From: a virus
Taxonomy: Duplodnaviria > Heunggongvirae > Uroviricota > Caudoviricetes
DNA length: 8,580 bases
IMG/VR virus record: IMGVR_UViG_2547132270_000009
Direction: 5' to 3' (one strand)
Part shown: positions 1-8,580 of the stretch, one piece after another
Position numbering within the stretch: the first letter of the stretch is position 1
Layout of the letters: each line of letters begins with the position of its first letter
Program-made: the position numbers and the translations under genes
Notes under the pieces: model-generated
Databases searched by the model: none
What the model saw: only the letters and a program-made list of their open reading frames with translations
What the model was told of the DNA's origin: nothing

Positions 1-153
1 CGCCGTTGTCATGAATGCGCTTATCAGTTCAGGATGTGCTTTCGCGTATCCTTCTCCCGCGTTGCGATCGATGATTTTTATCGCCACTCTCAGCCAGTGT
101 TCTGTCAAATCAAGGGCGTGAGATTGTGGTTTTTTTTCGTGCTTCGTTGTCAC
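1..153 (-). CDS. hypothetical protein, 5' portion only (gene runs off the left edge of the window)
   Basis: Minus-strand frame opens with GTG at 153, preceded by a GAGGT Shine-Dalgarno 7 nt upstream, and stays open to position 1 (about 51 codons: VTTKHEKKPQSHALDLTEHWLRVAIKIIDRNAGEGYAKAHPELISAFMTTA). Composition is protein-like. No family recognised; start codon choice is uncertain. Confidence 0.3.
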   Translation of the reverse strand, partial: MTTKHEKKPQSHALDLTEHWLRVAIKIIDRNAGEGYAKAHPELISAFMTTA

Positions 154-204
154 GGGCTTTACCTCACAGCAATAAAATAAAATTTTTGCATTTTAACCCT
201 TCAC

Positions 205-426
205 CTGTTCACCTTTTGAGATTTTCCCTTTTTATTCATGATGTTAAGGGGTGAACAGTTTCACAAAAACTATTCACCAACTGTTCACCACTGTTCACCC
301 TTAAGCTCAATAAACAATCAAAAAGGTGAACAGTGAATAGTTTGGTGAACAGTTCATAAATAACTGTTCACCCTATAATATACTGATATAAAAGACATTT
401 ATGATAGGGTGAACAGTGGTGAACAG
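205..426. repeat. iteron array, putative origin of replication of the element (nine 9-bp GGTGAACAG/CTGTTCACC repeats around an AT-rich tract)
   Basis: Exact 9-mers seen directly: forward GGTGAACAG at 250-258, 325-333, 344-352, 408-416, 418-426; reverse CTGTTCACC at 205-213, 281-289, 291-299, 364-372; degenerate copies at 273-279 and 334-340. An AT-rich block sits at 373-405. The array lies immediately 3' of the helicase gene. The core TGTTCACC matches, as far as I recall, the P4 type I iteron bound by the alpha protein. Confidence 0.75.
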
Positions 427-439
427 TTATTCCATAAGT

Positions 440-2245
440 TTAATTTTTTCCATCGTCATTTGTGACCGATGCACATGATGGCATCCAGTCTTCTGAATCC
501 TCTGTAAGGGTCACATTTGAACGCAAACCGTGCTTCGTTTTCCGTTTCATATACTCCCTGCCATATTCCGCCATTGCCCCCGGCATATCTTTACCGAAGC
601 GCGTCAGTGTTACAGGTTTACCGAATCCGTGTGCCCTCATATATGCCAGATAGGCGTGATAAAGATACCTGCGCGGACTGAACGGAATAATTTCGGCATT
701 ACCCACTAACAGACCATCACACATTACCGACGACATGAGATAGCCGCAGAAGTCCACCAGCGAATCGCCCTCGCGTTTTATCACCAGTGCTTCTTCTGAT
801 TTCTGCTGCTCATACAGCAGGCGTTTAGCTTCGTCCTGGTCAGAAAAACGAGTAAGCAGGTGGCGAATCACAACCGCCAGCTCTCCTTCTATTTTTTCTG
901 CCAGCATGGGGTCGCGTTCGTTTTCCGGTACAACCTCCGAAAAATTGAATATCACCCGACGACGTGAGATCCCCCCGCTGCGGTCACTGAATGACATGGC
1001 GTTATTGTTCACCGCCAGCACGACCGCCTGAATGCGTGTTGAGTAGGGGGCTTTATGCTTCGGGTCGATTGCCACCTTGTCACCGCCTGTAATGGCCTTA
1101 ATTCCTGCGCCATCACCAGCGTAGCGGGTCATATCCGGCATGATAATCAGCGAAAATCCAACCACTAACGCGCGTTCCCTGGCATCTTCCAGCGCCTTCA
1201 TGCTTGCCGATACCGTGTTGGCCTTACCCGCCAGCATGGTGCAAATCTCCGCCATTACGCTTTTACCGCTTCCACCCGGCCCCGTTACCTCAAGAAATAA
1301 CTGCCAGTCGTATCGGTTCGCCAGCACCATGAATAACGCCGCCAGTACGCGATCCGCTTTACGGTCATTCTCAGCCACCGAACGGCGCAACCATTTCCAG
1401 AAATTCGGCGCATGCGTTGCCAGCGTTTCCCCCTCTGCTGGCGGGCTGAACGGTAATTCACTGGCAATTAACAGCCAGTCGTTTTTGTCATGCTCCCGAA
1501 AATCGCCTGTCCGGGTATCAAAAACACCGTTACTGAATCCAATCAGGTTACGGGCGGTATTCCCCATTACGGGCAAACTTAACTTCATTGTATCGACCGC
1601 CGATTTGATGGCGTTCTGCGAATAACTGATCTCCGCATCAATAAAAATCTGCGCCATAGCCCGCTGTAACTCTTTATCCTGTACCGGCTCCCATACAACG
1701 CCGTTGTAGTGGTGAACGGTGTCAGAGTCCGCATTGATTGCCAGTTCACCGCCATAACGTGCCAGGAGAACTTCGCCGCGCTGGCTTGCTCCCATCTGGT
1801 TAAGCGCCAGTGGTGCGGCGCTGTCTTCTGTTTTTTTCTTAACAGGAAGCTGAATAACCAGACCATCAGAAAGATTCTGGCGCTCACGCTCCAGATATTC
1901 GTGCCAGTTCTCCCGCTTCTGGCTGTGCATTCCCTCAGGGTAATAATTCGCATCCCGTACACCTGCCACCGCCAGCTTTTGCCCGATGGCATTAATATTT
2001 GACGGCTTGATGTGGCCTGCCTTGTACAGCCGGACACAATAGCGACCATCGTCGATAATTTTCAGGCCTGCCAGTTCGTCAAGCTGGCTGTCTCCCAGCC
2101 ATACAGGCGGAACATTGTCGCCAGCAAGTCGCCCGTCCTGCTCCTGCCATTGTTTCGCGTGCGCCCAGGCATCACTACCCGCAAAAATAATGACTTCGGT
2201 CATTTTGTCGTGCGGCTGTTTTTTCAGATTCGGTGCCAGTTTCAT
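440..2245 (-). CDS. replication protein, SF3-family helicase / primase-like (P4 alpha-like or PICI Pri-Rep-like), 601 aa
   Basis: 601-aa ORF with AGGGG Shine-Dalgarno 6 nt before the ATG at 2245. Walker A VTGPGGSGKS, Walker B-like SLIIMPDM, SF3 motif C VVLAVNNN and an arginine finger region SRRRVIFNF are all visible in the translation. Adjacent iteron array fits an initiator and its origin. Confidence 0.85.
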   Translation of the reverse strand: MKLAPNLKKQPHDKMTEVIIFAGSDAWAHAKQWQEQDGRLAGDNVPPVWLGDSQLDELAGLKIIDDGRYCVRLYKAGHIKPSNINAIGQKLAVAGVRDANYYPEGMHSQKRENWHEYLERERQNLSDGLVIQLPVKKKTEDSAAPLALNQMGASQRGEVLLARYGGELAINADSDTVHHYNGVVWEPVQDKELQRAMAQIFIDAEISYSQNAIKSAVDTMKLSLPVMGNTARNLIGFSNGVFDTRTGDFREHDKNDWLLIASELPFSPPAEGETLATHAPNFWKWLRRSVAENDRKADRVLAALFMVLANRYDWQLFLEVTGPGGSGKSVMAEICTMLAGKANTVSASMKALEDARERALVVGFSLIIMPDMTRYAGDGAGIKAITGGDKVAIDPKHKAPYSTRIQAVVLAVNNNAMSFSDRSGGISRRRVIFNFSEVVPENERDPMLAEKIEGELAVVIRHLLTRFSDQDEAKRLLYEQQKSEEALVIKREGDSLVDFCGYLMSSVMCDGLLVGNAEIIPFSPRRYLYHAYLAYMRAHGFGKPVTLTRFGKDMPGAMAEYGREYMKRKTKHGLRSNVTLTEDSEDWMPSCASVTNDDGKN

Positions 2246-2541
2246 TTTTTGCCCCTGAATGCGTTAATCATGCTTTTCATTTTCTGAATATTTGCCCGTG
2301 CCTTTGCGTTGCTGGTGGGCTGTTTGCGTGGTGTGGCCTGTATCAGTGAAAAATCACGCCGGAACTGATAAACAGGCATCACGCAGTCGTAGCCGTACCC
2401 ATCACGGCGGTAAGTAACGCACCGTCCGGCAATACTTTTAATCGTTACCGTGCCACCGTAGTTATCCCGGAAAATATCGCCGGGGCGGATTTCAGGCCGA
2501 GCGGGGCCGCTGGCAGTAAAGCCAGAATTTTTCTTTTTCAT
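2242..2541 (-). CDS. hypothetical small protein (99 aa), translationally coupled to the helicase gene
   Basis: ATG at 2541; its stop overlaps the helicase start as ATGA (2242-2245). Basic C-terminus. Fourth of five small genes in the operon. No family recognised. Confidence 0.55.
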   Translation of the reverse strand: MKKKNSGFTASGPARPEIRPGDIFRDNYGGTVTIKSIAGRCVTYRRDGYGYDCVMPVYQFRRDFSLIQATPRKQPTSNAKARANIQKMKSMINAFRGKK

Positions 2542-2545
2542 GGTT

Positions 2546-2746
2546 TTATTTTCCTGTCAGTGATTCCGGTTTTATTCCGGCGCGAATACAGGCTTCAGAA
2601 AAAAAAGCCAGAGAACCAACAACCTCATCATTTCTCAGTCGGCATTGTGATTTCACTTTCCCTTTATCCAGGTAAACCAGTACGCGTCCGGTGAAATCAT
2701 CTGGCACATTAAGCACTACGGGTACATGCGCTTCATGATTATGCAT
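2546..2746 (-). CDS. hypothetical small protein (66 aa)
   Basis: ATG at 2746 preceded by a GGAGGA Shine-Dalgarno; the start overlaps the upstream gene's stop by 8 nt (ATGCATAA). Ends 4 nt before the next start. Confidence 0.5.
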   Translation of the reverse strand: MHNHEAHVPVVLNVPDDFTGRVLVYLDKGKVKSQCRLRNDEVVGSLAFFSEACIRAGIKPESLTGK

Positions 2747-2972
2747 GGCTTACATCCTCCGTGAATTTTCTTCTGTAACGCGTCTCTGCCACATATTCCG
2801 CATAGTCCGACGCAATACTAAGAATCATTTCACCCTCTGACTTGTAGCCACTGGTATTGATAAGAAAATATGCAGCTTTCATCATGTCAGCAACGCTCAA
2901 CAATGCGCCCGCTGCATCTTCCGGTGCGCCATCAAATTCCCGTTTCAGGGAATTAAAACGATCATCACGCAT
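2739..2972 (-). CDS. hypothetical small protein (77 aa); may be the downstream half of a frameshifted larger gene
   Basis: ATG at 2972 lies 2 nt downstream of a G9 run (coding-strand G, plus-strand C at 2975-2983) that could serve as a Shine-Dalgarno. Acidic, helical-looking protein. Confidence 0.5.
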   Translation of the reverse strand: MRDDRFNSLKREFDGAPEDAAGALLSVADMMKAAYFLINTSGYKSEGEMILSIASDYAEYVAETRYRRKFTEDVSHA

Positions 2973-3205
2973 AACCCCCCCCCATTTTCACAATCAGCAA
3001 TCAGGATAGCCCTGGCCTCATTCAGTGCCATATCAGCGGTAAGCTGTGCGTAAGCCAGCGAATGCGGGATTATCGCCCCTGTATATTCCGTCTCTCTGGT
3101 AATGTGTTTTTCTGCGGTTGCTGCCGTGCATGAAATATCAATCAGCGCGTGCATCAGCGTTTTGATGGCTTCGGCGGCTGCGCCCGGACGGGTGTTATTG
3201 CACAT
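2945..3205 (-). CDS. hypothetical small protein (86 aa as read); reads through the G9 tract and stops shortly after
   Basis: ATG at 3205 with AGGGGGTG Shine-Dalgarno; overlaps the Icd-like stop by 8 nt (ATGTGCAATAA). Ends CENGGGLCVMIVLIP. The first ATG of the raw ORF (3247) is rejected because it overlaps the Icd-like gene. Confidence 0.45.
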   Translation of the reverse strand: MCNNTRPGAAAEAIKTLMHALIDISCTAATAEKHITRETEYTGAIIPHSLAYAQLTADMALNEARAILIADCENGGGLCVMIVLIP

Positions 3206-3395
3206 GATGCACCCCCTGACGAATACGGGCGGCGAATACAGCGACACAACCGGACGGGCAACGGTTACGCGCTTCGCGTTCTGTCCAGGCGGTCACGTGG
3301 ATAATTTGAGAATCTCCGGCACTCAGTGCCAGAAAACGCCACACAAAGGCGGTTTGTGTGTGCGCTAGTCGTGGGGTATGCTGTCTTACAGCCAT
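3195..3395 (-). CDS. Icd-like small protein (P4 kil/icd-type host cell division inhibitor family), 66 aa
   Basis: ATG at 3395 with GAGGTAA Shine-Dalgarno 5 nt upstream. Translation MAVRQHTPRLAHTQTAFVWRFLALSAGDSQIIHVTAWTEREARNRCPSGCVAVFAARIRQGVHHVQ fits the F-W-R-F ... EREAR ... AARI pattern I recall for Icd-like proteins of P4-like elements. First gene of the minus-strand operon. Confidence 0.6.
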   Translation of the reverse strand: MAVRQHTPRLAHTQTAFVWRFLALSAGDSQIIHVTAWTEREARNRCPSGCVAVFAARIRQGVHHVQ

Positions 3396-3496
3396 AATCG
3401 TTACCTCATTTAACGGTTTGGTTAGAAGCCCCGTTACTGCTCCAACAGTGCGGGGCTTCGTCGTTTCAATTGCTGAATTGCATGTATCAGCCCTTG

Positions 3497-3550
3497 TGGT
3501 ATTCAGATTACATTTTGGTGAATACCAGTTCAAGTCTTTTTTGGTATTCA
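3497..3550. promoter_or_regulatory. divergent promoter/operator region: three TGGTATTCA sites and a candidate sigma70 promoter for the minus-strand operon
   Basis: TGGTATTCA at 3497-3505 (direct), 3519-3527 (inverted) and 3542-3550 (direct); the first two form an inverted repeat with a 13-bp spacer. On the minus strand, -35 TTGAAC (plus 3528-3533), 17-bp spacer, -10 TAATCT (plus 3505-3510) overlap these sites. Confidence 0.4.
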
Positions 3551-3594
3551 CTTTTGTATTACACTGCATCCCGTTATTAATCGGAGGTGCAAAC

Positions 3595-3900
3595 ATGTCC
3601 ACGAGTTCTGTTAACAATAAGTCACAGCAACTGAATGCCAGATTTCCACATGAAGTAGTGAGTGGCATTGAGGCATCCCTACAGCCTGGGGAAACTAAAG
3701 CGAATTTTATAGTTACGGCTGTACGCGGTGAAATCGCCCGCCGCCAAGCAGAAGGAAGAGGAGAAAATCCCCTGGTTTCTTCGCTCGATGCACTGGCGCA
3801 GGTGGAAAAAATCGGTGTCAAAGCAGCCGAGGAGATCGGGCAACTCGTCACCGTCGCGCGTGAAGAACTCCAGCGCCGCAAGGCCAAAGAACAGGAGTAG
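3595..3900 (+). CDS. ribbon-helix-helix DNA-binding protein, YlcI/YnfO (DUF3950)-like; candidate regulator of the element
   Basis: ATG at 3595 with GGAGGTG Shine-Dalgarno; 101 aa. N-terminal LNARFPHEVVSGIEASL...KANFIVTAVRGEIARR fits the RFP...NF...RR pattern of YlcI/YnfO-type proteins; charged helical C-terminus. It is the only + strand gene inside the element, divergent from the operon. Confidence 0.7.
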   Translation: MSTSSVNNKSQQLNARFPHEVVSGIEASLQPGETKANFIVTAVRGEIARRQAEGRGENPLVSSLDALAQVEKIGVKAAEEIGQLVTVAREELQRRKAKEQE

Positions 3901-4394
3901 TTGATCAGCACCGGGCGCCCAGAAAAAATCGTATCAGTCGCGCCACCAGCAAAATTTTTTGCTTTCCGGACAGCGTGGCCAACGACATTTTGCAGCAAAA
4001 TATTCTGCATTTCTGGCGTGCTGTAGTAACGGTGATCAGCGCCTTCACATTGAACGAACTTGTCGCTAAAATTCACCCATATAGCAAACATCGCGGTGCT
4101 GTAGGTAATTCGTTCACAAAGGCGCTCCGGCAACGGGGCGCTTTTTGTTTTTATTAGTTTGTAGAAACCTGACTCAGAGATAATGCTCATATTCTGATTG
4201 CCGTCAGGGGTGTAAGTTAAATTTACTCCCTTTTTATCATCAAACATCTGCAACGCTCTGGCGTTAACAATATTGGTTTCACTCCCGCCAGTAAGGCCGG
4301 AAATAACCGGAATAATTTCGGCAAAATTTTGCAGATTCTGTTTTTCAGGACGAACGAAGCCCCGCCCTTGTTCGGGAGAATATCCAGTATTCAT
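3900..4394 (-). CDS. Bro-N-like (antirepressor-type) protein; 3' end unresolved, possibly a pseudogene
   Basis: ATG at 4394. The first 120 or so residues contain Bro-N-like blocks (FDDKKGV...NMSIISESGFYKLIKTKSAPLPERL). The frame has no stop until 3195, running antisense through the RHH gene and into the Icd-like gene, so the real C-terminus cannot be set from sequence; 3900 is an approximate boundary. Both other minus frames hit stops near 3903-3930. Confidence 0.35.
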
Positions 4395-4446
4395 GGTTAG
4401 ATCTCTGTATTAGTGGATGGGTGGCGGCTGTGTGCCGCCAGCCTGA

Positions 4447-4635
4447 TTAGTGAACTGCCTCGCAGCTTTCCTTCCATGCCAGAACTTCGGATAAAGACCA
4501 GCCAACGGAACGACCGCCGAGCTTACGCCGTGATGGGAATTGTCCGGTTTTTTCCAGGCGGTACCGACATGAACGGCTCAGGCCTGTAAGTTGCTGACAT
4601 TCTTTTTCACGTATAAAGCGATCTGTGCTTAACAC
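4447..4635 (-). CDS. alpA: AlpA-family phage regulatory protein (excisionase/activator-like), 62 aa
   Basis: GTG at 4635 preceded by an AGGGGGA Shine-Dalgarno. Translation ...ECQQLTGLSRSCRYRLEKTGQFPSRRKLGGRSVGWSLSEVLAWKE fits the AlpA helix-turn-helix pattern. Upstream in-frame ATGs (up to 4803) lack a ribosome-binding site. Confidence 0.8.
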   Translation of the reverse strand: MLSTDRFIREKECQQLTGLSRSCRYRLEKTGQFPSRRKLGGRSVGWSLSEVLAWKESCEAVH

Positions 4636-4930
4636 AATTCCCCCTTTGATATTTCTTAAAGAGTTATTTGGTGTCCTATTGTGTTGTGGTGCGTCGGATT
4701 GTGTCAGGGTGTTTATGGAATGGCAAACACTGGCGGCGGTCATTTTACAGAAGTGTGGTAATGAGAATAAAAACTCTTTTAATTCATTGTGGTGCAAAGG
4801 CATAAAATTCTGTTTTTACGCCTTTTTTACATGTTTTTAAGAGTGATTCGCCAATGTACAAAAAGCCAGTAAAACGACTGAAAATCAACTTTTTAGGGTG
4901 TCAGTCAGATGTTAATCAAGTTTGTTCCAG

Positions 4931-4980
4931 ATTGTTCGCCGTTGTTCGTCGTGGTGTCTCGTTGTTTCACGTTGTGTCAG
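4931..4980. repeat. five tandem degenerate 10-bp repeats (consensus GTTGTTCGYC) just downstream of the integrase stop
   Basis: Consecutive 10-mers attgttcgcc / gttgttcgtc / gtggtgtctc / gttgtttcac / gttgtgtcag at 4931-4980, one helical turn apart. On the minus strand they read as GAACAA-type motifs. Related GTGTCAG motifs at 4701-4707 and 4897-4903. Confidence 0.5.
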
Positions 4981-5002
4981 TTCTAAAAAATCGCAAAAAA
5001 AA

Positions 5003-6250
5003 TTATATTTCTCTGGCTATTGGCAGTGTGGTTACGTTTTTGTGAGTACCCGCCAGTATCTCTAACCGCTCTGTCCACATGTCCAGCGCATTACGTTTCG
5101 CATCGAGATAACGGGAGTGGTTATAGACTCGCTGCATCCCTGGCATCTGGTGAGCGGTGAGTTGTTCGACAATATGCGGATCCACGCCTAAATCGTTCAG
5201 CATCGTGGTAAACGTGCGCCGTATATCGTGTAGTGACCAGTGCGGATGGTTTAATTTTTTGTGCATGAATCTGCCGTATTGCGACACACTGGCTTCCTGT
5301 TTCAGTTCCCCGAGTAATAGCCCTGTGTGTCTGTTCTGCTCCACCAGCTGCGTGACGAACGGTAAAATGCTTTCCGGTATTGGCCTGAATATGGCGACCT
5401 TCGTTTTGCTGTGCTCTTTCGGTACTGTCCAGAGCATTTCCTTAAAATCCCACTCCCTGATCTCCGATAATCTCAGTTCTCCGGTTCGGCAGCCGAACAC
5501 AATCAGGAGGCGGATTAGTGCGCTGTAGTAGGGCGGGAATATTTTTTTATCCAGCGCCTGTAATAATTCGCCAAGTTCTTTGTTGCTCAGCACGCGTTCG
5601 CTTATGCCTGGTTTTTTGCCAACGTCCACCACGTTAAGATCATCCAGAACGTTACTGACTGCGTAGCGACGTTTACGGCAGAACTTAAGCGCCTGTTTAC
5701 ACGCCTGCATCATGTGACCAGACGTTACAGGGGATTTTTTGCGTATCCGGTCAAAACAGGCCAGCCAGTGACGTAACTCGCATTTATCCAGTGGCATATT
5801 GCCAATATGCTGTATGACGTGATTATTCAGGCGGCTTTTCAGGCATACGTAATCGACACGGTTTTCCTTTACGTGCATTTCCAGCCAGTAGCTGATCGCA
5901 TCACCCACCGTTACCGGCTTTAGTGCTTCCTGTATGGAGTAATTAAGCTCATGGCGTGGATTTTTTCCTTCTGCCAGCCATGCGCGACACTGTGCCGCTT
6001 TTTCCCTGGCTGCTTTCAGGCTCAGATCAGGATAATTTCCCAGCTTCAGGCGTTCCGGTGATACCTGGCGTCCAGCTCCTGCCCTGTAGGTGAAATACCA
6101 GGTTAACAAGCCGCTGGTGGAATGCCTGACGCTCAGGTTTCCACCGTCATTAAGAAATGTGGTTTTTGGGGCTGGTGTGCCGTTGATTTTTCTTAGCTGT
6201 GTATCGCTCAGTTTGTTAAGTGCTCTGCTCATAATTTTGAATCCGGTCAT
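5003..6250 (-). CDS. int: tyrosine-type site-specific integrase, P4-like family
   Basis: About 415 aa. N-terminal arm-binding domain (DGGNLSVRHSTSGLLTWYFTYRAG...LGNYPDLSLKAAREKA) resembles P4-type integrases; C-terminal catalytic motifs HDIRRTF and YNHSRYLDAKR (tyrosine nucleophile). Start is ATG at 6250 or GTG at 6253; no strong Shine-Dalgarno for either. Confidence 0.93.
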   Translation of the reverse strand: MTGFKIMSRALNKLSDTQLRKINGTPAPKTTFLNDGGNLSVRHSTSGLLTWYFTYRAGAGRQVSPERLKLGNYPDLSLKAAREKAAQCRAWLAEGKNPRHELNYSIQEALKPVTVGDAISYWLEMHVKENRVDYVCLKSRLNNHVIQHIGNMPLDKCELRHWLACFDRIRKKSPVTSGHMMQACKQALKFCRKRRYAVSNVLDDLNVVDVGKKPGISERVLSNKELGELLQALDKKIFPPYYSALIRLLIVFGCRTGELRLSEIREWDFKEMLWTVPKEHSKTKVAIFRPIPESILPFVTQLVEQNRHTGLLLGELKQEASVSQYGRFMHKKLNHPHWSLHDIRRTFTTMLNDLGVDPHIVEQLTAHQMPGMQRVYNHSRYLDAKRNALDMWTERLEILAGTHKNVTTLPIAREI

Positions 6251-6254
6251 CACA

Positions 6255-6368
6255 ATTAACTACACCATTAACTACACCGATCATTGCACAAGGGGGTACA
6301 ACGTGGAACAAGTTGGAACAAGAAAATTGCAATGAGCTTAAAAATCAAAAACATAATGAACAACGTGG
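6255..6368. repeat. direct repeats between the integrase start and the junction; candidate arm-type recombinase binding sites
   Basis: ATTAACTACACC twice in tandem (6255-6266, 6267-6278); TGGAACAAG twice at 10-bp spacing (6304-6312, 6314-6322); ACAACGTGG twice (6298-6306, 6360-6368). Confidence 0.45.
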
Positions 6369-6397
6369 CACATTATGAAACAGCAAAAAACACTAAT

Positions 6398-6577
6398 TTA
6401 TAAAAATCCGCTATTGATAATGGCGCTGCGTACGCGATCACGCGCTTCCTTTACTGTCGTTTCTGGTAAGCCCACCATTGTTAATCCGGGTAGACCTTTG
6501 CTGATATGTACCTCAACAGTGATCGGCGGAGCATTTACTCCCAGAGCTGCGCGAGTATGAACAATTGATAGTGACAT
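6398..6577 (-). pseudogene. yifB: yifB/comM (Mg-chelatase-like AAA+ ATPase) 5' fragment, truncated after about 59 codons by the inserted element
   Basis: ATG at 6577 with GGAGGA Shine-Dalgarno. Translation MSLSIVHTRAALGVNAPPITVEVHISKGLPGLTMVGLPETTVKEARDRVRSAIINSG matches the YifB/ComM N-terminus from memory, then ends FL-stop at 6398-6400 where the full-length protein (about 500 aa) should continue. The junction is estimated at about 6400-6412. Confidence 0.8.
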
Positions 6578-6849
6578 AAGTCCTCCTTGAGTCACCATTA
6601 TGAACACAATCATTCGCTGCTGTAGCCAGCAAAATTACGACTTTTAGCGGCTGATTCCTGTTTATTTTTGCAATCGATATTGAGTTGTATTGGTGATGGA
6701 ATGATGCTCGCAAAAATGTTGCGGACAAATATTGAGCTGTTTTGTGGAGAACAAGAAACATACGGAAATTGAATTTTTTTCACTCTTCTTTTTTTATATA
6801 AAAAACAATGATCTCTATCGAAATTATTATGTGCATCATAAAAATCGGC

Positions 6850-6895
6850 CAAAAAATATCTTGTGTTATTCGCAAAATCTATGGTACCTCTTTAG
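6850..6895 (+). promoter_or_regulatory. ilvL-ilvG operon promoter region
   Basis: Candidate -35 TTGTGT (6861-6866) and -10-like TATGGT (6880-6885) 40-70 bp upstream of ilvL, but the spacing between them is only about 13 bp, so exact element assignment is uncertain. AT-rich upstream sequence (6760-6850) fits UP/IHF-type elements. Confidence 0.4.
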
Positions 6896-6929
6896 ACATT
6901 CCTTCGAACAAGATGCAAGAAAAGACAAA

Positions 6930-7028
6930 ATGACAGCCCTTCTACGAGTGATTAGCCTGGTCGTGATTAGCGTGGTGGTGATTATTATCCCACCGTGCGG
7001 GGCTGCACTTGGACGAGGAAAGGCTTAG
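6930..7028 (+). CDS. ilvL: ilvGMEDA operon leader peptide (32 aa)
   Basis: Translation MTALLRVISLVVISVVVIIIPPCGAALGRGKA, rich in Ile/Val/Leu control codons, recognised as the ilvL leader peptide; TAG stop at 7026-7028. Confidence 0.95.
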   Translation: MTALLRVISLVVISVVVIIIPPCGAALGRGKA

Positions 7029-7050
7029 AGATCAAGCCTTAACGAACTAA

Positions 7051-7085
7051 GACCCCCGCACCGAAAGGTCCGGGGGTTTTTTTTG
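7051..7085 (+). terminator. ilv attenuator, rho-independent terminator
   Basis: GC-rich stem ACCCCCG (7052-7058) pairing with CGGGGGT (7071-7077) around a GAAA loop, followed by a T-run (7077-7084), between ilvL and ilvX/ilvG. Confidence 0.9.
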
Positions 7086-7114
7086 ACCTTAAAAACATAA
7101 CCGAGGAGCAGGCA

Positions 7115-7165
7115 ATGAATAACAGCACAAAATTCTGTTTCTCAAGATTCAGGACGGGGAACTAA
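7115..7165 (+). CDS. ilvX: small protein IlvX (16 aa)
   Basis: ATG at 7115 after GAGGAGCAGG; translation [16 protein letters not shown] then TAA, matching the 16-aa IlvX small protein as I recall it; ends 2 nt before ilvG. Confidence 0.8.
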
Positions 7166-7167
7166 CT

Positions 7168-8580
7168 ATGAATGGCGCACAGTGGGTGGTACATGCGTTG
7201 CGGGCACAGGATGTGAACACCGTTTTCGGTTATCCGGGAGGCGCAATTATGCCGGTTTACGATGCATTGTATGACGGCGGCGTGGAACACTTGCTGTGCC
7301 GACATGAGCAGGGCGCGGCAATGGCGGCAATTGGCTATGCCCGTGCTACCGGCAAAACCGGCGTATGTATCGCCACGTCTGGTCCGGGTGCAACCAACCT
7401 GATAACCGGGCTTGCGGACGCGCTGTTAGATTCCATCCCTGTCGTTGCCATCACCGGTCAGGTGTCCGCACCGTTCATCGGCACCGACGCATTTCAGGAA
7501 GTGGATGTCCTGGGATTGTCATTAGCCTGTACCAAACACAGCTTCCTGGTACAGTCGCTGGAAGAGTTGCCACGCATCATGGCTGAAGCATTCGACGTTG
7601 CCCGCTCAGGCCGTCCTGGTCCGGTTCTGGTCGATATCCCAAAAGATATCCAGTTAGCCATCGGCGATCTGGAACCGTGGTTCACCACCGTTGAAAACGA
7701 AGTAACTTTTCCACATGCCGAAGTCGAGCAAGCGCGCCAGATGCTGGCAAAAGCGCAAAAACCGATGCTGTATGTTGGCGGCGGCGTAGGTATGGCACAG
7801 GCAGTTCCGGCTTTGCGTGAATTTCTCGCTGCCACAAAAATGCCTGCCACCTGCACGCTGAAAGGGCTGGGCGCAGTTGAAGCGGATTATCCGTACTATC
7901 TGGGGATGCTTGGGATGCACGGCACCAAAGCGGCGAACTTTGCGGTGCAGGAATGTGACCTGCTGATCGCTGTGGGCGCACGTTTTGATGACCGGGTAAC
8001 CGGCAAACTAAACACCTTCGCACCGCATGCCAGCGTTATCCATATGGATATCGACCCGGCAGAAATGAACAAGCTGCGTCAGGCGCATGTGGCATTACTG
8101 GGTGATTTAAATGCTCTGTTACCGGCATTACAGCAGCCGTTAAATATCAATGACTGGCAGCAGCACTGCGCGCAGCTGTGTAGTGAACATGCCTGGCGTT
8201 ACGACCATCCCGGAGACGCTATCTATGCGCCGTTGTTGTTAAAACAACTGTCGGATCGTAAACCTGCGGATTGCGTTGTGACCACAGATGTGGGGCAGCA
8301 CCAGATGTGGGCCGCGCAGCACATCGCCCACACTCGCCCGGAAAATTTCATCACTTCAAGCGGCTTAGGCACTATGGGTTTTGGTTTACCGGCGGCGGTT
8401 GGCGCACAAGTCGCACGACCGAACGATACCGTCGTTTGTATCTCTGGTGACGGCTCTTTCATGATGAATGTGCAAGAGCTGGGCACCGTAAAACGCAAGC
8501 AGTTACCGTTGAAAATCGTCTTACTCGATAACCAACGGTTAGGGATGGTTCGACAATGGCAGCAACTGTTTTTCCTGGAA
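7168..8580 (+). CDS. ilvG: acetolactate synthase II (AHAS II) large subunit, N-terminal 471 codons; continues past the window
   Basis: Translation [81 protein letters not shown]... is a thiamine-diphosphate enzyme recognised as IlvG. Frame is open from 7168 to the window end with no internal stop. Confidence 0.96.

Follow-up and report, generated by a model that had tools for sequence, protein, structure and literature searches.

Gene content of the island

The window analyzed here is an 8,580-nucleotide stretch of a Caudoviricetes record in IMG/VR (IMGVR_UViG_2547132270_000009). It carries int, alpA, an Icd-like ORF, a DUF4222 gene and pri-rep in that order, all on the minus strand, which is the order in EcCICFT073, and it stops just past the intergenic region considered below (Table 1). 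The alpA product is 96% identical to that of EcCICFT073. Gene order and alpA mark the island as an EcCICFT073-type PICI, in agreement with the PICI backbone proposed in an earlier note on this DNA. A 95%-identical Escherichia coli locus (hereafter L001) goes on beyond the point where the window ends with genes for ssb, a major capsid-like protein, a decoration-like protein, an HTH protein and terS; its annotation shows that the integrase marks the end of the island beside a yifB/comM remnant and ilvLXG. The full series shared with EcCICFT073 comprises int, alpA, the Icd-like ORF, DUF4222, Pri-Rep, the ori, the post-ori ORF, ssb and the capsid/decoration genes. The truncated gene after the intergenic region matches a “hypothetical protein” of L001 (8908-9153) and the post-origin ORF of EcCICFT073. 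EcCICFT073 and other PICIs have a DUF4222 gene in the corresponding place. We considered its product as a counterpart of P4 Cnr, whose gene likewise lies just upstream of that for the initiator, and found no similarity. Furthermore, tblastn searches with the P4 core genes sid, delta, psu, epsilon and cnr returned no match in the window or L001, and no tRNA gene was found at the origin site.

Table 1. Features of the island segment, with positions in the window
Feature	Position	Strand	Details
Gene after the origin, 5' part	1-153	-	Runs off the window edge; GTG start 151-153
Intergenic region, probable replication origin	154-439	.	286-bp gap, Pri-Rep stop codon to GTG start of next gene
Distal half-site	197-299	-	Triple 291, 281, 270 (degenerate); inverted iteron 250; 36-bp AT spacer; pair 205, 197 (degenerate)
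Degenerate iteron	197-205		GGTGAAGGG
Distal half-site A+T-rich spacer	214-249	.	36 bp, 72% AT
Degenerate iteron	270-278		GGTGAATAG
Central A+T-rich gap between half-sites	300-324	.	25 bp, 76% AT
Gene-proximal half-site	325-426	+	Triple 325, 332 (degenerate), 344; inverted iteron 364; 35-bp AT spacer; pair 408, 418
Degenerate iteron	332-340		AGTGAATAG
Proximal half-site A+T-rich spacer	373-407	.	35 bp, 80% AT
Initiator-helicase (“Pri-Rep”/DNA primase family protein)	440-2245	-	601 aa; Pfam D5_N, DUF5906, Pox_D5
C-terminal winged-helix origin-binding domain	479-769	-	aa 493-589; Pfam Pox_D5; phmmer match PDB 1KA8
Proposed specificity-determining wing segment	506-553	-	aa 565-580 (YMKRKTKHGLRSNVTL); partitions with iteron type
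D5_N + SF3 (P-loop) helicase core	908-1774	-	aa 158-446; Pfam D5_N aa 158-287, DUF5906 aa 321-429
N-terminal module	1880-2245	-	aa 1-122, ~122 aa; in place of the P4 alpha Zn-ribbon/Toprim primase
DUF4222 gene	2242-2541	-	Pfam PF13973, E=4e-24; 4-nt overlap with initiator start codon
AlpA-family regulator	4447-4803	-	PICI hallmark; Pfam Phage_AlpA, E=1e-17
Tyrosine integrase	5003-6253	-	Pfam Arm-DNA-bind_3 + Phage_integrase

The initiator-helicase

Alignment with P4 alpha and with PICI Pri-Rep proteins places the 601-aa protein among the initiators of the alpha/Rep type: its aa 134-596 are 49% identical to aa 313-776 of P4 alpha, its identity to the EcCICFT073 Pri-Rep is 48% overall, and its helicase core matches SaPI5 PriRep5 (PDB 7OLA; E=3e-10), with a Walker A motif (GPGGSGKS) that is invariant in our alignment. 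The C-terminal domain retrieves the solved origin-binding domain of P4 alpha (PDB 1KA8) with a phmmer E-value of 2.4e-24. The N-terminal module is common to other E. coli PICI initiators, being ~70% identical to that of EcCICFT073, and an hhalign comparison of it with aa 1-312 of alpha gave a probability of 0.5%. P4 alpha, unlike the window protein, carries a Zn-ribbon and a Toprim (EGYATA) primase domain, matched by the Pfam models Zn_Ribbon_Prim and Toprim_3; the window protein matches neither model, and we detected in it no Zn-ribbon, no Pfam Toprim domain and no EGYATA motif, the last of these absences having been remarked on in the earlier note. As it has no DnaG-type primase domain, priming is presumably carried out by the host primase or by an unrecognized activity of the N-terminal module.

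An iteron field with two inverted half-sites

The gap directly 3' of this gene holds nine exact copies of GGTGAACAG, all of those in the window falling inside 205-426, against a chance expectation of 0.06; five lie on the plus strand (250, 325, 344, 408 and 418) and four on the minus strand (205, 281, 291 and 364). This confirms the count, the two orientations and the placement given in the earlier note. None of 200 shuffles reached nine copies, which rules out chance or low complexity as the source of the repeats. Three further, degenerate iterons fall at positions predicted by the conserved layout described below, bringing the total to 12 sites, and the resulting field (197-426) begins 14 nt past the stop codon of the 601-aa ORF (440-442, minus strand). 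The A+T content of 180-440 is 67% versus 51% for the whole window, and the GC content of the origin region is ~30-37% versus ~50% in its flanks.

The 12 iterons fall into two half-sites of six, inverted with respect to each other, and an inverted repeat with 53-nt arms (228-280 and 342-394) is centered near 311. The offsets of the iterons are 0/7/19/39/83/93 in the proximal half-site and 0/10/21/41/86/94 in the distal one, as compared to 0/10/21/42/86/96 in the P4 ori1; both half-sites align colinearly with ori1 at 67-71% identity, the proximal one at 71%. A single 30-bp AT-rich tract had been noted previously within the repeats. This probably corresponds to the spacer of the proximal half-site; the field has two further A+T-rich gaps, three in all. 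Among 36 relatives analyzed, the large gap nearest the gene is 35 nt long in 23, with a mean AT content of 79%; the central gap varies more than the half-site spacers, with a length of 22-37 nt and an AT content of 56-81% across relatives.

Relationship to phage P4

An 8-mer identical to that of the window, TGTTCACC, is annotated as “ori type 1 repeat” in both the ori and the crr of the P4 record NC_001609, which bears out the earlier identification of the core as the P4 ori/crr type I iteron. Searching the literature for the iteron sequence yielded nothing but primers, so that the P4 identity of the iteron rests on this GenBank annotation. The window shares with P4 the six-iteron spacing of ori1, which equals one window half-site, the wing motif of the initiator, and the placement of iterons immediately past the 3' end of the gene that encodes it. 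The two differ in that the P4 sites are split between ori1, which is a single half-site 4.4 kb distant, and crr, the latter consisting of two direct 120-bp variant units, whereas the window has one composite field. Judged from these sequences, the initiator and its sites share their DNA specificity with P4 alpha.

The position of an origin at the 3' end of its initiator gene had been read as the SaPI/PICI arrangement. The position itself is correct, but it does not distinguish PICIs from P4, since the P4 crr sits 45 bp downstream of alpha and full-length alpha homologs in Xenorhabdus and Photorhabdus likewise have an iteron field directly 3' of the gene.

Relationship to other PICIs and to SaPIs

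EcCIRM13514 (O145:H28 RM13514) and EcCI224 (Ecol_224), both of which appear in Table S1 of Fillol-Salom et al. 2018 (PMC6092414), are among the closest counterparts of the window: as in the window, the initiator gene of each is directly followed on its 3' side by nine GGTGAACA sites. Their initiators are annotated as “DNA primase family protein” (606-608 aa) and have the same N-terminal module and the same binding domain as the window protein, their C-terminal sequences being near-identical to its own and their wing motif (TKHGLRSN or TKEGVRSN) that of the window. They differ from it in their integration sites (yicC-dinD and frmR-thiM versus yifB/comM) and in their other accessory genes.

EcCICFT073 likewise has a dyad origin directly 3' of its Pri-Rep gene, with two iteron sets flanking A+T-rich DNA, but its iterons read GGTAGACAG/GGTAGATA rather than GGTGAACAG, the identity between its binding domain and that of the window protein is only 33%, and its wing is VKGVTQTN. 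According to the experiments described for this island in the same paper (PMC6092414), its rep gene and the adjacent ori maintain a plasmid, which is lost upon mutation of either ori or rep; autonomous replication from rep and ori, induction by a helper phage and packaging have been published for EcCICFT073 alone. We also examined several published PICIs as potential carriers of the window iteron. EcCICFT073, EcCIIHE3034 and EcCIATCC25922 have GGTAGACA in its place, and EcCI042, EcCI11128, EcCI11368.1 and EcCIDi14 combine a RepA/AAA_25 helicase with iterons of the sequence AAAGTGAGG or AAAGTGGGG.

The Rep proteins of SaPIs have a C-terminal winged-helix domain and 6-12 iterons immediately downstream of rep, and in the model advanced for them an AT-rich region is flanked by two hexamers, one to either side (PMC9371898). 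The window resembles the SaPIs in its C-terminal winged-helix initiator-helicase, its downstream iterons around A+T-rich DNA and its homologous SF3 core. The SaPIs differ in having penta- or hexanucleotide iterons of unrelated sequence and Gram-positive hosts, and the SaPI and window initiators show no similarity beyond the helicase core.

A short segment of the binding domain partitions with iteron type

Among 85 sampled relatives of the initiator we recognized four iteron types, and relatives of all four, EcCICFT073 included, display the same dyad architecture directly 3' of the gene. The P4-type iteron is the commonest of the four, being present in 64 of the 85, across Enterobacterales and in company with three different N-terminal architectures. 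In complete E. coli genomes, an origin of the P4 type is present in 658 of 5426 (12%, about one in eight), one of the GGTAGACA type in 564 of the 5426, and a P4-like crr in 1081.

A segment of about 16 residues (aa 565-580) sorts with the iteron type in 82 of 83 typed relatives, the rest of the domain being near-invariant; the single exception is a locus with a frameshifted C-terminus. Beside the P4-type pairing, the wing TKGNMRSN is predicted to confer a preference for GGTGGAGA iterons, DKGRTISN for GGTAGACA and ATRGRIQSN for GCGGACAG. We infer from winged-helix topology that this segment constitutes the wing; a single-sequence AF2 model of the domain (pLDDT 37) was unusable for placing it. 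Overall identity is a poor guide to the iteron class: the helicase domains of three loci (L008, L013 and L016) are 89-93% identical to that of the window, yet these loci have GGTAGACA iterons and a different wing, while the P4 helicase domain is only 52% identical to it, yet P4 has the same iteron and wing motif. Overall identity of the binding domain fails in the same manner as a predictor, and only the wing segment predicts the class. That each iteron type tracks a short wing segment supports cognate binding, and the DNA specificity of the initiator appears to be set by aa 565-580.

The intergenic region as a probable replication origin

Based on these observations we consider it very likely that vegetative replication of the island, a Gram-negative PICI of the EcCICFT073 type, has its origin at 154-439 and that the initiator encoded at 440-2245 acts there in cis. 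Upon induction of the island the initiator would be made, and its C-terminal winged-helix domain would bind the 12 iterons of the GGTGAACAG type. Each half-site, with its plan of a pair, a 35/36-bp AT-rich spacer, an inverted iteron, 13 bp and a triple, would nucleate one SF3 helicase hexamer; the A+T-rich spacers would be melted, and the two self-loaded hexamers would then part, moving 3' to 5', to give bidirectional replication. The spacer at 373-407 is most likely the putative unwinding element. Counting against the melting step, the distal spacer of EcCICFT073 is 47% A+T, i.e. not A+T-rich. The correspondence of six iterons to one hexamer is numerology so far, and the 12 sites include three degenerate ones.

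We weighed three other explanations. The identity of the iteron core and the wing motif with those of P4, the combination of a PICI-specific N-terminal module with an alpha-like remainder, and the reported paraphyly of Pri-Rep trees between satellite families (PMC10085698) would all fit a recent recombinant in which a PICI backbone acquired the origin and the DNA-binding specificity of a P4-like satellite. We regard such an event as unlikely: an identity of only 49% between the protein and alpha gives no sign of a recent exchange with P4, the P4 record is absent from the six DNA matches in the phage collection, and the helicase domain of the window is about equally far from those of EcCICFT073 (46%) and P4 (52%). 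Moreover, the prevalence of the P4-type iteron, its spread across Enterobacterales and its several N-terminal partners point to an old, widespread allele rather than a recent import. The mosaic of P4-type specificity and PICI backbone suggested in the earlier note therefore holds insofar as shuffling of protein domains is real, but such shuffling is routine for the family and does not make this island a special hybrid of P4 and PICI.

It is very unlikely that the field is instead an equivalent of the P4 crr, i.e. a cis enhancer bound by the initiator, with the true start (the ori1 equivalent) elsewhere in the island. Its crr-like position directly 3' of an alpha-like gene would fit such a role, as would the use of two separated iteron regions in P4 replication (going by the annotation of the P4 record). 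Against it, the half-sites have the six-iteron layout of ori1 and not that of the crr units; no second iteron cluster, only single stray 8-mers, was found in the window, the full island L001, EcCIRM13514 or EcCI224; and the rep gene of EcCICFT073 with its adjacent region is reported to suffice for plasmid maintenance (PMC6092414). That the repeats serve chiefly as an array of transcriptional operators, for example to autoregulate pri-rep or to control the downstream ssb/capsid operon, is hardly credible: the field does lie between two co-directional gene blocks, where a bound initiator could alter read-through, but a scan of 100-520 turned up no promoter-like or terminator-like site, the layout and sequence are homologous to P4 ori1 as well as to the EcCICFT073 ori, which has been functionally tested, and 12 dyad-symmetric sites with conserved 35-bp A+T-rich spacers have the typical look of an origin.

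Implications for satellite replication

Read as a replication origin, the region is ordinary: PICI origins of this standard form are known and common, and a sister allele has been functionally tested. The link in specificity between PICIs and P4 has apparently not been pointed out before. As two P4 ori1 modules, the PICI origin contradicts the published claim of an organization unique among known replicons, and it joins PICI Pri-Rep to P4 alpha in a single initiator family. The four natural iteron classes, each mapped to some 16 consecutive residues of the winged-helix domain, are ready-made for specificity-swap work.

The same iteron and wing are shared by P4-like satellites, this PICI class and cf-PICI-like elements (vB_KppS-Ant), so that their initiators may recognize one another's origins, a proposal that we advance tentatively and regard as rather doubtful for P4-like satellites and PICIs. 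If it were true, P4 alpha could bind or fire a PICI origin and a PICI initiator could bind the P4 ori/crr, with replicon interference, titration or cross-activation in cells that harbor both satellites. Co-residence of P4-like elements and PICIs is reported to be under-represented in E. coli (PMC10085698), and cross-recognition could then be one mechanistic cause of this deficit. As a corollary, the dyad origin of PICIs and the split ori1/crr of P4 would descend from one ancestral six-iteron module. The specificity shared between P4 and this PICI class makes replication cross-talk between satellites directly testable.

Iteron field and origin layout

The iteron field that the earlier note placed directly 3' of the 601-aa gene is real: the 8-mer GGTGAACAG occurs as nine exact copies in the 8580-bp window, five in the + and four in the - orientation, all within 205-426, with 0.06 copies expected by chance and nine reached in 0/200 dinucleotide-preserving shuffles. 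The field lies within the 286-bp gap separating the stop codon of this gene from the GTG start of the next - strand gene (151-153, placed from the annotation of a near-identical locus), and A+T content is 67% in the region 180-440 versus 51% in the window. A mismatch-tolerant search of the field recovered three extra sites, and the resulting 12 iterons form two inverted half-sites of six each around a dyad centre at ~312. Outward from the centre, each half-site comprises a triple, 13 bp, one inverted iteron, a 35/36-bp A+T-rich spacer and a pair; the dyad is confirmed by a 53-nt imperfect inverted repeat (arms 228-280 and 342-394). No second iteron cluster was found elsewhere in the complete islands examined.

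Coordinates of genes and origin features in the window
Feature	Position	Strand	Remarks
Integrase	5003-6253	-	
AlpA	4447-4803	-	
ORF with Icd-like domain at its end	3195-4394	-	399 aa
Small ORFs, then DUF4222	2242-2541 (DUF4222)	-	
Initiator, then origin	440-2245 (initiator)	-	
Gene-proximal half-site	325-426	+	offsets 0/7/19/39/83/93
Distal half-site	299 down to 197	-	offsets 0/10/21/41/86/94
Degenerate iteron GGTGAAGGG	197-205		mismatch search
Degenerate iteron GGTGAATAG	270-278		mismatch search
Degenerate iteron AGTGAATAG	332-340		mismatch search
A+T-rich gap	373-407		80% A+T
A+T-rich gap	300-324		76% A+T
A+T-rich gap	214-249		72% A+T

Relationship to the P4 origin and alpha protein

The identification of the 8-mer as the P4 type I iteron is borne out by the annotation of NC_001609, in which TGTTCACC is the "ori type 1 repeat", occurring six times in ori (9310-9413) and ten times in crr (4291-4590). 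The offsets of P4 ori1 (0/10/21/42/86/96) reproduce the spacing of one window half-site; ori1 aligns colinearly with each half-site at 67-71% identity, and the TTAAC motif beside the inverted iteron is conserved between them. The P4 crr units share this layout from the pair through the 35-bp spacer to the inverted iteron and diverge beyond it. In P4 the alpha stop codon is followed after 45 bp by crr, so that iterons immediately 3' of the initiator gene also characterise P4 and are not the PICI (phage-inducible chromosomal island) peculiarity for which they had been taken.

The 601-aa protein matches the Pfam families D5_N, DUF5906 (SF3 P-loop) and Pox_D5, and the alignment proposed earlier shows it to be related to P4 alpha, with 49% identity between its residues 134-596 and alpha residues 313-776 (E=4e-161). 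Its residues 493-589 align with the crystallised alpha origin-binding domain (1KA8, E=2.4e-24), and its helicase core matches SaPI5 PriRep5 (7OLA, E=3e-10). The alpha-type primase is indeed missing, the protein being without the EGYATA motif and the Zn_Ribbon_Prim and Toprim_3 domains present in alpha. The N-terminal ~122 residues constitute a separate module, ~70% identical to the Pri-Rep N-terminus of EcCICFT073 and 86% identical to that of the otherwise unrelated RepA/AAA_25-type helicase of EcCI042. The module is confidently modeled (pLDDT 85.7) as an alpha/beta domain, in which, on our reading, Ala22-Gly23 and Tyr74-Lys75 would occupy the positions of the Toprim Glu and DxD. Given these substitutions and an insignificant hhalign comparison with the alpha primase domain, we treat it as a Toprim-like, probably non-catalytic domain.

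A PICI backbone

The proposed PICI backbone was upheld: the gene order of the element and of L001, a 95%-identical E. coli island, is that of EcCICFT073, the prototype Gram-negative PICI, and no homologue of P4 sid, delta, psu, epsilon or cnr was found in the window element. L001 is inserted in yifB/comM beside ilvLXG and carries ssb, capsid-like and decoration-like genes and terS beyond its origin. For EcCICFT073, Fillol-Salom et al. 2018 (PMC6092414) showed that a plasmid was maintained by rep with its adjacent region, and that this maintenance was abolished by ori or rep mutations. The EcCICFT073 origin shares the window's dyad of two six-iteron halves, but the iteron is GGTAGACAG/GGTAGATA and the binding domain is just 33% identical.

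Several further features of the element were observed. Its insertion site in yifB/comM, adjoining ilvL-ilvX-ilvG (window ~6250-8580), is absent from the PICI table of the 2018 paper. This chromosomal flank has just 90-95% identity to most E. coli genomes, so that the DNA may come from a non-coli Escherichia or a divergent lineage. In the 399-aa ORF, weak matches to anti-repressors (Ant/BRO-like) lie near the N-terminus, and the C-terminal part is an Icd-like cell-division-inhibitor domain; as this position is occupied in the nearest E. coli islands by nothing more than a stand-alone Icd-like gene of ~66 aa, the ORF may be a fusion or insertion. AlpA, 118 aa from the first ATG, probably has an internal start, because its relatives are annotated as 62 aa and the domain spans only aa 61-110. 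The DUF4222 gene (6984-7304 in locus L002) has a 4-nt overlap with the initiator start codon, as it does in every inspected PICI of D5 or RepA type, which suggests that the two are translationally coupled. It occupies the place of P4 cnr, a regulator of alpha DNA binding, and has no sequence similarity to Cnr.

Iteron classes, the putative wing segment and domain shuffling

We fetched 80 genome loci encoding initiator relatives and examined the 500 bp beyond each stop codon; in every analysable locus the commonest 8-mer was an iteron in window-type architecture. Comparison of the four classes showed that iteron class does not track overall protein relatedness: three loci (L008, L013, L016) carry GGTAGACA iterons despite helicase-domain identities of 89-93% to the window protein, while GGTGAACA iterons occur with P4 (52% identity) and with Xenorhabdus full-length alphas (~70%). 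The class instead partitions cleanly with a single segment (aa 565-580 in the window protein), whereas RRYLYHAYLAYM and most remaining binding-domain positions are invariant across classes. By analogy with winged-helix topology, in which the beta-hairpin wing comes after the recognition helix (PMC2777425), we infer that this segment is the wing.

Iteron classes and putative wing segments (counts include the window and loci fetched earlier)
Class	Loci	Wing
GGTGAACA	64	[ST]K-x-G-[ILM]-[RQ]-[ST]-N (63/64; exception is a frameshifted gene)
GGTAGACA/GGTAGATA	7	DKGRxISN or KG[RV]xQTN (class GGTAGACA)
GGTGGAGA	8	TKGN[MI]RSN
GCGGACAG/GTGGACAG (GGACAG type)	4	ATRGRIQSN or SKGNYQSN
Untyped	2	

The GGTGAACA class is found with three N-terminal architectures, namely the PICI module, a "SDALFSCxY" type of ~580 aa and the full Zn-ribbon/Toprim alpha type, and the shuffling of domains is thus routine in this initiator family. 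The singular P4-PICI mosaic envisaged in the earlier note does not survive this comparison; the interpretation given there is partly supported.

The ~580-aa proteins starting ...SDALFSC[LV]Y... (L014, L015, L019-L033; Pectobacterium, Serratia, Yersinia, Rahnella, Pantoea and others) have an N-terminus with no Pfam match joined to the same helicase/binding-domain core, and occur with all four iteron classes. Xenorhabdus and Photorhabdus (L034-L083) have several full-length alpha-type copies per genome (~813 aa, EGYATA present; five loci in X. ehlersii), each followed at its 3' end by P4-type iterons in the dyad rather than the P4 crr layout; tblastn found no P4 sid, delta or psu near these loci. 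The RepA/AAA_25-helicase PICIs EcCI042, EcCI11128, EcCI11368.1 and EcCIDi14 (L085, L087, L088, L092) use iterons of their own, AAAGTGAGG or AAAGTGGGG, around A+T-rich DNA in the first 200 bp after the gene, and thus the same origin logic in an unrelated helicase family.

Distribution and prior publication

Among 5426 complete E. coli genomes, 658 contain the segment 150-760, comprising the origin and the binding-domain coding sequence; 564 contain its EcCICFT073 counterpart and 1081 the P4 alpha 3' end with crr. The element class is already published, since EcCIRM13514 and EcCI224 from Table S1 of the 2018 paper carry nine GGTGAACA sites each 3' of an initiator that shares its N-terminal module, binding domain and wing with the window protein; seven further PICIs of that table have other iterons. 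The P4 link of the PICI origin, however, appears not to have been drawn previously: the text of the 2018 paper (PMC6092414) terms Pri-Rep a "distant" homologue of P4 proteins and describes an origin organisation common to no other known bacterial replicon, and a 2023 survey (PMC10085698) regards satellite primase-replicases as possibly analogous rather than homologous.

L003 (LR881103, 'Escherichia phage vB_KppS-Ant', 9938-11950; compare L011 from Klebsiella pneumoniae ATCC 13883) is a 16.5-kb induced 'phage' with capsid, portal, head-tail connector and terminase genes and an annotated tail tape-measure gene, apart from which its gene set is similar to a capsid-forming PICI. Its initiator is 76% identical to that of the window and it has the same P4-type dyad origin; the origin class thus crosses satellite families.

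Proposed mechanism and significance

SaPI Reps are described as recognising iterons through a winged-helix domain, melting DNA independently of ATP, forming hexamers and having 3'->5' polarity, with one hexamer proposed per side of the A+T-rich DNA (PMC9371898). At the window locus, the six iterons of one half-site might be engaged by the six binding domains of one hexamer, and two hexamers would load head-to-head or tail-to-tail. Melting would begin in the A+T-rich spacers; the proximal one is the most conserved in length and composition (35 nt in 23/36 relatives, mean 79% AT). Primers would be supplied by the host. P4-like satellites and the GGTGAACA-type PICI class may be capable of cross-recognition, which, if true, would be of interest given the mutual avoidance of P4-like satellites and PICIs reported in E. 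coli (PMC10085698).

What the first reader, a model, noticed from the sequence alone, without database searches (positions are those of the whole stretch)
2242..3395. Five tightly overlapping small genes of unknown function feeding into the helicase gene
Icd-like (66 aa), then 86, 77, 66 and 99 aa ORFs are chained with 8-nt, 4-nt and ATGA overlaps and each has its own Shine-Dalgarno, ending in an ATGA overlap with the 601-aa helicase. Only the first has a recognisable family. The position mirrors the P4 left operon (kil, eta, cI, epsilon, cnr, alpha), where such genes control helper derepression, immunity and copy number. These are the best candidates in the window for an undescribed helper-interference, anti-repressor or host-manipulation module.
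Basis: partly seen in the sequence, partly recalled or inferred. Interest (0 to 1): 0.7.

Follow-up and report, generated by a model that had tools for sequence, protein, structure and literature searches.

The report
Phage-satellite early operon, slippery poly-G joint
The five small genes are real and form the start of the control-and-replication operon of a P4/PICI-type phage satellite; this is a common, largely uncharacterised kind of module, with one unexpected detail: two of the genes are joined by a run of nine G's whose length varies between strains and so fuses or splits them.

Summary
The five ORFs exist, all on the minus strand. They have the stated sizes and their own ribosome-binding sites, and all are under purifying selection (dN/dS 0.24-0.36). 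The junction details are partly wrong: real overlaps are 11, 28 and 8 nt, then a 4-nt gap, then ATGA. The operon matches the P4 left operon at its anchors: AlpA/Vis, Kil (the "Icd-like" 66-aa gene, nested at the end of a 399-codon stop-free eta-like frame), an alpha-type primase-helicase, and TGTTCACC iterons. Close relatives carry capsid and terS genes, so the element is a Gram-negative PICI. Icd-like and DUF4222 (ORF99, a Tudor/SH3-like barrel) are constant anchors. ORF86, ORF77 and ORF66 are swappable cassettes from uncharacterised families with no homology to P4 epsilon, orf151 or cnr. ORF86 and ORF77 are joined by a G9 run. In relatives this run is G7-G11: G7/G10 fuse them into one 154-155-aa protein, G8 gives two coupled genes, and G9 (this window) gives two genes with an altered tail on the first. 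All states occur in complete E. coli genomes. Functions remain inferred. One published screen (ECOR61) links a similarly arranged Icd-like locus (family identity of its small genes untested) to phage-triggered cell death. This is a new member of a known kind, of moderate interest.

The parts
3195..3395 (-). Kil/Icd-like gene (66 aa), first translated gene of the operon proper; SD GAGG 8 nt upstream
   Evidence: NCBIfam NF033153 phage_ICD_like, 66.1 bits against a cutoff of 25. The same model hits the P4 ORF 8168..8584 at aa 85-132, E 7.8e-21. dN/dS 0.31.
3195..4394 (-). eta-like stop-free frame (399 codons) that ends in the Kil/Icd-like gene. It carries a Bro-N remnant near its N-terminus and runs antisense through the RHH gene.
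   Evidence: in 115 non-redundant relatives the in-phase frame is open for a median of 254 codons upstream of Icd, against 4 and 8 codons in the other two frames. Amino-acid sequence is poorly conserved. Bro-N Pfam E 0.02; PHROG anti-repressor hits about 1e-5.
2945..3205 (-). ORF86: N-half helical-hairpin protein (phrog_5146). In this window it carries the G9-frame tail LCVMIVLIP.
   Evidence: phrog_5146 2.4e-26 and phrog_2512 positions 1-77. dN/dS 0.24. AF2 helices 9-37 and 39-73.
2975..2983 (-). G9 homopolymer (C9 on the + strand) at the ORF86/ORF77 junction. It doubles as the SD of ORF77, and its length is polymorphic (G7-G11) among relatives.
2739..2972 (-). ORF77: C-half helical-hairpin protein (phrog_24341)
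   Evidence: phrog_24341 2.7e-49 and phrog_2512 positions 78-154. dN/dS 0.24. AF2 helices 98-116 and 122-149 of the fused form.
2546..2746 (-). ORF66: minority cassette (phrog_340) in the variable slot upstream of DUF4222. It contains a polymorphic T8 run (A8 on the + strand, 2599..2606).
   Evidence: phrog_340 2.5e-21. Only 44 homologues (every one that carries a source name is E. coli, Escherichia or Enterobacteriaceae), many truncated. Most relatives carry an unrelated 77/69-aa phrog_2196 gene in this slot. T-run is T7/T8/T9.
2242..2541 (-). ORF99: DUF4222 protein, a Tudor/SH3-like beta-barrel plus a basic C-terminal helix; ATGA-coupled to the replicase gene
440..2245 (-). P4 alpha-type (D5/SF3) primase-helicase, 601 aa
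   Evidence: Pfam D5_N, DUF5906, Pox_D5. phrog_864 1e-189. phmmer against P4 alpha 2e-151.
205..432 (.). Iteron cluster (ori/crr-like): 9 exact copies of the P4 type-1 repeat TGTTCACC/GGTGAACA in both orientations, plus variants
3494..3551 (.). Divergent control region: three copies of TGGTATTCA/TGAATACCA (inverted and direct) bracketing a weak TTGAAC-17-TAATCT promoter-like site that faces the Kil-like gene
   Evidence: repeats I1, I3, D1. The promoter-like site was read. GGTGAATA at 3517 equals a P4 iteron variant.
3425..3459 (-). GC-rich 9-bp hairpin in the leader, 29 nt upstream of the Kil-like start codon
   Evidence: I2. In relatives, hairpins with different stem sequences sit at the same distance of 29-30 nt.
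3595..3900 (+). Divergent ribbon-helix-helix-like regulator (YlcI/YnfO family, 101 aa), antisense inside the eta-like frame
   Evidence: NCBIfam NF041551 1.3e-16. phrog_6522 1.1e-45. Its replacements are more conservative than in the antisense frame. A homologue lies in the same antisense position in Klebsiella cf-PICI vB_KppS-Ant.
4447..4635 (-). AlpA/Vis-type regulator (62 aa from GTG 4635)
   Evidence: Pfam Phage_AlpA 1.3e-17. phmmer against P4 orf88 1.6e-13. A 189-nt CDS is annotated in relative L001.
5003..6253 (-). P4-type tyrosine integrase
   Evidence: Pfam Arm-DNA-bind_3 and Phage_integrase.

Best explanation
The region is the promoter-proximal part of the early ('left') operon of a P4-related, Gram-negative PICI-type phage satellite. 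The satellite is integrated in comM next to ilvL.

Gene order is int, alpA, [eta-like translated leader with an antisense RHH regulator], kil-like (Icd-like), ORF86, ORF77, ORF66, DUF4222, alpha-type primase-helicase, iterons.

Shown here:
- All five small ORFs are conserved, selected, translationally chained genes.
- The two ends of the array (Kil/Icd-like and DUF4222+replicase) are constant.
- The middle (ORF86/ORF77 pair; ORF66 or an alternative phrog_2196 gene) is exchanged as cassettes at highly conserved junction sequences.

Inferred by homology with P4 (mechanism as summarised in PMC10111431, which cites Forti et al. 1999; the 65-aa length of Kil is from my recollection of that paper, which I could not open):
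- Translation of the long eta-like frame and of kil keeps the transcript from terminating prematurely, so the downstream genes and the replicase are expressed only on induction.
- The Kil/Icd-like protein arrests host growth or division.

Inferred from position and variability only:
- ORF86 and ORF77 are two helical hairpins that work together, probably as a heterodimer. They sit in the slot P4 uses for epsilon and are the best candidates for a helper- or host-specific interaction factor.
- DUF4222 sits in the slot of cnr and is a replicase accessory or modulator.

The G-run joining ORF86 and ORF77 is a mutable spacer, and every length still yields both halves. G7/G10 give one fused protein. 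G8/G11 give two genes coupled by ATGCGTGA. G9, as in this window, gives two genes, with the first carrying a 9-residue hydrophobic tail and overlapping the second by 28 nt.
For: Anchors homologous to P4:
- AlpA/Vis, Kil/NF033153 and alpha.
- TGTTCACC iterons.

PICI context:
- Relatives with a 99% identical primase carry SSB, major capsid, decoration protein and terS.
- The induced 16.5-kb vB_KppS-Ant has the same layout: AlpA, long Icd ORF, two small ORFs, primase.

Real genes:
- PHROG matches, dN/dS 0.24-0.36, SD motifs.

Cassette structure:
- In 80 loci ascertained by DUF4222, Icd is present in 77/80 and primase in 80/80, but ORF86 in only 35, ORF66 in 27 and ORF77 in 19.
- There are three alternative slot genes.
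- Junction DNA is invariant while the proteins diverge to 46% identity.

eta-like leader:
- The in-phase frame is open for a median of 254 codons, against 4-8 in the other frames, without amino-acid conservation.
- PMC10111431 summarises the mechanism: eta translation prevents termination, and Kil is a truncated Eta.

Poly-G:
- Tract tallies.
- Frame consequences.
- Fused proteins are widespread, and some exact sequences recur on up to 42 contigs.
- Complete RefSeq genomes: G7 29, G8 19, G9 10, G10 1, G11 1. PGAP switches between one and two CDSs accordingly.
- One genome has a G7 copy and a G9 copy.
- 4 of 7 groups with identical +-200-nt flanks differ in tract length.
- The A6 run at the next junction is invariant in 97/98.

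Phenotype hint:
- In ECOR61, Tn5 suppressors of phage-gene-triggered cell death map to an Icd-like gene and the two small overlapping genes downstream of it. [quoted passage not shown]
Against: - There are no expression, interaction or phenotype data for this element.
- No CI/C4 immunity RNA was detected, so P4-type immunity control is not demonstrated. A protein (RHH) repressor may replace it.
- ORF86, ORF77, ORF66 and ORF99 show no homology to epsilon, orf151 or cnr, so functional equivalence rests on position alone.
- The AF2 model of the fused ORF86-77 protein is low confidence (pLDDT 56) and gives only generic helical matches. The heterodimer idea is untested.
- The Tudor/SH3-like fold of DUF4222 is too generic to assign a partner.
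- The eta-like frame is antisense to a real gene, so part of its openness could be a shadow-ORF effect. The indel-phase test was uninformative.
- The window ends 440 nt past the primase, so the packaging module of this particular element is unseen.
Confidence: 0.72

Rival explanations
1. The array (Icd-like effector, small adaptor proteins, replicase) is primarily an abortive-infection or superinfection-exclusion system. A protein of an incoming phage triggers it and the Kil/Icd-like protein stops cell growth. The variable middle genes act as sensors or antitoxin-like modulators. This is compatible with satellite biology rather than exclusive of it.
For: - ECOR61 screen: suppressor insertions fall in an Icd-like gene and the two adjacent small genes. 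Six linked genes including a primase are required, and removal of Icd-like abolishes the cell death.
- In ECOR15, the AlpA, Icd-like and primase genes of a P4 satellite are hit in an analogous screen.
- Cassette-like diversity of the middle genes fits sensor evolution.
Against: - No PADLOC defence-model hit for any of the proteins.
- The identity of the ECOR61 small genes with ORF86/77/66 was not testable here.
- The ECOR61 effect was weak when reconstituted.
- Toxicity on derepression is equally expected as a by-product of satellite induction.
Confidence: 0.3
2. ORF86/ORF77 is one gene that is simply broken in this window by a +/-1 frameshift in the G-run, either a pseudogene or a homopolymer sequencing error. 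There would then be four genes, not five.
For: - phrog_2512 (154 aa) covers both ORFs end to end.
- Hundreds of fused 154-155-aa proteins exist.
- Homopolymers are error-prone, and the T8 run in ORF66 is also polymorphic.
Against: - Distant relatives are separate ~75-aa N-half and C-half proteins with no Gly run, so two genes is the ancestral state.
- The split G8 form is the commonest (31/80 unique contexts).
- G9 recurs in 18/80 unique contexts and in 10 of the 60 listed complete RefSeq genomes.
- ORF77 keeps its own ATG and G-rich SD in every state, and both halves stay intact with dN/dS 0.24.
Confidence: 0.1
3. The G-run is a programmed recoding site. Ribosomal -1/+1 slippage or RNA-polymerase slippage on G8-G10 yields a fixed mixture of split and fused products from any allele. 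That would explain why tract length is not constrained.
For: - G GGG GGG is formally a slippery heptamer.
- All three frames are tolerated in nature, with a unimodal length distribution centred on 8.
- The homopolymer is preserved (interrupted in only about 10% of copies) although synonymous GGN codons could break it.
Against: - No stimulatory structure downstream: the fold z-score is -0.72.
- Conservation of the tract is also explained by its SD role and by the junction being a recombination joint.
- There are no protein data.
Confidence: 0.12

Closest known systems
Bacteriophage P4 left operon (vis - eta/kil [cI RNA] - epsilon - orf151 - cnr - alpha; NC_001609)
   Same: - Same order and strand logic.
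- An AlpA/Vis regulator upstream.
- A 65-66-aa Kil/Icd-like gene with an internal SD, nested at the end of a long open frame.
- Small genes chained by 8-nt-type overlaps.
- An alpha-type primase-helicase and TGTTCACC iterons.
   Different: - No detectable CI/C4 RNA.
- Epsilon (PF25738), orf151 and cnr (DUF5375) are replaced by unrelated families: phrog_5146, phrog_24341, phrog_340 and DUF4222.
- A divergent RHH gene lies antisense inside the eta-like frame.
- The replicase is 601 aa, not 777.
- Relatives carry capsid/terS genes rather than sid/delta/psu.
Gram-negative PICIs / capsid-forming PICIs (EcCICFT073, EcCIEDL933; zone model of Mageeney et al. 2023, PMC10111431)
   Same: - int, alpA and pri are unidirectional.
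- ori lies downstream of pri.
- A Bro-network gene sits between alpA and the replication genes.
- Relatives with a 99% identical primase encode SSB, major capsid, decoration protein and terS.
   Different: - The small genes between the Bro/eta-like gene and the primase have not been characterised in the papers I could read.
- The packaging zone of this particular element lies outside the window.
ECOR61 prophage-encoded cell-death locus (Silas et al., bioRxiv 10.1101/2023.04.06.535777)
   Same: An Icd-like gene followed by two small overlapping hypothetical genes and a linked DNA primase, all needed for the phenotype.
   Different: - The ECOR61 Icd-like CDS is annotated with a longer N-terminus (about 121 aa).
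- Whether its small genes belong to the ORF86/77/66 families could not be tested.
- The trigger (phage orf24) is unknown for this element.
Homopolymeric contingency loci (phase variation by slipped-strand mispairing, e.g. in Neisseria, Haemophilus, Campylobacter; from general knowledge)
   Same: A G run of 8 or more at a coding junction whose length differs between otherwise identical sequences and changes the reading frame.
   Different: - No frame switches a gene off. All three frames deliver both protein halves (fused, coupled, or tail-modified).
- No within-strain switching is shown. A 7-genome clonal series is uniformly G7.
P1 immI operon (c4 RNA - icd - ant), the source of the 'Icd' name (from general knowledge)
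   Same: A small division-inhibitor-type ORF whose translation gates expression of downstream overlapping genes.
   Different: - No C4 RNA hit.
- The downstream genes are not Ant homologues. The Bro-N anti-repressor remnant lies upstream instead.

Membership tests
P4-type left (early) operon | AlpA/Vis-type regulator upstream, same strand | tested here: met
   Pfam PF05930 1.3e-17; phmmer against P4 orf88 1.6e-13
P4-type left (early) operon | Kil (about 65 aa) nested in phase at the end of a long translated frame (eta) | tested here: met
   NF033153 hits both the window's 66-aa ORF and the last ~50 residues of the P4 ORF 8168..8584. There is a 399-codon open frame in the window, and a median of 254 open codons in 115 relatives.
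P4-type left (early) operon | CI/C4-type immunity RNA with seqA/seqC targets in the leader | tested here: not met
   Rfam cmscan at E<=1 gives no C4 or isrK match anywhere in the window
P4-type left (early) operon | epsilon helper-derepression protein (Pfam PF25738) | tested here: not met
   No Pfam hit for ORF86/77/66/99, while P4 epsilon hits PF25738 at 9e-51. hhalign of ORF86 against epsilon gives 32%, then 5%, then 1.5% as the profiles improve.
P4-type left (early) operon | cnr copy-number regulator (DUF5375) immediately upstream of alpha | tested here: not met
   The slot is occupied by DUF4222. hhalign of ORF99 against cnr gives probability 0.1%.
P4-type left (early) operon | alpha-type primase-helicase and its TGTTCACC iterons | tested here: met
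   phmmer against alpha 2e-151. 9 exact TGTTCACC/GGTGAACA copies at 206-425. TIGR01613 is below its curated cutoff (97.9 < 108.7), so the primase part is divergent.
P4-like satellite (SatelliteFinder sense) | sid, delta, psu capsid-size/late-control genes | not testable with these tools
   The window ends 440 nt beyond the primase. Close relatives carry capsid/terS genes instead.
Gram-negative PICI | int, alpA and pri co-oriented, ori downstream of pri, Bro-network gene between alpA and pri | tested here: met
   definition from PMC10111431
Gram-negative PICI | Helper-phage-dependent induction and packaging | not testable with these tools
   Needs experiment. vB_KppS-Ant, a relative with the same layout, was recovered as an 'induced prophage' particle genome.
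Icd-like protein family (NF033153) | Score above the curated cutoff | tested here: met
   66.1 bits against a cutoff of 25
DUF4222 (PF13973) | Score above the gathering threshold | tested here: met
   84.3 bits against 27. The fold is a Tudor/SH3-like barrel.
Phase-variable contingency locus | Long homopolymer in or at a coding junction whose length changes the frame | tested here: met
   G9 at 2975..2983; frame outcomes
Phase-variable contingency locus | Length differs between otherwise identical or near-identical sequences | tested here: met
   4 of 7 identical-flank groups differ. G7, G8 and G9 occur with 100% identical 45-nt flanks in complete genomes, including two copies in one genome.
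Phase-variable contingency locus | High-frequency reversible switching within a clone, with a phenotype | not testable with these tools
   Assemblies only. Seven clonal genomes are all G7, which argues against very fast switching.
Programmed -1 ribosomal frameshift site | Slippery heptamer followed by a stimulatory RNA structure | tested here: inconclusive
   G GGG GGG is present, but the downstream fold is no better than shuffles (z -0.72)

The most novel reading that the evidence does not exclude
The poly-G joint is a selected three-state switch in an E. coli-group phage satellite. By slipping between G7/G10, G8 and G9 it converts a two-subunit helical factor, sitting in the epsilon (helper-derepression) slot, between three forms. 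These are a single fused chain, two stoichiometrically coupled chains, and an uncoupled pair with a hydrophobic tail on the first subunit. This would diversify, within a host population, how readily the satellite is induced or which helper or host target it engages (bet-hedging). It would act together with a P4-like 'translate-the-leader-to-avoid-termination' control that has been kept across PICIs even though the leader is antisense to a repressor gene.
Probability: 0.15. Interest if true: 0.65.

Novelty: new member of a known kind. Interest (0 to 1): 0.4.

Why it matters
How Gram-negative PICIs and P4-like satellites sense their helpers, arrest the host and start replication is understood mainly for P4 itself. 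This work shows three things:
- The P4 left-operon logic extends to a very common family of E. coli-group islands: a Kil nested in a translated eta-like leader, an alpha-type replicase, and the same iterons.
- The genes between Kil and the replicase are exchangeable cassettes from uncharacterised families. That pattern is expected for helper- or defence-facing factors.
- Two of these genes are linked by a length-variable G-run, which causes annotation pipelines to call them as one or two genes.

It gives concrete, cheap experiments: tagged G7/G8/G9 alleles, nonsense mutations in the leader, and gene deletions in transfer assays. It also links the module to a published phage-triggered cell-death phenotype. 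It does not reveal a new kind of system.

Tried and rejected
1. Pfam, NCBIfam and PADLOC for ORF86, ORF77 and ORF66: no hits.
2. PDB sequence search for ORF99, ORF66 and Icd-like at E<=10: nothing.
3. blastn ('distant' mode) of ORF86-77 DNA against 50,697 phage records: no match. tblastn of Icd-like against the same records: one record only.
5. ORF86 as a remote epsilon homologue: a first hhalign hit of 32% (IPH..Y..D..LNE motif) fell to 5% with an epsilon alignment. It fell to 1.5% with a more diverse ORF86 profile. Rejected.
6. DUF4222 against the P4 orf151 N-terminus (shared PG[DE]I[FY]R): probability 3.4%. Rejected.
7. DUF4222-primase fusion as evidence of interaction: the 700-aa fusion in L002 is a single A6-to-A7 event, 1 of 98 junctions. 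Rejected.
8. Paralogy among the five families: all hhalign probabilities are 1.1% or less.
9. C4/CI RNA: none found.
10. Stimulatory structure for frameshifting: z -0.72.
11. Pattern scan of 100,044 species-representative genomes for the junction: 0 hits, so no taxonomic range beyond the strain collections could be established.
12. Indel-phase test of the eta-like leader: dominated by alignment noise, with only 19% of gaps a multiple of 3. Uninformative.
13. Counting exact G7/G8/G9 matches through the identity bands of 97-99-nt queries was confounded by partial matches. It was replaced by reading match spans.
14. Forti et al. 1999 (PMC94026) is not held in the library. Its content is cited through PMC10111431 and from my own recollection.

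Full report
**Observation**

All the genes lie on the minus strand.
- Icd-like: 3195..3395, 66 aa
- ORF86: 2945..3205
- ORF77: 2739..2972
- ORF66: 2546..2746
- ORF99: 2242..2541
- 601-aa D5-type primase/helicase: 440..2245

Each start codon is preceded by an SD-like motif: GAGG, GGGGG, G9, GGAGG, AGGA, AGGGG.

- Icd/ORF86: 11-nt overlap
- ORF86/ORF77: 28-nt overlap
- ORF77/ORF66: 8-nt overlap
- ORF66/ORF99: 4-nt gap
- ORF99/primase: ATGA overlap

The ORFs are genuine genes. All five match PHROG families at 1e-21 to 1e-49. ORF99 is Pfam DUF4222. The Icd-like ORF passes NCBIfam NF033153. Pairwise dN/dS across relatives is 0.31, 0.24, 0.24, 0.24 and 0.36.

**Context**

Upstream on the same strand lie an AlpA-type regulator (4447..4635) and a P4-type integrase (5003..6253). 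Immediately downstream of the primase lies a cluster of GGTGAACAGT iterons at 205-432.

The island abuts a truncated comM/yifB and the ilvL leader. The chromosomal flank is only 93.4% identical to E. coli. The primase plus iteron region is 99.4% identical to E. coli islands. The host is therefore probably a non-coli Escherichia carrying a horizontally shared element.

Parts of the small-gene region match in 1483 of 5426 complete E. coli genomes. Annotated relatives read as follows:
- int, HTH (AlpA), YlcI/YnfO (+ strand), Icd-like
- three hypothetical genes, DUF4222, primase
- one hypothetical gene, SSB, major capsid, head decoration, terS

This is a Gram-negative PICI / capsid-forming-PICI-like layout.

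**Relation to P4**

I fetched P4 (NC_001609).
- The window's primase matches P4 alpha at 2e-151, AlpA matches orf88/Vis at 1.6e-13, and the integrase matches at 2e-14.
- NF033153 hits the P4 'cI ORF' (8168..8584) at residues 85-132 with E 7.8e-21.
- From my recollection of Forti et al. 1999, cited as ref. 40 in PMC10111431, the last 65 residues of that ORF are P4 Kil.
- The P4 alpha-binding type-1 repeat TGTTCACC occurs 9 times at 206-425 in the window. The variant GGTGAATA occurs once in the control region at 3517.

None of ORF86, ORF77, ORF66 or ORF99 resembles epsilon, orf151 or cnr.
- phmmer best E values are 0.37-1.3.
- There is no Pfam PF25738 or DUF5375 hit.
- An initial hhalign hint of ORF86 against epsilon (32%) collapsed to 5% and then 1.5% with better profiles.
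- No C4/CI RNA is detectable.

The P4 analogy therefore holds for architecture and anchor genes, but not for the four unassigned proteins.

**The first gene is Kil nested in an eta-like frame**

The 66-aa ORF is the end of an uninterrupted 399-codon frame, 3195..4394. In 115 non-redundant relatives the frame in phase with Icd is open for a median of 254 codons upstream. The other two frames are open for 4 and 8 codons. Fifty-seven per cent of loci have at least 200 open codons, against 0-3% for the other frames.

The translated extension looks like non-protein sequence apart from a Bro-N/anti-repressor remnant. It runs antisense through a genuine divergent RHH-like gene (3595..3900):
- NF041551 1.3e-16 and phrog_6522 1e-45.
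- Its amino-acid replacements are more conservative than those of the antisense frame (-0.25 against -1.07).
- The same antisense arrangement is present in the Klebsiella element vB_KppS-Ant.

This is what the P4 mechanism predicts. According to PMC10111431, Kil is a truncated Eta, full-length eta is translated only from the upstream late promoter, and 'Eta translation prevents termination'. Selection for an open frame without selection on its product fits that model. The mechanism itself is inferred here, not shown. An indel-phase test was uninformative.

**Constant anchors, variable middle**

Loci ascertained by the ORF86/77 junction show the order Icd, ORF86, ORF77, slot gene, DUF4222, primase. 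Per-gene identities range from 40 to 100%.

Loci ascertained independently by DUF4222 show Icd-like in 77/80 and a replicase in 80/80. ORF86 is present in only 35, ORF66 in 27 and ORF77 in 19.

The slot upstream of DUF4222 holds one of the following:
- a 77-aa or 69-aa helical protein, both phrog_2196
- the unrelated 66-aa protein of this window, phrog_340

ORF66 has only 44 homologues (every one that carries a source name is E. coli, Escherichia or Enterobacteriaceae), many of them truncated. Truncation occurs at a T8 run that is itself T7/T8/T9 in relatives.

Junction DNA is almost invariant while the flanking proteins diverge to 46% identity. This applies to both GATTGTGAAAAT-Gn-TTATGCGTGATGATCG and TTCAGGGGYAAAAAATGA. 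I read these as the recombination joints of a mosaic module.

The five families are unrelated to one another.

**The poly-G joint**

phrog_2512 (154 aa) aligns ORF86 to positions 1-77 and ORF77 to positions 78-154. The joint is a G9 run.

In relatives the run lengths in 80 unique contexts are as follows:
- G8: 31
- G9: 18
- G7: 17
- G10: 4
- G11: 2
- interrupted: 8

The frame outcomes are as follows:
- G7/G10 give one 154-155-aa protein (...DCEN-GG(G)V-MRDD...).
- G8/G11 give 79-80 aa plus 77 aa, coupled by ATGCGTGA.
- G9 gives 86 aa with the tail LCVMIVLIP plus 77 aa, with a 28-nt overlap.

Evidence that the variation is real rather than assembly error:
- A search with an artificial fusion returned 461 hits. 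The top 120 are all fused E. coli proteins, and some exact sequences recur on 20-42 contigs.
- In complete RefSeq genomes the match spans give G7 29, G8 19, G9 10, G10 1 and G11 1 among 60 listed records. PGAP annotates one CDS for G7/G10 and two for G8/G9.
- Strain TUM9812 has a G7 copy and a G9 copy with identical 45-nt flanks.
- Four of seven groups with identical +-200-nt flanks differ in tract length.
- The A6 run at the DUF4222/primase junction is invariant in 97 of 98 loci.

A 7-genome clonal series is uniformly G7, so switching is not extremely fast.

Only 50 clusters at 50% identity exist among 1.84 billion proteins. Distant members are separate N-half or C-half proteins without a Gly run. 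Two genes is therefore the ancestral state, and the G-run is a feature of the E. coli-group module.

No downstream structure supports programmed frameshifting. The unimodal length distribution around 8, with all frames common, indicates that every frame is tolerated. This is plausible because ORF77 keeps its own ATG and a G-rich SD in every state.

**Structures**

DUF4222 always precedes the replicase gene, whatever the replicase type: 466-471, 584 or 601-604 aa. The single 700-aa fusion is a one-off A7.

**Function**

No tool result gives a direct function.

One published screen is relevant. In ECOR61, cell death triggered by a phage accessory gene (orf24) is suppressed by insertions in an Icd-like gene. 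Insertions in the two small overlapping genes immediately downstream of it also suppress it. [quoted passage not shown] In ECOR15, a P4 satellite's AlpA, Icd-like and primase genes were hit in an analogous screen.

My working model:
- A translated eta-like leader and the Kil-like gene gate expression of the operon.
- Kil arrests the host.
- The ORF86/ORF77 pair and the slot cassette are helper- or host-facing specificity factors.
- DUF4222 modulates the replicase, which acts on the TGTTCACC iterons.

The first and last steps rest on homology with P4. The middle steps rest on position and variability only.

**Verdict**

The module is common and already sits within a described PICI architecture. 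The four proteins remain uncharacterised rather than newly discovered.

The two points worth follow-up are the length-variable poly-G joint that fuses or splits two genes, and the conserved stop-free leader antisense to a regulator.

Interest 0.4; a new member of a known kind.

Noticed in passing
window 3195-4394 (-), overlapping 3595-3900 (+): The Icd-like gene ends a 399-codon stop-free frame that runs antisense through a real RHH (YlcI/YnfO) gene. The same frame is open for a median of 254 codons in 115 relatives, without amino-acid conservation. It looks like a P4 eta analogue whose translation, not its product, is under selection. PGAP annotates only the 66-aa gene.
   Followed up: partly
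window 205-432: Dense iteron cluster directly after the primase stop codon. It holds 9 exact copies of TGTTCACC/GGTGAACA, the P4 alpha type-1 repeat, in both orientations, plus a TATTCACC variant. It is probably the ori/crr-like site. Rfam reported spurious plant microRNA 'matches' here because of the inverted repeats.
   Followed up: yes
window 3494-3551: Three copies of TGGTATTCA/TGAATACCA bracket a weak TTGAAC-17-TAATCT promoter-like site between the RHH gene and the Kil-like gene. They could be RHH operators. Alternatively, because GGTGAATA is a P4 iteron variant, they could be replicase sites.
   Followed up: partly
window 3425-3459 (-): GC-rich 9-bp hairpin (GAAGCCCCG-N17-CGGGGCTTC) 29 nt upstream of the Kil-like ATG. 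In relatives, hairpins with different stem sequences (AAGCCCG, ACGCCCCG, GAGGCTG, AACGCCCTG) sit at the same 29-30-nt distance. This suggests a conserved leader structure. It does not match Rfam C4.
   Followed up: partly
window 3340-3360 (-): Terminator-like hairpin (CACACAAA-CCGCC-TTTGTGTG followed by GCGTTTTCTG) lies inside the first 20 codons of the Kil-like gene. It could be the point where an untranslated transcript stops.
   Followed up: no
window 2599-2606 (A8 on +, T8 on -), inside ORF66: A second polymorphic homopolymer. Relatives have T7, T8 or T9, which gives the truncated 50- and 57-aa ORF66 variants that are frequent in the protein database.
   Followed up: partly
window 3975-4157 (+) and 4118-4155 (+): A 60-aa + strand ORF ends at a strong intrinsic terminator (12-bp stem plus a T-run). 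It lies downstream of the RHH gene and inside the eta-like frame. The hairpin ('KSAPLPER' in the antisense translation) is conserved in most relatives.
   Followed up: no
window 4122-4247 (-): Remnant of a Bro-N anti-repressor domain near the start of the eta-like frame (Pfam E 0.02; PHROG anti-repressor families about 1e-5). Relative L052 has an intact Bro-N domain at the same place.
   Followed up: partly
window 6398-6613 (-) and 6260-8580: The island abuts the first ~58 codons of comM/yifB (Mg-chelatase-like), next to ilvL/ilvG, so comM appears to be the integration target. No tRNA gene is present. The chromosomal flank is 93.4% identical to every E. coli genome, whereas the island's primase region is 99.4% identical to E. 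coli islands. This implies transfer across species.
   Followed up: partly
L002 (NZ_CM143726.1) 4241-6343: DUF4222 and the primase are annotated as one 700-aa protein. The cause is an A7 instead of A6 at the ATGA junction, a single case among 98 loci.
   Followed up: yes
L173 (LR881103.1, 'Escherichia phage vB_KppS-Ant'): This 16.5-kb record, deposited as a phage from an induced prophage, has terS, terL, capsid, portal, integrase, AlpA, a long Icd ORF, two small ORFs and a primase. No tail-fibre, baseplate, tail-tube or sheath genes are annotated, only one CDS labelled tape measure protein. It looks like a capsid-forming PICI rather than a phage.
   Followed up: partly

Follow-up and report, generated by a model that had tools for sequence, protein, structure and literature searches.

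The DNA analysed here (the window) comprises the whole of an 8,580-nt draft contig of Escherichia albertii and carries an integrative element that is P4-like and of the CP-933C/OI-51 type. Matches in Pfam, NCBIfam and PHROG identify a tyrosine integrase, AlpA, an Icd-like leader gene and an alpha-type primase-helicase. Iterons (TGTTCACC repeats at 220–399) are present and the gene order agrees with that of annotated E. coli elements. As in CP-933C (O-island 51, Sp7), the P4-like cryptic prophage of O157:H7 (PMC3378721), the order is integrase, AlpA-like, Icd-like, the gene pair A-B that is the subject of this report, a small ORF, DUF4222/RgdR and a replication protein (Table 1). The element is unlike CP-933C in residing in E. 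albertii, where it adjoins a comM remnant and ilvL, in encoding a D5-type primase-helicase rather than a RepA-type helicase, and in carrying A and B as a split allele with a G9 tract between them. A search with the whole window recovered no island of near identity from E. coli. The element is a mosaic, and hence no same-lineage replicate of its G9 tract was found. A text search of the CP-933C/RgdR paper (PMC3378721) showed no discussion of the tract. A-B had no match in a phage collection that includes P4. Genes for capsid size and hijacking (sid, delta, psu) would be situated past the end of the contig.

Table 1 Features at and around the A/B junction
Feature	Position	Strand	Description
Icd-like gene	3195..3395	-	NF033153, 2.1e-18; directly 5' of A in the same operon; stop overlaps A's start
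G5 run before A's ATG	3212-3216	-	Shine-Dalgarno (SD) element of A, -10.7 kcal/mol
ORF A, 86 aa in the G9 allele	2945..3205	-	Conserved core at residues 1-74 (MCNN...ADCEN), then GGG and a 9-aa tail read out of frame, LCVMIVLIP
Nearly invariant block	2934..3025	-	Core 2934-2997 (CTGATTGTGAAAAT-Gn-TTATGCGTGATGATCGTTTTAAT.CCCTGAAAC.GGAATTTGATGGCGC); less strongly conserved as far as 3025
G9 homopolymer tract (C9 on + strand)	2975..2983	-	Codes for the GGG that ends A's conserved core; 2 nt 5' of B's ATG; putative SD-like element for B
A/B overlap, 28 nt	2945..2972	-	A's tail (G9 frame) is read over B's first codons
Local hairpin AATTCCC-TGAAAC-GGGAATT	2935-2954	-	A's TGA stop (2945-2947) in the loop
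ORF B, 77 aa	2739..2972	-	ATG 2972-2970, 2 nt (TT) after the tract; stop overlaps the next gene's ATG (ATGCATAA)
Rest of operon 3' of B	440..2746	-	Tightly packed or overlapping genes
66-aa ORF	2546-2746	-	phrog_340
DUF4222/RgdR-family ORF	2242-2541	-	RgdR paper PMC3378721
D5_N/DUF5906/Pox_D5 primase-helicase	440-2245	-	

The tract is the sole G/C run of seven or more in the window. ATG 3205 was taken as the start of A because all homologues begin MCNN; the program-made ORF list extends the frame to GTG 3247 (100 aa). The end of A reads AAT GGG GGG GGG TTA TGC GTG ATG ATC GTT TTA ATT CCC TGA, so that its stop lies 10 codons past the tract, and the frame of B is -1 relative to A. Every element of the preliminary description, which had placed a G9 run at the junction of two overlapping ORFs, is confirmed in the sequence. 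Shuffled windows are expected to hold 0.07 G9/C9 runs each (11 of 200 shuffles contained at least one), and the run by itself is thus merely marginally unusual. Its fixed position across hundreds of genomes shows that the tract is not there by chance.

The junction is present in 737 of 5,426 complete E. coli genomes, with exact-match counts of 378 for G7, 182 for G8, 174 for G9 and 26 for G10. PGAP calls one gene in G7 and G10 alleles and two genes in G8 and G9 alleles. Across all homologues the tract at this site ranges from G4 to G13, although part of the variation in draft and long-read assemblies could be homopolymer error. G9 accounts for 10 of 74 IMG/VR and metagenome loci, and 86-aa A proteins of the G9 type recur on 42, 27 and 24 contigs. 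Counted as unique elements (16 G7, 24 G8, 11 G9 and 7 G10), the lengths are unimodal without a period of three and so give no sign of selection for frame. Identical 456-nt flanks occur with G7 (O157:H7), G9 or G10 (EAEC 042), and another pair with identical flanks differs as G7 versus G8. O157:H7 and 042 are separated by three substitutions in 1,388 nt and the 3-nt tract difference. Slipped-strand change of length, one of the possibilities raised in the preliminary description, is borne out by these slippage-type steps between near-identical elements. Tract length has almost no phylogenetic signal; Fitch parsimony requires at least 28 changes on 62 tips, compared with a mean of 33 for shuffled states. 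The O157:H7 genomes sampled are all G7, which together with the G9-type A protein on 42 contigs suggests stability at the level of the clone. The scan of genome contigs returned one locus only (E. ruysiae) and therefore gives no cross-genus picture. The two assemblies named E. coli 042 are different strains and for this reason offer no within-strain comparison.

Changes in tract length join or separate the two proteins. G10 is predicted to give a fusion of 155 aa and G7 one of 154 aa, in line with the single protein of about 160 aa anticipated in the preliminary description, and fused proteins of 154–156 aa are indeed abundant, as single ORFs with G7, G10 or G13. The best 120 of 461 matches to a fused query are nearly all of this length, with the junction GG-V-M in 50 and GGG-V-M in 50; the O157:H7 element (L162) carries a fused G7 allele. 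Two separate genes with no fused version had been named as the observation that would speak against such joining, and the existence of fused homologues clearly runs counter to it. Split homologues of A end in GGGYA, GGGLCVMIVLIP, GGGGYA or GGGGLCV..., the largest clusters having about 300 members, and A also occurs as a stand-alone protein of 74–78 aa without the tract. The exact window B protein is found on at least 1000 contigs. The three arrangements are filed as separate PHROG families: the fusion as 2512, A as 5146 (ORF A vs phrog_5146, 2.4e-26) and B as 24341 (ORF B vs phrog_24341, 2.7e-49), A and B corresponding to the N-terminal and C-terminal halves of phrog_2512.

An AlphaFold model of A-B (pLDDT 62) has two helical hairpins connected by a low-confidence linker at residues 74–102. 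With low confidence, the model suggests that the hairpins may pack together. Foldseek searches with this model returned generic four-helix bundles only (E > 0.4), and neither A nor B had matches in Pfam, NCBIfam, PADLOC or among PDB sequences. The tail LCVMIVLIP of the G9 form is hydrophobic and could change how A behaves, so that the alleles may differ in their effects.

In all likelihood the G-run serves B as its ribosome-binding site, a role that the preliminary description had offered as an alternative. Its predicted duplex with the anti-SD (-11.1 kcal/mol) is the strongest of eight starts tested, is the same for every length from G7 to G13 and lies within the usual distance (about 5–13 nt) 5' of a conserved start codon. 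The ATG of B does not vary across 75 loci, and 120 of 120 fused proteins retain it. The same B start, preceded by G4–G10 and TAAAC, is found in 66 loci behind an unrelated gene (X), where B is stand-alone; rare tract lengths in these elements give X-B fusions of 196–197 aa. The SD-like element therefore moves with the distal gene regardless of what lies upstream. From the sequence and these gene X elements, we infer that split alleles use B's own ATG to begin its translation. Compared with a pure G-run, GGAGG would make a better SD, which counts against a plain SD and linker; the substitute sequence named for the G-run with regard to the SD role is GGTGGCGGA.

We propose, with the balance of evidence in favour, that the tract is a natural slippage-prone allele that joins or splits A and B while also serving as the SD of B, making the junction a tolerated hot spot for fusion and fission. 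Replication slippage would change the tract within the range G4–G13, each length class having its own gene arrangement. With G7, G10 or G13, A and B are joined through a Gly2-4-Val linker into one protein of 154–156 aa. With G8 or G11, A ends ...GGGYA at a TGA that overlaps the start of B (ATGCGTGA). With G9 or G12, the class to which the window belongs, A runs for nine extra out-of-frame codons into B, stopping at 2945 in the window. In every allele the core of A ends just before the tract and B keeps its own ATG directly behind the G-run, its probable SD. Since the tract supplies glycine linker codons and B has its own ATG and SD, all three frames are expected to yield A and B, fused or separate, and this would account for all lengths being common and both ORFs being under purifying selection. 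Directly observed are the polymorphism and its homoplasy, ORFs that stay intact, and SD-like complementarity behind either upstream gene. Fused and split forms would be near-equivalent in function. We read the tract as neither an on/off switch nor a pseudogene nor a programmed frameshift site.

In translationally coupled overlapping gene pairs of bacterial and phage operons, the SD of the distal gene lies within the closing part of the proximal one. The junction resembles them in that the G-rich SD of B sits inside the last codons of A (or X), and G8 alleles and the common G6 alleles behind X have the classic ATGCGTGA start/stop overlap. It is unlike them in that the SD is a long pure homopolymer and not GGAGG, which renders it mutationally unstable and repeatedly converts the pair to a fusion. 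A and B are also like 'Rosetta stone' pairs, being fused, separate or alone in different elements. Here, unlike in those pairs, the events are reversible single-nucleotide changes at one hot spot, and with at least 28 recurrences in a small sample they are not rare in evolution.

Three other explanations, each of which would make the split G9 arrangement an artefact, a defect or a recoding site, fare less well. The tract of the window could be miscounted, the true length being G8 (two genes) or G10 (fusion): the window is a whole draft contig, the 86-aa A protein in its exact form (WP_000336176.1, E. albertii) is on record from one contig only, and the nearest A-B relative found (L091, about 94% DNA identity) is G8. 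We nonetheless consider this improbable, given that the sequence itself shows no sign of an error and that G9 is frequent and reproducible in complete genomes, in IMG/VR and metagenome loci and in recurrent 86-aa A proteins; as a general explanation, the sequencing error suggested in the preliminary description does not withstand its recurrence in 174 complete E. coli genomes and in A proteins on up to 42 contigs each. It is extremely unlikely that the 155-aa fusion is the functional form and that G8 and G9 alleles are decaying pseudogenes. Fused forms are widespread and include those of the well-studied O157:H7 and EAEC 042, but roughly half of the elements have A and B out of frame, with B intact in essentially all of these, and A (without the tract) and B (behind X) both occur alone. 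B has its standard 77 aa in 10/10 G9 loci and 26/30 G8 loci; of the other G8 loci, three have B variants of 73 or 79 aa and one has a 16-aa case at a contig end. The stops, indels and dN/dS near 1 that mark decay are not seen in B, which speaks against the earlier suggestion of a frameshift-inactivated gene. The dN/dS of B (0.30 for split alleles, 0.27 for fused ones) testifies to purifying selection; since tract state turns over faster than substitutions accumulate, it is weak evidence by present-day state and does not separate state-specific function.

Recoding, by which the G9 allele would use a -1 frameshift on G GGG GGG or RNA-polymerase slippage to make a set share of A-B fusion, is very unlikely. 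The junction does resemble programmed -1 sites (dnaX A AAA AAG, the IS3 family, lambda G/GT) and the 'savior indel' G-run of HSV thymidine kinase, where low-level compensatory frameshifting is known (PMC5009743): a slippery homopolymeric heptamer, here formally of the type X XXY YYZ in the frame of A, stands where two frames meet, and the trans-frame product would be exactly the G10-type fusion. The invariant 41 nt downstream could in principle be a stimulator. Against this, all three frame relations are common, so that G8 would need +1, G9 -1 and G7 or G10 no shift, and in E. coli GGN codons in the A site shift frame less readily, on average, than AAN/UUN, G-runs being poor -1 shifters (PMC4066793). 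No stimulator was found, either as a structure 5–9 nt downstream or as a properly spaced upstream SD; the sole hairpin nearby begins 20 nt past the run, and the z-score of the junction RNA fold (-1.46) is not significant. As a conserved structure the AATTCCC/GGGAATT hairpin was rejected, the majority variant AATGCCC...AGGAATT breaking two pairs with no support from covariation. An Rfam scan of the whole window gave no match at the tract and one real match, the ilv leader (miRNA matches at 220–399 are artefacts of the iterons). Transcriptional slippage typically involves a homopolymer of fixed length, usually A/T of at least nine (Thermus dnaX A9, Shigella mxiE/spa, IS elements), and the run here is G and variable in length. 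The programmed frameshifting considered in the preliminary description is thus not supported, although adventitious, unprogrammed slippage at a low level is likely. Two further candidates were set aside. A promoter/terminator scan found no sigma-70-like site spanning the tract, for which reason a spacer-length promoter switch was rejected, and a repeat search found neither a C-rich nor any other convincing complementary partner in the leader for the tract or its block, which leaves a target of P4 CI / P1 c4-type antisense RNA unsupported.

A different question is whether selection acts on the tract itself. The tract is embedded in a nearly invariant block with majority conservation of 97–100%, versus 72–80% otherwise (55 unique flank pairs), and megablast matches are confined to query 301–367. 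Unlike the rest of A and B, the block is kept at synonymous sites: pS in B is 0.19 at codons 1–20 versus 0.43 at codons 21–77. A plain SD and glycine linker needs neither an uninterrupted G-run nor an invariant flank, and thus a further constraint, or selection for mutability, may exist. Poly-G/C contingency tracts of Campylobacter jejuni, Helicobacter pylori and Neisseria split or join neighbouring ORF calls according to their length. The A/B tract is like them an uninterrupted coding G/C run of at least seven whose length differs between near-identical strains through slipped-strand mispairing, giving one long ORF or two ORF calls. It is unlike them in that B has its own start with the tract as its SD, leaving no obvious OFF length; the host is moreover a mismatch-repair-proficient Escherichia, in which such loci are rare, and with the sampled O157:H7 all G7 switching appears slow and not on the scale of a culture. 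Judged by sequence, a change of length would exchange fused for separate proteins and not ON for OFF. Neither ORF is lost at any tract length, and the phase-variable switch of the preliminary description, in the classical on/off sense, is for that reason not sustained.

An adaptive contingency locus, in which selection for mutability maintains the tract and fused A-B, A plus B or tailed A plus B alter the behaviour of the element (for example, helper-phage interaction, or how the RgdR-like and primase genes downstream are expressed), is possible though rather unlikely. Consistent with it are (i) the extreme homoplasy of a tract that stays uninterrupted over a tree of 2.5 substitutions per site; (ii) the invariance of the surrounding block at synonymous sites; (iii) a second, independent poly-G tract (G7–G10) about 100 nt into an alternative downstream gene of related elements, where one frame only gives the full protein; and (iv) the fact that G/C runs of nine or more are unusual in E. 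coli. Retention of A and B at every tract length, a length distribution without frame preference, the clone-level constancy of G7 in sampled O157:H7 and of one G9-type A protein on 42 contigs, and the proficiency of E. coli in mismatch repair all argue against it. A bolder form of the idea would make the poly-G and its invariant 60–90-nt block a selected switch of P4-like elements in Escherichia, a device of the contingency type in a mismatch-repair-proficient enterobacterium, toggling two small early proteins between fused, separate and tailed states, with the second tract a true on/off site and the block a cis element setting slippage, recoding or translation of B. This seems to us quite unlikely; if true, it would diversify interactions with helper phages or with host regulation, RgdR being encoded in the same operon.

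Treating the junction as a tolerated hot spot has practical consequences. Roughly every seventh complete E. coli genome has it, among them O157:H7, EAEC 042 and ATCC 25922-type strains, and so does E. albertii. Annotation pipelines call one gene or two on the strength of a single nucleotide, and one biological entity is consequently split over PHROG 2512, 5146 and 24341; recognising the hot spot prevents such gene calls from being misread as pseudogenes or assembly errors. Were the tract under selection, it would represent a rare SSR contingency device in Escherichia, within an operon that also encodes the virulence regulator RgdR. The junction further offers a clean system in which to measure G-run slippage and SD function in mismatch-repair-proficient enterobacteria, and tract length is a natural marker by which elements that are otherwise identical can be seen to have diverged very recently.

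The window holds one G/C run of seven or more among its 8,580 bases, a tract of nine G's (G9; coding strand GAAAAT-GGGGGGGGG-TTATGCG) at the junction of ORF A and ORF B. Dinucleotide shuffling of the window predicts 0.07 runs of this type per shuffle, and 11 of 200 shuffles contained one. ORF A reads AAT GGG GGG GGG across the tract, followed by nine out-of-frame codons (LCVMIVLIP) and TGA, and ORF B starts 2 nt past the run in the -1 frame. A GTG at 3247, taken from a mechanical ORF list, was ruled out as the start of A, since homologues all begin MCNN. When re-read from the sequence, the coordinates and frame arithmetic of the preliminary description were all correct, and its prediction that G10 or G7 would fuse A and B is borne out by fused homologues in quantity. 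Adding a G to the window sequence gave a fused query that matched 461 proteins; the best 120, which were inspected, are almost all 154-156 aa, with junctions CEN-GG-V-M (n = 50), CEN-GGG-V-M (n = 50) and a few GGGG, corresponding to G7, G10 and G13, respectively. A query with A alone recovered split tails GGGYA (G8), GGGLCVMIVLIP/LMP (G9), GGGGYA (G11) and GGGGLCV... (G12), some in clusters of 200-300 members, and many stand-alone 78-aa A proteins without any tract. Three PHROGs families represent A (phrog_5146), B (phrog_24341) and the fusion (phrog_2512).

Positions of the features in the window
Feature	Coordinates	Strand	Remarks
G9 tract	2983-2975	-	
ORF A	ATG 3205; TGA 2945-2947	-	86 aa
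ORF B	ATG 2972; end 2739	-	77 aa
Near-invariant island	2934-3025		
Icd-like gene	3395-3195	-	Operon of the tract, listed before A and B
66-aa ORF		-	Same operon, listed between B and DUF4222 ORF
DUF4222 ORF	2242-2541	-	99 aa, two genes downstream of B
D5_N/DUF5906/Pox_D5 primase-helicase	2245-440	-	Same operon
AlpA-like gene	4803-4447		Upstream of operon
Tyrosine integrase	6253-5003		Upstream of operon
Octamer repeats	220-399		Directly 3' of primase-helicase gene
Truncated comM/yifB	6398-6613	-	Island flank
ilvL leader	6732-7028	+	Island flank
Rfam RF02744	6858-7148		ilvL leader region
399-aa ORF	3195-4394	-	Long-open-frame artefact
YlcI/YnfO-like protein	3597-3900	+	About 101 aa; phrog_6522
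Terminator-like hairpin	3340-3360	-	Inside Icd-like ORF
Promoter-like site	3704-3732	-	About 310 nt upstream of Icd-like start

Tract length is polymorphic. Where A lies upstream, loci from IMG/VR and metagenomes have G4 (5), G7 (22), G8 (28, plus two G8TGG), G9 (10) or G10 (6, plus one). Of 5,426 complete E. coli genomes, 737 (about 14%) have the junction, with exact-match counts of 378 for G7, 182 for G8, 174 for G9 and 26 for G10; PGAP calls one hypothetical protein for G7 and G10 and two for G8 and G9. These counts make G9 a common allele, not one peculiar to the window's contig, and A proteins of the G9 type have been recorded repeatedly, individual ones on 42, 27 and 24 independent contigs. 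Homopolymer sequencing error, raised at the outset, is not supported as a general cause given G9 in 174 complete genomes; an error of ±1 confined to this single draft contig is improbable and would leave the overall picture unchanged.

The polymorphism is also homoplasious. Identical 456-nt A+B flanks surround G7 (O157:H7 and four IMG/VR loci), G9 (L143, a homologous locus) and G10 (EAEC 042), and a second pair of identical flanks carries G7 and G8. Between O157:H7 and 042, the operon segments show 3 substitutions in 1,388 nt and a 3-nt difference in the tract; all O157:H7 genomes sampled are G7. Parsimony on a neighbour-joining tree (62 unique elements, 2.5 substitutions per site in total) requires at least 28 tract-state changes, against 33 on average for shuffled states, so there is almost no phylogenetic signal. 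On an evolutionary scale, the run is a hot spot of length change. Lengths among unique elements are unimodal (G7 16, G8 24, G9 11, G10 7) and have no three-fold periodicity; there is no visible preference for the fused or the split frame.

Both ORFs retain their integrity in every frame. B is 77 aa in all ten G9 loci and in 26 of the 30 G8 loci; three more G8 loci have 73- or 79-aa variants and the remaining one a 16-aa B at a contig end. B has a dN/dS of 0.30 in split alleles and 0.27 in fused ones; the corresponding values for A are 0.35 and 0.44. For a fused homologue, AlphaFold predicts a pair of helical hairpins, with pLDDT of about 75-84 and 62-72, linked by a low-confidence segment, residues 74-102. 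The suggestion that split alleles are a frameshift-inactivated gene is contradicted by the intact B of G8 and G9 loci, its low dN/dS in split alleles and the existence of A and B as stand-alone genes.

The G-run resembles a Shine-Dalgarno (SD) sequence for B, as the preliminary description had allowed. Its predicted anti-SD pairing with 16S rRNA is -11.1 kcal/mol at every length from G7 up, the strongest of eight starts tested; the start of A has a G5 run (-10.7 kcal/mol). The ATG of B does not vary in any locus or in any of the 120 fused proteins inspected, and B would be initiated at this ATG. A further 66 loci have the same B start, ATGCGTGATGATCG..., behind G4-G10, TAAAC and a 118-aa gene, X, that is unrelated to A; there A is found further upstream as a stand-alone 74-aa gene. 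At the commonest length there, G6 (42 loci), X ends at the TGA of ATGCGTGA; rarer lengths give X-B fusions of 196-197 aa. Because the same B start and G4-G10 follow X, the run travels with B, not A.

The order 74-aa A, X, G-run, B is found in E. coli ABU 83972 (L002, 2425-3234) and in many IMG/VR loci (L028-L069), and X-B fusions of 196-197 aa occur in E. albertii too. X and the window's 66-aa ORF have the look of paralogous modules, each beginning MHN after a ...V(S/H)HA stop/start overlap. Related elements L030 and L031 have a G8 run immediately before an ATG at position 5840 (AAAGGGGGGGGTATG), which with the G5 of A suggests that G-run SDs are a habit of these elements.

We propose, as the most likely mechanism, that replication slippage alters the length of a run serving as both Gly-codon linker and SD sequence of B. 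Because of this dual role, every length would give the core of A plus B: covalently joined at G7, G10 and G13; separate with a clean stop/start overlap at G8 and G11; and separate, with a 9-residue out-of-frame tail on A, at G9 (the window) and G12. Fused and split forms would then be functionally near-equivalent. Programmed -1 frameshifting, also suggested initially, is unlikely, since the frame relation of A and B is not conserved, GGN codons are on average less shift-prone than AAN/UUN in E. coli (PMC4066793), and the majority variant disrupts the sole local hairpin, whose start is 20 nt downstream. A G-run could plausibly undergo adventitious slippage at a low level, for which HSV TK is a precedent (PMC5009743).

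The most interesting alternative to passive slippage across a linker and SD is an adaptive contingency switch. This is possible, and a plain SD plus linker needs no pure G-run, which somewhat weakens the passive reading. Slipped-strand changes in homopolymer length that split or join ORFs are well known in contingency loci of Campylobacter, Helicobacter and Neisseria. The A-B tract is alike in this respect; particular to it are the MMR-proficient Escherichia host, its place in an early operon of P4-like elements and the lack of an obvious OFF state, the tract doubling as the distal gene's probable SD. Full-text literature searches found no description of it.

Elements with a different gene family after B (69 aa, MDKIPFDVLIHSENAL...) have a second variable poly-G tract in that gene, GCCGAACA-G7/8/9/10-ATTTATTTTC, about 100 nt past the stop of B (e.g. 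L056:3566). The full protein is encoded in one frame only, and 7 of the 13 loci concerned (L003, L010, L056, L068, L077-L079, L125, L126, L130, L138, L139, L148) are shortened to 47-52 aa. The window lacks this tract.

The flanks of the A-B tract, compared as 55 unique pairs, are 97-100% invariant, synonymous sites included, over about 14 nt on the upstream side and 41 nt on the downstream side, and less strictly out to 42 nt upstream. The remaining A and B show 72-80% majority conservation (pS about 0.4). The same pattern is seen in megablast matches that cover just the invariant block of elements diverged elsewhere. Scans of the block gave neither an Rfam family nor a promoter-like site, and no complementary partner or significant fold was detected. 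Candidate causes are multi-frame constraint, since the block contains the TGA codons at which A stops in the G8 and G9 frames; recombinational homogenisation at a module boundary, since homology breakpoints fall at the tract; and a cis element.

The tract lies within a closely packed operon. Many E. coli chromosomes are annotated with the window's gene order, which matches that of CP-933C/OI-51, a P4-like cryptic prophage of O157:H7; the regulator RgdR is the 99-aa DUF4222-type protein of this prophage (PMC3378721). ECs1581, the member of the RgdR family in the O157:H7 prophage CP-933C/OI-51, is an activator of LEE1 and type III secretion that also affects motility (PMC3378721). The window's DUF4222 ORF is a basic member of this family, with RPGD at the position of the O157 RGD. 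Host genes beside the island (ilvG, ilvL, comM remnant) have only 90-95% identity to E. coli. The exact A protein, WP_000336176.1, is recorded in Escherichia albertii from a single contig of 8,580 bases; the window is thus a complete small draft contig of that species.

The Icd-like gene comprises only the last 66 codons of the 399-aa ORF, and the YlcI/YnfO-like protein is so annotated in E. coli homologues. The terminator-like hairpin (CACACAAACCGCCTTTGTGTG, then a T-rich tail) and the promoter-like site (TTCACC-17-TAAAAT) are possibly counterparts of the P4/P1 immunity leader; an Rfam scan of the window gave no match to C4/CI RNA. Spurious miRNA alignments in the Rfam scan brought to light multiple TGTTCACC / GGTGAACA octamers beyond the primase-helicase gene. 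They are similar to the ori/crr iterons to which P4 alpha protein binds, and the region is probably the element's replication origin.

Follow-up and report, generated by a model that had tools for sequence, protein, structure and literature searches.

A minus-strand open frame of 1.2 kb in the 8,580-nucleotide stretch of viral DNA analysed here (the window) is, with a probability of roughly 0.65, an eta-like read-through frame, the counterpart in a PICI/P4-like island of the nested eta/kil genes that satellite phage P4 carries. Stop counts in related loci show that stops are kept out of this frame all the way from the close of the preceding gene, alpA or antA/Bro, to where a small Icd/Kil-like gene ends, across a terminator-like hairpin, a whole YlcI/YnfO gene and a putative promoter/operator region. 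Judged by these comparisons, the long frame is a selected feature, and a rearrangement scar in the window has altered its start point only. The features that enter the argument are the following.

3195–4394, minus strand: long eta-like open frame of 399 codons from an ATG at 4394, kept open in relatives
3195–3395, minus strand: Icd/Kil-like gene of 66 aa, nested in phase at the 3′ end of the long frame
3373–3382, plus strand: −10-like element GGGGTATGCT, within Icd-like codons 5–8 and 42 nt before the hairpin of the next line
3425–3459, plus strand: conserved hairpin of 14 bp that separates the Icd-like ATG from the putative operators, with covariation and a G-U bias
3496–3551, no strand given: three copies of GAATACCA, including an inverted pair (3542–3551 and 3518–3527); putative operators inside the long frame
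3505–3533, minus strand: promoter-like TTGAAC, 17 nt, TAATCT, read by eye, internal to the long frame and at the position of P4 PLE
3595–3900, plus strand: small regulator gene of the YlcI/YnfO family, 101 aa, wholly inside the long frame (RHH in the first-pass annotation)
4118–4155, plus strand: hairpin and T run resembling an intrinsic terminator, a 12-pair stem followed by TGTTTTTATT, inside the long frame
4152–4394, minus strand: N-terminal scar, an AntA-type start plus a Bro-N middle, fused at about 4150 to the conserved KSAPLPER... part
4447–4803, minus strand: alpA (P4 vis family; Pfam Phage_AlpA, E = 1.3e-17), directly upstream of the long frame

The first-pass annotation had reported a minus-strand frame without a stop for 399 codons from position 4394, and this description proved correct. 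The stop-free span runs from 4412 to 3197 and comprises 404 codons from stop to stop; the other two minus frames contain 23 and 26 stops over the extent of the open frame. In 2000 first-order Markov resamples of positions 3001–4700, the maximum open run over all frames had a mean of 128 codons and was at most 302 codons. We also confirmed the claim that the frame passes antisense through the RHH gene and the promoter region and ends as the Icd-like gene. It traverses all of the plus-strand gene at 3595–3900, spans the 200-nt stretch between this gene and the Icd-like gene, and terminates as the latter. Both genes are recognized by family profiles: the plus-strand product scores 60.3 bits against NF041551 (cut-off 30), which makes it a member of the YlcI/YnfO family, and the 66-aa product scores 66.2 bits against NF033153 (cut-off 25; residues 16–59) and is by this profile a member of a family of host cell division inhibitors. 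The Icd-like start codon had to be corrected to the ATG at 3395. It is served by its own GAGG at 3407–3404, 8 nt upstream, and this pairing of a ribosome-binding site with an ATG upholds the earlier view that Icd-like is a separate gene.

We then asked how the frame fares elsewhere. The 156 related loci were gathered by similarity to the plus-strand regulator protein, so that their choice is independent of the minus frame; they stem from metagenome and viral collections, a scan of genome contigs having returned only 12 loci. The frame is open across the entire antisense regulator gene in 154 of these loci (53 of 54 sequence clusters), including relatives from Enterobacter, Citrobacter, Morganella and Proteus. 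Open in nearly all related loci, the 1.2-kb frame is no accident of the window. The module is present in about 1500 E. coli genomes. In 115 of 156 loci, and in at least 33 of 54 clusters, it continues in phase to the Icd-like stop. In about one third of the clusters the frame stops 83–209 nt past the regulator ATG, or icd is reached in a different frame; the in-frame Icd fusion is therefore frequent, not obligatory. Counts of stops single out the same frame. Over 34 clusters, the 150-nt stretch that precedes the regulator ATG has 8 stops in the long frame, where the remaining minus frames have 151 and 146; within the regulator gene the count is 1 against 214 and 119. The depletion extends 300 nt past the regulator stop, in mosaic sequence. 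Among 1856 database proteins that match the frame, the best 120 are all forms of 271–598 aa, many of them Icd-like by NCBI name. The first-pass reading was to fall if homologues encoded a conserved protein of about 400 aa across the region. This refuting observation is made in one respect, since a long open frame does cross the region in relatives, and not in the other: no protein sequence of about 400 aa is conserved, and the frame, mosaic in content, may be as short as 195 or as long as 819 codons.

Could this openness be a by-product, in which a stop-poor antisense phase and conserved DNA motifs (operators, hairpin, terminator) fix the sequence and no selection for translation takes place? 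The phase opposite the regulator, which shares third codon positions with it, is indeed naturally poor in stops, a known property that accounts for part of the depletion over the gene. An antisense stop requires NNT-CAN or NNY-TAN on the sense strand, the regulator contains no Tyr and few His or Gln, and a single gene would be open with a probability put at 0.15–0.3 or, more widely, at 0.15–0.5 under synonymous nulls; much of the promoter region also consists of conserved DNA motifs. Yet the antisense frame is open in 40 of 41 regulator variants, where 20 are expected from synonymous permutation within genes and 11 from resampling by E. coli codon usage (the permutation null does not rely on the E. 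coli codon table). Because clusters share ancestry, p-values that assume independence overstate this difference. The promoter region is free of the coding constraint of the regulator and differs greatly between sequence types, but nevertheless shows the deficit of stops described above, as does the mosaic sequence beyond the regulator stop. A by-product would also not account for how the frame begins. Of 66 distinct start contexts among relatives, 31 have their first ATG −14 to +19 nt from the stop of the preceding gene on the same strand, alpA or antA/Bro, and usually GGAGG, GAGGTG or AGGGGAG ahead of it as ribosome-binding site. We consider a mere shadow of other constraints unlikely and keep to an eta-like frame selected for its openness.

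If the frame is selected, it might encode a genuine long protein: an Icd-like protein extended at its N-terminus, perhaps with a disordered middle and a Bro-network N-terminus, so that the regulator region would code on both strands. Many forms of 320–530 aa carry the NCBI name Icd-like protein, the in-frame link to Icd is kept in two thirds of the clusters, and P4 eta itself is treated as a Bro-network protein gene in PMC10111431. The pattern of substitution argues against such a protein. We found no codon periodicity outside the regulator overlap: substitutions per frame position amount to 44/38/53 in the promoter region and to 20/25/27 beyond the regulator stop. Inside the overlap, 4/11/80 substitutions fall on regulator codon positions 2/1/3, which is the pattern of a protein-coding regulator frame and does not fit the antisense frame. 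The same figures reject the converse idea, that the regulator gene only shadows a real protein gene on the minus strand. AlphaFold2 (AF2) assigns a pLDDT below 50 to 347 of the 399 residues; residues 152–334 have a mean pLDDT of 36.8 and no secondary structure, and Pfam finds no domain in the middle of the frame. The remark that this middle is unlike protein is therefore sound as regards a conserved folded protein. The range of lengths, the mosaic content and the third of clusters that end before icd likewise speak against a long protein, which we hold to be quite unlikely. Apart from its Icd-like end, the product of the eta-like frame is probably unimportant.

The start of the frame in the window has a history of its own. 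The first-pass annotation proposed that it begins as a Bro-N-like gene, that this gene has lost its stop, and that comparison with homologous islands would reveal the native gene end; this comparison located both an intact 266-aa AntA protein (locus L002) and an intact 192-aa BRO-N protein (locus L174). Residues 1–49 of the frame are 76% identical to the start of the former, and residues 42–81 are 81% identical to residues 57–98 of the latter. The Bro-N similarity is thus real but partial: the Pfam Bro-N profile matches at positions 37–85 of 96 with E = 0.081 and 14 bits, below the cut-off of 25.6. The Pfam search of the frame returned no match to an AntA domain. Only 49 and 40 residues align to the intact relatives, and the frame has no complete Bro-N or AntA antirepressor domain above the Pfam threshold. 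As these alignments indicate, rearrangement has left a chimeric scar in the first ~85 codons, where an AntA start is joined to a fragment of Bro-N and the rest of either gene is missing; it is to these codons that the earlier notion of a scar applies. The chimera would have been fused in frame to the eta-like frame by deletion or recombination, and translation would as a consequence now begin from the old antA ATG, 52 nt after alpA. It counts against the eta-like reading that the start in the window, which is AntA-derived, is not coupled to a stop, being separated from the alpA stop by a 52-nt gap, and has a weak ribosome-binding site. The alpA gene itself is annotated in relatives from a GTG at 4635 (62 aa). 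A lost stop does not explain the open frame, which is also found in L002: there antA is intact and ends in a clean stop, overlapped by the ATG of a 597-codon frame that crosses the regulator gene and finishes at the Icd-like stop. That the window holds separate genes plus a Bro-N/AntA pseudogene without its stop, joined into 1.2 kb of open sequence by a chance deletion, is very improbable and in our judgment largely refuted by the stop counts, the variant nulls and the locus survey, for although the truncated chimeric N-terminus, the blank left by RefSeq over this stretch in the closest relatives and the plus-strand terminator-like hairpin inside the frame would suit it, independently chosen loci are open almost without exception, the shortage of stops in the promoter region goes beyond chance, no Markov resample went past 302 codons, the frame persists behind the intact antA of L002, and 34–54 sequence clusters from several genera argue against a single recent clone.

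The eta-like frame encloses the parts of a putative control module. The regulator gene is preceded by GGAGG at 3583–3587 and is annotated by RefSeq in relatives; its product matches Pfam PSK_trans_fac weakly (E = 0.025), and a sequence search of the PDB gave chance matches only. The hairpin at 4118–4155 is likely the end of the regulator transcript, and in an alignment of 47 sequences it coincides with the nearly invariant codons KSAPLPER of the long frame. On the other side of the gene, the GAATACCA repeats may be operators, as type-specific repeats occupy matching places in an alignment of the other sequence types. They surround the promoter-like element at 3505–3533, a candidate internal promoter of the minus strand. 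A strict promoter scan did not report this TTGAAC-17-TAATCT element; its TTGA is kept in all types with the spacing retained.

Between the operators and the Icd-like ATG, the hairpin at 3425–3459 is paired in 97% of cells, and 9 of its 14 pairs have changed on both sides. Its G-U cells number 42 on the plus strand and 2 on the minus strand, and the plus-strand fold is the more stable one in 32 of 33 variants. By these signs the hairpin is selected as a plus-strand RNA. A promoter for such an RNA may be the GGGGTATGCT element, since GGTAnnnT occurs at a fixed 41–43 nt from the hairpin in 45 of 51 representatives and some synonymous sites there never vary. An Rfam scan of the whole window (E ≤ 1) gave no match to a C4/CI or isrK RNA. 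Of the matches it did return, those to MIR821, MIR395 and MIR1508 at 220–399 are chance matches to iteron repeats, and that to RsaJ at 3426–3522 lies far below threshold.

The nested-gene mechanism of P4 eta/kil (Forti et al. 1999, J Bacteriol 181:5225, as summarised in PMC10111431) suggests how these parts may work together. By analogy, transcripts from an upstream AlpA-dependent promoter would be translated along the long frame. The travelling ribosomes would shield RNA polymerase from Rho on the long antisense stretch, or from hairpins. They would pass over the ribosome-binding site of the Icd-like gene as well, and the local immunity module would therefore have no say in the expression of Icd and the replication genes downstream. 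Transcripts that begin at the internal promoter would allow translation of the short Icd-like gene alone and would stay under the control of that module. Translation of the long frame and its effect on termination are thus predictions from P4, which a frame held open around an unconserved product would support indirectly. The excess of C over G in the minus-strand RNA, a sign of rut sites, is modest to weak (GC skew +0.06 to +0.19 on the plus strand, 3650–3900).

A wider reading is possible, which we put forward tentatively: a widespread PICI family may have swapped the RNA immunity of P4 eta for a protein-plus-antisense-RNA module wholly inside the read-through frame. The synonymous sites of the YlcI/YnfO repressor gene would then be constrained so that ribosomes can read the antisense strand, and a plus-strand RNA would start in the first icd codons, cover the icd ribosome-binding site and carry the covarying hairpin. 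Induction would pit AlpA-driven translation of the antisense frame against convergent transcription and antisense RNA from the immunity module. Such an arrangement would mean that a full gene is overlapped in antisense under selection, with translation itself, and not the protein made, as the function.

This locus is annotated inconsistently, either as a short Icd-like gene and a YlcI/YnfO gene, or as an “Icd-like protein” of 320–600 aa, or left blank, and recognition of an eta-like read-through frame would settle which annotation applies. It also bears on the silencing of Gram-negative PICIs. In Mageeney et al. (2023; PMC10111431) and Fillol-Salom et al. (2018; PMC6092414), AlpA is the activator of the rightward PICI operon, the islands are transcribed one way, and the existence of a repressor is left open; Fillol-Salom et al. 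could not identify one. The searchable text of the two papers makes no mention of an oppositely oriented YlcI/YnfO gene embedded in an eta-like frame, and we found nothing further of relevance in the literature on YlcI/YnfO or on P4 eta/kil; the EcCIMP1 paper concerns a different regulator. The antisense run through a complete YlcI/YnfO gene appears to be undescribed. The locus offers a concrete candidate switch of four parts: a frame translated under AlpA, a divergent regulator embedded in it together with operators, an internal promoter, and a candidate antisense RNA that covers the start of the toxic Icd/Kil gene. As a well-replicated case of a frame kept open across an opposite-strand gene while the encoded sequence drifts, it is also relevant to the debate over antisense overlapping genes and to translation as a protection against Rho.

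Related designs are known from other elements. The immI operon of phages P1 and P7 consists of c4 RNA, icd and ant; its c4 RNA derives from the same strand and works in trans. The window resembles it in that a division inhibitor of the Icd family comes first in its operon, with a translation start targeted by an RNA (in the window a candidate one) and a link to an antirepressor gene. In contrast to immI, the candidate RNA of the window is cis-antisense and is not matched by Rfam C4, and the antirepressor lies upstream instead of downstream. The window contains int (5003–6253), alpA, a Bro zone, icd, DUF4222, a primase gene (440–2245) and iteron-like repeats (220–400). This succession of int, alpA, domain-swapping Bro/AntA genes and replication genes is also that of the Bro zone of Gram-negative PICIs and of helper-embedded PICIs (PMC10111431; PMC6092414), and the relative L174 sits within a phage terminase gene, as helper-embedded PICIs do. 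The late end of the island falls outside the window. We found no tRNA in the window, which indicates that the island does not sit at a tRNA site.

The closest parallel is P4 itself. Its open frame (8168–8812, 214 aa) overlaps the end of vis, an alpA-family gene, by 49 nt and ends as the 65-aa Kil. NF033153 scores Kil at 76 bits and the Icd-like protein of the window at 66 bits (cut-off 25). Pairwise BLASTP of the two proteins found nothing, and tblastn against phages did not reach P4, so that they are related only through this NCBIfam profile. In both systems a small gene of the Kil/Icd family makes up the 3′ end, in phase, of a long frame that starts next to an alpA/vis homologue (in the window 52 nt after it), spans an internal promoter region (putative in the window) and has a product unlike a folded protein; the order vis-eta/kil-...-primase matches alpA-frame/icd-...-primase in the window. 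The systems differ in what the frame contains and where it starts. P4 eta holds the gene for CI RNA together with seqA/seqB, the targets of this RNA, whereas the window has no match to an RNA of the C4/isrK type, and in the window family a complete protein-coding regulator gene, along with putative operators, lies opposite the frame. It also spans 195–819 codons in this family against 214 in P4, and in the window it starts from an AntA/Bro-N scar and not from an overlap with alpA. The layout itself is known from P4 eta/kil as a conserved design of phage-satellite islands; the addition here is the backward run through a whole regulator gene.

The minus-strand frame at 3195–4394 is present as first described and encodes 399 amino acids. 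It is open from stop to stop between 4412 and 3197, an interval in which the remaining two minus-strand frames contain 23 and 26 stops, and the longest open run in Markov resamples of the 1.7-kb region never exceeded 302 codons. These numbers bear out the 399 stop-free codons reported by the first-pass annotation. The coordinates likewise confirm that the frame passes antisense through the whole regulator gene (YlcI/YnfO family, then called RHH) and the promoter region to end as the Icd-like gene (icd). From its AntA/Bro-N-like start (antirepressor-type domains), the frame crosses a terminator-like hairpin, the regulator gene, the promoter/operator region and the Icd-like gene, in this order. 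We call it eta-like, after the nested eta/kil genes of satellite phage P4. The window is one end of an integrated phage-satellite island, and the island genes listed below from integrase to primase, other than the YlcI/YnfO gene inside the long frame, share the minus strand.

Features of the island in the window
5003–6253, minus strand, integrase
4447–4803, minus strand, alpA (Pfam Phage_AlpA, E = 1.3e-17)
3195–4394, minus strand, long frame (the stretch in question)
4118–4155, plus strand, terminator-like hairpin
3595–3900, plus strand, YlcI/YnfO gene, entire, within the long frame
200 nt between the YlcI/YnfO gene and the Icd-like gene, promoter/operator region
ATG at 3395, minus strand, Icd-like gene
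2546–2746, 2739–2972 and 2945–3247, minus strand, small ORFs
2242–2541, minus strand, DUF4222 gene
440–2245, minus strand, primase
220–400, iteron-like repeats

The dense direct and inverted GGTGAACAG/CTGTTCACC repeats at 220–400, just downstream of the primase gene, are probably the replication origin (iterons) of the island; plant-microRNA Rfam matches at this position are spurious and caused by the repeats. A 5′ fragment of yifB/comM (magnesium-chelatase-like) adjoins the island, which itself lies upstream of ilvL-ilvX-ilvG (6398–6613, 6858–7148); the ilv leader matches Rfam RF02744 (156 bits). The related locus L002 (E. coli) has the same insertion site, the islands of L001 and L175 adjoin abgR instead, and L174 (E. 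coli B1-56) has its island within a phage gene for the terminase large subunit, resembling helper-embedded PICIs (PMC10111431). In the window, the alpA frame has 118 open codons counted from an ATG; in relatives alpA is annotated from a GTG at 4635 (62 aa), and the 56 additional N-terminal codons are poorly conserved in a three-way alignment.

The long frame had been explained by a Bro-N gene that lost its stop, next to separate genes. Residues 1–49 of the translation indeed match the N-terminus of the intact L002 AntA with 76% identity, and residues 42–81 are 81% identical to residues 57–98 of an intact 192-aa BRO-N protein of L174. An in-frame join after FYKLI leads into KSAPLPER..., a conserved segment that forms the eta-like ORF of L002 from codon 11 on. 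L002 contains an intact antA (266 aa) with a clean stop and still has a 597-codon frame, the ATG of which overlaps the antA stop (GGAGGAAAACAGCCATGTGTAA), and which crosses the regulator gene and ends at the Icd-like stop. A lost stop therefore does not explain the long frame. The N-terminal scar is real, but all it replaced was the start of an already existing frame. The earlier interpretation stands for a scar at the N-terminus, a middle unlike protein and an Icd-like gene with a start of its own; it falls for the origin of the frame. Fusion variants keep the frame at 321, 350, 371, 398 and 399 codons; L175, the closest relative for the N-terminal segment, has a 396-codon frame that ends in a different phase, some 40 nt short of the icd ATG. 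Three plus-strand ORFs between regulator and antA in L002 (3591–3770, 3828–4010 and 4080–4301) are all in the phase of the regulator; the ORFs across 3591–4301, one of which carries a hypothetical-protein annotation, are probably not genes but shadows of the 597-codon minus frame. The L174 observations, the terminase insertion and a part of the eta-like frame that PGAP labels an incomplete hypothetical protein, concern positions 1896–2259 and 4472–5108.

The same frame occurs in L001 (E. coli) with 398 codons. A database search with the 399-aa translation matched 1856 proteins; the best 120 are all 271–598 aa long, many are called Icd-like protein by NCBI, and at least seven strongly different sequence types, every one open, are seen among their promoter-region segments. 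Since this translation-based list is biased to long ORFs, we gathered loci with the plus-strand regulator protein as the similarity query (12 genome, 78 metagenome and 80 viral-contig loci), without conditioning on the minus frame. Among the 156 loci with enough flank for frame counts, the long frame is open across the entire antisense regulator gene in 154 (53 of 54 sequence clusters), and continues in frame to the Icd-like stop in 115 (at least 33 of 54 clusters). Loci from Enterobacter soli (396 codons), Morganella (331), Proteus and Citrobacter belong to this sample. In broken clusters the break lies 83–209 nt beyond the regulator ATG; in about half of them the stop directly follows a hairpin, some tens of nt short of the icd ATG.

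Stop codons per region in one representative of each sequence cluster
150 nt upstream of the regulator ATG, 34 clusters: long frame 8; other minus frames 151 and 146; plus frames 44–102
Regulator gene, 39 clusters: long frame 1; other minus frames 214 and 119
0–150 nt past the regulator stop, 60 clusters: long frame 35; other minus frames 113 and 246
150–300 nt past the regulator stop, 60 clusters: long frame 61; other minus frames 138 and 159

The region upstream of the regulator ATG is non-coding for the regulator and has a GC content of about 0.41. The counts past the regulator stop fit the variable upstream start distances of the frame. Within the regulator gene, the antisense phase of the long frame shares third codon positions with the gene and is naturally stop-poor, because a stop requires sense NNT-CAN or NNY-TAN. 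The antisense frame was open in 40 of 41 regulator variants as opposed to 20 predicted by within-gene synonymous permutation and 11 by resampling with an approximate E. coli codon-usage table, the clusters behind this comparison not being independent of each other. The openness of the long frame is due to selection, not composition.

The object of this selection is probably translatability, not a protein. Minimum substitution numbers at positions 1/2/3 of the long frame are 44/38/53 in the promoter region and 20/25/27 beyond the regulator stop, with no codon periodicity in either. In the regulator overlap they are 4/11/80, corresponding to regulator codon positions 2, 1 and 3; this pattern, normal for the regulator frame, marks the regulator as the gene on which protein-level selection acts. 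For the long-frame product, AlphaFold2 (47-sequence alignment) gave a mean pLDDT of 36.8 and a pTM of 0.21, with no secondary structure at residues 152–334, and a Pfam search found no domain in the middle of the translation. The lack of periodicity, the low pLDDT and the Pfam result agree with the earlier description of the middle as unlike protein. In 31 of 66 different start contexts, the first ATG of the frame lies −14 to +19 nt from the stop of the preceding gene on the same strand (alpA, antA, Bro-N or some other); a strong ribosome-binding site usually precedes this ATG. Examples are TAAAGGGGAGCATATG after alpA, GGAGGAAAACAGCCATG across the antA stop, and the TGATG and TAATG overlaps in Morganella and Proteus. 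Judged by these start positions and binding sites, the frame has the marks of a translated ORF. A CATGTG(C/T)AA overlap motif is common to two module junctions, icd to the next gene in the window (3195–3215) and antA to the eta-like ORF in L002 (4440–4455). At both, the preceding gene closes with ...H-V(-Q)-stop and the following ORF opens with M-C-N inside the motif. The motif may be a joint for translational coupling that these mosaic islands have in common, or one for recombination.

Several regulatory elements lie inside the frame. The YlcI/YnfO gene has its own GGAGG-N7-ATG. Three GAATACCA repeats (3496–3551) change in concert between sequence types, and one of them lies inside the spacer of a conserved minus-strand TTGAAC-17-TAATCT (3533–3505). 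The plus-strand terminator-like hairpin, which would mark the end of the regulator transcript, coincides with the nearly invariant frame codons KSAPLPER; in antA-bearing relatives it immediately follows the coupled start, and ribosomes that load at this start would unfold the weaker minus-strand form of the hairpin. A further 14-bp hairpin at 3425–3459 lies between the icd ATG and the GAATACCA repeats. Its covariation is strong: in its alignment 97% of cells are paired, 9 of 14 pairs show both-sided changes, non-Watson-Crick cells are G-U 42 times on the plus strand versus 2 on the minus, and the plus-strand RNA fold is more stable in 32 of 33 variants. By the G-U counts, the hairpin is selected as plus-strand RNA. 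A plus-strand GGTAnnnT, 41–43 nt left of the hairpin and inside icd codons 5–8, occurs in 45 of 51 representatives (forms include TGGTATGAT and TGGTATAAT; GGGGTATGCT at 3373–3382 in the window). It covers never-varying third codon positions of icd and resembles a −10 element. Together, hairpin and motif suggest a plus-strand RNA starting near 3389 that would run antisense across the ATG and ribosome-binding site of icd. This candidate may end at the hairpin as a short RNA, or it may form the leader of the regulator mRNA, facing the putative internal minus-strand promoter. A window scan returned no Rfam family for it.

In phage P4 (NC_001609), an ORF at 8168..8812 encodes 214 aa, shares 49 nt with the 3′ end of vis (AlpA family), and contains Kil as its final 65 codons. 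P4 Kil and the Icd-like protein of the window share NCBIfam NF033153 (76 and 66 bits); pairwise BLAST between the two found no connection. As summarised by Mageeney et al. 2023 (PMC10111431), Forti et al. 1999 describe Kil as a truncated Eta, full-length Eta as translated only from the upstream late promoter, and eta translation as blocking termination, which permits read-through from this promoter. P4 and the window have in common gene order, nesting, an alpA-adjacent start, an internal regulatory region and an unprotein-like product. From these correspondences we therefore read 3195–4394 as an eta/kil-type read-through frame, with a probability of roughly 0.65. By analogy with P4, translation of the long frame would act in anti-termination, so that AlpA-driven transcription could cross the local immunity region and reach icd and the replication genes. 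The P4-type immunity parts C4/CI or isrK RNA were not detectable in an Rfam scan of the window. Unlike P4, the window has a complete, oppositely oriented YlcI/YnfO gene in place of the C4/CI RNA, an antisense arrangement for which we found no description in the searchable literature. The frame differs from P4 eta in running antisense over an entire regulator gene, whose synonymous sites it would constrain.

Follow-up and report, generated by a model that had tools for sequence, protein, structure and literature searches.

A candidate ribbon-helix-helix repressor with matching operators in the regulatory region of an Escherichia coli PICI

Genes and features of the island

The window, by which we mean the whole 8,580-nucleotide (nt) stretch analyzed here, is E. 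coli chromosomal DNA with a phage satellite, a phage-inducible chromosomal island (PICI), inserted in the 5' part of comM/yifB, beside ilvL. The integration site is marked by the comM/yifB N-terminus, which is cut off at 6398-6613 on the minus strand. The ilv leader is marked by the ilvL leader peptide (6930-7028) and an Rfam match to Rev39_5p_UTR (6858-7148, 156 bits). The minus strand carries an integrase, alpA, a Bro-N/Ant remnant, an Icd-like gene, three small ORFs, DUF4222, and a primase:

5003-6253, minus strand: integrase
4447-4635, minus strand: alpA (Pfam Phage_AlpA, 63.8 bits), upstream of a long ORF on the same strand
3195-3395, minus strand: Icd-like gene (NF033153, 66 bits), first gene of the predicted repressed operon
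2242-2541, minus strand: DUF4222
440-2245, minus strand: D5-type primase
204-432: iterons, downstream of the primase gene

The approximately ten iterons (GGTGAACAG/CTGTTCACC) occur in both orientations and probably form the replication origin of the island. In the annotation of a related locus (L001), the alpA counterpart is a 62-aa HTH regulator. The regulatory region is near-identical in annotated E. coli genomes, where the plus-strand gene is named "YlcI/YnfO family protein" and its neighbor "host cell division inhibitor Icd-like protein."

The plus-strand gene and its protein

Between the primase and the integrase there is a single plus-strand gene, here called the RHH gene, for ribbon-helix-helix. 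It is accompanied by a ribosome binding site and a dedicated terminator:

3583-3587, plus strand: Shine-Dalgarno sequence GGAGG of the RHH gene, read from the sequence
3595-3900, plus strand: RHH gene of the YlcI/YnfO family, 101 aa (ATG at 3595, stop codon at 3898-3900)
4118-4145, plus strand: strong intrinsic terminator of the RHH transcript (stem and TTTTTGTTTTTATT), kept in L001, L014, and L015

A purine-rich, Shine-Dalgarno-like stretch (GGAG, GAGG, or GGGG) is found at the equivalent place in most related loci. The terminator sits within the long minus-strand ORF described below. Downstream of the RHH gene and on the same strand, a small basic ORF (MQDNTMTDKELTKTL...RKRRRRK...) is present in L014 (3859-4032) and in EcCICFT073 (L025, 30243-30416), and L015 has a small ORF at the equivalent position (3591-3770). 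In the window, the small basic ORF is deleted.

The 101-aa protein matched NCBIfam NF041551 (YlcI_YnfO_N) with 60.3 bits over residues 9-50 (curated cut-off, 30 bits), which bears out an earlier note on this DNA in describing a YlcI/YnfO-like gene that diverges from the operon. By sequence alone, assignment to the RHH proteins is weak. Pfam PSK_trans_fac (RHH clan) scored 15.9 bits, below its cut-off of 28.3, and this weak match recurred in 21 of 30 family members (best E = 0.0015). Alignment with Arc by hhalign gave E = 0.0017 and a probability of 15%, with QLNARFPHEV in register with QFNLRWPREV. Profile searches of PDB sequences returned no informative match for the RHH domain.

A structural model of the N-terminal domain was more informative, as its fold matches were almost exclusively RHH proteins. 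The model consists of an extended segment (residues 12-18) and two helices (19-28 and 35-54) with pLDDT >90; this is the N-terminal strand followed by two helices of the RHH (MetJ/Arc) fold. The full-length AF2 monomer (pLDDT 76) contains helices 19-28, 35-54, and 59-100, and its fold matches were to coiled coils alone, via the last helix. In a profile search, residues 45-86 also resembled the helix-hairpin-helix domain of Hef (1x2i, E = 0.005; motif L..VE.IG.KAAEEI). AF2 modeled these residues as one continuous helix, not as a helix-hairpin-helix, and the match was too weak to be relied on.

Members of the family (~101 aa; 98-111 aa across genera) are spread over Enterobacterales and formed 122 clusters in a first search and 753 when the N-terminal profile was used. 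The database search with this profile returned just close family members, none with Pfam labels, and tblastn of the RHH protein against 50,697 phage records gave no match. In the family alignment, residues 51-95 are conserved, and residues 11-15, the predicted DNA-reading strand, vary between the invariant S10 and R16-x-P18. The protein is laid out as an RHH domain (residues ~10-54) followed by a long conserved helix (59-100). It is a probable RHH repressor, and the last helix may serve oligomerization in an architecture like that of P22 Mnt.

Candidate operators and promoters

The 9-mer TGGTATTCA occurs exactly three times in the window, always upstream of the RHH gene and within 54 bp. When the 199-nt stretch was shuffled, a triple 9-mer arose by chance in 32 of 20,000 shuffles. 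The following elements were assigned:

3497-3505, plus strand: O1, candidate half-site TGGTATTCA; abuts the P(-) -10 and covers the predicted start site
3519-3527, minus strand: O2, candidate half-site TGGTATTCA; in the 17-nt spacer of P(-), beside the -35
3542-3550, plus strand: O3, candidate half-site TGGTATTCA; in the P(+) spacer
3565-3573, minus strand: O4, degenerate half-site TGCATCCCG with 6/9 matches, assigned by position; relatives have a full fourth site there
3505-3533, minus strand: P(-), promoter for icd/kil to primase; -35 TTGAAC (3533-3528), 17-nt spacer, -10 TAATCT (3510-3505)
3557-3562, plus strand: P(+), -10 TATTAC of the RHH gene, between O3 and O4, assigned from conservation alone

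The region is mirror-symmetric about 3534/3535, with the -35 positions of the two promoters adjoining (3528-3533 and 3534-3539). Each spacer holds one site, O2 in that of P(-) and O3 in that of P(+), and each -10 is bracketed by an inverted pair, O1/O2 and O3/O4. The centers of O1 and O2 are 22 bp apart, and the two sites form a 31-bp palindrome centered on the P(-) -10. O4, proposed from its position, is a weak candidate; its degeneracy would predict tight control of the operon and looser autoregulation.

Neither promoter was found by the sequence scan. P(-) was missed because its -10 matches the consensus at just 3/6 positions; overall, its match is moderate (4/6 and 3/6). The arrangement TTGAC-17-TAAnnT is nevertheless kept across 18 loci, for example, as TTGACG-17-TAATAT in L005. 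P(+) has a poor sequence at the -35 position (3534-3539), with no recognizable -35, and relatives have TATAAT, TATACT, or TATATT at the -10 offset. A possible plus-strand promoter of an antisense RNA inside icd (TTGTGT-17-TATGCT, 3354-3382) was rejected, being a weak match with a -35 that is not conserved.

The three sites, an inverted pair plus one direct copy, were thus exactly as the earlier note had reported them. Their overlap with a minus-strand -35/-10 was also confirmed, with O2 in the P(-) spacer and O1 on the -10, and this geometry is kept in relatives. The region that had been called intergenic lies inside the long minus-strand ORF at 3195-4394.

Half-sites co-vary with the N-terminal strand of the protein

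We compared 22 loci from approximately ten genera (E. coli, Yersinia, Enterobacter, Klebsiella, Pantoea, Erwinia, Serratia-like metagenome contigs, Photorhabdus, Xenorhabdus, and others). Most loci contain three to five copies of a 9-bp half-site, and a few contain two. In most of the 22 loci, the half-sites are kept together with both promoters, at offsets of approximately -98 (+), -76 (-), -53 (+), and -31 (-) from the ATG. They are identical within a locus and differ between classes defined by the beta strand (residues 10-18):

SQQLNARFP: half-site TGAATACCA; window, Yersinia
SQLTTVRVP: half-site TGAAACACA; E. coli, Photorhabdus, Xenorhabdus
S(K/R)QISIRIP: half-site TGAATCACA; E. coli, Klebsiella
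SQMTTLRVP: half-site TGAGATACA; L019
SQSLTARIP: half-site TCTTACACC; L002
xKNx types: (A)CACACC-type half-site; L003, L004, L016, L011
SQALKARVP: half-site GTGGCCCAC; EcCICFT073

The matrix of motifs by loci is block-diagonal with beta-strand class, and identical pairs of strand and half-site recur in distant genera. Variation at residues 11-15 tracks the half-site sequence over more than 10 classes.

The mosaic structure of the islands allowed us to ask which gene the operator type follows. It follows the RHH N-terminus and not the type of AlpA, Int, Icd, or primase. In L018, L019, L016, and EcCICFT073, AlpA is 90-97% identical to that of the window, yet the half-sites are unrelated. In L014, AlpA is 60% and the integrase 40% identical and the primase is of the DUF927 type, yet the operators are identical to those of the window; the same operators are found in L015, where Icd is 49% identical. 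AlpA, Int, Icd, and the primase were thereby ruled out as readers of the repeats. Co-inheritance of adjacent DNA could account for a single site; it does not account for three to five separate sites that share their sequence in concert. As a caveat, this DNA also encodes a peptide on its opposite strand, which for that reason tracks the operators equally well. The comparative evidence speaks well for an RHH repressor with operators over the operon promoter, and it gives indirect support to the idea that, in a dimer, the paired beta strands would read the major groove and set the specificity. The earlier note had proposed an RHH repressor with operators over the operon promoter; the fold model and the co-variation with the RHH N-terminus, not with AlpA, speak for it, whereas the sequence matches to RHH family models stayed below threshold.

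L014 is inserted in a prophage terminase large-subunit gene (6996-7817) and is a helper-embedded PICI with the same RHH and operator class as the window. Helper-embedded PICIs of this kind have been described (PMC10111431).

A long minus-strand ORF runs through the module into icd/kil

The minus strand of the regulatory region contains an open frame and a structured leader:

3195-4394, minus strand: long Eta-like ORF of 399 codons; passes in antisense across the RHH CDS, operators, and leader and continues in frame into icd/kil
3425-3459, with 3460-3470 adjoining, minus strand: leader hairpin (GAAGCCCCG/CGGGGCTTC) between P(-) and the icd/kil start, followed on the minus strand by the almost invariant UCUAACCA

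The frame of the long ORF is free of stop codons in 21 of the 22 RHH CDSs, in which the other two frames have 2-9 stops. In 17 of the 22 loci, it is also stop-free over the 200 nt preceding the RHH ATG, where the other frames average ~5. Open frames of 305-695 codons are present in 19 loci, usually fused in frame with the Icd-like gene. These comparisons indicate that the 399-codon ORF is not a chance product. Its first ATG overlaps the stop codon of the upstream minus-strand gene (ATGA) in L020, L021, and L023; lies 5 nt from the Ant stop codon in L015; and is ~50 nt past the alpA stop codon in the window, L001, and EcCICFT073. Gene callers split the long ORF or call proteins of 400-500 aa (L022 and L023).

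At its N-terminus, the long ORF consists of what is left, in chimeric form, of a gene of the Bro-N/AntA-AntB antirepressor type, which is intact in L014, L015, L020, and L021. In this remnant (4150-4394, minus strand), residues 1-49 share 76% identity with the AntA/AntB-type antirepressor of L015, and the ~59 aa that follow share 63% identity with the Bro-N protein of L014; past the terminator, the sequence is non-homologous. The antisense part of the long ORF matched no protein family.

The C-terminus links the region to phage P4. The C-terminal part of P4 eta/kil matched NF033153 (73 bits) and phrog_1743, as does the Icd-like protein of the window. BLASTP of the Icd-like protein against the P4 ORF gave no alignment, and the homology is visible only through profiles. 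In P4, the long ORF (8168-8812) comes after vis, and Kil is its C-terminal part. By these profile matches, the Icd-like protein is a homologue of P4 Kil.

The GCCC/GGGC core of the leader hairpin is kept in 14-17 of 17 sequences; of its four pairs, two never vary, and co-variation is seen in the inner stem. Read on the plus strand, the hairpin is terminator-like, with a T-rich run after it. No Rfam family matched the hairpin. The Shine-Dalgarno sequence of icd/kil lies in the loop of a small hairpin, GUUA-AAUGAGG-UAAC (3400-3412, minus strand); L005 forms the corresponding stem from other bases (AUGUAA/UUACAU), a hint that the structure is conserved. In an Rfam search of the window (E ≤ 1), neither C4, isrK, nor any other family matched within 3396-3600, except for a chance match to RsaJ. 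C4 and isrK did match P4 and L016 (1780-1965, inside an Ash-family first ORF downstream of the RHH module). Since L016 has both the RHH module and P4-type C4/isrK, protein and RNA immunity elements can coexist.

The module in EcCICFT073 and in E. coli genomes

The module is also present in the studied prototype EcCICFT073, between alpA and an Icd-like gene. Its YlcI-like protein (L025, 30474-30653; NF041551, 67.4 bits) has 59 aa. In this form, residues ~51-93 are lost in frame, so that the RHH domain is joined directly to the RRKAKEQE tail without the C-terminal helix. It is accompanied by two clear GGTGTGGCCCAC sites, which are near-palindromic direct repeats. The 505-nt query of the regulatory region matched 400 of 5,426 complete E. 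coli genomes. Among these 400, 57 carry the operator class of the window over at least 80% of the query, and the others mainly match the conserved C-terminal half. The co-occurrence of AlpA and an RHH protein, which the earlier note had singled out as worth examining, is no oddity of this island but the usual arrangement in a large family of enterobacterial PICIs, the prototype among them.

Our search of the literature for a role of the YlcI/YnfO-type gene in PICIs yielded no paper that describes one. AlpA is required for the induction of Gram-negative PICIs and is sufficient if overexpressed, and its overexpression alone induces EcCICFT073 (PMC6092414). The helper phage raises alpA transcription, whereupon AlpA activates its own gene and turns on the downstream genes (PMC6092414). 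In the same study, whether a global repressor exists in Gram-negative PICIs was called unclear and the contrast with Gram-positive islands a mystery (PMC6092414).

Relation to known systems

In the immI region of P22, the repressors Mnt and Arc act at Pant/Pmnt, where the operator lies over divergent promoters. The module studied here shares with Mnt/Arc an N-terminal RHH domain followed by a C-terminal helical oligomerization region (predicted here), an operator that overlaps the promoters of the divergent operon and of the repressor gene itself, and the Arc-like motif R-(F/W)-P-x-E-V. No homology at the sequence level is detectable beyond the fold. The module differs in having four half-sites 22-23 bp apart instead of one compact operator, in controlling an operon that begins with icd/kil and replication genes, and in having the antirepressor-type gene on the alpA side and not under the repressed promoter.

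The second likeness is to the P4 immunity region (PLL, vis, and eta/kil, with internal PLE), which also has an alpA/vis homologue upstream. In both cases, the early promoter lies within a long ORF coupled to vis/alpA, and this ORF includes the Kil homologue in frame (PMC10111431). In P4, eta contains the early promoter as well as the CI RNA, and translation of eta lets transcripts from the late promoter read through (PMC10111431). P4 immunity relies on the CI RNA (Rfam C4/isrK), for which no match was found in the window, and the long ORF described here contains, in antisense, the gene of a candidate protein repressor; no RHH homologue was found in P4. The RHH module resembles a protein-based immunity lock that has been grafted onto an eta/kil region of the P4 type.

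Stl is an HTH-type repressor, whereas the protein described here has the RHH fold. The SaPI Stl and Gram-positive PICI Rpr systems resemble the module in that the regulator diverges from the replication and packaging operon, with operators between them (Stl layout, PMC6092414), and is an obvious candidate for keeping the island quiescent. They differ in three further respects: int, which in those systems lies on the repressor side and is read in the same direction, is here, like alpA, on the minus strand, opposite to the RHH gene; induction has been shown to proceed via AlpA transcription and not via a helper protein that binds the repressor (PMC6092414); and the gene is nested in an antisense ORF. 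The earlier comparison with Stl/Str therefore holds for the divergent regulator and the operators in between, but the P4 immunity region combined with a P22 Mnt-like repressor is the closer match. The RHH repressors Omega (pSM19035) and CopG are more distant, being regulators of plasmid copy number, partition, or toxin-antitoxin systems; they recognize contiguous heptads, unlike the 9-mers two helical turns apart found here.

A proposed model of repression and bypass

From what the sequence shows directly, namely the gene and its sites, how the promoters are arranged, the co-variation, and the long ORF, we infer binding, repression, bypass, and an antirepressor role as follows. We consider it fairly probable that the protein is an immunity-type RHH repressor of a PLE-like promoter and that it is bypassed by AlpA-driven read-through. 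RHH dimers would bind the 9-bp half-sites, probably as two dimers joined through the conserved C-terminal helix. Occupancy of O1/O2 would block P(-) and silence icd/kil, DUF4222, and the primase gene in the integrated state. The O3/O4 palindrome is centered on the -10 of the RHH gene, and its occupancy would limit synthesis of the repressor. Pairs of beta strand and half-site of different islands would act like immunity types.

Induction would not need removal of the repressor. The helper-dependent alpA transcript would go on into the coupled long ORF, and ribosomes would be carried past the plus-strand terminator (4118-4145), the antisense RHH gene, the operators, and the leader hairpin to icd/kil and the primase gene. 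Immunity in P4 is circumvented in this way by PLL transcripts and the translation of eta. Convergent transcription and antisense pairing would be expected to cut repressor synthesis, and the repressor could, in addition, be a target of the Ant/Bro protein in relatives that have it intact. Because AlpA is necessary and its overexpression sufficient, the RHH protein is more likely a lock on the PLE-like promoter than a helper-sensing master switch, and because overexpression of AlpA alone induces EcCICFT073, any repression must be bypassable or weak. The designation "master switch" in the earlier note is thus apt in pointing to a repressor, but the comparison with Stl has to be tempered because AlpA remains the trigger.

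Several observations count against the repressor reading: O4 is degenerate, P(+) lacks a -35, P(-) is of moderate quality, the EcCICFT073 protein is the 59-aa form, and the 22-23 bp half-site spacing is wider than in Arc/Mnt operators. The interruption of the long ORF in L003, L004, and L019 also counts against the proposal.

The protein could repress via these sites and yet have no life-cycle role, merely silencing the toxic Icd/Kil as an antitoxin-like safeguard or addiction module. This is unlikely, as the same promoter drives DUF4222 and the primase gene too, RHH antitoxins are normally co-transcribed with the toxin and not divergent from it, and more than 10 specificity classes fit immunity types better than a simple safeguard.

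We regard it as very unlikely that the plus-strand ORF is not expressed as a protein and is a shadow of the long minus-strand ORF, with the repeats acting in the long mRNA or being bound by the long protein. Third codon positions are common to the two frames, so that conservation is not assignable to one strand, and since the protein is Tyr-free, the chance of an open antisense frame within the CDS is 0.07-0.8 per locus. Nevertheless, the N-terminal domain matches a curated family named after K-12 prophage genes elsewhere, and its model folds with high confidence as RHH. Across genera, the Shine-Dalgarno sequence, the ATG, and the -10 persist and the protein stays at 98-111 aa, and the gene is followed by a dedicated plus-strand terminator. 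It is the antisense part of the long ORF that matches no protein family.

The lambdoid ylcI and ynfO genes, which adjoin terminase genes on the K-12 map, have no assigned function in the K-12 prophages. AlpA is the only regulator shown experimentally (PMC6092414), but the idea that it, a replication protein, or a host protein binds the repeats while the YlcI-like protein has another, for example, packaging-related, job is scarcely credible, since unrelated half-sites accompany near-identical AlpA proteins, identical ones accompany divergent AlpA, Int, primase, and Icd proteins, and the RHH N-terminus alone tracks the sites.

The reading of the module as a bypassable RHH repressor can be extended to Gram-negative PICIs in general, and this we put forward as a tentative proposal that may well not hold. 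These islands would have a master or immunity repressor of the RHH family, whose interchangeable DNA-reading strands and matching operators define heteroimmune classes. The gene would be nested antisense in an ORF whose AlpA-driven coupled read-through overrides it, and convergent transcription would shut off repressor synthesis and create a one-way switch.

Implications for PICI biology

Gram-negative PICIs have been reported to lack a repressor, and the module is a testable candidate for it; because the operators, promoters, and predicted specificity residues can be named, the question is directly testable. Through the module, the regulatory region of PICIs is linked to the P4 immunity region. 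The module also represents an unusual nested antisense gene pair, which standard annotation splits or misses. Finally, the operator class of an island might indicate which others it excludes or cross-regulates, a point of relevance to engineered PICI vectors.

Follow-up and report, generated by a model that had tools for sequence, protein, structure and literature searches.

A conserved hairpin ahead of an Icd-like satellite operon is most likely the terminator of a widespread, undescribed family of cis-antisense RNA

What does a perfect G+C-rich hairpin do just ahead of the first gene of a satellite's replication operon, and on which of the two strands does it act? The question is raised by an 8,580-nt stretch of viral DNA (IMG/VR record IMGVR_UViG_2547132270_000009), the whole of which we refer to as the window. 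There an original prediction, made from the letters alone, had placed a 9-bp stem in the leader of an operon headed by an Icd-like gene and had read it either as an RNA control element comparable to that of P4 or as a palindrome bound by protein. The genes and signals that frame the hairpin are as follows.

2245..440, minus strand: P4-family primase/D5 helicase gene, the last gene of the Icd-like operon
3195..3395, minus strand: Icd-like gene (icd), 66 aa, with its ATG at 3395..3393 and its stop at 3195; NF033153 (phage_ICD_like), 66.1 bits
3407-3404, minus strand: icd Shine-Dalgarno GAGG, read from the sequence
3505..3533, minus strand: probable icd-operon promoter, found by eye, TTGAAC (3533-3528), 17 nt, TAATCT (3510-3505)
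3497-3505, 3518-3527 and 3542-3551: three TGGTATTCA(C) sites whose orientation alternates, overlapping the -35 and -10 of the sense promoter
3595..3900, plus strand: divergent YlcI/YnfO-family gene, 101 aa; NF041551, 60.3 bits
within 4447-4803, minus strand: AlpA gene
5003-6253, minus strand: tyrosine integrase gene

The Icd-like gene, which carries the same annotation in a 97% identical island, is the first of a leftward operon in which small overlapping genes are followed by the P4-family primase, and the gene layout as a whole identifies the element as a Gram-negative phage-inducible chromosomal island (PICI). Its regulatory region is 97% identical to that of an E. coli island with capsid, decoration and small-terminase genes, which makes that island a capsid-forming PICI (cf-PICI). 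Just downstream of the primase gene, at 204-437, GGTGAACAG / CTGTTCACC occurs at least nine times, in either orientation; these iteron-like repeats probably mark the replication origin of the satellite, and they also gave spurious Rfam matches to plant microRNAs (MIR821, MIR395 and MIR1508). Elsewhere in the window, Rfam returned a strong Rev39_5p_UTR match at 6858-7148 (plus strand; 156 bits, E = 5.6e-48). A 16-codon ORF (7115-7165) closes this region and is immediately followed by a further ORF, from 7168 onward. If the latter is IlvI-like (acetolactate synthase large subunit), as we take it to be, then 6858-7165 is the ilvIH leader region, abutting the integrase end of the island.

Closer to the hairpin, the candidate sense promoter lies upstream of it in the direction of icd transcription, in agreement with the order originally proposed; TTGAAC-17-TAATCT falls below the threshold of our promoter scan, and the equivalent TTGACA-17-TAAAGT was called in locus L002. 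The TGGTATTCA repeats that overlap this promoter are operator-like, with the YlcI-like protein, AlpA or a helper factor as candidate binders, and relatives carry different, class-specific palindromes at the same position. The divergent YlcI-like protein may, on slight sequence grounds, be a ribbon-helix-helix repressor, which would give the region an immI-like layout. Its N-terminus, QQLNARFPHEVV (3595-3645, residues 8-23), contains an Arc/Mnt-like NxRFPxEV motif, the DNA-reading beta-strand motif of P22 Arc and Mnt being FNLRWPREV, and pairwise comparison with P22 Arc gave a weak match, E = 9e-4. A PDB sequence search with the YlcI-like protein returned noise only, and its single-sequence AlphaFold model is of low confidence (pLDDT 65.8). 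Two long ORFs across this part of the window look like chance ORFs: one of 399 aa on the minus strand (3195-4394) that spans the regulatory region, and one of 180 aa on the plus strand (3358..3900), in frame with the YlcI-like gene, in which the hairpin would be coding sequence; we rejected the latter as a gene, its frame being open in 7 of 128 distinct relatives.

The inverted repeat itself is present as described, both in the sequence and in an inverted-repeat check: GAAGCCCCG (3425-3433) and CGGGGCTTC (3451-3459) are perfect 9-bp arms with 17 nt between them. Perfect 9-bp inverted repeats with a gap of 3-20 nt are expected 0.62 times per dinucleotide-shuffled window, so the repeat alone is not beyond chance. 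We judge the hairpin real because it is conserved and covaries in relatives, as set out below, and because both the sense leader (z = -3.9) and a plus-strand 83-mer (z = -6.8) fold more stably than expected. We call the hairpin SL2 and describe it on the plus strand.

3425..3459, plus strand: SL2, GAAGCCCCGU/U/ACUG-CUCCAA-CAGU-GCGGGGCUUC

The 17-nt gap between the arms had been taken for the loop; the gap stands, but it is not unpaired throughout, as ACUG and CAGU pair within it and leave a 6-nt apical loop. The plus strand gains a U3434·G3450 wobble that lengthens the stem to 10 bp, above which SL2 has a single bulged nucleotide, a 4-bp helix and the 6-nt loop. It is a G+C-rich stem-loop with six G-C pairs in the lower stem, as expected of an intrinsic terminator, and a 58-nt segment centred on it has a folding energy of about -24 kcal/mol on the plus strand. 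In the orientation of the icd mRNA, 29 nt separate the end of SL2 from the ATG and about 17 nt separate it from GAGG; the hairpin thus sits in the leader of roughly 105 nt, between the candidate promoter and the Shine-Dalgarno. Folding of this leader had been suggested as a check and yielded the z-score given above, and the absence of a U-tract, also part of the original prediction, is borne out 3' of the hairpin on the icd strand (UAACCAAACC).

Relatives were retrieved with Icd-like proteins of three sequence classes, which gave about 200 loci from viral contigs, and further ones came from E. coli genomes, one Klebsiella phage record and plasmids. Since Icd-like proteins served as queries, retrieval was independent of the hairpin, and a hairpin at the same position is present in all relatives retrieved. 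Comparing them provides a test of strand, which is decisive because a G·U pair on one strand is an A×C mismatch on the other. Among 25 distinct sequences, 98.7% of the cells of the 9-bp stem are paired on the plus strand, 32 of them as G·U, against 84.4% on the icd-sense strand, where the same 32 cells are mismatched and G·U is absent; across the 17 RNAalifold pairs in 60 distinct aligned sequences, the plus strand has G·U/U·G in 140 cells, spread over nine pairs, and A·C/C·A in 2 cells, both in one pair. The compared sequences are related, so that there were fewer independent events than these counts of cells suggest. Folding energies agree: the plus-strand 90-mer has a lower minimum free energy (MFE) than its sense counterpart in all 93 distinct relatives, by 10.6 kcal/mol on average.

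The stem also covaries, the second check that had been proposed. It is conserved in related islands, and in the 60 aligned sequences the 13 SL2 pairs are 98.7% paired and 7 of them have compensatory changes on both sides, with five pair types at one of these (CG 30, UG 14, GC 11, UA 2, AU 1). Two loci, L192 and L197 (about 1415-1504, minus strand), carry an unrelated hairpin, GAGGCUGCGAAAGGA...UCCUUUUCAGCCUC, in place of SL2 and retain the neighbouring hairpin described below, as if one structure had been exchanged for another in place. The strand-asymmetric pairing and the folding energies argue that the structure is selected in plus-strand nucleic acid, that is, antisense to icd, and on this comparison of sequences we make the strand assignment with high confidence. 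The suggestion of a structured RNA control element ahead of the Icd-like operon is thus upheld, but its P4-type termination in the operon's own leader is not, as the opposite strand is the one selected, and the strand on which to look for the element is corrected to plus.

On the plus strand, SL2 is adjoined on its 5' side by another hairpin.

3390..3423, plus strand: SL1, AGCCA-U-AAUCGUUA [CCUCAUU] UAACGGUU-UGGUU

The 7-nt loop of SL1, CCUCAUU (3404-3410), is complementary to the icd Shine-Dalgarno, and CAU in its stem, the complement of the icd start codon (3393-3395), is paired with the UGG of a UGGUU motif (UAACCA in the sense direction) that nearly all relatives conserve. The 83-mer from 3388 to 3470 whose z-score was given above folds as these two hairpins, with an MFE of -35 kcal/mol. 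The closing pairs of SL1 are conserved in 60 of 60 aligned sequences and its outermost A-U in 50 of 60, and the inner stem has a class-specific sequence yet is always formed. The two-hairpin fold occurs in every sequence class, including the L002/L134 class, in which SL1 has a different sequence and register.

Signals of the kind that would start and end an RNA flank the pair of hairpins on the same strand.

3354..3359, plus strand: -35-like hexamer TTGTGT, 17 nt upstream of TATGCT
3377..3382, plus strand: -10-like hexamer TATGCT of a putative antisense promoter, inside icd codons 5-7
3460..3470, plus strand: tail after SL2, GUCGUUUCAAU, a weak U-tract in the window copy

The predicted antisense start site is at about 3388-3390. 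The T, the A and the final T of the -10-like hexamer are invariant in 25 of 25 aligned relatives, and TAnnnT precedes the first SL1 pair by 4-8 nt in all 103 sequences, with variants that include TATGAT, TAGACT and TGGTATAAT. The last of these is an extended -10 and belongs to the L002 class, where the hexamer is nearer the icd start codon and the start of SL1 is shifted later to match. In terms of codons, all 18 distinct sequences compared have T as the third base of His CAT, the base that gives the -10 its A at position 2, and the third positions near it are mostly variable. TTGTGT is invariant in 18 of 18, two synonymous third positions included, but the cause of this conservation is ambiguous because the hexamer is also part of a sense-strand hairpin inside icd, and the conservation of both hexamers could partly reflect coding constraint or that hairpin. 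The putative promoter of the window has 7 of 12 consensus matches and was not called by our consensus scan.

The intragenic hairpin is an observation in its own right. It is terminator-like, lies within icd codons 12-22 (3330-3360, minus strand) and reads CACACAAA-CCGCC-UUUGUGUG followed by GCGUUUUCUG, overlapping the -35-like hexamer of the putative antisense promoter; it could stop the operon transcript if icd were left untranslated. We considered it as a family-wide attenuator and rejected it in that role, since it is found in the window and L028 classes only, and not in Klebsiella-type or L002-type sequences.

At the other end, the weak tail of the window copy corresponds in relatives to UUUGCUUUUUU, UUGUUUUUUU and similar tails, some Klebsiella-type tails being poor, and over the 10 nt that follow the hairpin relatives have a mean of 4.9 U on the plus strand, compared with 1.0 in the sense direction. 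Our terminator scan of the window made no call at SL2 with the tail GUCGUUUCAAU; the homologous hairpin of Sp7 in E. coli O157:H7 Sakai was called terminator-like on the antisense strand, with 15 pairs and the tail GCTTTTTTAA; the Sp7 counterpart of window 3388-3470 is at about 1,597,427-1,597,508 of NC_002695.2, minus strand. The limits of the conserved block match those of a unit that these signals would delimit. In otherwise diverged islands BLAST matches are limited to window positions 3374-3466 or 3419-3467, and identity among ten relatives, 0.65-0.79 as far as 3469, falls to about 0.5 in the DNA that follows, which holds the sense promoter and operator-like repeats that differ between classes. 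A covariance model built from 60 sequences gives one strong match per locus, always antisense to icd. Its match in the window, at 3386-3475 of the plus strand, reaches 92.8 bits, and the sense strand reaches 17.6 bits; scores are 38-64 bits in a class outside the seed, and 24.5 and 28.6 bits for two copies in which SL2 is replaced by an unrelated hairpin.

In our preferred reading SL2 would be the 3'-terminal stem-loop and probable intrinsic terminator of a cis-antisense RNA of ~80 nt (about 3390-3468, plus strand) that would repress icd; judged from sequence comparison we consider this likely, and it is from the structure, its boundaries and its flanking signals that we infer the RNA's existence, its ends and its repressive effect. 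In this proposal a weak sigma-70 promoter, TTGTGT-17-TATGCT, within the first icd codons would start the RNA, which would fold into SL1, with the anti-Shine-Dalgarno CCUC in its loop and the start-codon complement in its stem, and SL2, which would end and stabilise it. Being fully complementary to the icd translation-initiation region, the RNA would pair with the icd leader, probably beginning with loop-loop contacts, and the resulting duplex would block ribosome binding, make a substrate for RNase III, or both. Since icd and the genes behind it overlap one another, a loss of icd translation should reduce expression of the entire replication operon as far as the primase, and the satellite would be kept quiet until its activator is induced.

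We also looked for this RNA among those already catalogued. The Hfq-crosslinking (CRAC) table of sRNAs from E. coli O157 Sakai (Tree et al. 2014, Table S2) lists no RNA at the homologous position in Sp7, which is a weak negative, as that list covers only Hfq-bound, expressed RNAs. Two other RNAs were considered as counterparts and set aside: Esr41/EcOnc14 adjoins iha in SpLE1, away from any Icd-like gene, and EcOnc33 (~71 nt) sits in the late region of the lambdoid Sp6.

Other explanations of the hairpin have to account for the same observations. The main one keeps the plus strand and does without a free sRNA: the structure would be an attenuator, an insulator or a long 5' leader for transcripts that start inside icd and run toward the YlcI/YnfO gene, or would act mainly through transcriptional interference with the icd promoter. 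The strand-specific pairing fits such a role equally well, the YlcI gene lies on the same strand 135 nt downstream, and the weak U-tract of the window makes read-through toward 3595 plausible; we nevertheless regard it as unlikely, given that conservation ends at about 3469, as it would for a unit ending there, that many relatives have strong tails such as UUUGCUUUUUU, and that the interval between hairpin and YlcI gene is class-specific operator and promoter DNA. The hairpin might instead act in the minus-strand leader of the icd operon itself, by attenuation as in P4 or P1, by processing or by an effect on stability. The stem of the window is indeed perfect on both strands, it lies inside the roughly 105-nt leader with its z of -3.9, and an Icd-like gene follows, a feature shared with the P1 immI operon. 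What makes this very unlikely is that relatives have A×C mismatches on the sense strand exactly where the antisense strand has G·U, that the sense fold is the weaker one in 93 of 93 relatives, and that no U-tract follows in the sense direction. Complementary target sites are likewise absent from the transcript: 640 nt of it contain no complement of at least 7 nt to the apical part of the hairpin, hence no analogue of the P4 seqA/seqC pairing. Nor was there an Rfam match to C4 (RF01695) or IsrK, whether in the whole window at E up to 1 or in 3370-3600 at E up to 10.

Two further possibilities place the function in DNA, and we give each of them very little credence. That the hairpin is an operator palindrome bound by a dimeric protein, the alternative offered in the original prediction, would suit a perfect inverted repeat in a regulatory region, but conserved symmetric half-sites were not found: the arms change by paired and strand-asymmetric substitutions, and an asymmetry between G·T and A·C is meaningless for duplex DNA. 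In addition, the centre varies in both length and sequence, two relatives have an unrelated hairpin in its place, and the three TGGTATTCA copies, 40-90 bp away, are better operator candidates. A single-stranded plus-strand DNA signal for priming, packaging or replication of the satellite would escape the argument from asymmetry, as strand-specific G·T is tolerated in ssDNA hairpins too, and the element does encode a primase. It is equally improbable in our estimation, however, because the structure lies exactly over the translation-initiation region and comes with an anti-Shine-Dalgarno loop, a -10-like hexamer and a T-rich tail, because the iteron-like origin repeats are elsewhere (204-437), and because the same module heads a plasmid BREX operon that has no adjoining primase.

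The module is widespread. A 97-nt block is matched in 806 of 5426 complete E. coli genomes, at up to 7 places per genome, and on 107 plasmids of Klebsiella, Escherichia and Salmonella, and it occurs in the cf-PICI Sp7/EcCIEDL933 of O157:H7. In the two plasmids that we examined, an IncY plasmid (L217, NZ_CP040574.1, 3112-3832) and an IncR plasmid (L218, NZ_CP018691.1), the module scores 91.2 bits; it is flanked on one side by a divergent 59-aa gene and on the other by a 137-aa ORF whose N-terminus is Icd-like. In L217 the 137-aa ORF is followed by brxR (WYL)-brxA-brxB-brxC, so that the module heads a BREX defence island there. Gene order suggests that the 59-aa and 137-aa ORFs are probably the brxS and brxT of the pEFER island, whose published study detected no promoter activity upstream of brxS.

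On the whole, SL2 is most likely the terminator hairpin of an undescribed, widespread family of cis-antisense RNA. A more speculative extension, to which we assign a low probability, is that the divergent small Arc-like gene, the class-specific operators, the antisense RNA and the Icd-like N-terminus together form a portable control cassette, used by PICI, cf-PICI and BREX islands alike, in which the variable apices of SL1 and SL2 would determine which co-resident satellites silence one another; the apical parts of both hairpins are strongly variable and reassort independently of their flanks. Should the cassette exist, it would amount to an RNA-based immunity or incompatibility among satellites, with a role comparable to that of P4 CI. 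In papers on PICI and cf-PICI the master activator is AlpA, and neither a small nor an antisense RNA is mentioned; an antisense RNA at this site would, if real, add a post-transcriptional safety layer to this AlpA-only picture of Gram-negative PICI regulation. Literature searches on Icd-like proteins with antisense, on PICI with antisense RNA and on ECs1576/1577 found nothing relevant.

Comparison with curated families and classical systems places the proposed RNA among known mechanisms and outside known sequences. Rfam searches of the whole window (E up to 1) and of 3370-3600 (E up to 10) gave no match to the region above noise; the sub-threshold matches there (RsaJ, R1162 antisense, sar, F6 and the AAC_AAD leader) are all far below their thresholds, the sar model (RF00262), for instance, reaching 16.8 bits on the minus and 14.7 bits on the plus strand, over the hairpin only, against a gathering threshold of 43. 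In a phage collection, P4 and P1 were not among the DNA or protein matches, and tblastn of the Icd-like protein against phages found one 16.5-kb record only.

The sar RNA of P22 is a 68-69-nt cis-antisense RNA of the immI region that has two stem-loops and acts on ant. The RNA proposed here would resemble it as a small cis-antisense RNA in the control region of a mobile element, opposite to the operon that it regulates, which covers the ribosome-binding site of its target and has two stem-loops, the second of which ends the RNA (here by prediction, not by homology). The likeness may extend to a divergent small gene whose product has an Arc/Mnt-like N-terminus, a weak motif match. The two differ in that they share no homology of sequence or structure, that the target here is an Icd-like replication operon and not an antirepressor, and that the putative promoter lies inside the coding region of the target.

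With C4 of P1 and P7 the proposed RNA shares an Icd-like first cistron that governs the genes behind it and an icd ribosome-binding site that becomes occluded. C4, however, comes from the same strand as its target, is cut out of the leader by RNase P and uses short a'/b' segments for pairing, so that the outcome for icd-ant in P1 is the one proposed here and the mechanism is different. P4 is likewise a satellite with an RNA-based layer of control ahead of an operon that ends in a primase, but its CI RNA is a sense-strand RNA, a stable product of about 79 nt that RNase P/PNPase process from the leader, and it brings about premature termination through seqA/seqC pairing. Closer in manner of action are R1 CopA, IS10 RNA-OUT and ColE1 RNA I, cis-antisense stem-loop RNAs that cover the 5' part of genes for replication or transposition and in which loops start the pairing, the last hairpin is the terminator and loop sequences vary; they differ in sequence family, in target and in host element, which here is a PICI satellite or the head of a BREX island. 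The proposed antisense RNA would thus work like sar and the plasmid countertranscripts while standing outside any curated family.

Follow-up and report, generated by a model that had tools for sequence, protein, structure and literature searches.

A helically phased 10-bp repeat array between int and alpA of a PICI-type satellite, a probable operator for AlpA

The window, that is the whole 8,580-nucleotide stretch of viral DNA analysed here, covers the left end of an E. coli PICI or capsid-forming PICI (cf-PICI) satellite lying within comM. Its features follow the order int, alpA, primase and ori, all of them in one orientation, and the window stops at ori. This gene order, the integration at a specific site and the cargo of the relatives, which comprises capsid, portal, protease and terminase genes and no tail genes, are those of Gram-negative PICIs and capsid-forming PICIs. 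The int-alpA region has a G+C content of 37% and shows 88% identity to that of the characterised EcCICFT073. The integrase contains Arm-DNA-bind_3 and Phage_integrase domains and the small downstream protein a Phage_alpA domain (PF05930, E = 2.7e-18), which bears out the gene identities given in the initial annotation. The sole Rfam match in the window is to the ilv leader. The coordinates of all features are collected in Table 1.

Table 1. Features of the int-alpA region and of the attL arm (positions in the window).
Feature	Position	Strand	Description
alpA	4447..4635	-	62-aa winged-helix protein (fold predicted), GTG start, Pfam Phage_AlpA
alpA-proximal motifs	4686..4707	+	two moderate box matches, GTGGTGCGTC and ATTGTGTCAG, 12 bp apart; overlap the predicted promoter; no phased array
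Sigma-70-like consensus site	4698..4726	-	TTGCCA-17-CACAAT (TG-extended), 60 bp upstream of alpA
Conserved block	4843..4858	-	TACATTGGCGAATCAC (TACAyTrGyGAAT); 60-63 bp from the last box in 58/61 relatives
Decayed seventh unit	4911..4920	+	GTTAATCAAG
Six-unit 10-bp array, exact register	4921..4980	+	unit starts 4921 TTTGTTCCAG, 4931 ATTGTTCGCC, 4941 GTTGTTCGTC, 4951 GTGGTGTCTC, 4961 GTTGTTTCAC, 4971 GTTGTGTCAG; proposed AlpA operator
T-rich tract, almost invariant	4981..5002	-	TTTTTTTTGCGATTTTTTAG on the gene strand, between int stop and array
int	5003..6232	-	tyrosine integrase, 409 aa, N-terminal arm-DNA-binding domain; stop codon 5003-5005
Doubled 12-bp motif	6255..6278	-	GGTGTAGTTAAT x2; int ATG 22 bp further downstream; candidate arm-type sites of Int
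attL-arm array, same box, four units	6283..6322	-	unit starts 6322 CTTGTTCCAA, 6312 CTTGTTCCAC, 6302 GTTGTACCCC, 6292 CTTGTGCAAT; co-oriented with int, 4 bp upstream of the doubled 12-bp motif
Three weaker box-like units, 10-bp register	6355..6384	-	GCTGTTTCAT AATGTGCCAC GTTGTTCATT; nearer the core; tentative
Identity block	6406..6415	-	AATAGCGGAT; common to attL (window) and attR (relative)

The interval between int and alpA contains a tandem array of six 10-bp units. Their core is TTGTT or TTGTG on the plus strand and GAACAA on the gene (minus) strand, on which the units read nnGAACAAnn; the consensus of the box is about nTTGTTyCnn. Five units at 4931-4980, immediately after the integrase stop, had originally been described; the repeats are indeed there, with a sixth unit starting at 4921, and 22 bp separate the end of the array from the stop codon. 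This gap is filled by the T-rich tract, before which no terminator hairpin was found, nor is there a convincing intrinsic terminator after int. Tandem Repeats Finder reported a period of 10 at 4932-4952 (score 35) and at 4940-4978 (score 41). Using T[TG]GT, a motif picked post hoc after inspection of the sequence, a chain of six at lag 10 was observed against a longest chain of three and a mean of 1.8 in 1000 dinucleotide-preserving shuffles of the whole window. In a lag scan that used no motif, the window had a single autocorrelation peak at lag 10, at 4930-4979, where self-identity amounts to 72% across 50 bp, and with the box matrix chains of at least three units were confined, within the window, to 4921-4980 and 6322-6283. 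The sites of recombination directionality factors (RDFs) are direct repeats one helical turn apart (PMC7498355; PMC11963761), and the 4921-4980 array likewise has at least three direct repeats at about that spacing.

Loss of the repeat phasing in homologous elements, which had been named beforehand as evidence against a binding array, was not what the relatives revealed: five or six units are kept in 58 of 61 distinct relatives. On average, columns of the AACAA core hold 1.77 bits and those of the spacers 1.16 (61 relatives; Mann-Whitney p = 5e-5); the cores are thus nearly invariant, whereas the spacers vary between lineages sharing approximately 75% identity overall. Units are gained or lost whole, one relative having exactly one extra 10-bp unit, and two subfamilies can be distinguished, with units 1-6 in one and units 3-7 in the other. 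Relatives of the O157/roxA/tqsA type possess a good unit at the position of 4911-4920 (ACGAACAAGA on the gene strand) and lack units 1-2. While the last box keeps its distance from the TACAyT block (Table 1), the array lies 26-27 or 48 bp from the int stop. Judged from these alignments, the core and the phase of the boxes are under purifying selection.

Since tandem 10-bp units can arise through slippage, and one relative gained an exact unit, the array might be a neutral relic of that process; it might equally be a set of replication iterons, the ori iterons GGTGAACAGT and the box having GAACA in common. Both proposals are hardly credible in view of the invariant cores set among variable spacers, and the iteron hypothesis was rejected because the iterons vary with the primase type, differing among the window, L102 and L103, where the TTGTTC boxes are constant. 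Coding in the overlapping plus-strand ORFs (4854-5045 and 4922-5065) was also discarded, the conservation having a 10-nt period and the relatives no annotated gene there. A signal at the RNA level is very unlikely. The A/C-rich, unstructured stretch after the int stop (gene-strand composition A27 C17 G12 T4) would in that case be a Rho-loading (rut) site, or another RNA signal, insulating alpA from int read-through, which would suit the lack of an intrinsic terminator behind int; yet conservation follows a strict 10-nt period on AACAA rather than YC dimers, and the word is inverted where it recurs in the att arms and ahead of the capsid operon. The array RNA is less structured than shuffles (z = +1.5), as a loading site might be, and no Rfam family matched the array region, so that RNA structure and known RNA families were rejected as explanations.

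The same box recurs in the att arms. GAACAA repeats near the junction had been noticed on the opposite strand at 6304-6322; they are present and belong to a longer array running from 6322 to 6283. Nearer the core, three weaker box-like units at 6355-6384 tentatively form a second array, and two arrays also occur in L093 and L098. The block at 6406-6415 lies within the disrupted comM/yifB gene and is where crossover takes place, and the doubled GGTGTAGTTAAT motif beside the attL array recurs, co-oriented, in the attR arm of relatives, the pair lying approximately 78 bp upstream of the core in L010 and 140 bp downstream of it in the window. In attR of L010, L102, L103 and L105 a 3-unit array of the box adjoins the doubled 12-bp motif. 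Thus, as expected for the operator of an RDF, the repeats are found in the att arm beside the putative Int arm-type sites both at attL (6322-6283, next to 6278-6255) and at attR. L102 and L103 have another 3-unit array, which comes right after a terminator-like hairpin and precedes the capsid operon, and the chains at attL, attR, int-alpA and the capsid operon are the only ones of their kind in the 18-kb loci.

The 12-bp motif switches from GTTAAT to GTCAC/T with the Int N-terminal variant while the 10-bp boxes remain unchanged, a comparison that comprises few independent events; the switch is seen, too, with the mosaic integrase of L004 and in attR arms at a distance of 10-15 kb. Because it co-varies with the Int N-terminal domain, the 12-bp motif is a likely Int arm-type site. 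The boxes themselves could be arm-type sites as well, in which case the binding of Int behind its own gene would serve autoregulation or a higher-order recombination complex; the N-terminal domain of Int had been one of the two binders originally suggested. Int has an Arm-DNA-bind_3 domain, arm-type sites can be tandem and helically spaced (lambda P'1-P'3 for example), the boxes are present in both att arms, and the 5' half of the 12-bp motif (GGTGT) is similar to the box (GTTGT). We nevertheless consider Int quite an unlikely binder. It is the doubled 12-bp motif that tracks the variant at both arms and sits where the annotated P4 arm repeats do, the boxes being identical with both variants. 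Furthermore, arm-type sites are to be expected within about 250 bp of the core, as the attL and attR boxes are, whereas the 4921-4980 array is 1.4 kb from 6406-6415 and beyond any plausible intasome; the L102/L103 array upstream of the capsid operon is far from the att sites, and the fragment described below was activated by AlpA alone in a host without int.

One element, L020, has a different post-int array, GGTCAGGA, which resembles its own 12-bp motif; here Int is a possible binder on sequence likeness. The L020 sequence stops before attL, and int is missing from the sole viral-contig relative of this element. In distant elements (AlpA 57-70% identical) the 12-bp motif varies freely, and a TGTTCG-like 10-bp box is kept in those with attL available (AlpA 66-70% identical). 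The int-alpA array is not universal, since L014, L018, L090, L093 and L098 keep the attL boxes, carry an ORF between int and alpA and have no array there. A scan of genome contigs for independent families in which both arrays are altered together yielded only three loci, and protein-based look-ups for such families returned elements with the int-alpA ORF and without the array.

AlpA was modelled with AF2 (pLDDT 88) and consists, within its 62 residues, of a winged-helix domain only. The best structural matches of the model are the GIsul2 excisionase (TM 0.83-0.90), RdfS, Pukovnik Xis and TorI, which on the strength of the model places AlpA among the excisionase (RDF) type of proteins; the element thus appears to encode its own small winged-helix RDF. 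In EcCICFT073 pBAD-driven AlpA activates a PalpA-lacZ fusion, demonstrating positive autoregulation of the region, over-expression of alpA leads to int-dependent excision, and deletion of alpA blocks transfer (PMC6092414). According to the strain and primer tables, the PalpA-lacZ assays were done in DH5alpha carrying the reporter and alpA plasmids only, that is without int (PMC6092414). The 456-bp PalpA-lacZ fragment maps to nucleotides 2373-2828 of L105 and the array is inside it, at 2433-2490. The AlpA of PICMI is likewise needed (PMC10803314), and the location of AlpA binding and its cooperation with Int have been named as open questions (PMC10803314; PMC10111431).

Because the boxes are phased between int and alpA and recur at the att arms, AlpA is the protein most likely to dock there, and we estimate at about 60% the probability that the 4921-4980 array is an operator for the AlpA encoded by the island, with five to six sites arranged head to tail. 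Of the two binders in the initial annotation, AlpA is the favoured candidate, as inferred from the predicted excisionase fold, the boxes beside the Int arm sites at both att arms and the activation of the mapped fragment by AlpA only. The accompanying idea, that helical phasing reflects cooperative binding, holds as regards the phase, the number of units and the 5-bp core that is conserved while the spacers drift; the cooperativity itself is what this layout would suggest. Each GAACAA box would take one AlpA monomer, one helical turn from the next, and the monomers would bind cooperatively, bending or wrapping the DNA. At the att arms AlpA would stand beside the Int arm-type sites and steer Int towards excision. 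As the box recurs at the att arms and at the capsid operon, AlpA would act back through the int-alpA array on alpA and on the downstream replication operon; transcription might be raised through DNA bending, through relief of H-NS-type silencing in this region of 37% G+C or through a contact that AlpA makes with RNA polymerase at an unmapped promoter. It counts against AlpA that boxes lie upstream of int and yet in EcCICFT073 Pint-lacZ was unchanged by AlpA (PMC6092414). The Pint-lacZ primers of Fillol-Salom et al. had no match in the CFT073 record.

The motifs close to alpA do not extend the phased system, of which they had been regarded as a part: the matrix gave two moderate matches only (4686 and 4698), off the 10-bp register. 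GTGTCAG occurs at 4701 and 4974 as first reported, and the third copy starts at 4898, not 4897; the copies at 4701 and 4974 are contained in an exact 9-mer repeat, TTGTGTCAG, at 4699-4707 and 4972-4980. No conservation of the copy at 4898 was found in relatives. The TACAyT block may, by its sequence, be a -10 region without a good -35. The predicted sigma-70 promoter is the only consensus sigma-70 match near alpA and the array is situated approximately 195-255 bp upstream of it, a distance that speaks against the AlpA operator reading. TTTGCCA is invariant in nine aligned relatives and is present in 61/61, 131-132 bp from the TACAyT block.

Apl, Cox, P4 Vis and RdfS each have sites both at att and at a promoter (PMC7498355; PMC11963761). 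Vis is likewise a small protein of the AlpA family, its gene lies downstream of int in a satellite, and it is 44% identical to the AlpA described here. From its sequence, the attL side of P4 has the same layout, namely four 10-bp-phased boxes (TCC at 4006, 3996, 3986 and 3976), a tandem pair of 12-bp arm repeats and the start of int. The box sequences are unrelated, however (TCCG in P4, TTGTTC here), and vis is not adjacent to int as alpA is. Regulatory details of Vis are reportedly to be found in the work of Cali (2004), Piazzolla (2006) and Polo (1996). Vis is reported as needed for excision, as a repressor of Pint and as a regulator of PLL and Psid (PMC7286903; PMC7498355). PICI AlpA, in contrast to the repressor Vis, activates its own promoter and leaves Pint unaffected (PMC6092414). 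Fillol-Salom et al. have argued that PICIs and P4 are separate lineages.

Apl of phage 186 and Cox of P2 bind five to seven direct repeats, spaced 10-11 bp apart, at att and in the promoter region; binding is cooperative and head-to-tail, bends the DNA and is weak at single sites (PMC7498355). The number and spacing of the units in the present array match these sites. The differences are that the published effect here is activation, that the array is tens to hundreds of bp upstream of the candidate promoters and that the proteins belong to families with different sequences. RdfS of ICEMlSymR7A is a winged-helix excisionase that ranks second among the structural matches to the AlpA model. In attP it binds 40 bp immediately ahead of an Int arm site; it also binds its own promoter and forms helical filaments (PMC11963761). 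The attL array in the window has the same length, 40 bp, and likewise immediately precedes the putative arm sites. RdfS differs from AlpA in carrying an additional helix at its N-terminus, in activating PintS and in repressing its own promoter, and no consensus motif was found for it (PMC11963761), whereas the array here has a clear 5-bp core. In helper-embedded PICIs (HE-PICIs) a doubled attP motif (tgTGTATTGCa x2), a co-oriented tandem of 12 bp, lies 81 bp before and 132 bp after the attP centre, and the choice of binder was left between the Int arm domains and AlpA (PMC10111431); the paper describes only this motif, called unique to HE-PICIs, and mentions neither 10-bp arrays nor an int-alpA array.

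The AlpA of Pseudomonas aeruginosa has its name, a helix-turn-helix and a positive action in common with the present protein. It is much larger, with DNA-contact residues up to H142, acts as a Q-like antiterminator threading RNA, and has as its binding element a single GGGACG between the -35 and -10, in place of a phased array (PMC9371919; PMC7969949). This antitermination model was rejected for the satellite, whose six-unit array is outside any predicted promoter spacer and whose 62-residue AlpA has the winged-helix domain only.

AlpA is the master switch of Gram-negative PICIs, its expression being necessary for induction and sufficient for excision and replication in non-lysogenic cells. 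The 10-bp box provides a concrete predicted AlpA regulon, consisting of PalpA, both att arms and, in some capsid-forming islands, the capsid operon. It also allows the two kinds of att-arm repeat to be separated on sequence grounds, the 10-bp boxes being provisionally assigned to AlpA and the doubled 12-bp motif, left unassigned by the earlier study, to Int. The prediction is widely applicable because 893 of 5426 complete E. coli genomes contain the homologous region, and to the specialist the array will be useful rather than surprising, the mechanism being classical for RDFs.

The int-alpA array is inverted with respect to every other array of the box: the others read TTGTTC along transcription and this one reads GAACAA. 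Simple shared activation geometry does not account for the inversion and, because it is the only inverted one, the array may not be a simple autoregulatory site. The array could instead be bound by a protein of the helper phage, or by a host factor, that turns on alpA, with AlpA acting elsewhere in the region; helper phages induce alpA reporters, in EcCIMP1 even without alpA (PMC6092414; PMC11773190). The inversion, which separates this array from those at att and the capsid operon, would suit such a factor. P4 offers a parallel, having three 10-bp direct repeats GCTTTAAGTG, presumably Cox boxes, approximately 150 bp upstream of vis. Saha et al. (1989) are said to have described three 10-bp P2 Cox boxes upstream of P4 PLL. 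Binding by a helper Xis, considered on account of a supposed likeness between GTTGTGT and lambda X2, was rejected, as X1 and X2 in the lambda attP arm were not scored by the box matrix. A helper or host factor is, on the whole, unlikely: the box is shared with the att arms, at which one would expect an excision factor encoded by the island; different phages mobilise such islands, so that a single site specific to one helper would be surprising; and over-expression of AlpA alone leads to excision (PMC6092414).

Somewhat improbably, the inverted array could be either an entry point for a helper-phage inducer, in the manner of P2 Cox at P4 PLL, or the site at which AlpA activates a promoter antisense to int; if true, either would add a new control layer to satellite induction. 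On the plus strand the last box abuts a poor -35 (TTCTAA), followed by an invariant A-rich spacer and TATATT at 5004-5009. Relative to this candidate promoter the boxes occupy about -41 to -91, and -61 to -101 in the other subfamily.

Every island gene in the window lies on the minus strand, and no tRNA gene was found there. comM/yifB is interrupted by the island, its 5' fragment (6406-6576) stopping at an identity block, AATAGCGGAT, which is common to attL of the window (the attachment-site arm on the int side) and attR of a relative. In the best E. coli matches (95%) the same island lies between comM and ilvLXG, and the primase is followed by ssb and by genes for the major capsid protein, a decoration protein and the small terminase. 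The element belongs to the capsid-carrying type of Gram-negative phage-inducible chromosomal islands (PICIs). Its int-alpA region, with 367 bp between the genes, shares 88% identity with that of EcCICFT073, the prototype studied by experiment. Of 5426 complete E. coli genomes, 893 contain a homologous region, and three integration sites are used: comM, tqsA and a site next to roxA. Closely related integrases use the two sites other than comM with nearly identical arm sequences. The 399-aa ORF after alpA gave no Pfam match; relatives differ widely in the genes that they hold there (YlcI/YnfO, Icd-like, fragments), and the place is a variable cargo or 'Bro' zone.

Genes and repeat features of the window and of related loci (L010, locus of a related element; L102 and L103, HK97-type capsid-forming relatives)
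Feature	Coordinates	Strand	Remarks
comM/yifB 5' fragment	6576 to ~6406		
Junction	6406-6415		
int	6232-5003	minus	409 aa
int-alpA array, TTTGTTCCAG / ATTGTTCGCC / GTTGTTCGTC / GTGGTGTCTC / GTTGTTTCAC / GTTGTGTCAG	4921-4980	+	six units, exact 10-bp register
alpA	4635-4447	minus	62 aa, GTG start
399-aa ORF	3195-4394	minus	directly downstream of alpA
Four small ORFs		minus	after the 399-aa ORF; one DUF4222
D5/primase-helicase	2245-440	minus	
attL array, CTTGTTCCAA CTTGTTCCAC GTTGTACCCC CTTGTGCAAT	6322-6283	minus	four units, upstream of int
Doubled 12-bp motif, GGTGTAGTTAAT	window 6255-6278; L010 2309-2332; L102 6844-6821; L103 6255-6232		both att arms
Capsid-operon arrays of the TTGTTC box	L102 14025-13996; L103 13762-13733		

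The 10-bp repeats described after int in the initial annotation are present, but their number had been underestimated, there being six units and not five. Tandem Repeats Finder detected period 10 at this array with weak scores. At lag 10 the T[TG]GT chain comprises six units against a maximum of 3 in 1000 dinucleotide shuffles of the window, and in a motif-free autocorrelation scan of the 8.6 kb this stretch was the only lag-10 peak. Only two chains of at least three units occur in the window (4921-4980 and 6322-6283). The related motifs reported close to alpA exist as two moderate matches 12 bp apart, but outside any phased array, and GTGTCAG at 4898 is not conserved in relatives.

Conservation was assessed in 61 distinct versions of the intergenic region, taken from E. 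coli genomes and IMG/VR contigs. On the gene strand AACAA cores, repeated every 10 bp, show little or no variation (4946-4942, 4936-4932, 4925-4922; ACaAC at 4955-4951), and the 3-5 bases separating them vary freely; mean information was 1.77 bits at core positions versus 1.16 in spacers (p = 5e-5; 61 versions). Five units are present in 36 versions and six in 22, an exact 10-bp unit having been gained in one; units 1-6 are used in the subfamily of the window and 3-7 in the O157/roxA/tqsA subfamily. The last core lies 60-63 bp from a conserved block, TACAyTrGyGAAT, in 58/61, and the gap between array and int stop is 26-27 or 48 bp. Core and spacer conservation, unit counts and spacing together point to selection on phase, number and core, which a coding region, slippage relic or RNA structure would not give. 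The pattern is as expected for a multimeric protein-binding site, and the comparative evidence supports the initial suggestion that protein would bind cooperatively here. As RNA the array stretch folds worse than shuffles, and an Rfam search of it gave no family matches.

Between the int stop and the array, a T8-GCGA-T6-AG tract (4981-5002), with no hairpin before it, is almost invariant in the 61 relatives, whose intergenic regions are otherwise only ~75% identical. The alpA leader (4796-4825) contains a 12-nt inverted repeat on the gene strand, AAAGGCGTAAAA N6 TTTTATGCCTTT, retained in relatives as GGCRT...AYGCC with no U-tract after it, which might serve another regulator as operator or form a hairpin in RNA.

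The same box recurs at the attachment-site arms. In attL of the window the four-unit array is followed by 4 bp, the tandem pair GGTGTAGTTAAT GGTGTAGTTAAT (6278-6255), 22 bp and the int ATG. The attR arm of a 95%-identical island reads CTTGTGTCTA TTTGTTTCAC GTTGTTGCAT, 14 bp, GGTGTAGTTAAT GGTGTAGTCAAT, ~60 bp and the core AATAGCGGAT, and this module is also found in the tqsA islands, a second comM island and EcCICFT073. In the 18-kb EcCICFT073 locus (L105) the only chains are those of attL (4 units), int-alpA (6, inverted) and attR (3). The two HK97-type capsid-forming relatives possess an extra three-unit array, TTTGTTCGTG GTTGTTCCAs GTTGTTCrsT, upstream of the capsid operon and just downstream of a terminator-like hairpin, which in one relative passed the terminator scan; in one of the two a consensus promoter match follows the array after 13 bp. 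The position of these arrays suggests that the regulon of the other boxes extends to the packaging genes. EcCICFT073 is without this array; a long palindrome takes its place (L105 ~8640-8680).

The 12-bp pair resembles, in position and layout, the annotated attP arm repeats of P4, tandem 12-mers which flank the core with one pair just before the int start, and matches the doubled motif at -81 and +132 of attP in helper-embedded PICIs (PMC10111431), the binder of which was left open in that study. An Int N-terminal variant, LLRKL(Y/H)GKPAEKNTFYSDGGNLSVKYLTSGKL, goes with GTCAC/T replacing GTTAAT in the 12-bp motif. This switch holds in the mosaic integrase of a related element (L004), the remainder of which is 98% identical to that of the window, and in attR arms >10 kb from int, and the 10-bp boxes are unchanged in all elements showing it. 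In distant elements (AlpA 57-70%, Int ~50-63% identical) the 12-bp motif differs freely (GGTGTAGTCAT, GTGCAGTCAGTG, GGTGTATCACTC, TGTGTGGTCAGT); the adjacent boxes retain a TGTTCG-like core in those with attL available (AlpA 66-70% identical). Because the 12-bp motif follows the Int N-terminal domain and the boxes do not, the motif is best assigned, on sequence covariation, to Int as its probable binder, and with it the 'doubled attP motif' type of PMC10111431; the boxes would belong to a second, more conserved protein. The same covariation disfavours the array boxes as Int arm-type sites, as do the 1.4 kb between array and core, the arrays at the capsid operon and a reporter response with AlpA only.

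AlpA is the only protein besides Int common to all compared elements. It is a helix-turn-helix protein of the Phage_AlpA family, its confident AF2 model (pLDDT 88) consisting of a pair of helices, a wing of two strands and a C-terminal helix, with excisionases as best structural matches: GIsul2 (TM 0.83-0.90), RdfS, Pukovnik Xis and TorI. In EcCICFT073, both the island genes and the alpA promoter are activated by AlpA, cloned alpA suffices for int-dependent excision and replication without helper phage, and alpA is induced by helper phages (Fillol-Salom et al., PMC6092414). The primer table of that study places the PalpA-lacZ fragment at L105 2373-2828, from 33 bp before the int stop to alpA +57; it holds the whole array (L105 2433-2490), its most conspicuous conserved feature. 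Since the reporter host was DH5alpha with only pBAD-alpA (Fillol-Salom et al., PMC6092414), an AlpA-responsive element lies within these 456 bp and Int is not needed. Of the two binders proposed initially, AlpA is a better candidate than the Int N-terminal domain, and the 10-bp boxes are predicted AlpA sites.

Recombination directionality factors bind head-to-tail on direct repeats one turn apart, and several of them (Apl, Cox, P4 Vis, RdfS) also act as transcription factors through another set of sites at a promoter (PMC7498355; PMC11963761). RdfS occupies 40 bp immediately upstream of an Int arm site as well as its own promoter (PMC11963761), the same layout as here, and P4 attL is arranged likewise, with four TCC-phased 10-bp units, a 12-bp pair, then int. 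The array is read as a predicted operator for a recombination directionality factor doubling as regulator, of which no description in PICIs was found in the literature searched; this provides an AlpA box that can be tested, together with predicted AlpA targets. The AlpA antiterminator of P. aeruginosa was rejected as a model: it is another protein, of larger size, and has only one site, within the promoter spacer.

We propose cooperative binding of AlpA monomers to the five or six GAACAA boxes, which would deform the DNA, direct Int towards excision at the att arms and, at the int-alpA array, feed back on alpA and the downstream operon. That binding at the latter leads to activation is inferred. 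TTGCCA-17-CACAAT (4726-4698), the sole consensus sigma-70 match, is ~195-255 bp from the array; the conserved TACAyT block, at a distance of 60-63 bp, might act as a -10 without recognisable -35. Relief of silencing is a possible route to activation, given the 37% G+C of the region and the binding of H-NS to an alpA promoter in Shewanella (PMC5148205).

All other arrays of the box have the opposite orientation to the one between int and alpA. The latter, on the + strand, faces into the int 3' end and abuts an almost invariant A-rich tract and a TATATT overlapping the int stop. It may serve an AlpA-dependent antisense promoter, or be used by a helper-phage factor, in the manner of P2 Cox with its 10-bp boxes upstream of P4 vis. 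Action at the RNA level, as a rut-like stretch, would suit its A/C-rich composition but leaves the 10-nt periodicity of conservation and the inverted copies unaccounted for.

Just downstream of the primase gene (~225-430), GGTGAACAGT/ACTGTTCACC is repeated about ten times in one or the other orientation, a cluster that very likely is the replication origin of the island. Relatives with other primase types have different iterons in the same place (L102 TGCGGGTTATAACCGCACTTT; L103 GGTAGACAG). The array boxes were excluded as iterons, since origin repeats change with the primase and the boxes do not.

In two distant elements (L018 2383-2420, L090 2243-2275; AlpA 66-70% identical) the interval from int to alpA holds an ORF and no phased array; the palindrome AGTGATATCACT, which occurs twice immediately upstream of alpA, represents another way of controlling this gene. 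In L020 (AlpA 57% identical) four 10-bp units of GGTCAGGA are located ~110 bp after the int stop (1407-1450); this box resembles the element's own 12-bp doubled motif, GTGAGGTCAGTT (4-30), and the contig ends before attL. Outside the island, the + strand at 6858-7148 matches Rfam RF02744 (Rev39_5p_UTR, 156 bits) in the ilv leader upstream of ilvG, and within this match lies a 15-bp tandem repeat, GTGATTAGCCTGGTC x2.5 (6948-6984).

Follow-up and report, generated by a model that had tools for sequence, protein, structure and literature searches.

The window analysed here, meaning the whole stretch of 8,580 nucleotides, is the entire contig AEJY01000187.1 (assembly GCA_000208505.2). Positions 1–6405 are foreign DNA. 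Positions 6406–8580 are chromosomal, beginning with 172 nt from the 5′ end of yifB (minus strand) and continuing at 6578–8580 (plus strand) through the yifB–ilvL intergenic region, ilvL (6930–7028) and ilvX (7115–7165) into the 5′ part of ilvG (7168–8580). The chromosomal part is ~93% identical to E. coli, which indicates that the host belongs to an Escherichia lineage outside E. coli proper. The opposite end of the contig lies in the replication origin of the foreign element, short of the far junction.

The border between host and island was placed at 6405/6406 by alignment with two loci, L002 (E. coli, uninterrupted) and L001 (interrupted). Homology to the uninterrupted E. coli yifB starts exactly at 6406, giving an insertion point 172 nt into the coding sequence. 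What remains of the gene (6398–6577, minus strand) has its ATG at 6577, with GGAGGA at 6581–6586, and encodes 57 residues that are those of E. coli YifB at the protein level; codon 58 is then TTT in place of the native TAT and is followed by TTA and by the stop codon TAA at 6400–6398. The initial annotation, which had an island inside the yifB coding sequence beside the ilv operon, is borne out by this break. Its estimate of the insertion depth (~175 bp) was close, and the ribosome binding sequence and start of yifB that it described are present, with 57 native codons and then F-L-stop rather than some 59 codons. Its claim that yifB keeps a promoter fared less well: the native sequence upstream of yifB is retained, and a promoter scan of 6150–6950 found no sigma-70-like site near int or yifB. 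A terminator scan of the same region gave nothing informative around either gene.

The intact yifB product is 506 aa long, with a ChlI domain at residues 21–142, an AAA+ Mg_chelatase domain at 189–386 and a C-terminal domain at 400–492. The insertion cuts ChlI at profile position 38 of 121, leaving positions 1–38 in the truncated product. A natively short yifB was rejected, since the full-length gene encodes 506 aa. Among 5,426 complete E. coli genomes, 5,398 lack bases 6233–6405 and read through the site uninterrupted, as scored by the continuity of a 140-bp probe across it. Thus yifB does not end naturally at this position, nor is the sequence beside it ordinary host DNA, and the original observation stands. 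The 59-residue ‘magnesium chelatase domain-containing protein’ found in annotation is an artefact of the junction and not a gene. In E. coli N3, a strain without the island (L002, 1653–3172), yifB is annotated as frameshifted, which suggests that the gene is dispensable in E. coli.

Gene content and class of the island

The gene nearest the junction encodes a 409-aa tyrosine integrase (5003–6232, minus strand) with Arm-DNA-bind_3, Phage_int_M and Phage_integrase domains. It starts at 6232, in the orientation of yifB, and is the next gene downstream of the truncated one. PF13356 and PF00589 match the protein with 66 and 62 bits, and PF22022 with 23.6 bits, under its cut-off of 27. Candidates for the catalytic Arg, His-x-x-Arg and Tyr residues, in the motifs GCR(249)TGE, H335-D-I-R338 and V-Y370-NHS, were located by eye rather than by alignment to a reference structure. 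Description of this protein as a P4-family integrase is apt for the domain architecture (arm-binding, central and catalytic), which is all that it shares with P4-type integrases. It does not extend to kinship: the NCBIfam model PRK09692 gives 42 bits where its cut-off is 434, so there is no close relationship to the P4/CP4-57 integrases, and the best deposited phage integrase is 49.5% identical, with most at ~30% or less. The yifB core was not found in deposited phages. A scan of species-representative genomes with the integrase returned one locus, in Shigella flexneri, where the reading frame ends after 115 residues.

Beyond int, the island carries genes for an AlpA-family regulator (62 aa, 4447–4635, minus strand, by domain match), a YlcI/YnfO family protein (101 aa, 3595–3900), an Icd-like small protein (66 aa, 3195–3395, minus strand, by family match), a DUF4222 protein (99 aa, 2242–2541, minus strand) and a primase/helicase (pri-rep; 601 aa, 440–2245, minus strand). 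The YlcI/YnfO gene is on the plus strand and all other called genes of the island are on the minus strand. Here, as in all the related islands, the DUF4222 gene immediately precedes the replicase gene. In the primase/helicase, D5_N, DUF5906 and Pox_D5 domains are accompanied by a C-terminal region of the P4 primase type. Just downstream of it is the replication origin (205–426), which contains nine exact copies of the iteron GGTGAACAG in both orientations, where 0.06 would be expected. The contig ends ~200 nt past the iterons, whose repetition may have caused the assembly break, and the only other contig that carries exactly this primase (L006) is 3 kb long.

Two further features lie among the small genes. 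A run of nine C residues at 2975–2983, between the overlapping small ORFs 2739–2972 and 2945–3247, may be a sequencing error or a frameshift. A 399-aa ORF at 3195–4394 (minus strand) overlaps the YlcI/YnfO gene on the opposite strand, and related loci annotate a pseudogene there. It is probably not one gene, being instead the Icd-like gene (3195–3395) joined to an unrelated remnant (3904–4394).

This gene layout is that of the Gram-negative phage-inducible chromosomal islands (PICIs; PMC6092414). The window shares with the E. coli members EcCICFT073 and EcCIEC2733.1 (Fillol-Salom et al. 2018, PMC6092414) the order int, alpA, small genes, pri-rep and ori, the placement of nearly all genes on one strand and a dedicated attachment site outside tRNA genes. 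Induction of EcCICFT073 is under the control of AlpA (PMC6092414). Complete islands at the same junction (L001, L004 and L020) are 15.5 kb long and carry int, alpA, DUF4222, primase and SSB genes, together with genes for an HK97-type capsid, protease, portal, connector, HNH, TerS and TerL. They have a capsid and terminase set and neither tail nor lysis genes, and are thus capsid-forming PICIs (cf-PICIs). The replication module of the window is 99.4% identical to that of L012, a capsid-forming island in yifB whose host has a chromosomal flank 98.5% identical to that of the window, and this likeness makes a capsid-forming PICI likely for the window copy as well. Capsid and packaging genes are carried by L001, L004, L012 and L020 at this junction, whereas the window copy ends at the origin, and the size, cargo and attR core ascribed to it are taken from these relatives. 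The island is a PICI-type satellite, probably of the capsid-forming kind.

Not all islands at yifB have the same cargo; in L010 the place of the HK97-type set is taken by modules for a lambda-type capsid, decoration protein and Nu1. Domains of the psu-delta-sid capsid-hijacking operon of P4-like satellites were not found in the 6.4 kb of the island that the window contains, and islands with the same replication module have genes for capsid, portal and terminase in place of that operon. A P4-like element is unlikely.

The island is a mosaic. Positions 1–2248 are closest to L012 (99.4%, from the same host lineage), which itself carries another integrase subtype than the window, and positions 4098–6405 are closest to an island at a different chromosomal site, abgR-smrA (L003, 99.8%). 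Such a structure implies that integration modules have been swapped between satellite backbones and between species.

Attachment core and candidate arm-type repeats

The attL core, ATCCGCTATTGATAATG (6406–6422), is a 17-bp sequence identical to the host attB that covers yifB codons 52–57 and the first base of codon 58. By this identity, 6406–6422 is read as the host version of the core. At the int side of the three complete relatives, island DNA ending in TTTATAAAA is followed by ATCCGCTATT, by GATAATG and then by host DNA. At their far end, host DNA ending in GGATATTCAT is followed by ATCCGCTATT, by TATAAT(T/C) and then by island DNA. As attR, L001 and L020 have ATCCGCTATTTATAATT and L004 has ATCCGCTATTTATAATC. 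The only stretch common to attL and attR in these islands is ATCCGCTATT (6406–6415 in the window), which places the crossover within those 10 bp. Alignment to an uninterrupted yifB–ilvL region, which had been suggested as a means of finding the core and its duplicate, therefore defines the core well; the duplicated copy is found only in the relatives, where the far-end core is an imperfect repeat of the attL core.

The possibility had also been raised that the far junction recreates an expressed yifB. In the complete relatives it does not recreate an expressed full-length gene. The yifB frame meets stops 3–15 codons upstream of the far junction, and there is no conserved replacement N-terminus. 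In L001 an in-frame ATG (ATG-GTT-TTA) lies three codons before the junction with no visible ribosome binding site, and this ATG is not conserved, there being none at the far junction of L004. In L001 and L004, then, yifB is split and is not rebuilt at the far junction. The flanks are pure host sequence, so that precise excision would restore yifB. In the genome from which the window derives, the far junction is expected to have the 3′ part of yifB, ATCCGCTATT-TATAAT and an arm with two copies of T(T/G)(A/G)ACTACACC, and the island would measure ~10–16 kb.

The attP core is a reconstruction from these junctions rather than an observed sequence. Viral contigs gave no match to the pattern CACTAATTTATAAAA-N10-TATAAT(T) expected of an excised or tandem attP, and the 5,426 E. 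coli genomes gave no full-length match to a synthetic 175-bp attP. A lone metagenome match to the pattern was rejected as unrelated AT-rich DNA. The window copy is presumed to be mobile.

A further capsid-forming island (L019, 16996–32760), which the synthetic attP matched in part, lies inside a prophage beside a truncated terL. The integrase of this island is a different one (38% identity). At the far end, the sequence matches L001 with 99.4% identity and retains, by the old far arm, what is left of a yifB-type core, GTTATAAAC-ATCCTCTATT-TATAATT. The relic and the different integrase together indicate that the integration module was replaced. The relic bears a suggestive resemblance to the attP core; with two mismatches and an ambiguous origin, it was set aside as an example of one.

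Between int and the core lies the island-side arm of attL (6233–6405), which is AT-rich, is highly conserved among islands at the yifB site and presumably contains the int promoter. Two classes of repeat are found in it. The first is a tandem 11-mer, TTAACTACACC, at 6256 and 6268 (6256–6278, plus strand; two copies against 0.10 expected) with a 12-bp period. The second, ACAACGTGG(A/C)ACA, occurs at 6298 and 6360 (6298–6372, plus strand), where the shared sequence ACAACGTGGNACA is present twice against an expectation of 0.01; it is accompanied by two copies of GGAACAAG at 6304–6322, and related islands have one more copy of this class on their far arm. The tandem repeats had been noticed earlier as resembling arm-type sites, and several comparisons strengthen that view. 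The TTAACTACACC pair is also present on the far arm of L001, L003 and L004, in the same orientation, within a ~57-bp block with ACAACGTGGAACA. In L004, L012, L014 and L016, both int-side copies are changed to TGACTACACC and the spacer is changed from AT to AG on both arms, the rest being unchanged; the integrases of these four islands differ from the others mainly in their first 100 residues (36/50 and 43/50 identical, vs 49–50/50 elsewhere), a covariation that is based on two types only. At the same position beside int, a module with an unrelated integrase (38% identity) carries two tandem copies of a repeat of its own, GCAATACACA. Finally, the published ‘att core’ of EcCIDI14, CGGTGTAGTTAATGGTGTAGTTAATT (Fillol-Salom 2018, Table S1), is the reverse complement of the arm repeat at window positions 6254–6279; the EcCIDI14 ‘att core’ would thus appear to be the repeat found on both arms and not the crossover core. 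The presence of the repeats on both arms, their variation with the integrase N-terminus, the analogous repeat and the EcCIDI14 match provide circumstantial support for the tandem repeats as arm-type integrase binding sites.

Recurrence of the yifB site and other insertions in comM

The same attL recurs in 27 of the 5,426 complete genomes of E. coli, and 2,916 blocks in an index of public assemblies contain exactly the truncated protein of 59 residues. All ten of the loci sampled have the ilv operon, a truncated yifB and a 409-aa int gene, followed by varied satellite cargo that includes HK97-type capsid sets, lambda-type capsids with decoration protein and Nu1, and others. Two integrase subtypes and at least two Escherichia lineages are represented. 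This high and varied occupancy argues that the yifB site is genuine, heavily used and common to several satellite backbones. The suspicion that the gene is a recurrent target, and the proposal that a survey would find other islands at the same position, have thus both proved well founded, the islands found having varied PICI and cf-PICI cargo. The junction is real but common in Escherichia, an ordinary event of a known kind.

One occupied locus has an additional feature. Inside a capsid-forming island in yifB (L009), at 18123–20180, lies a second integrase gene whose product is identical to the L019 integrase at 359 of 359 residues. It directly follows a capsid gene whose homology ends at about residue 289 of 381, and the arrangement looks like a satellite nested in a satellite.

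Insertion into a protein-coding gene had been considered unusual for an integrase of the P4 family, on the grounds that these normally target tRNA genes. No tRNA gene is present in the window, and tRNA-linked integration was rejected for that reason. For PICIs of E. coli, attachment sites have been published at ycfD-phoQ, tqsA, yejM-luxR, cspD-clpS, lysR-smrA, yicC-dinD and frmR-thiM (PMC6092414, Table S1); no tRNA gene appears in this list, and one entry, tqsA, is a coding gene, so that a protein-coding target is not unusual for this group and the expectation of a tRNA target does not apply. The gene yifB is not among the eight E. coli attC sites of that table, nor was it found in the satellite literature searched, and it can be added to the catalogue of attachment sites of E. 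coli-type satellites.

The homologous gene comM is, as was pointed out at the start, a known hotspot in other bacteria. Insertions in comM/yifB are documented in Aggregatibacter, Acinetobacter, Mannheimia, Pseudomonas, Francisella and Vibrio, and also for serine-recombinase elements (pipolins). These elements disrupt the same target gene, but differ in recombinase lineage and in position, which is in Mg_chelatase or Lon_C in the cases retrieved. The AbaR islands of Acinetobacter are transposons and are not integrase-borne. The parallel with AbaR-type islands in comM is therefore one of target gene and not of mechanism: no transposase domain was found among the scanned window proteins, and the island, unlike AbaR, has a tyrosine integrase and a 10–17 bp core. 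A resistance or transposon island was rejected, as the domain scan of the window proteins found no such genes. Closer at hand is the Salmonella Typhi prophage ST35, which lies in comM and whose 26-bp identity block, according to the supplement of PMC7192596, starts 3 nt downstream of the island's block. Use of nearly the same position by two unrelated elements suggests that yifB codons 52–67 form a small hotspot.

Taken together, the window very probably holds the attL of a PICI-type satellite that was inserted by its own integrase into a genuine and recurrent attB in yifB, with the site most likely chosen by the core. The tyrosine integrase of the satellite would insert it by site-specific recombination, with the crossover in ATCCGCTATT within yifB codons 52–57. 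The N-terminal arm-binding domain of the integrase probably occupies the TTAACTACACC repeats of both attP arms, with its other domains on the core. With the N-terminal ChlI domain of YifB cut and the gene not rebuilt, yifB would be inactive while the island is resident, as judged from truncation of the domain, and it would regain its function by precise excision.

The recurrence of comM as a target raises the question of whether the disruption itself is useful to the element. Knockout of the ComM homologue might lower the removal of elements by recombination, as has been proposed for comM in transformable bacteria. The repeated disruption of comM by unrelated elements in many Gram-negative species is in keeping with such a benefit, as is the use by the unrelated ST35 of a core 3 nt away, and AbaR islands are reported to gain from comM disruption (PMC11441513). 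We nevertheless consider a benefit of this kind unlikely as the explanation here, as the same integrase equally uses an intergenic site unlinked to competence. In addition, natural transformation is not, to our knowledge, an established trait of Escherichia.

An identical integrase at a second site

The intergenic site is that of L003. Window positions 4098–6405, comprising int, alpA and the arm, are 99.8% identical to this island of E. coli 90-9280, and the two integrases are identical at all 409 residues. L003 sits between smrA and abgR, with attL TCACGATATT-AATAATG and attR TCACGATATT-TATAATT, and the reverse complement of its core is the published att core ACATTATTAATATCGTGA of the lysR-smrA attC (PMC6092414). 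The yifB and abgR-smrA attB sites match at 19 of 26 positions without gaps (TATTCAT...CG.TATT.ATAATG), and differ at four of the ten crossover positions. Among 16 integrases compared, proteins from the two sites are interleaved, with 0–6 residue differences: none between L003 and the window, two between L021 and L001, and six between two proteins that are both from the abgR site. E. coli JP538 has capsid-forming islands at both sites, L020 in yifB and L021 at abgR-smrA, with integrases five residues apart and each island having the core of its own site. Both junctions at each site carry that site's own version of the core. The combination of a site-specific core with an identical integrase suggests that the attP of each element carries the matching core and that homology of this core, and not the protein, sets the target. 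Thus, the site used is most likely to be determined by overlap homology between the core in attP and the target.

The existence of this second site allows a different reading of the yifB junction. The integrase could be specific for abgR-smrA, with yifB an occasional look-alike secondary site and its disruption accidental. The abgR-smrA site is occupied in 68 of the 5,426 genomes against 27 for yifB, a 2.5-fold excess; it is the published attC for the integrase group, the integrase proteins at the two sites are identical and the cores are alike, all of which would fit with off-target insertion, and the authors of TIGER describe an analogous ambiguity for rimO and rhtB. However, use of yifB seems too frequent and too varied for an accident, given 2,916 blocks, many different cargos, and occurrence with two integrase subtypes in at least two lineages of Escherichia. 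All complete examples have the yifB core at both junctions with no heterology, as if attP had been matched to yifB beforehand, and both sites are filled in JP538. An off-target event is therefore quite improbable. Equally improbable is a reversible switch of the ‘regulated gene integrity’ or active lysogeny type, in which the island would silence yifB and regulated excision would restore YifB: a conserved domain is disrupted without restoration (in the relatives L001 and L004), independent integrations recur at one position, the host-identical attL core would give a wild-type sequence on precise excision and yifB is among the candidate regulated-integrity genes of PMC7192596, but the integrase clade is not pure for the site and also uses the intergenic one, the comM cases retrieved from that paper's supplement concern other taxa and other domains (Mg_chelatase, Lon_C), a frameshifted yifB in at least one strain of E. 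coli points to a dispensable gene, and there is no sign here of excision or of its control by a host signal.

Insertion by the satellite's own integrase at a genuine yifB attB remains the preferred reading, and it leads to a further, more tentative one. The same integrase protein may serve both yifB and abgR-smrA, with the 10-bp attP core alone deciding between them; this is a possibility that we think worth stating, though we would not yet favour it. It has a precedent in the secondary sites of lambda and the saf variants, where a single integrase recombines at sites with different crossover sequences, selected by overlap homology between attP and attB. The present case differs in that both sites are common in nature and each is occupied by elements with perfectly matching junctions.

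Roughly 0.5% of complete E. coli genomes, and assemblies numbering in the thousands, have the ComM homologue split in this way. If the core alone decides the site, satellites would be able to retarget by a few base changes in attP with the protein unchanged, providing a natural integration system that is easily reprogrammed. The movement of nearly identical integration modules from one Escherichia species to another, and between backbones of the PICI and cf-PICI types, would be accounted for as well. Use of the two sites thus provides a testable case of targeting by core homology, with a bearing on the spread of satellites across species and on the design of integrases for genome engineering.
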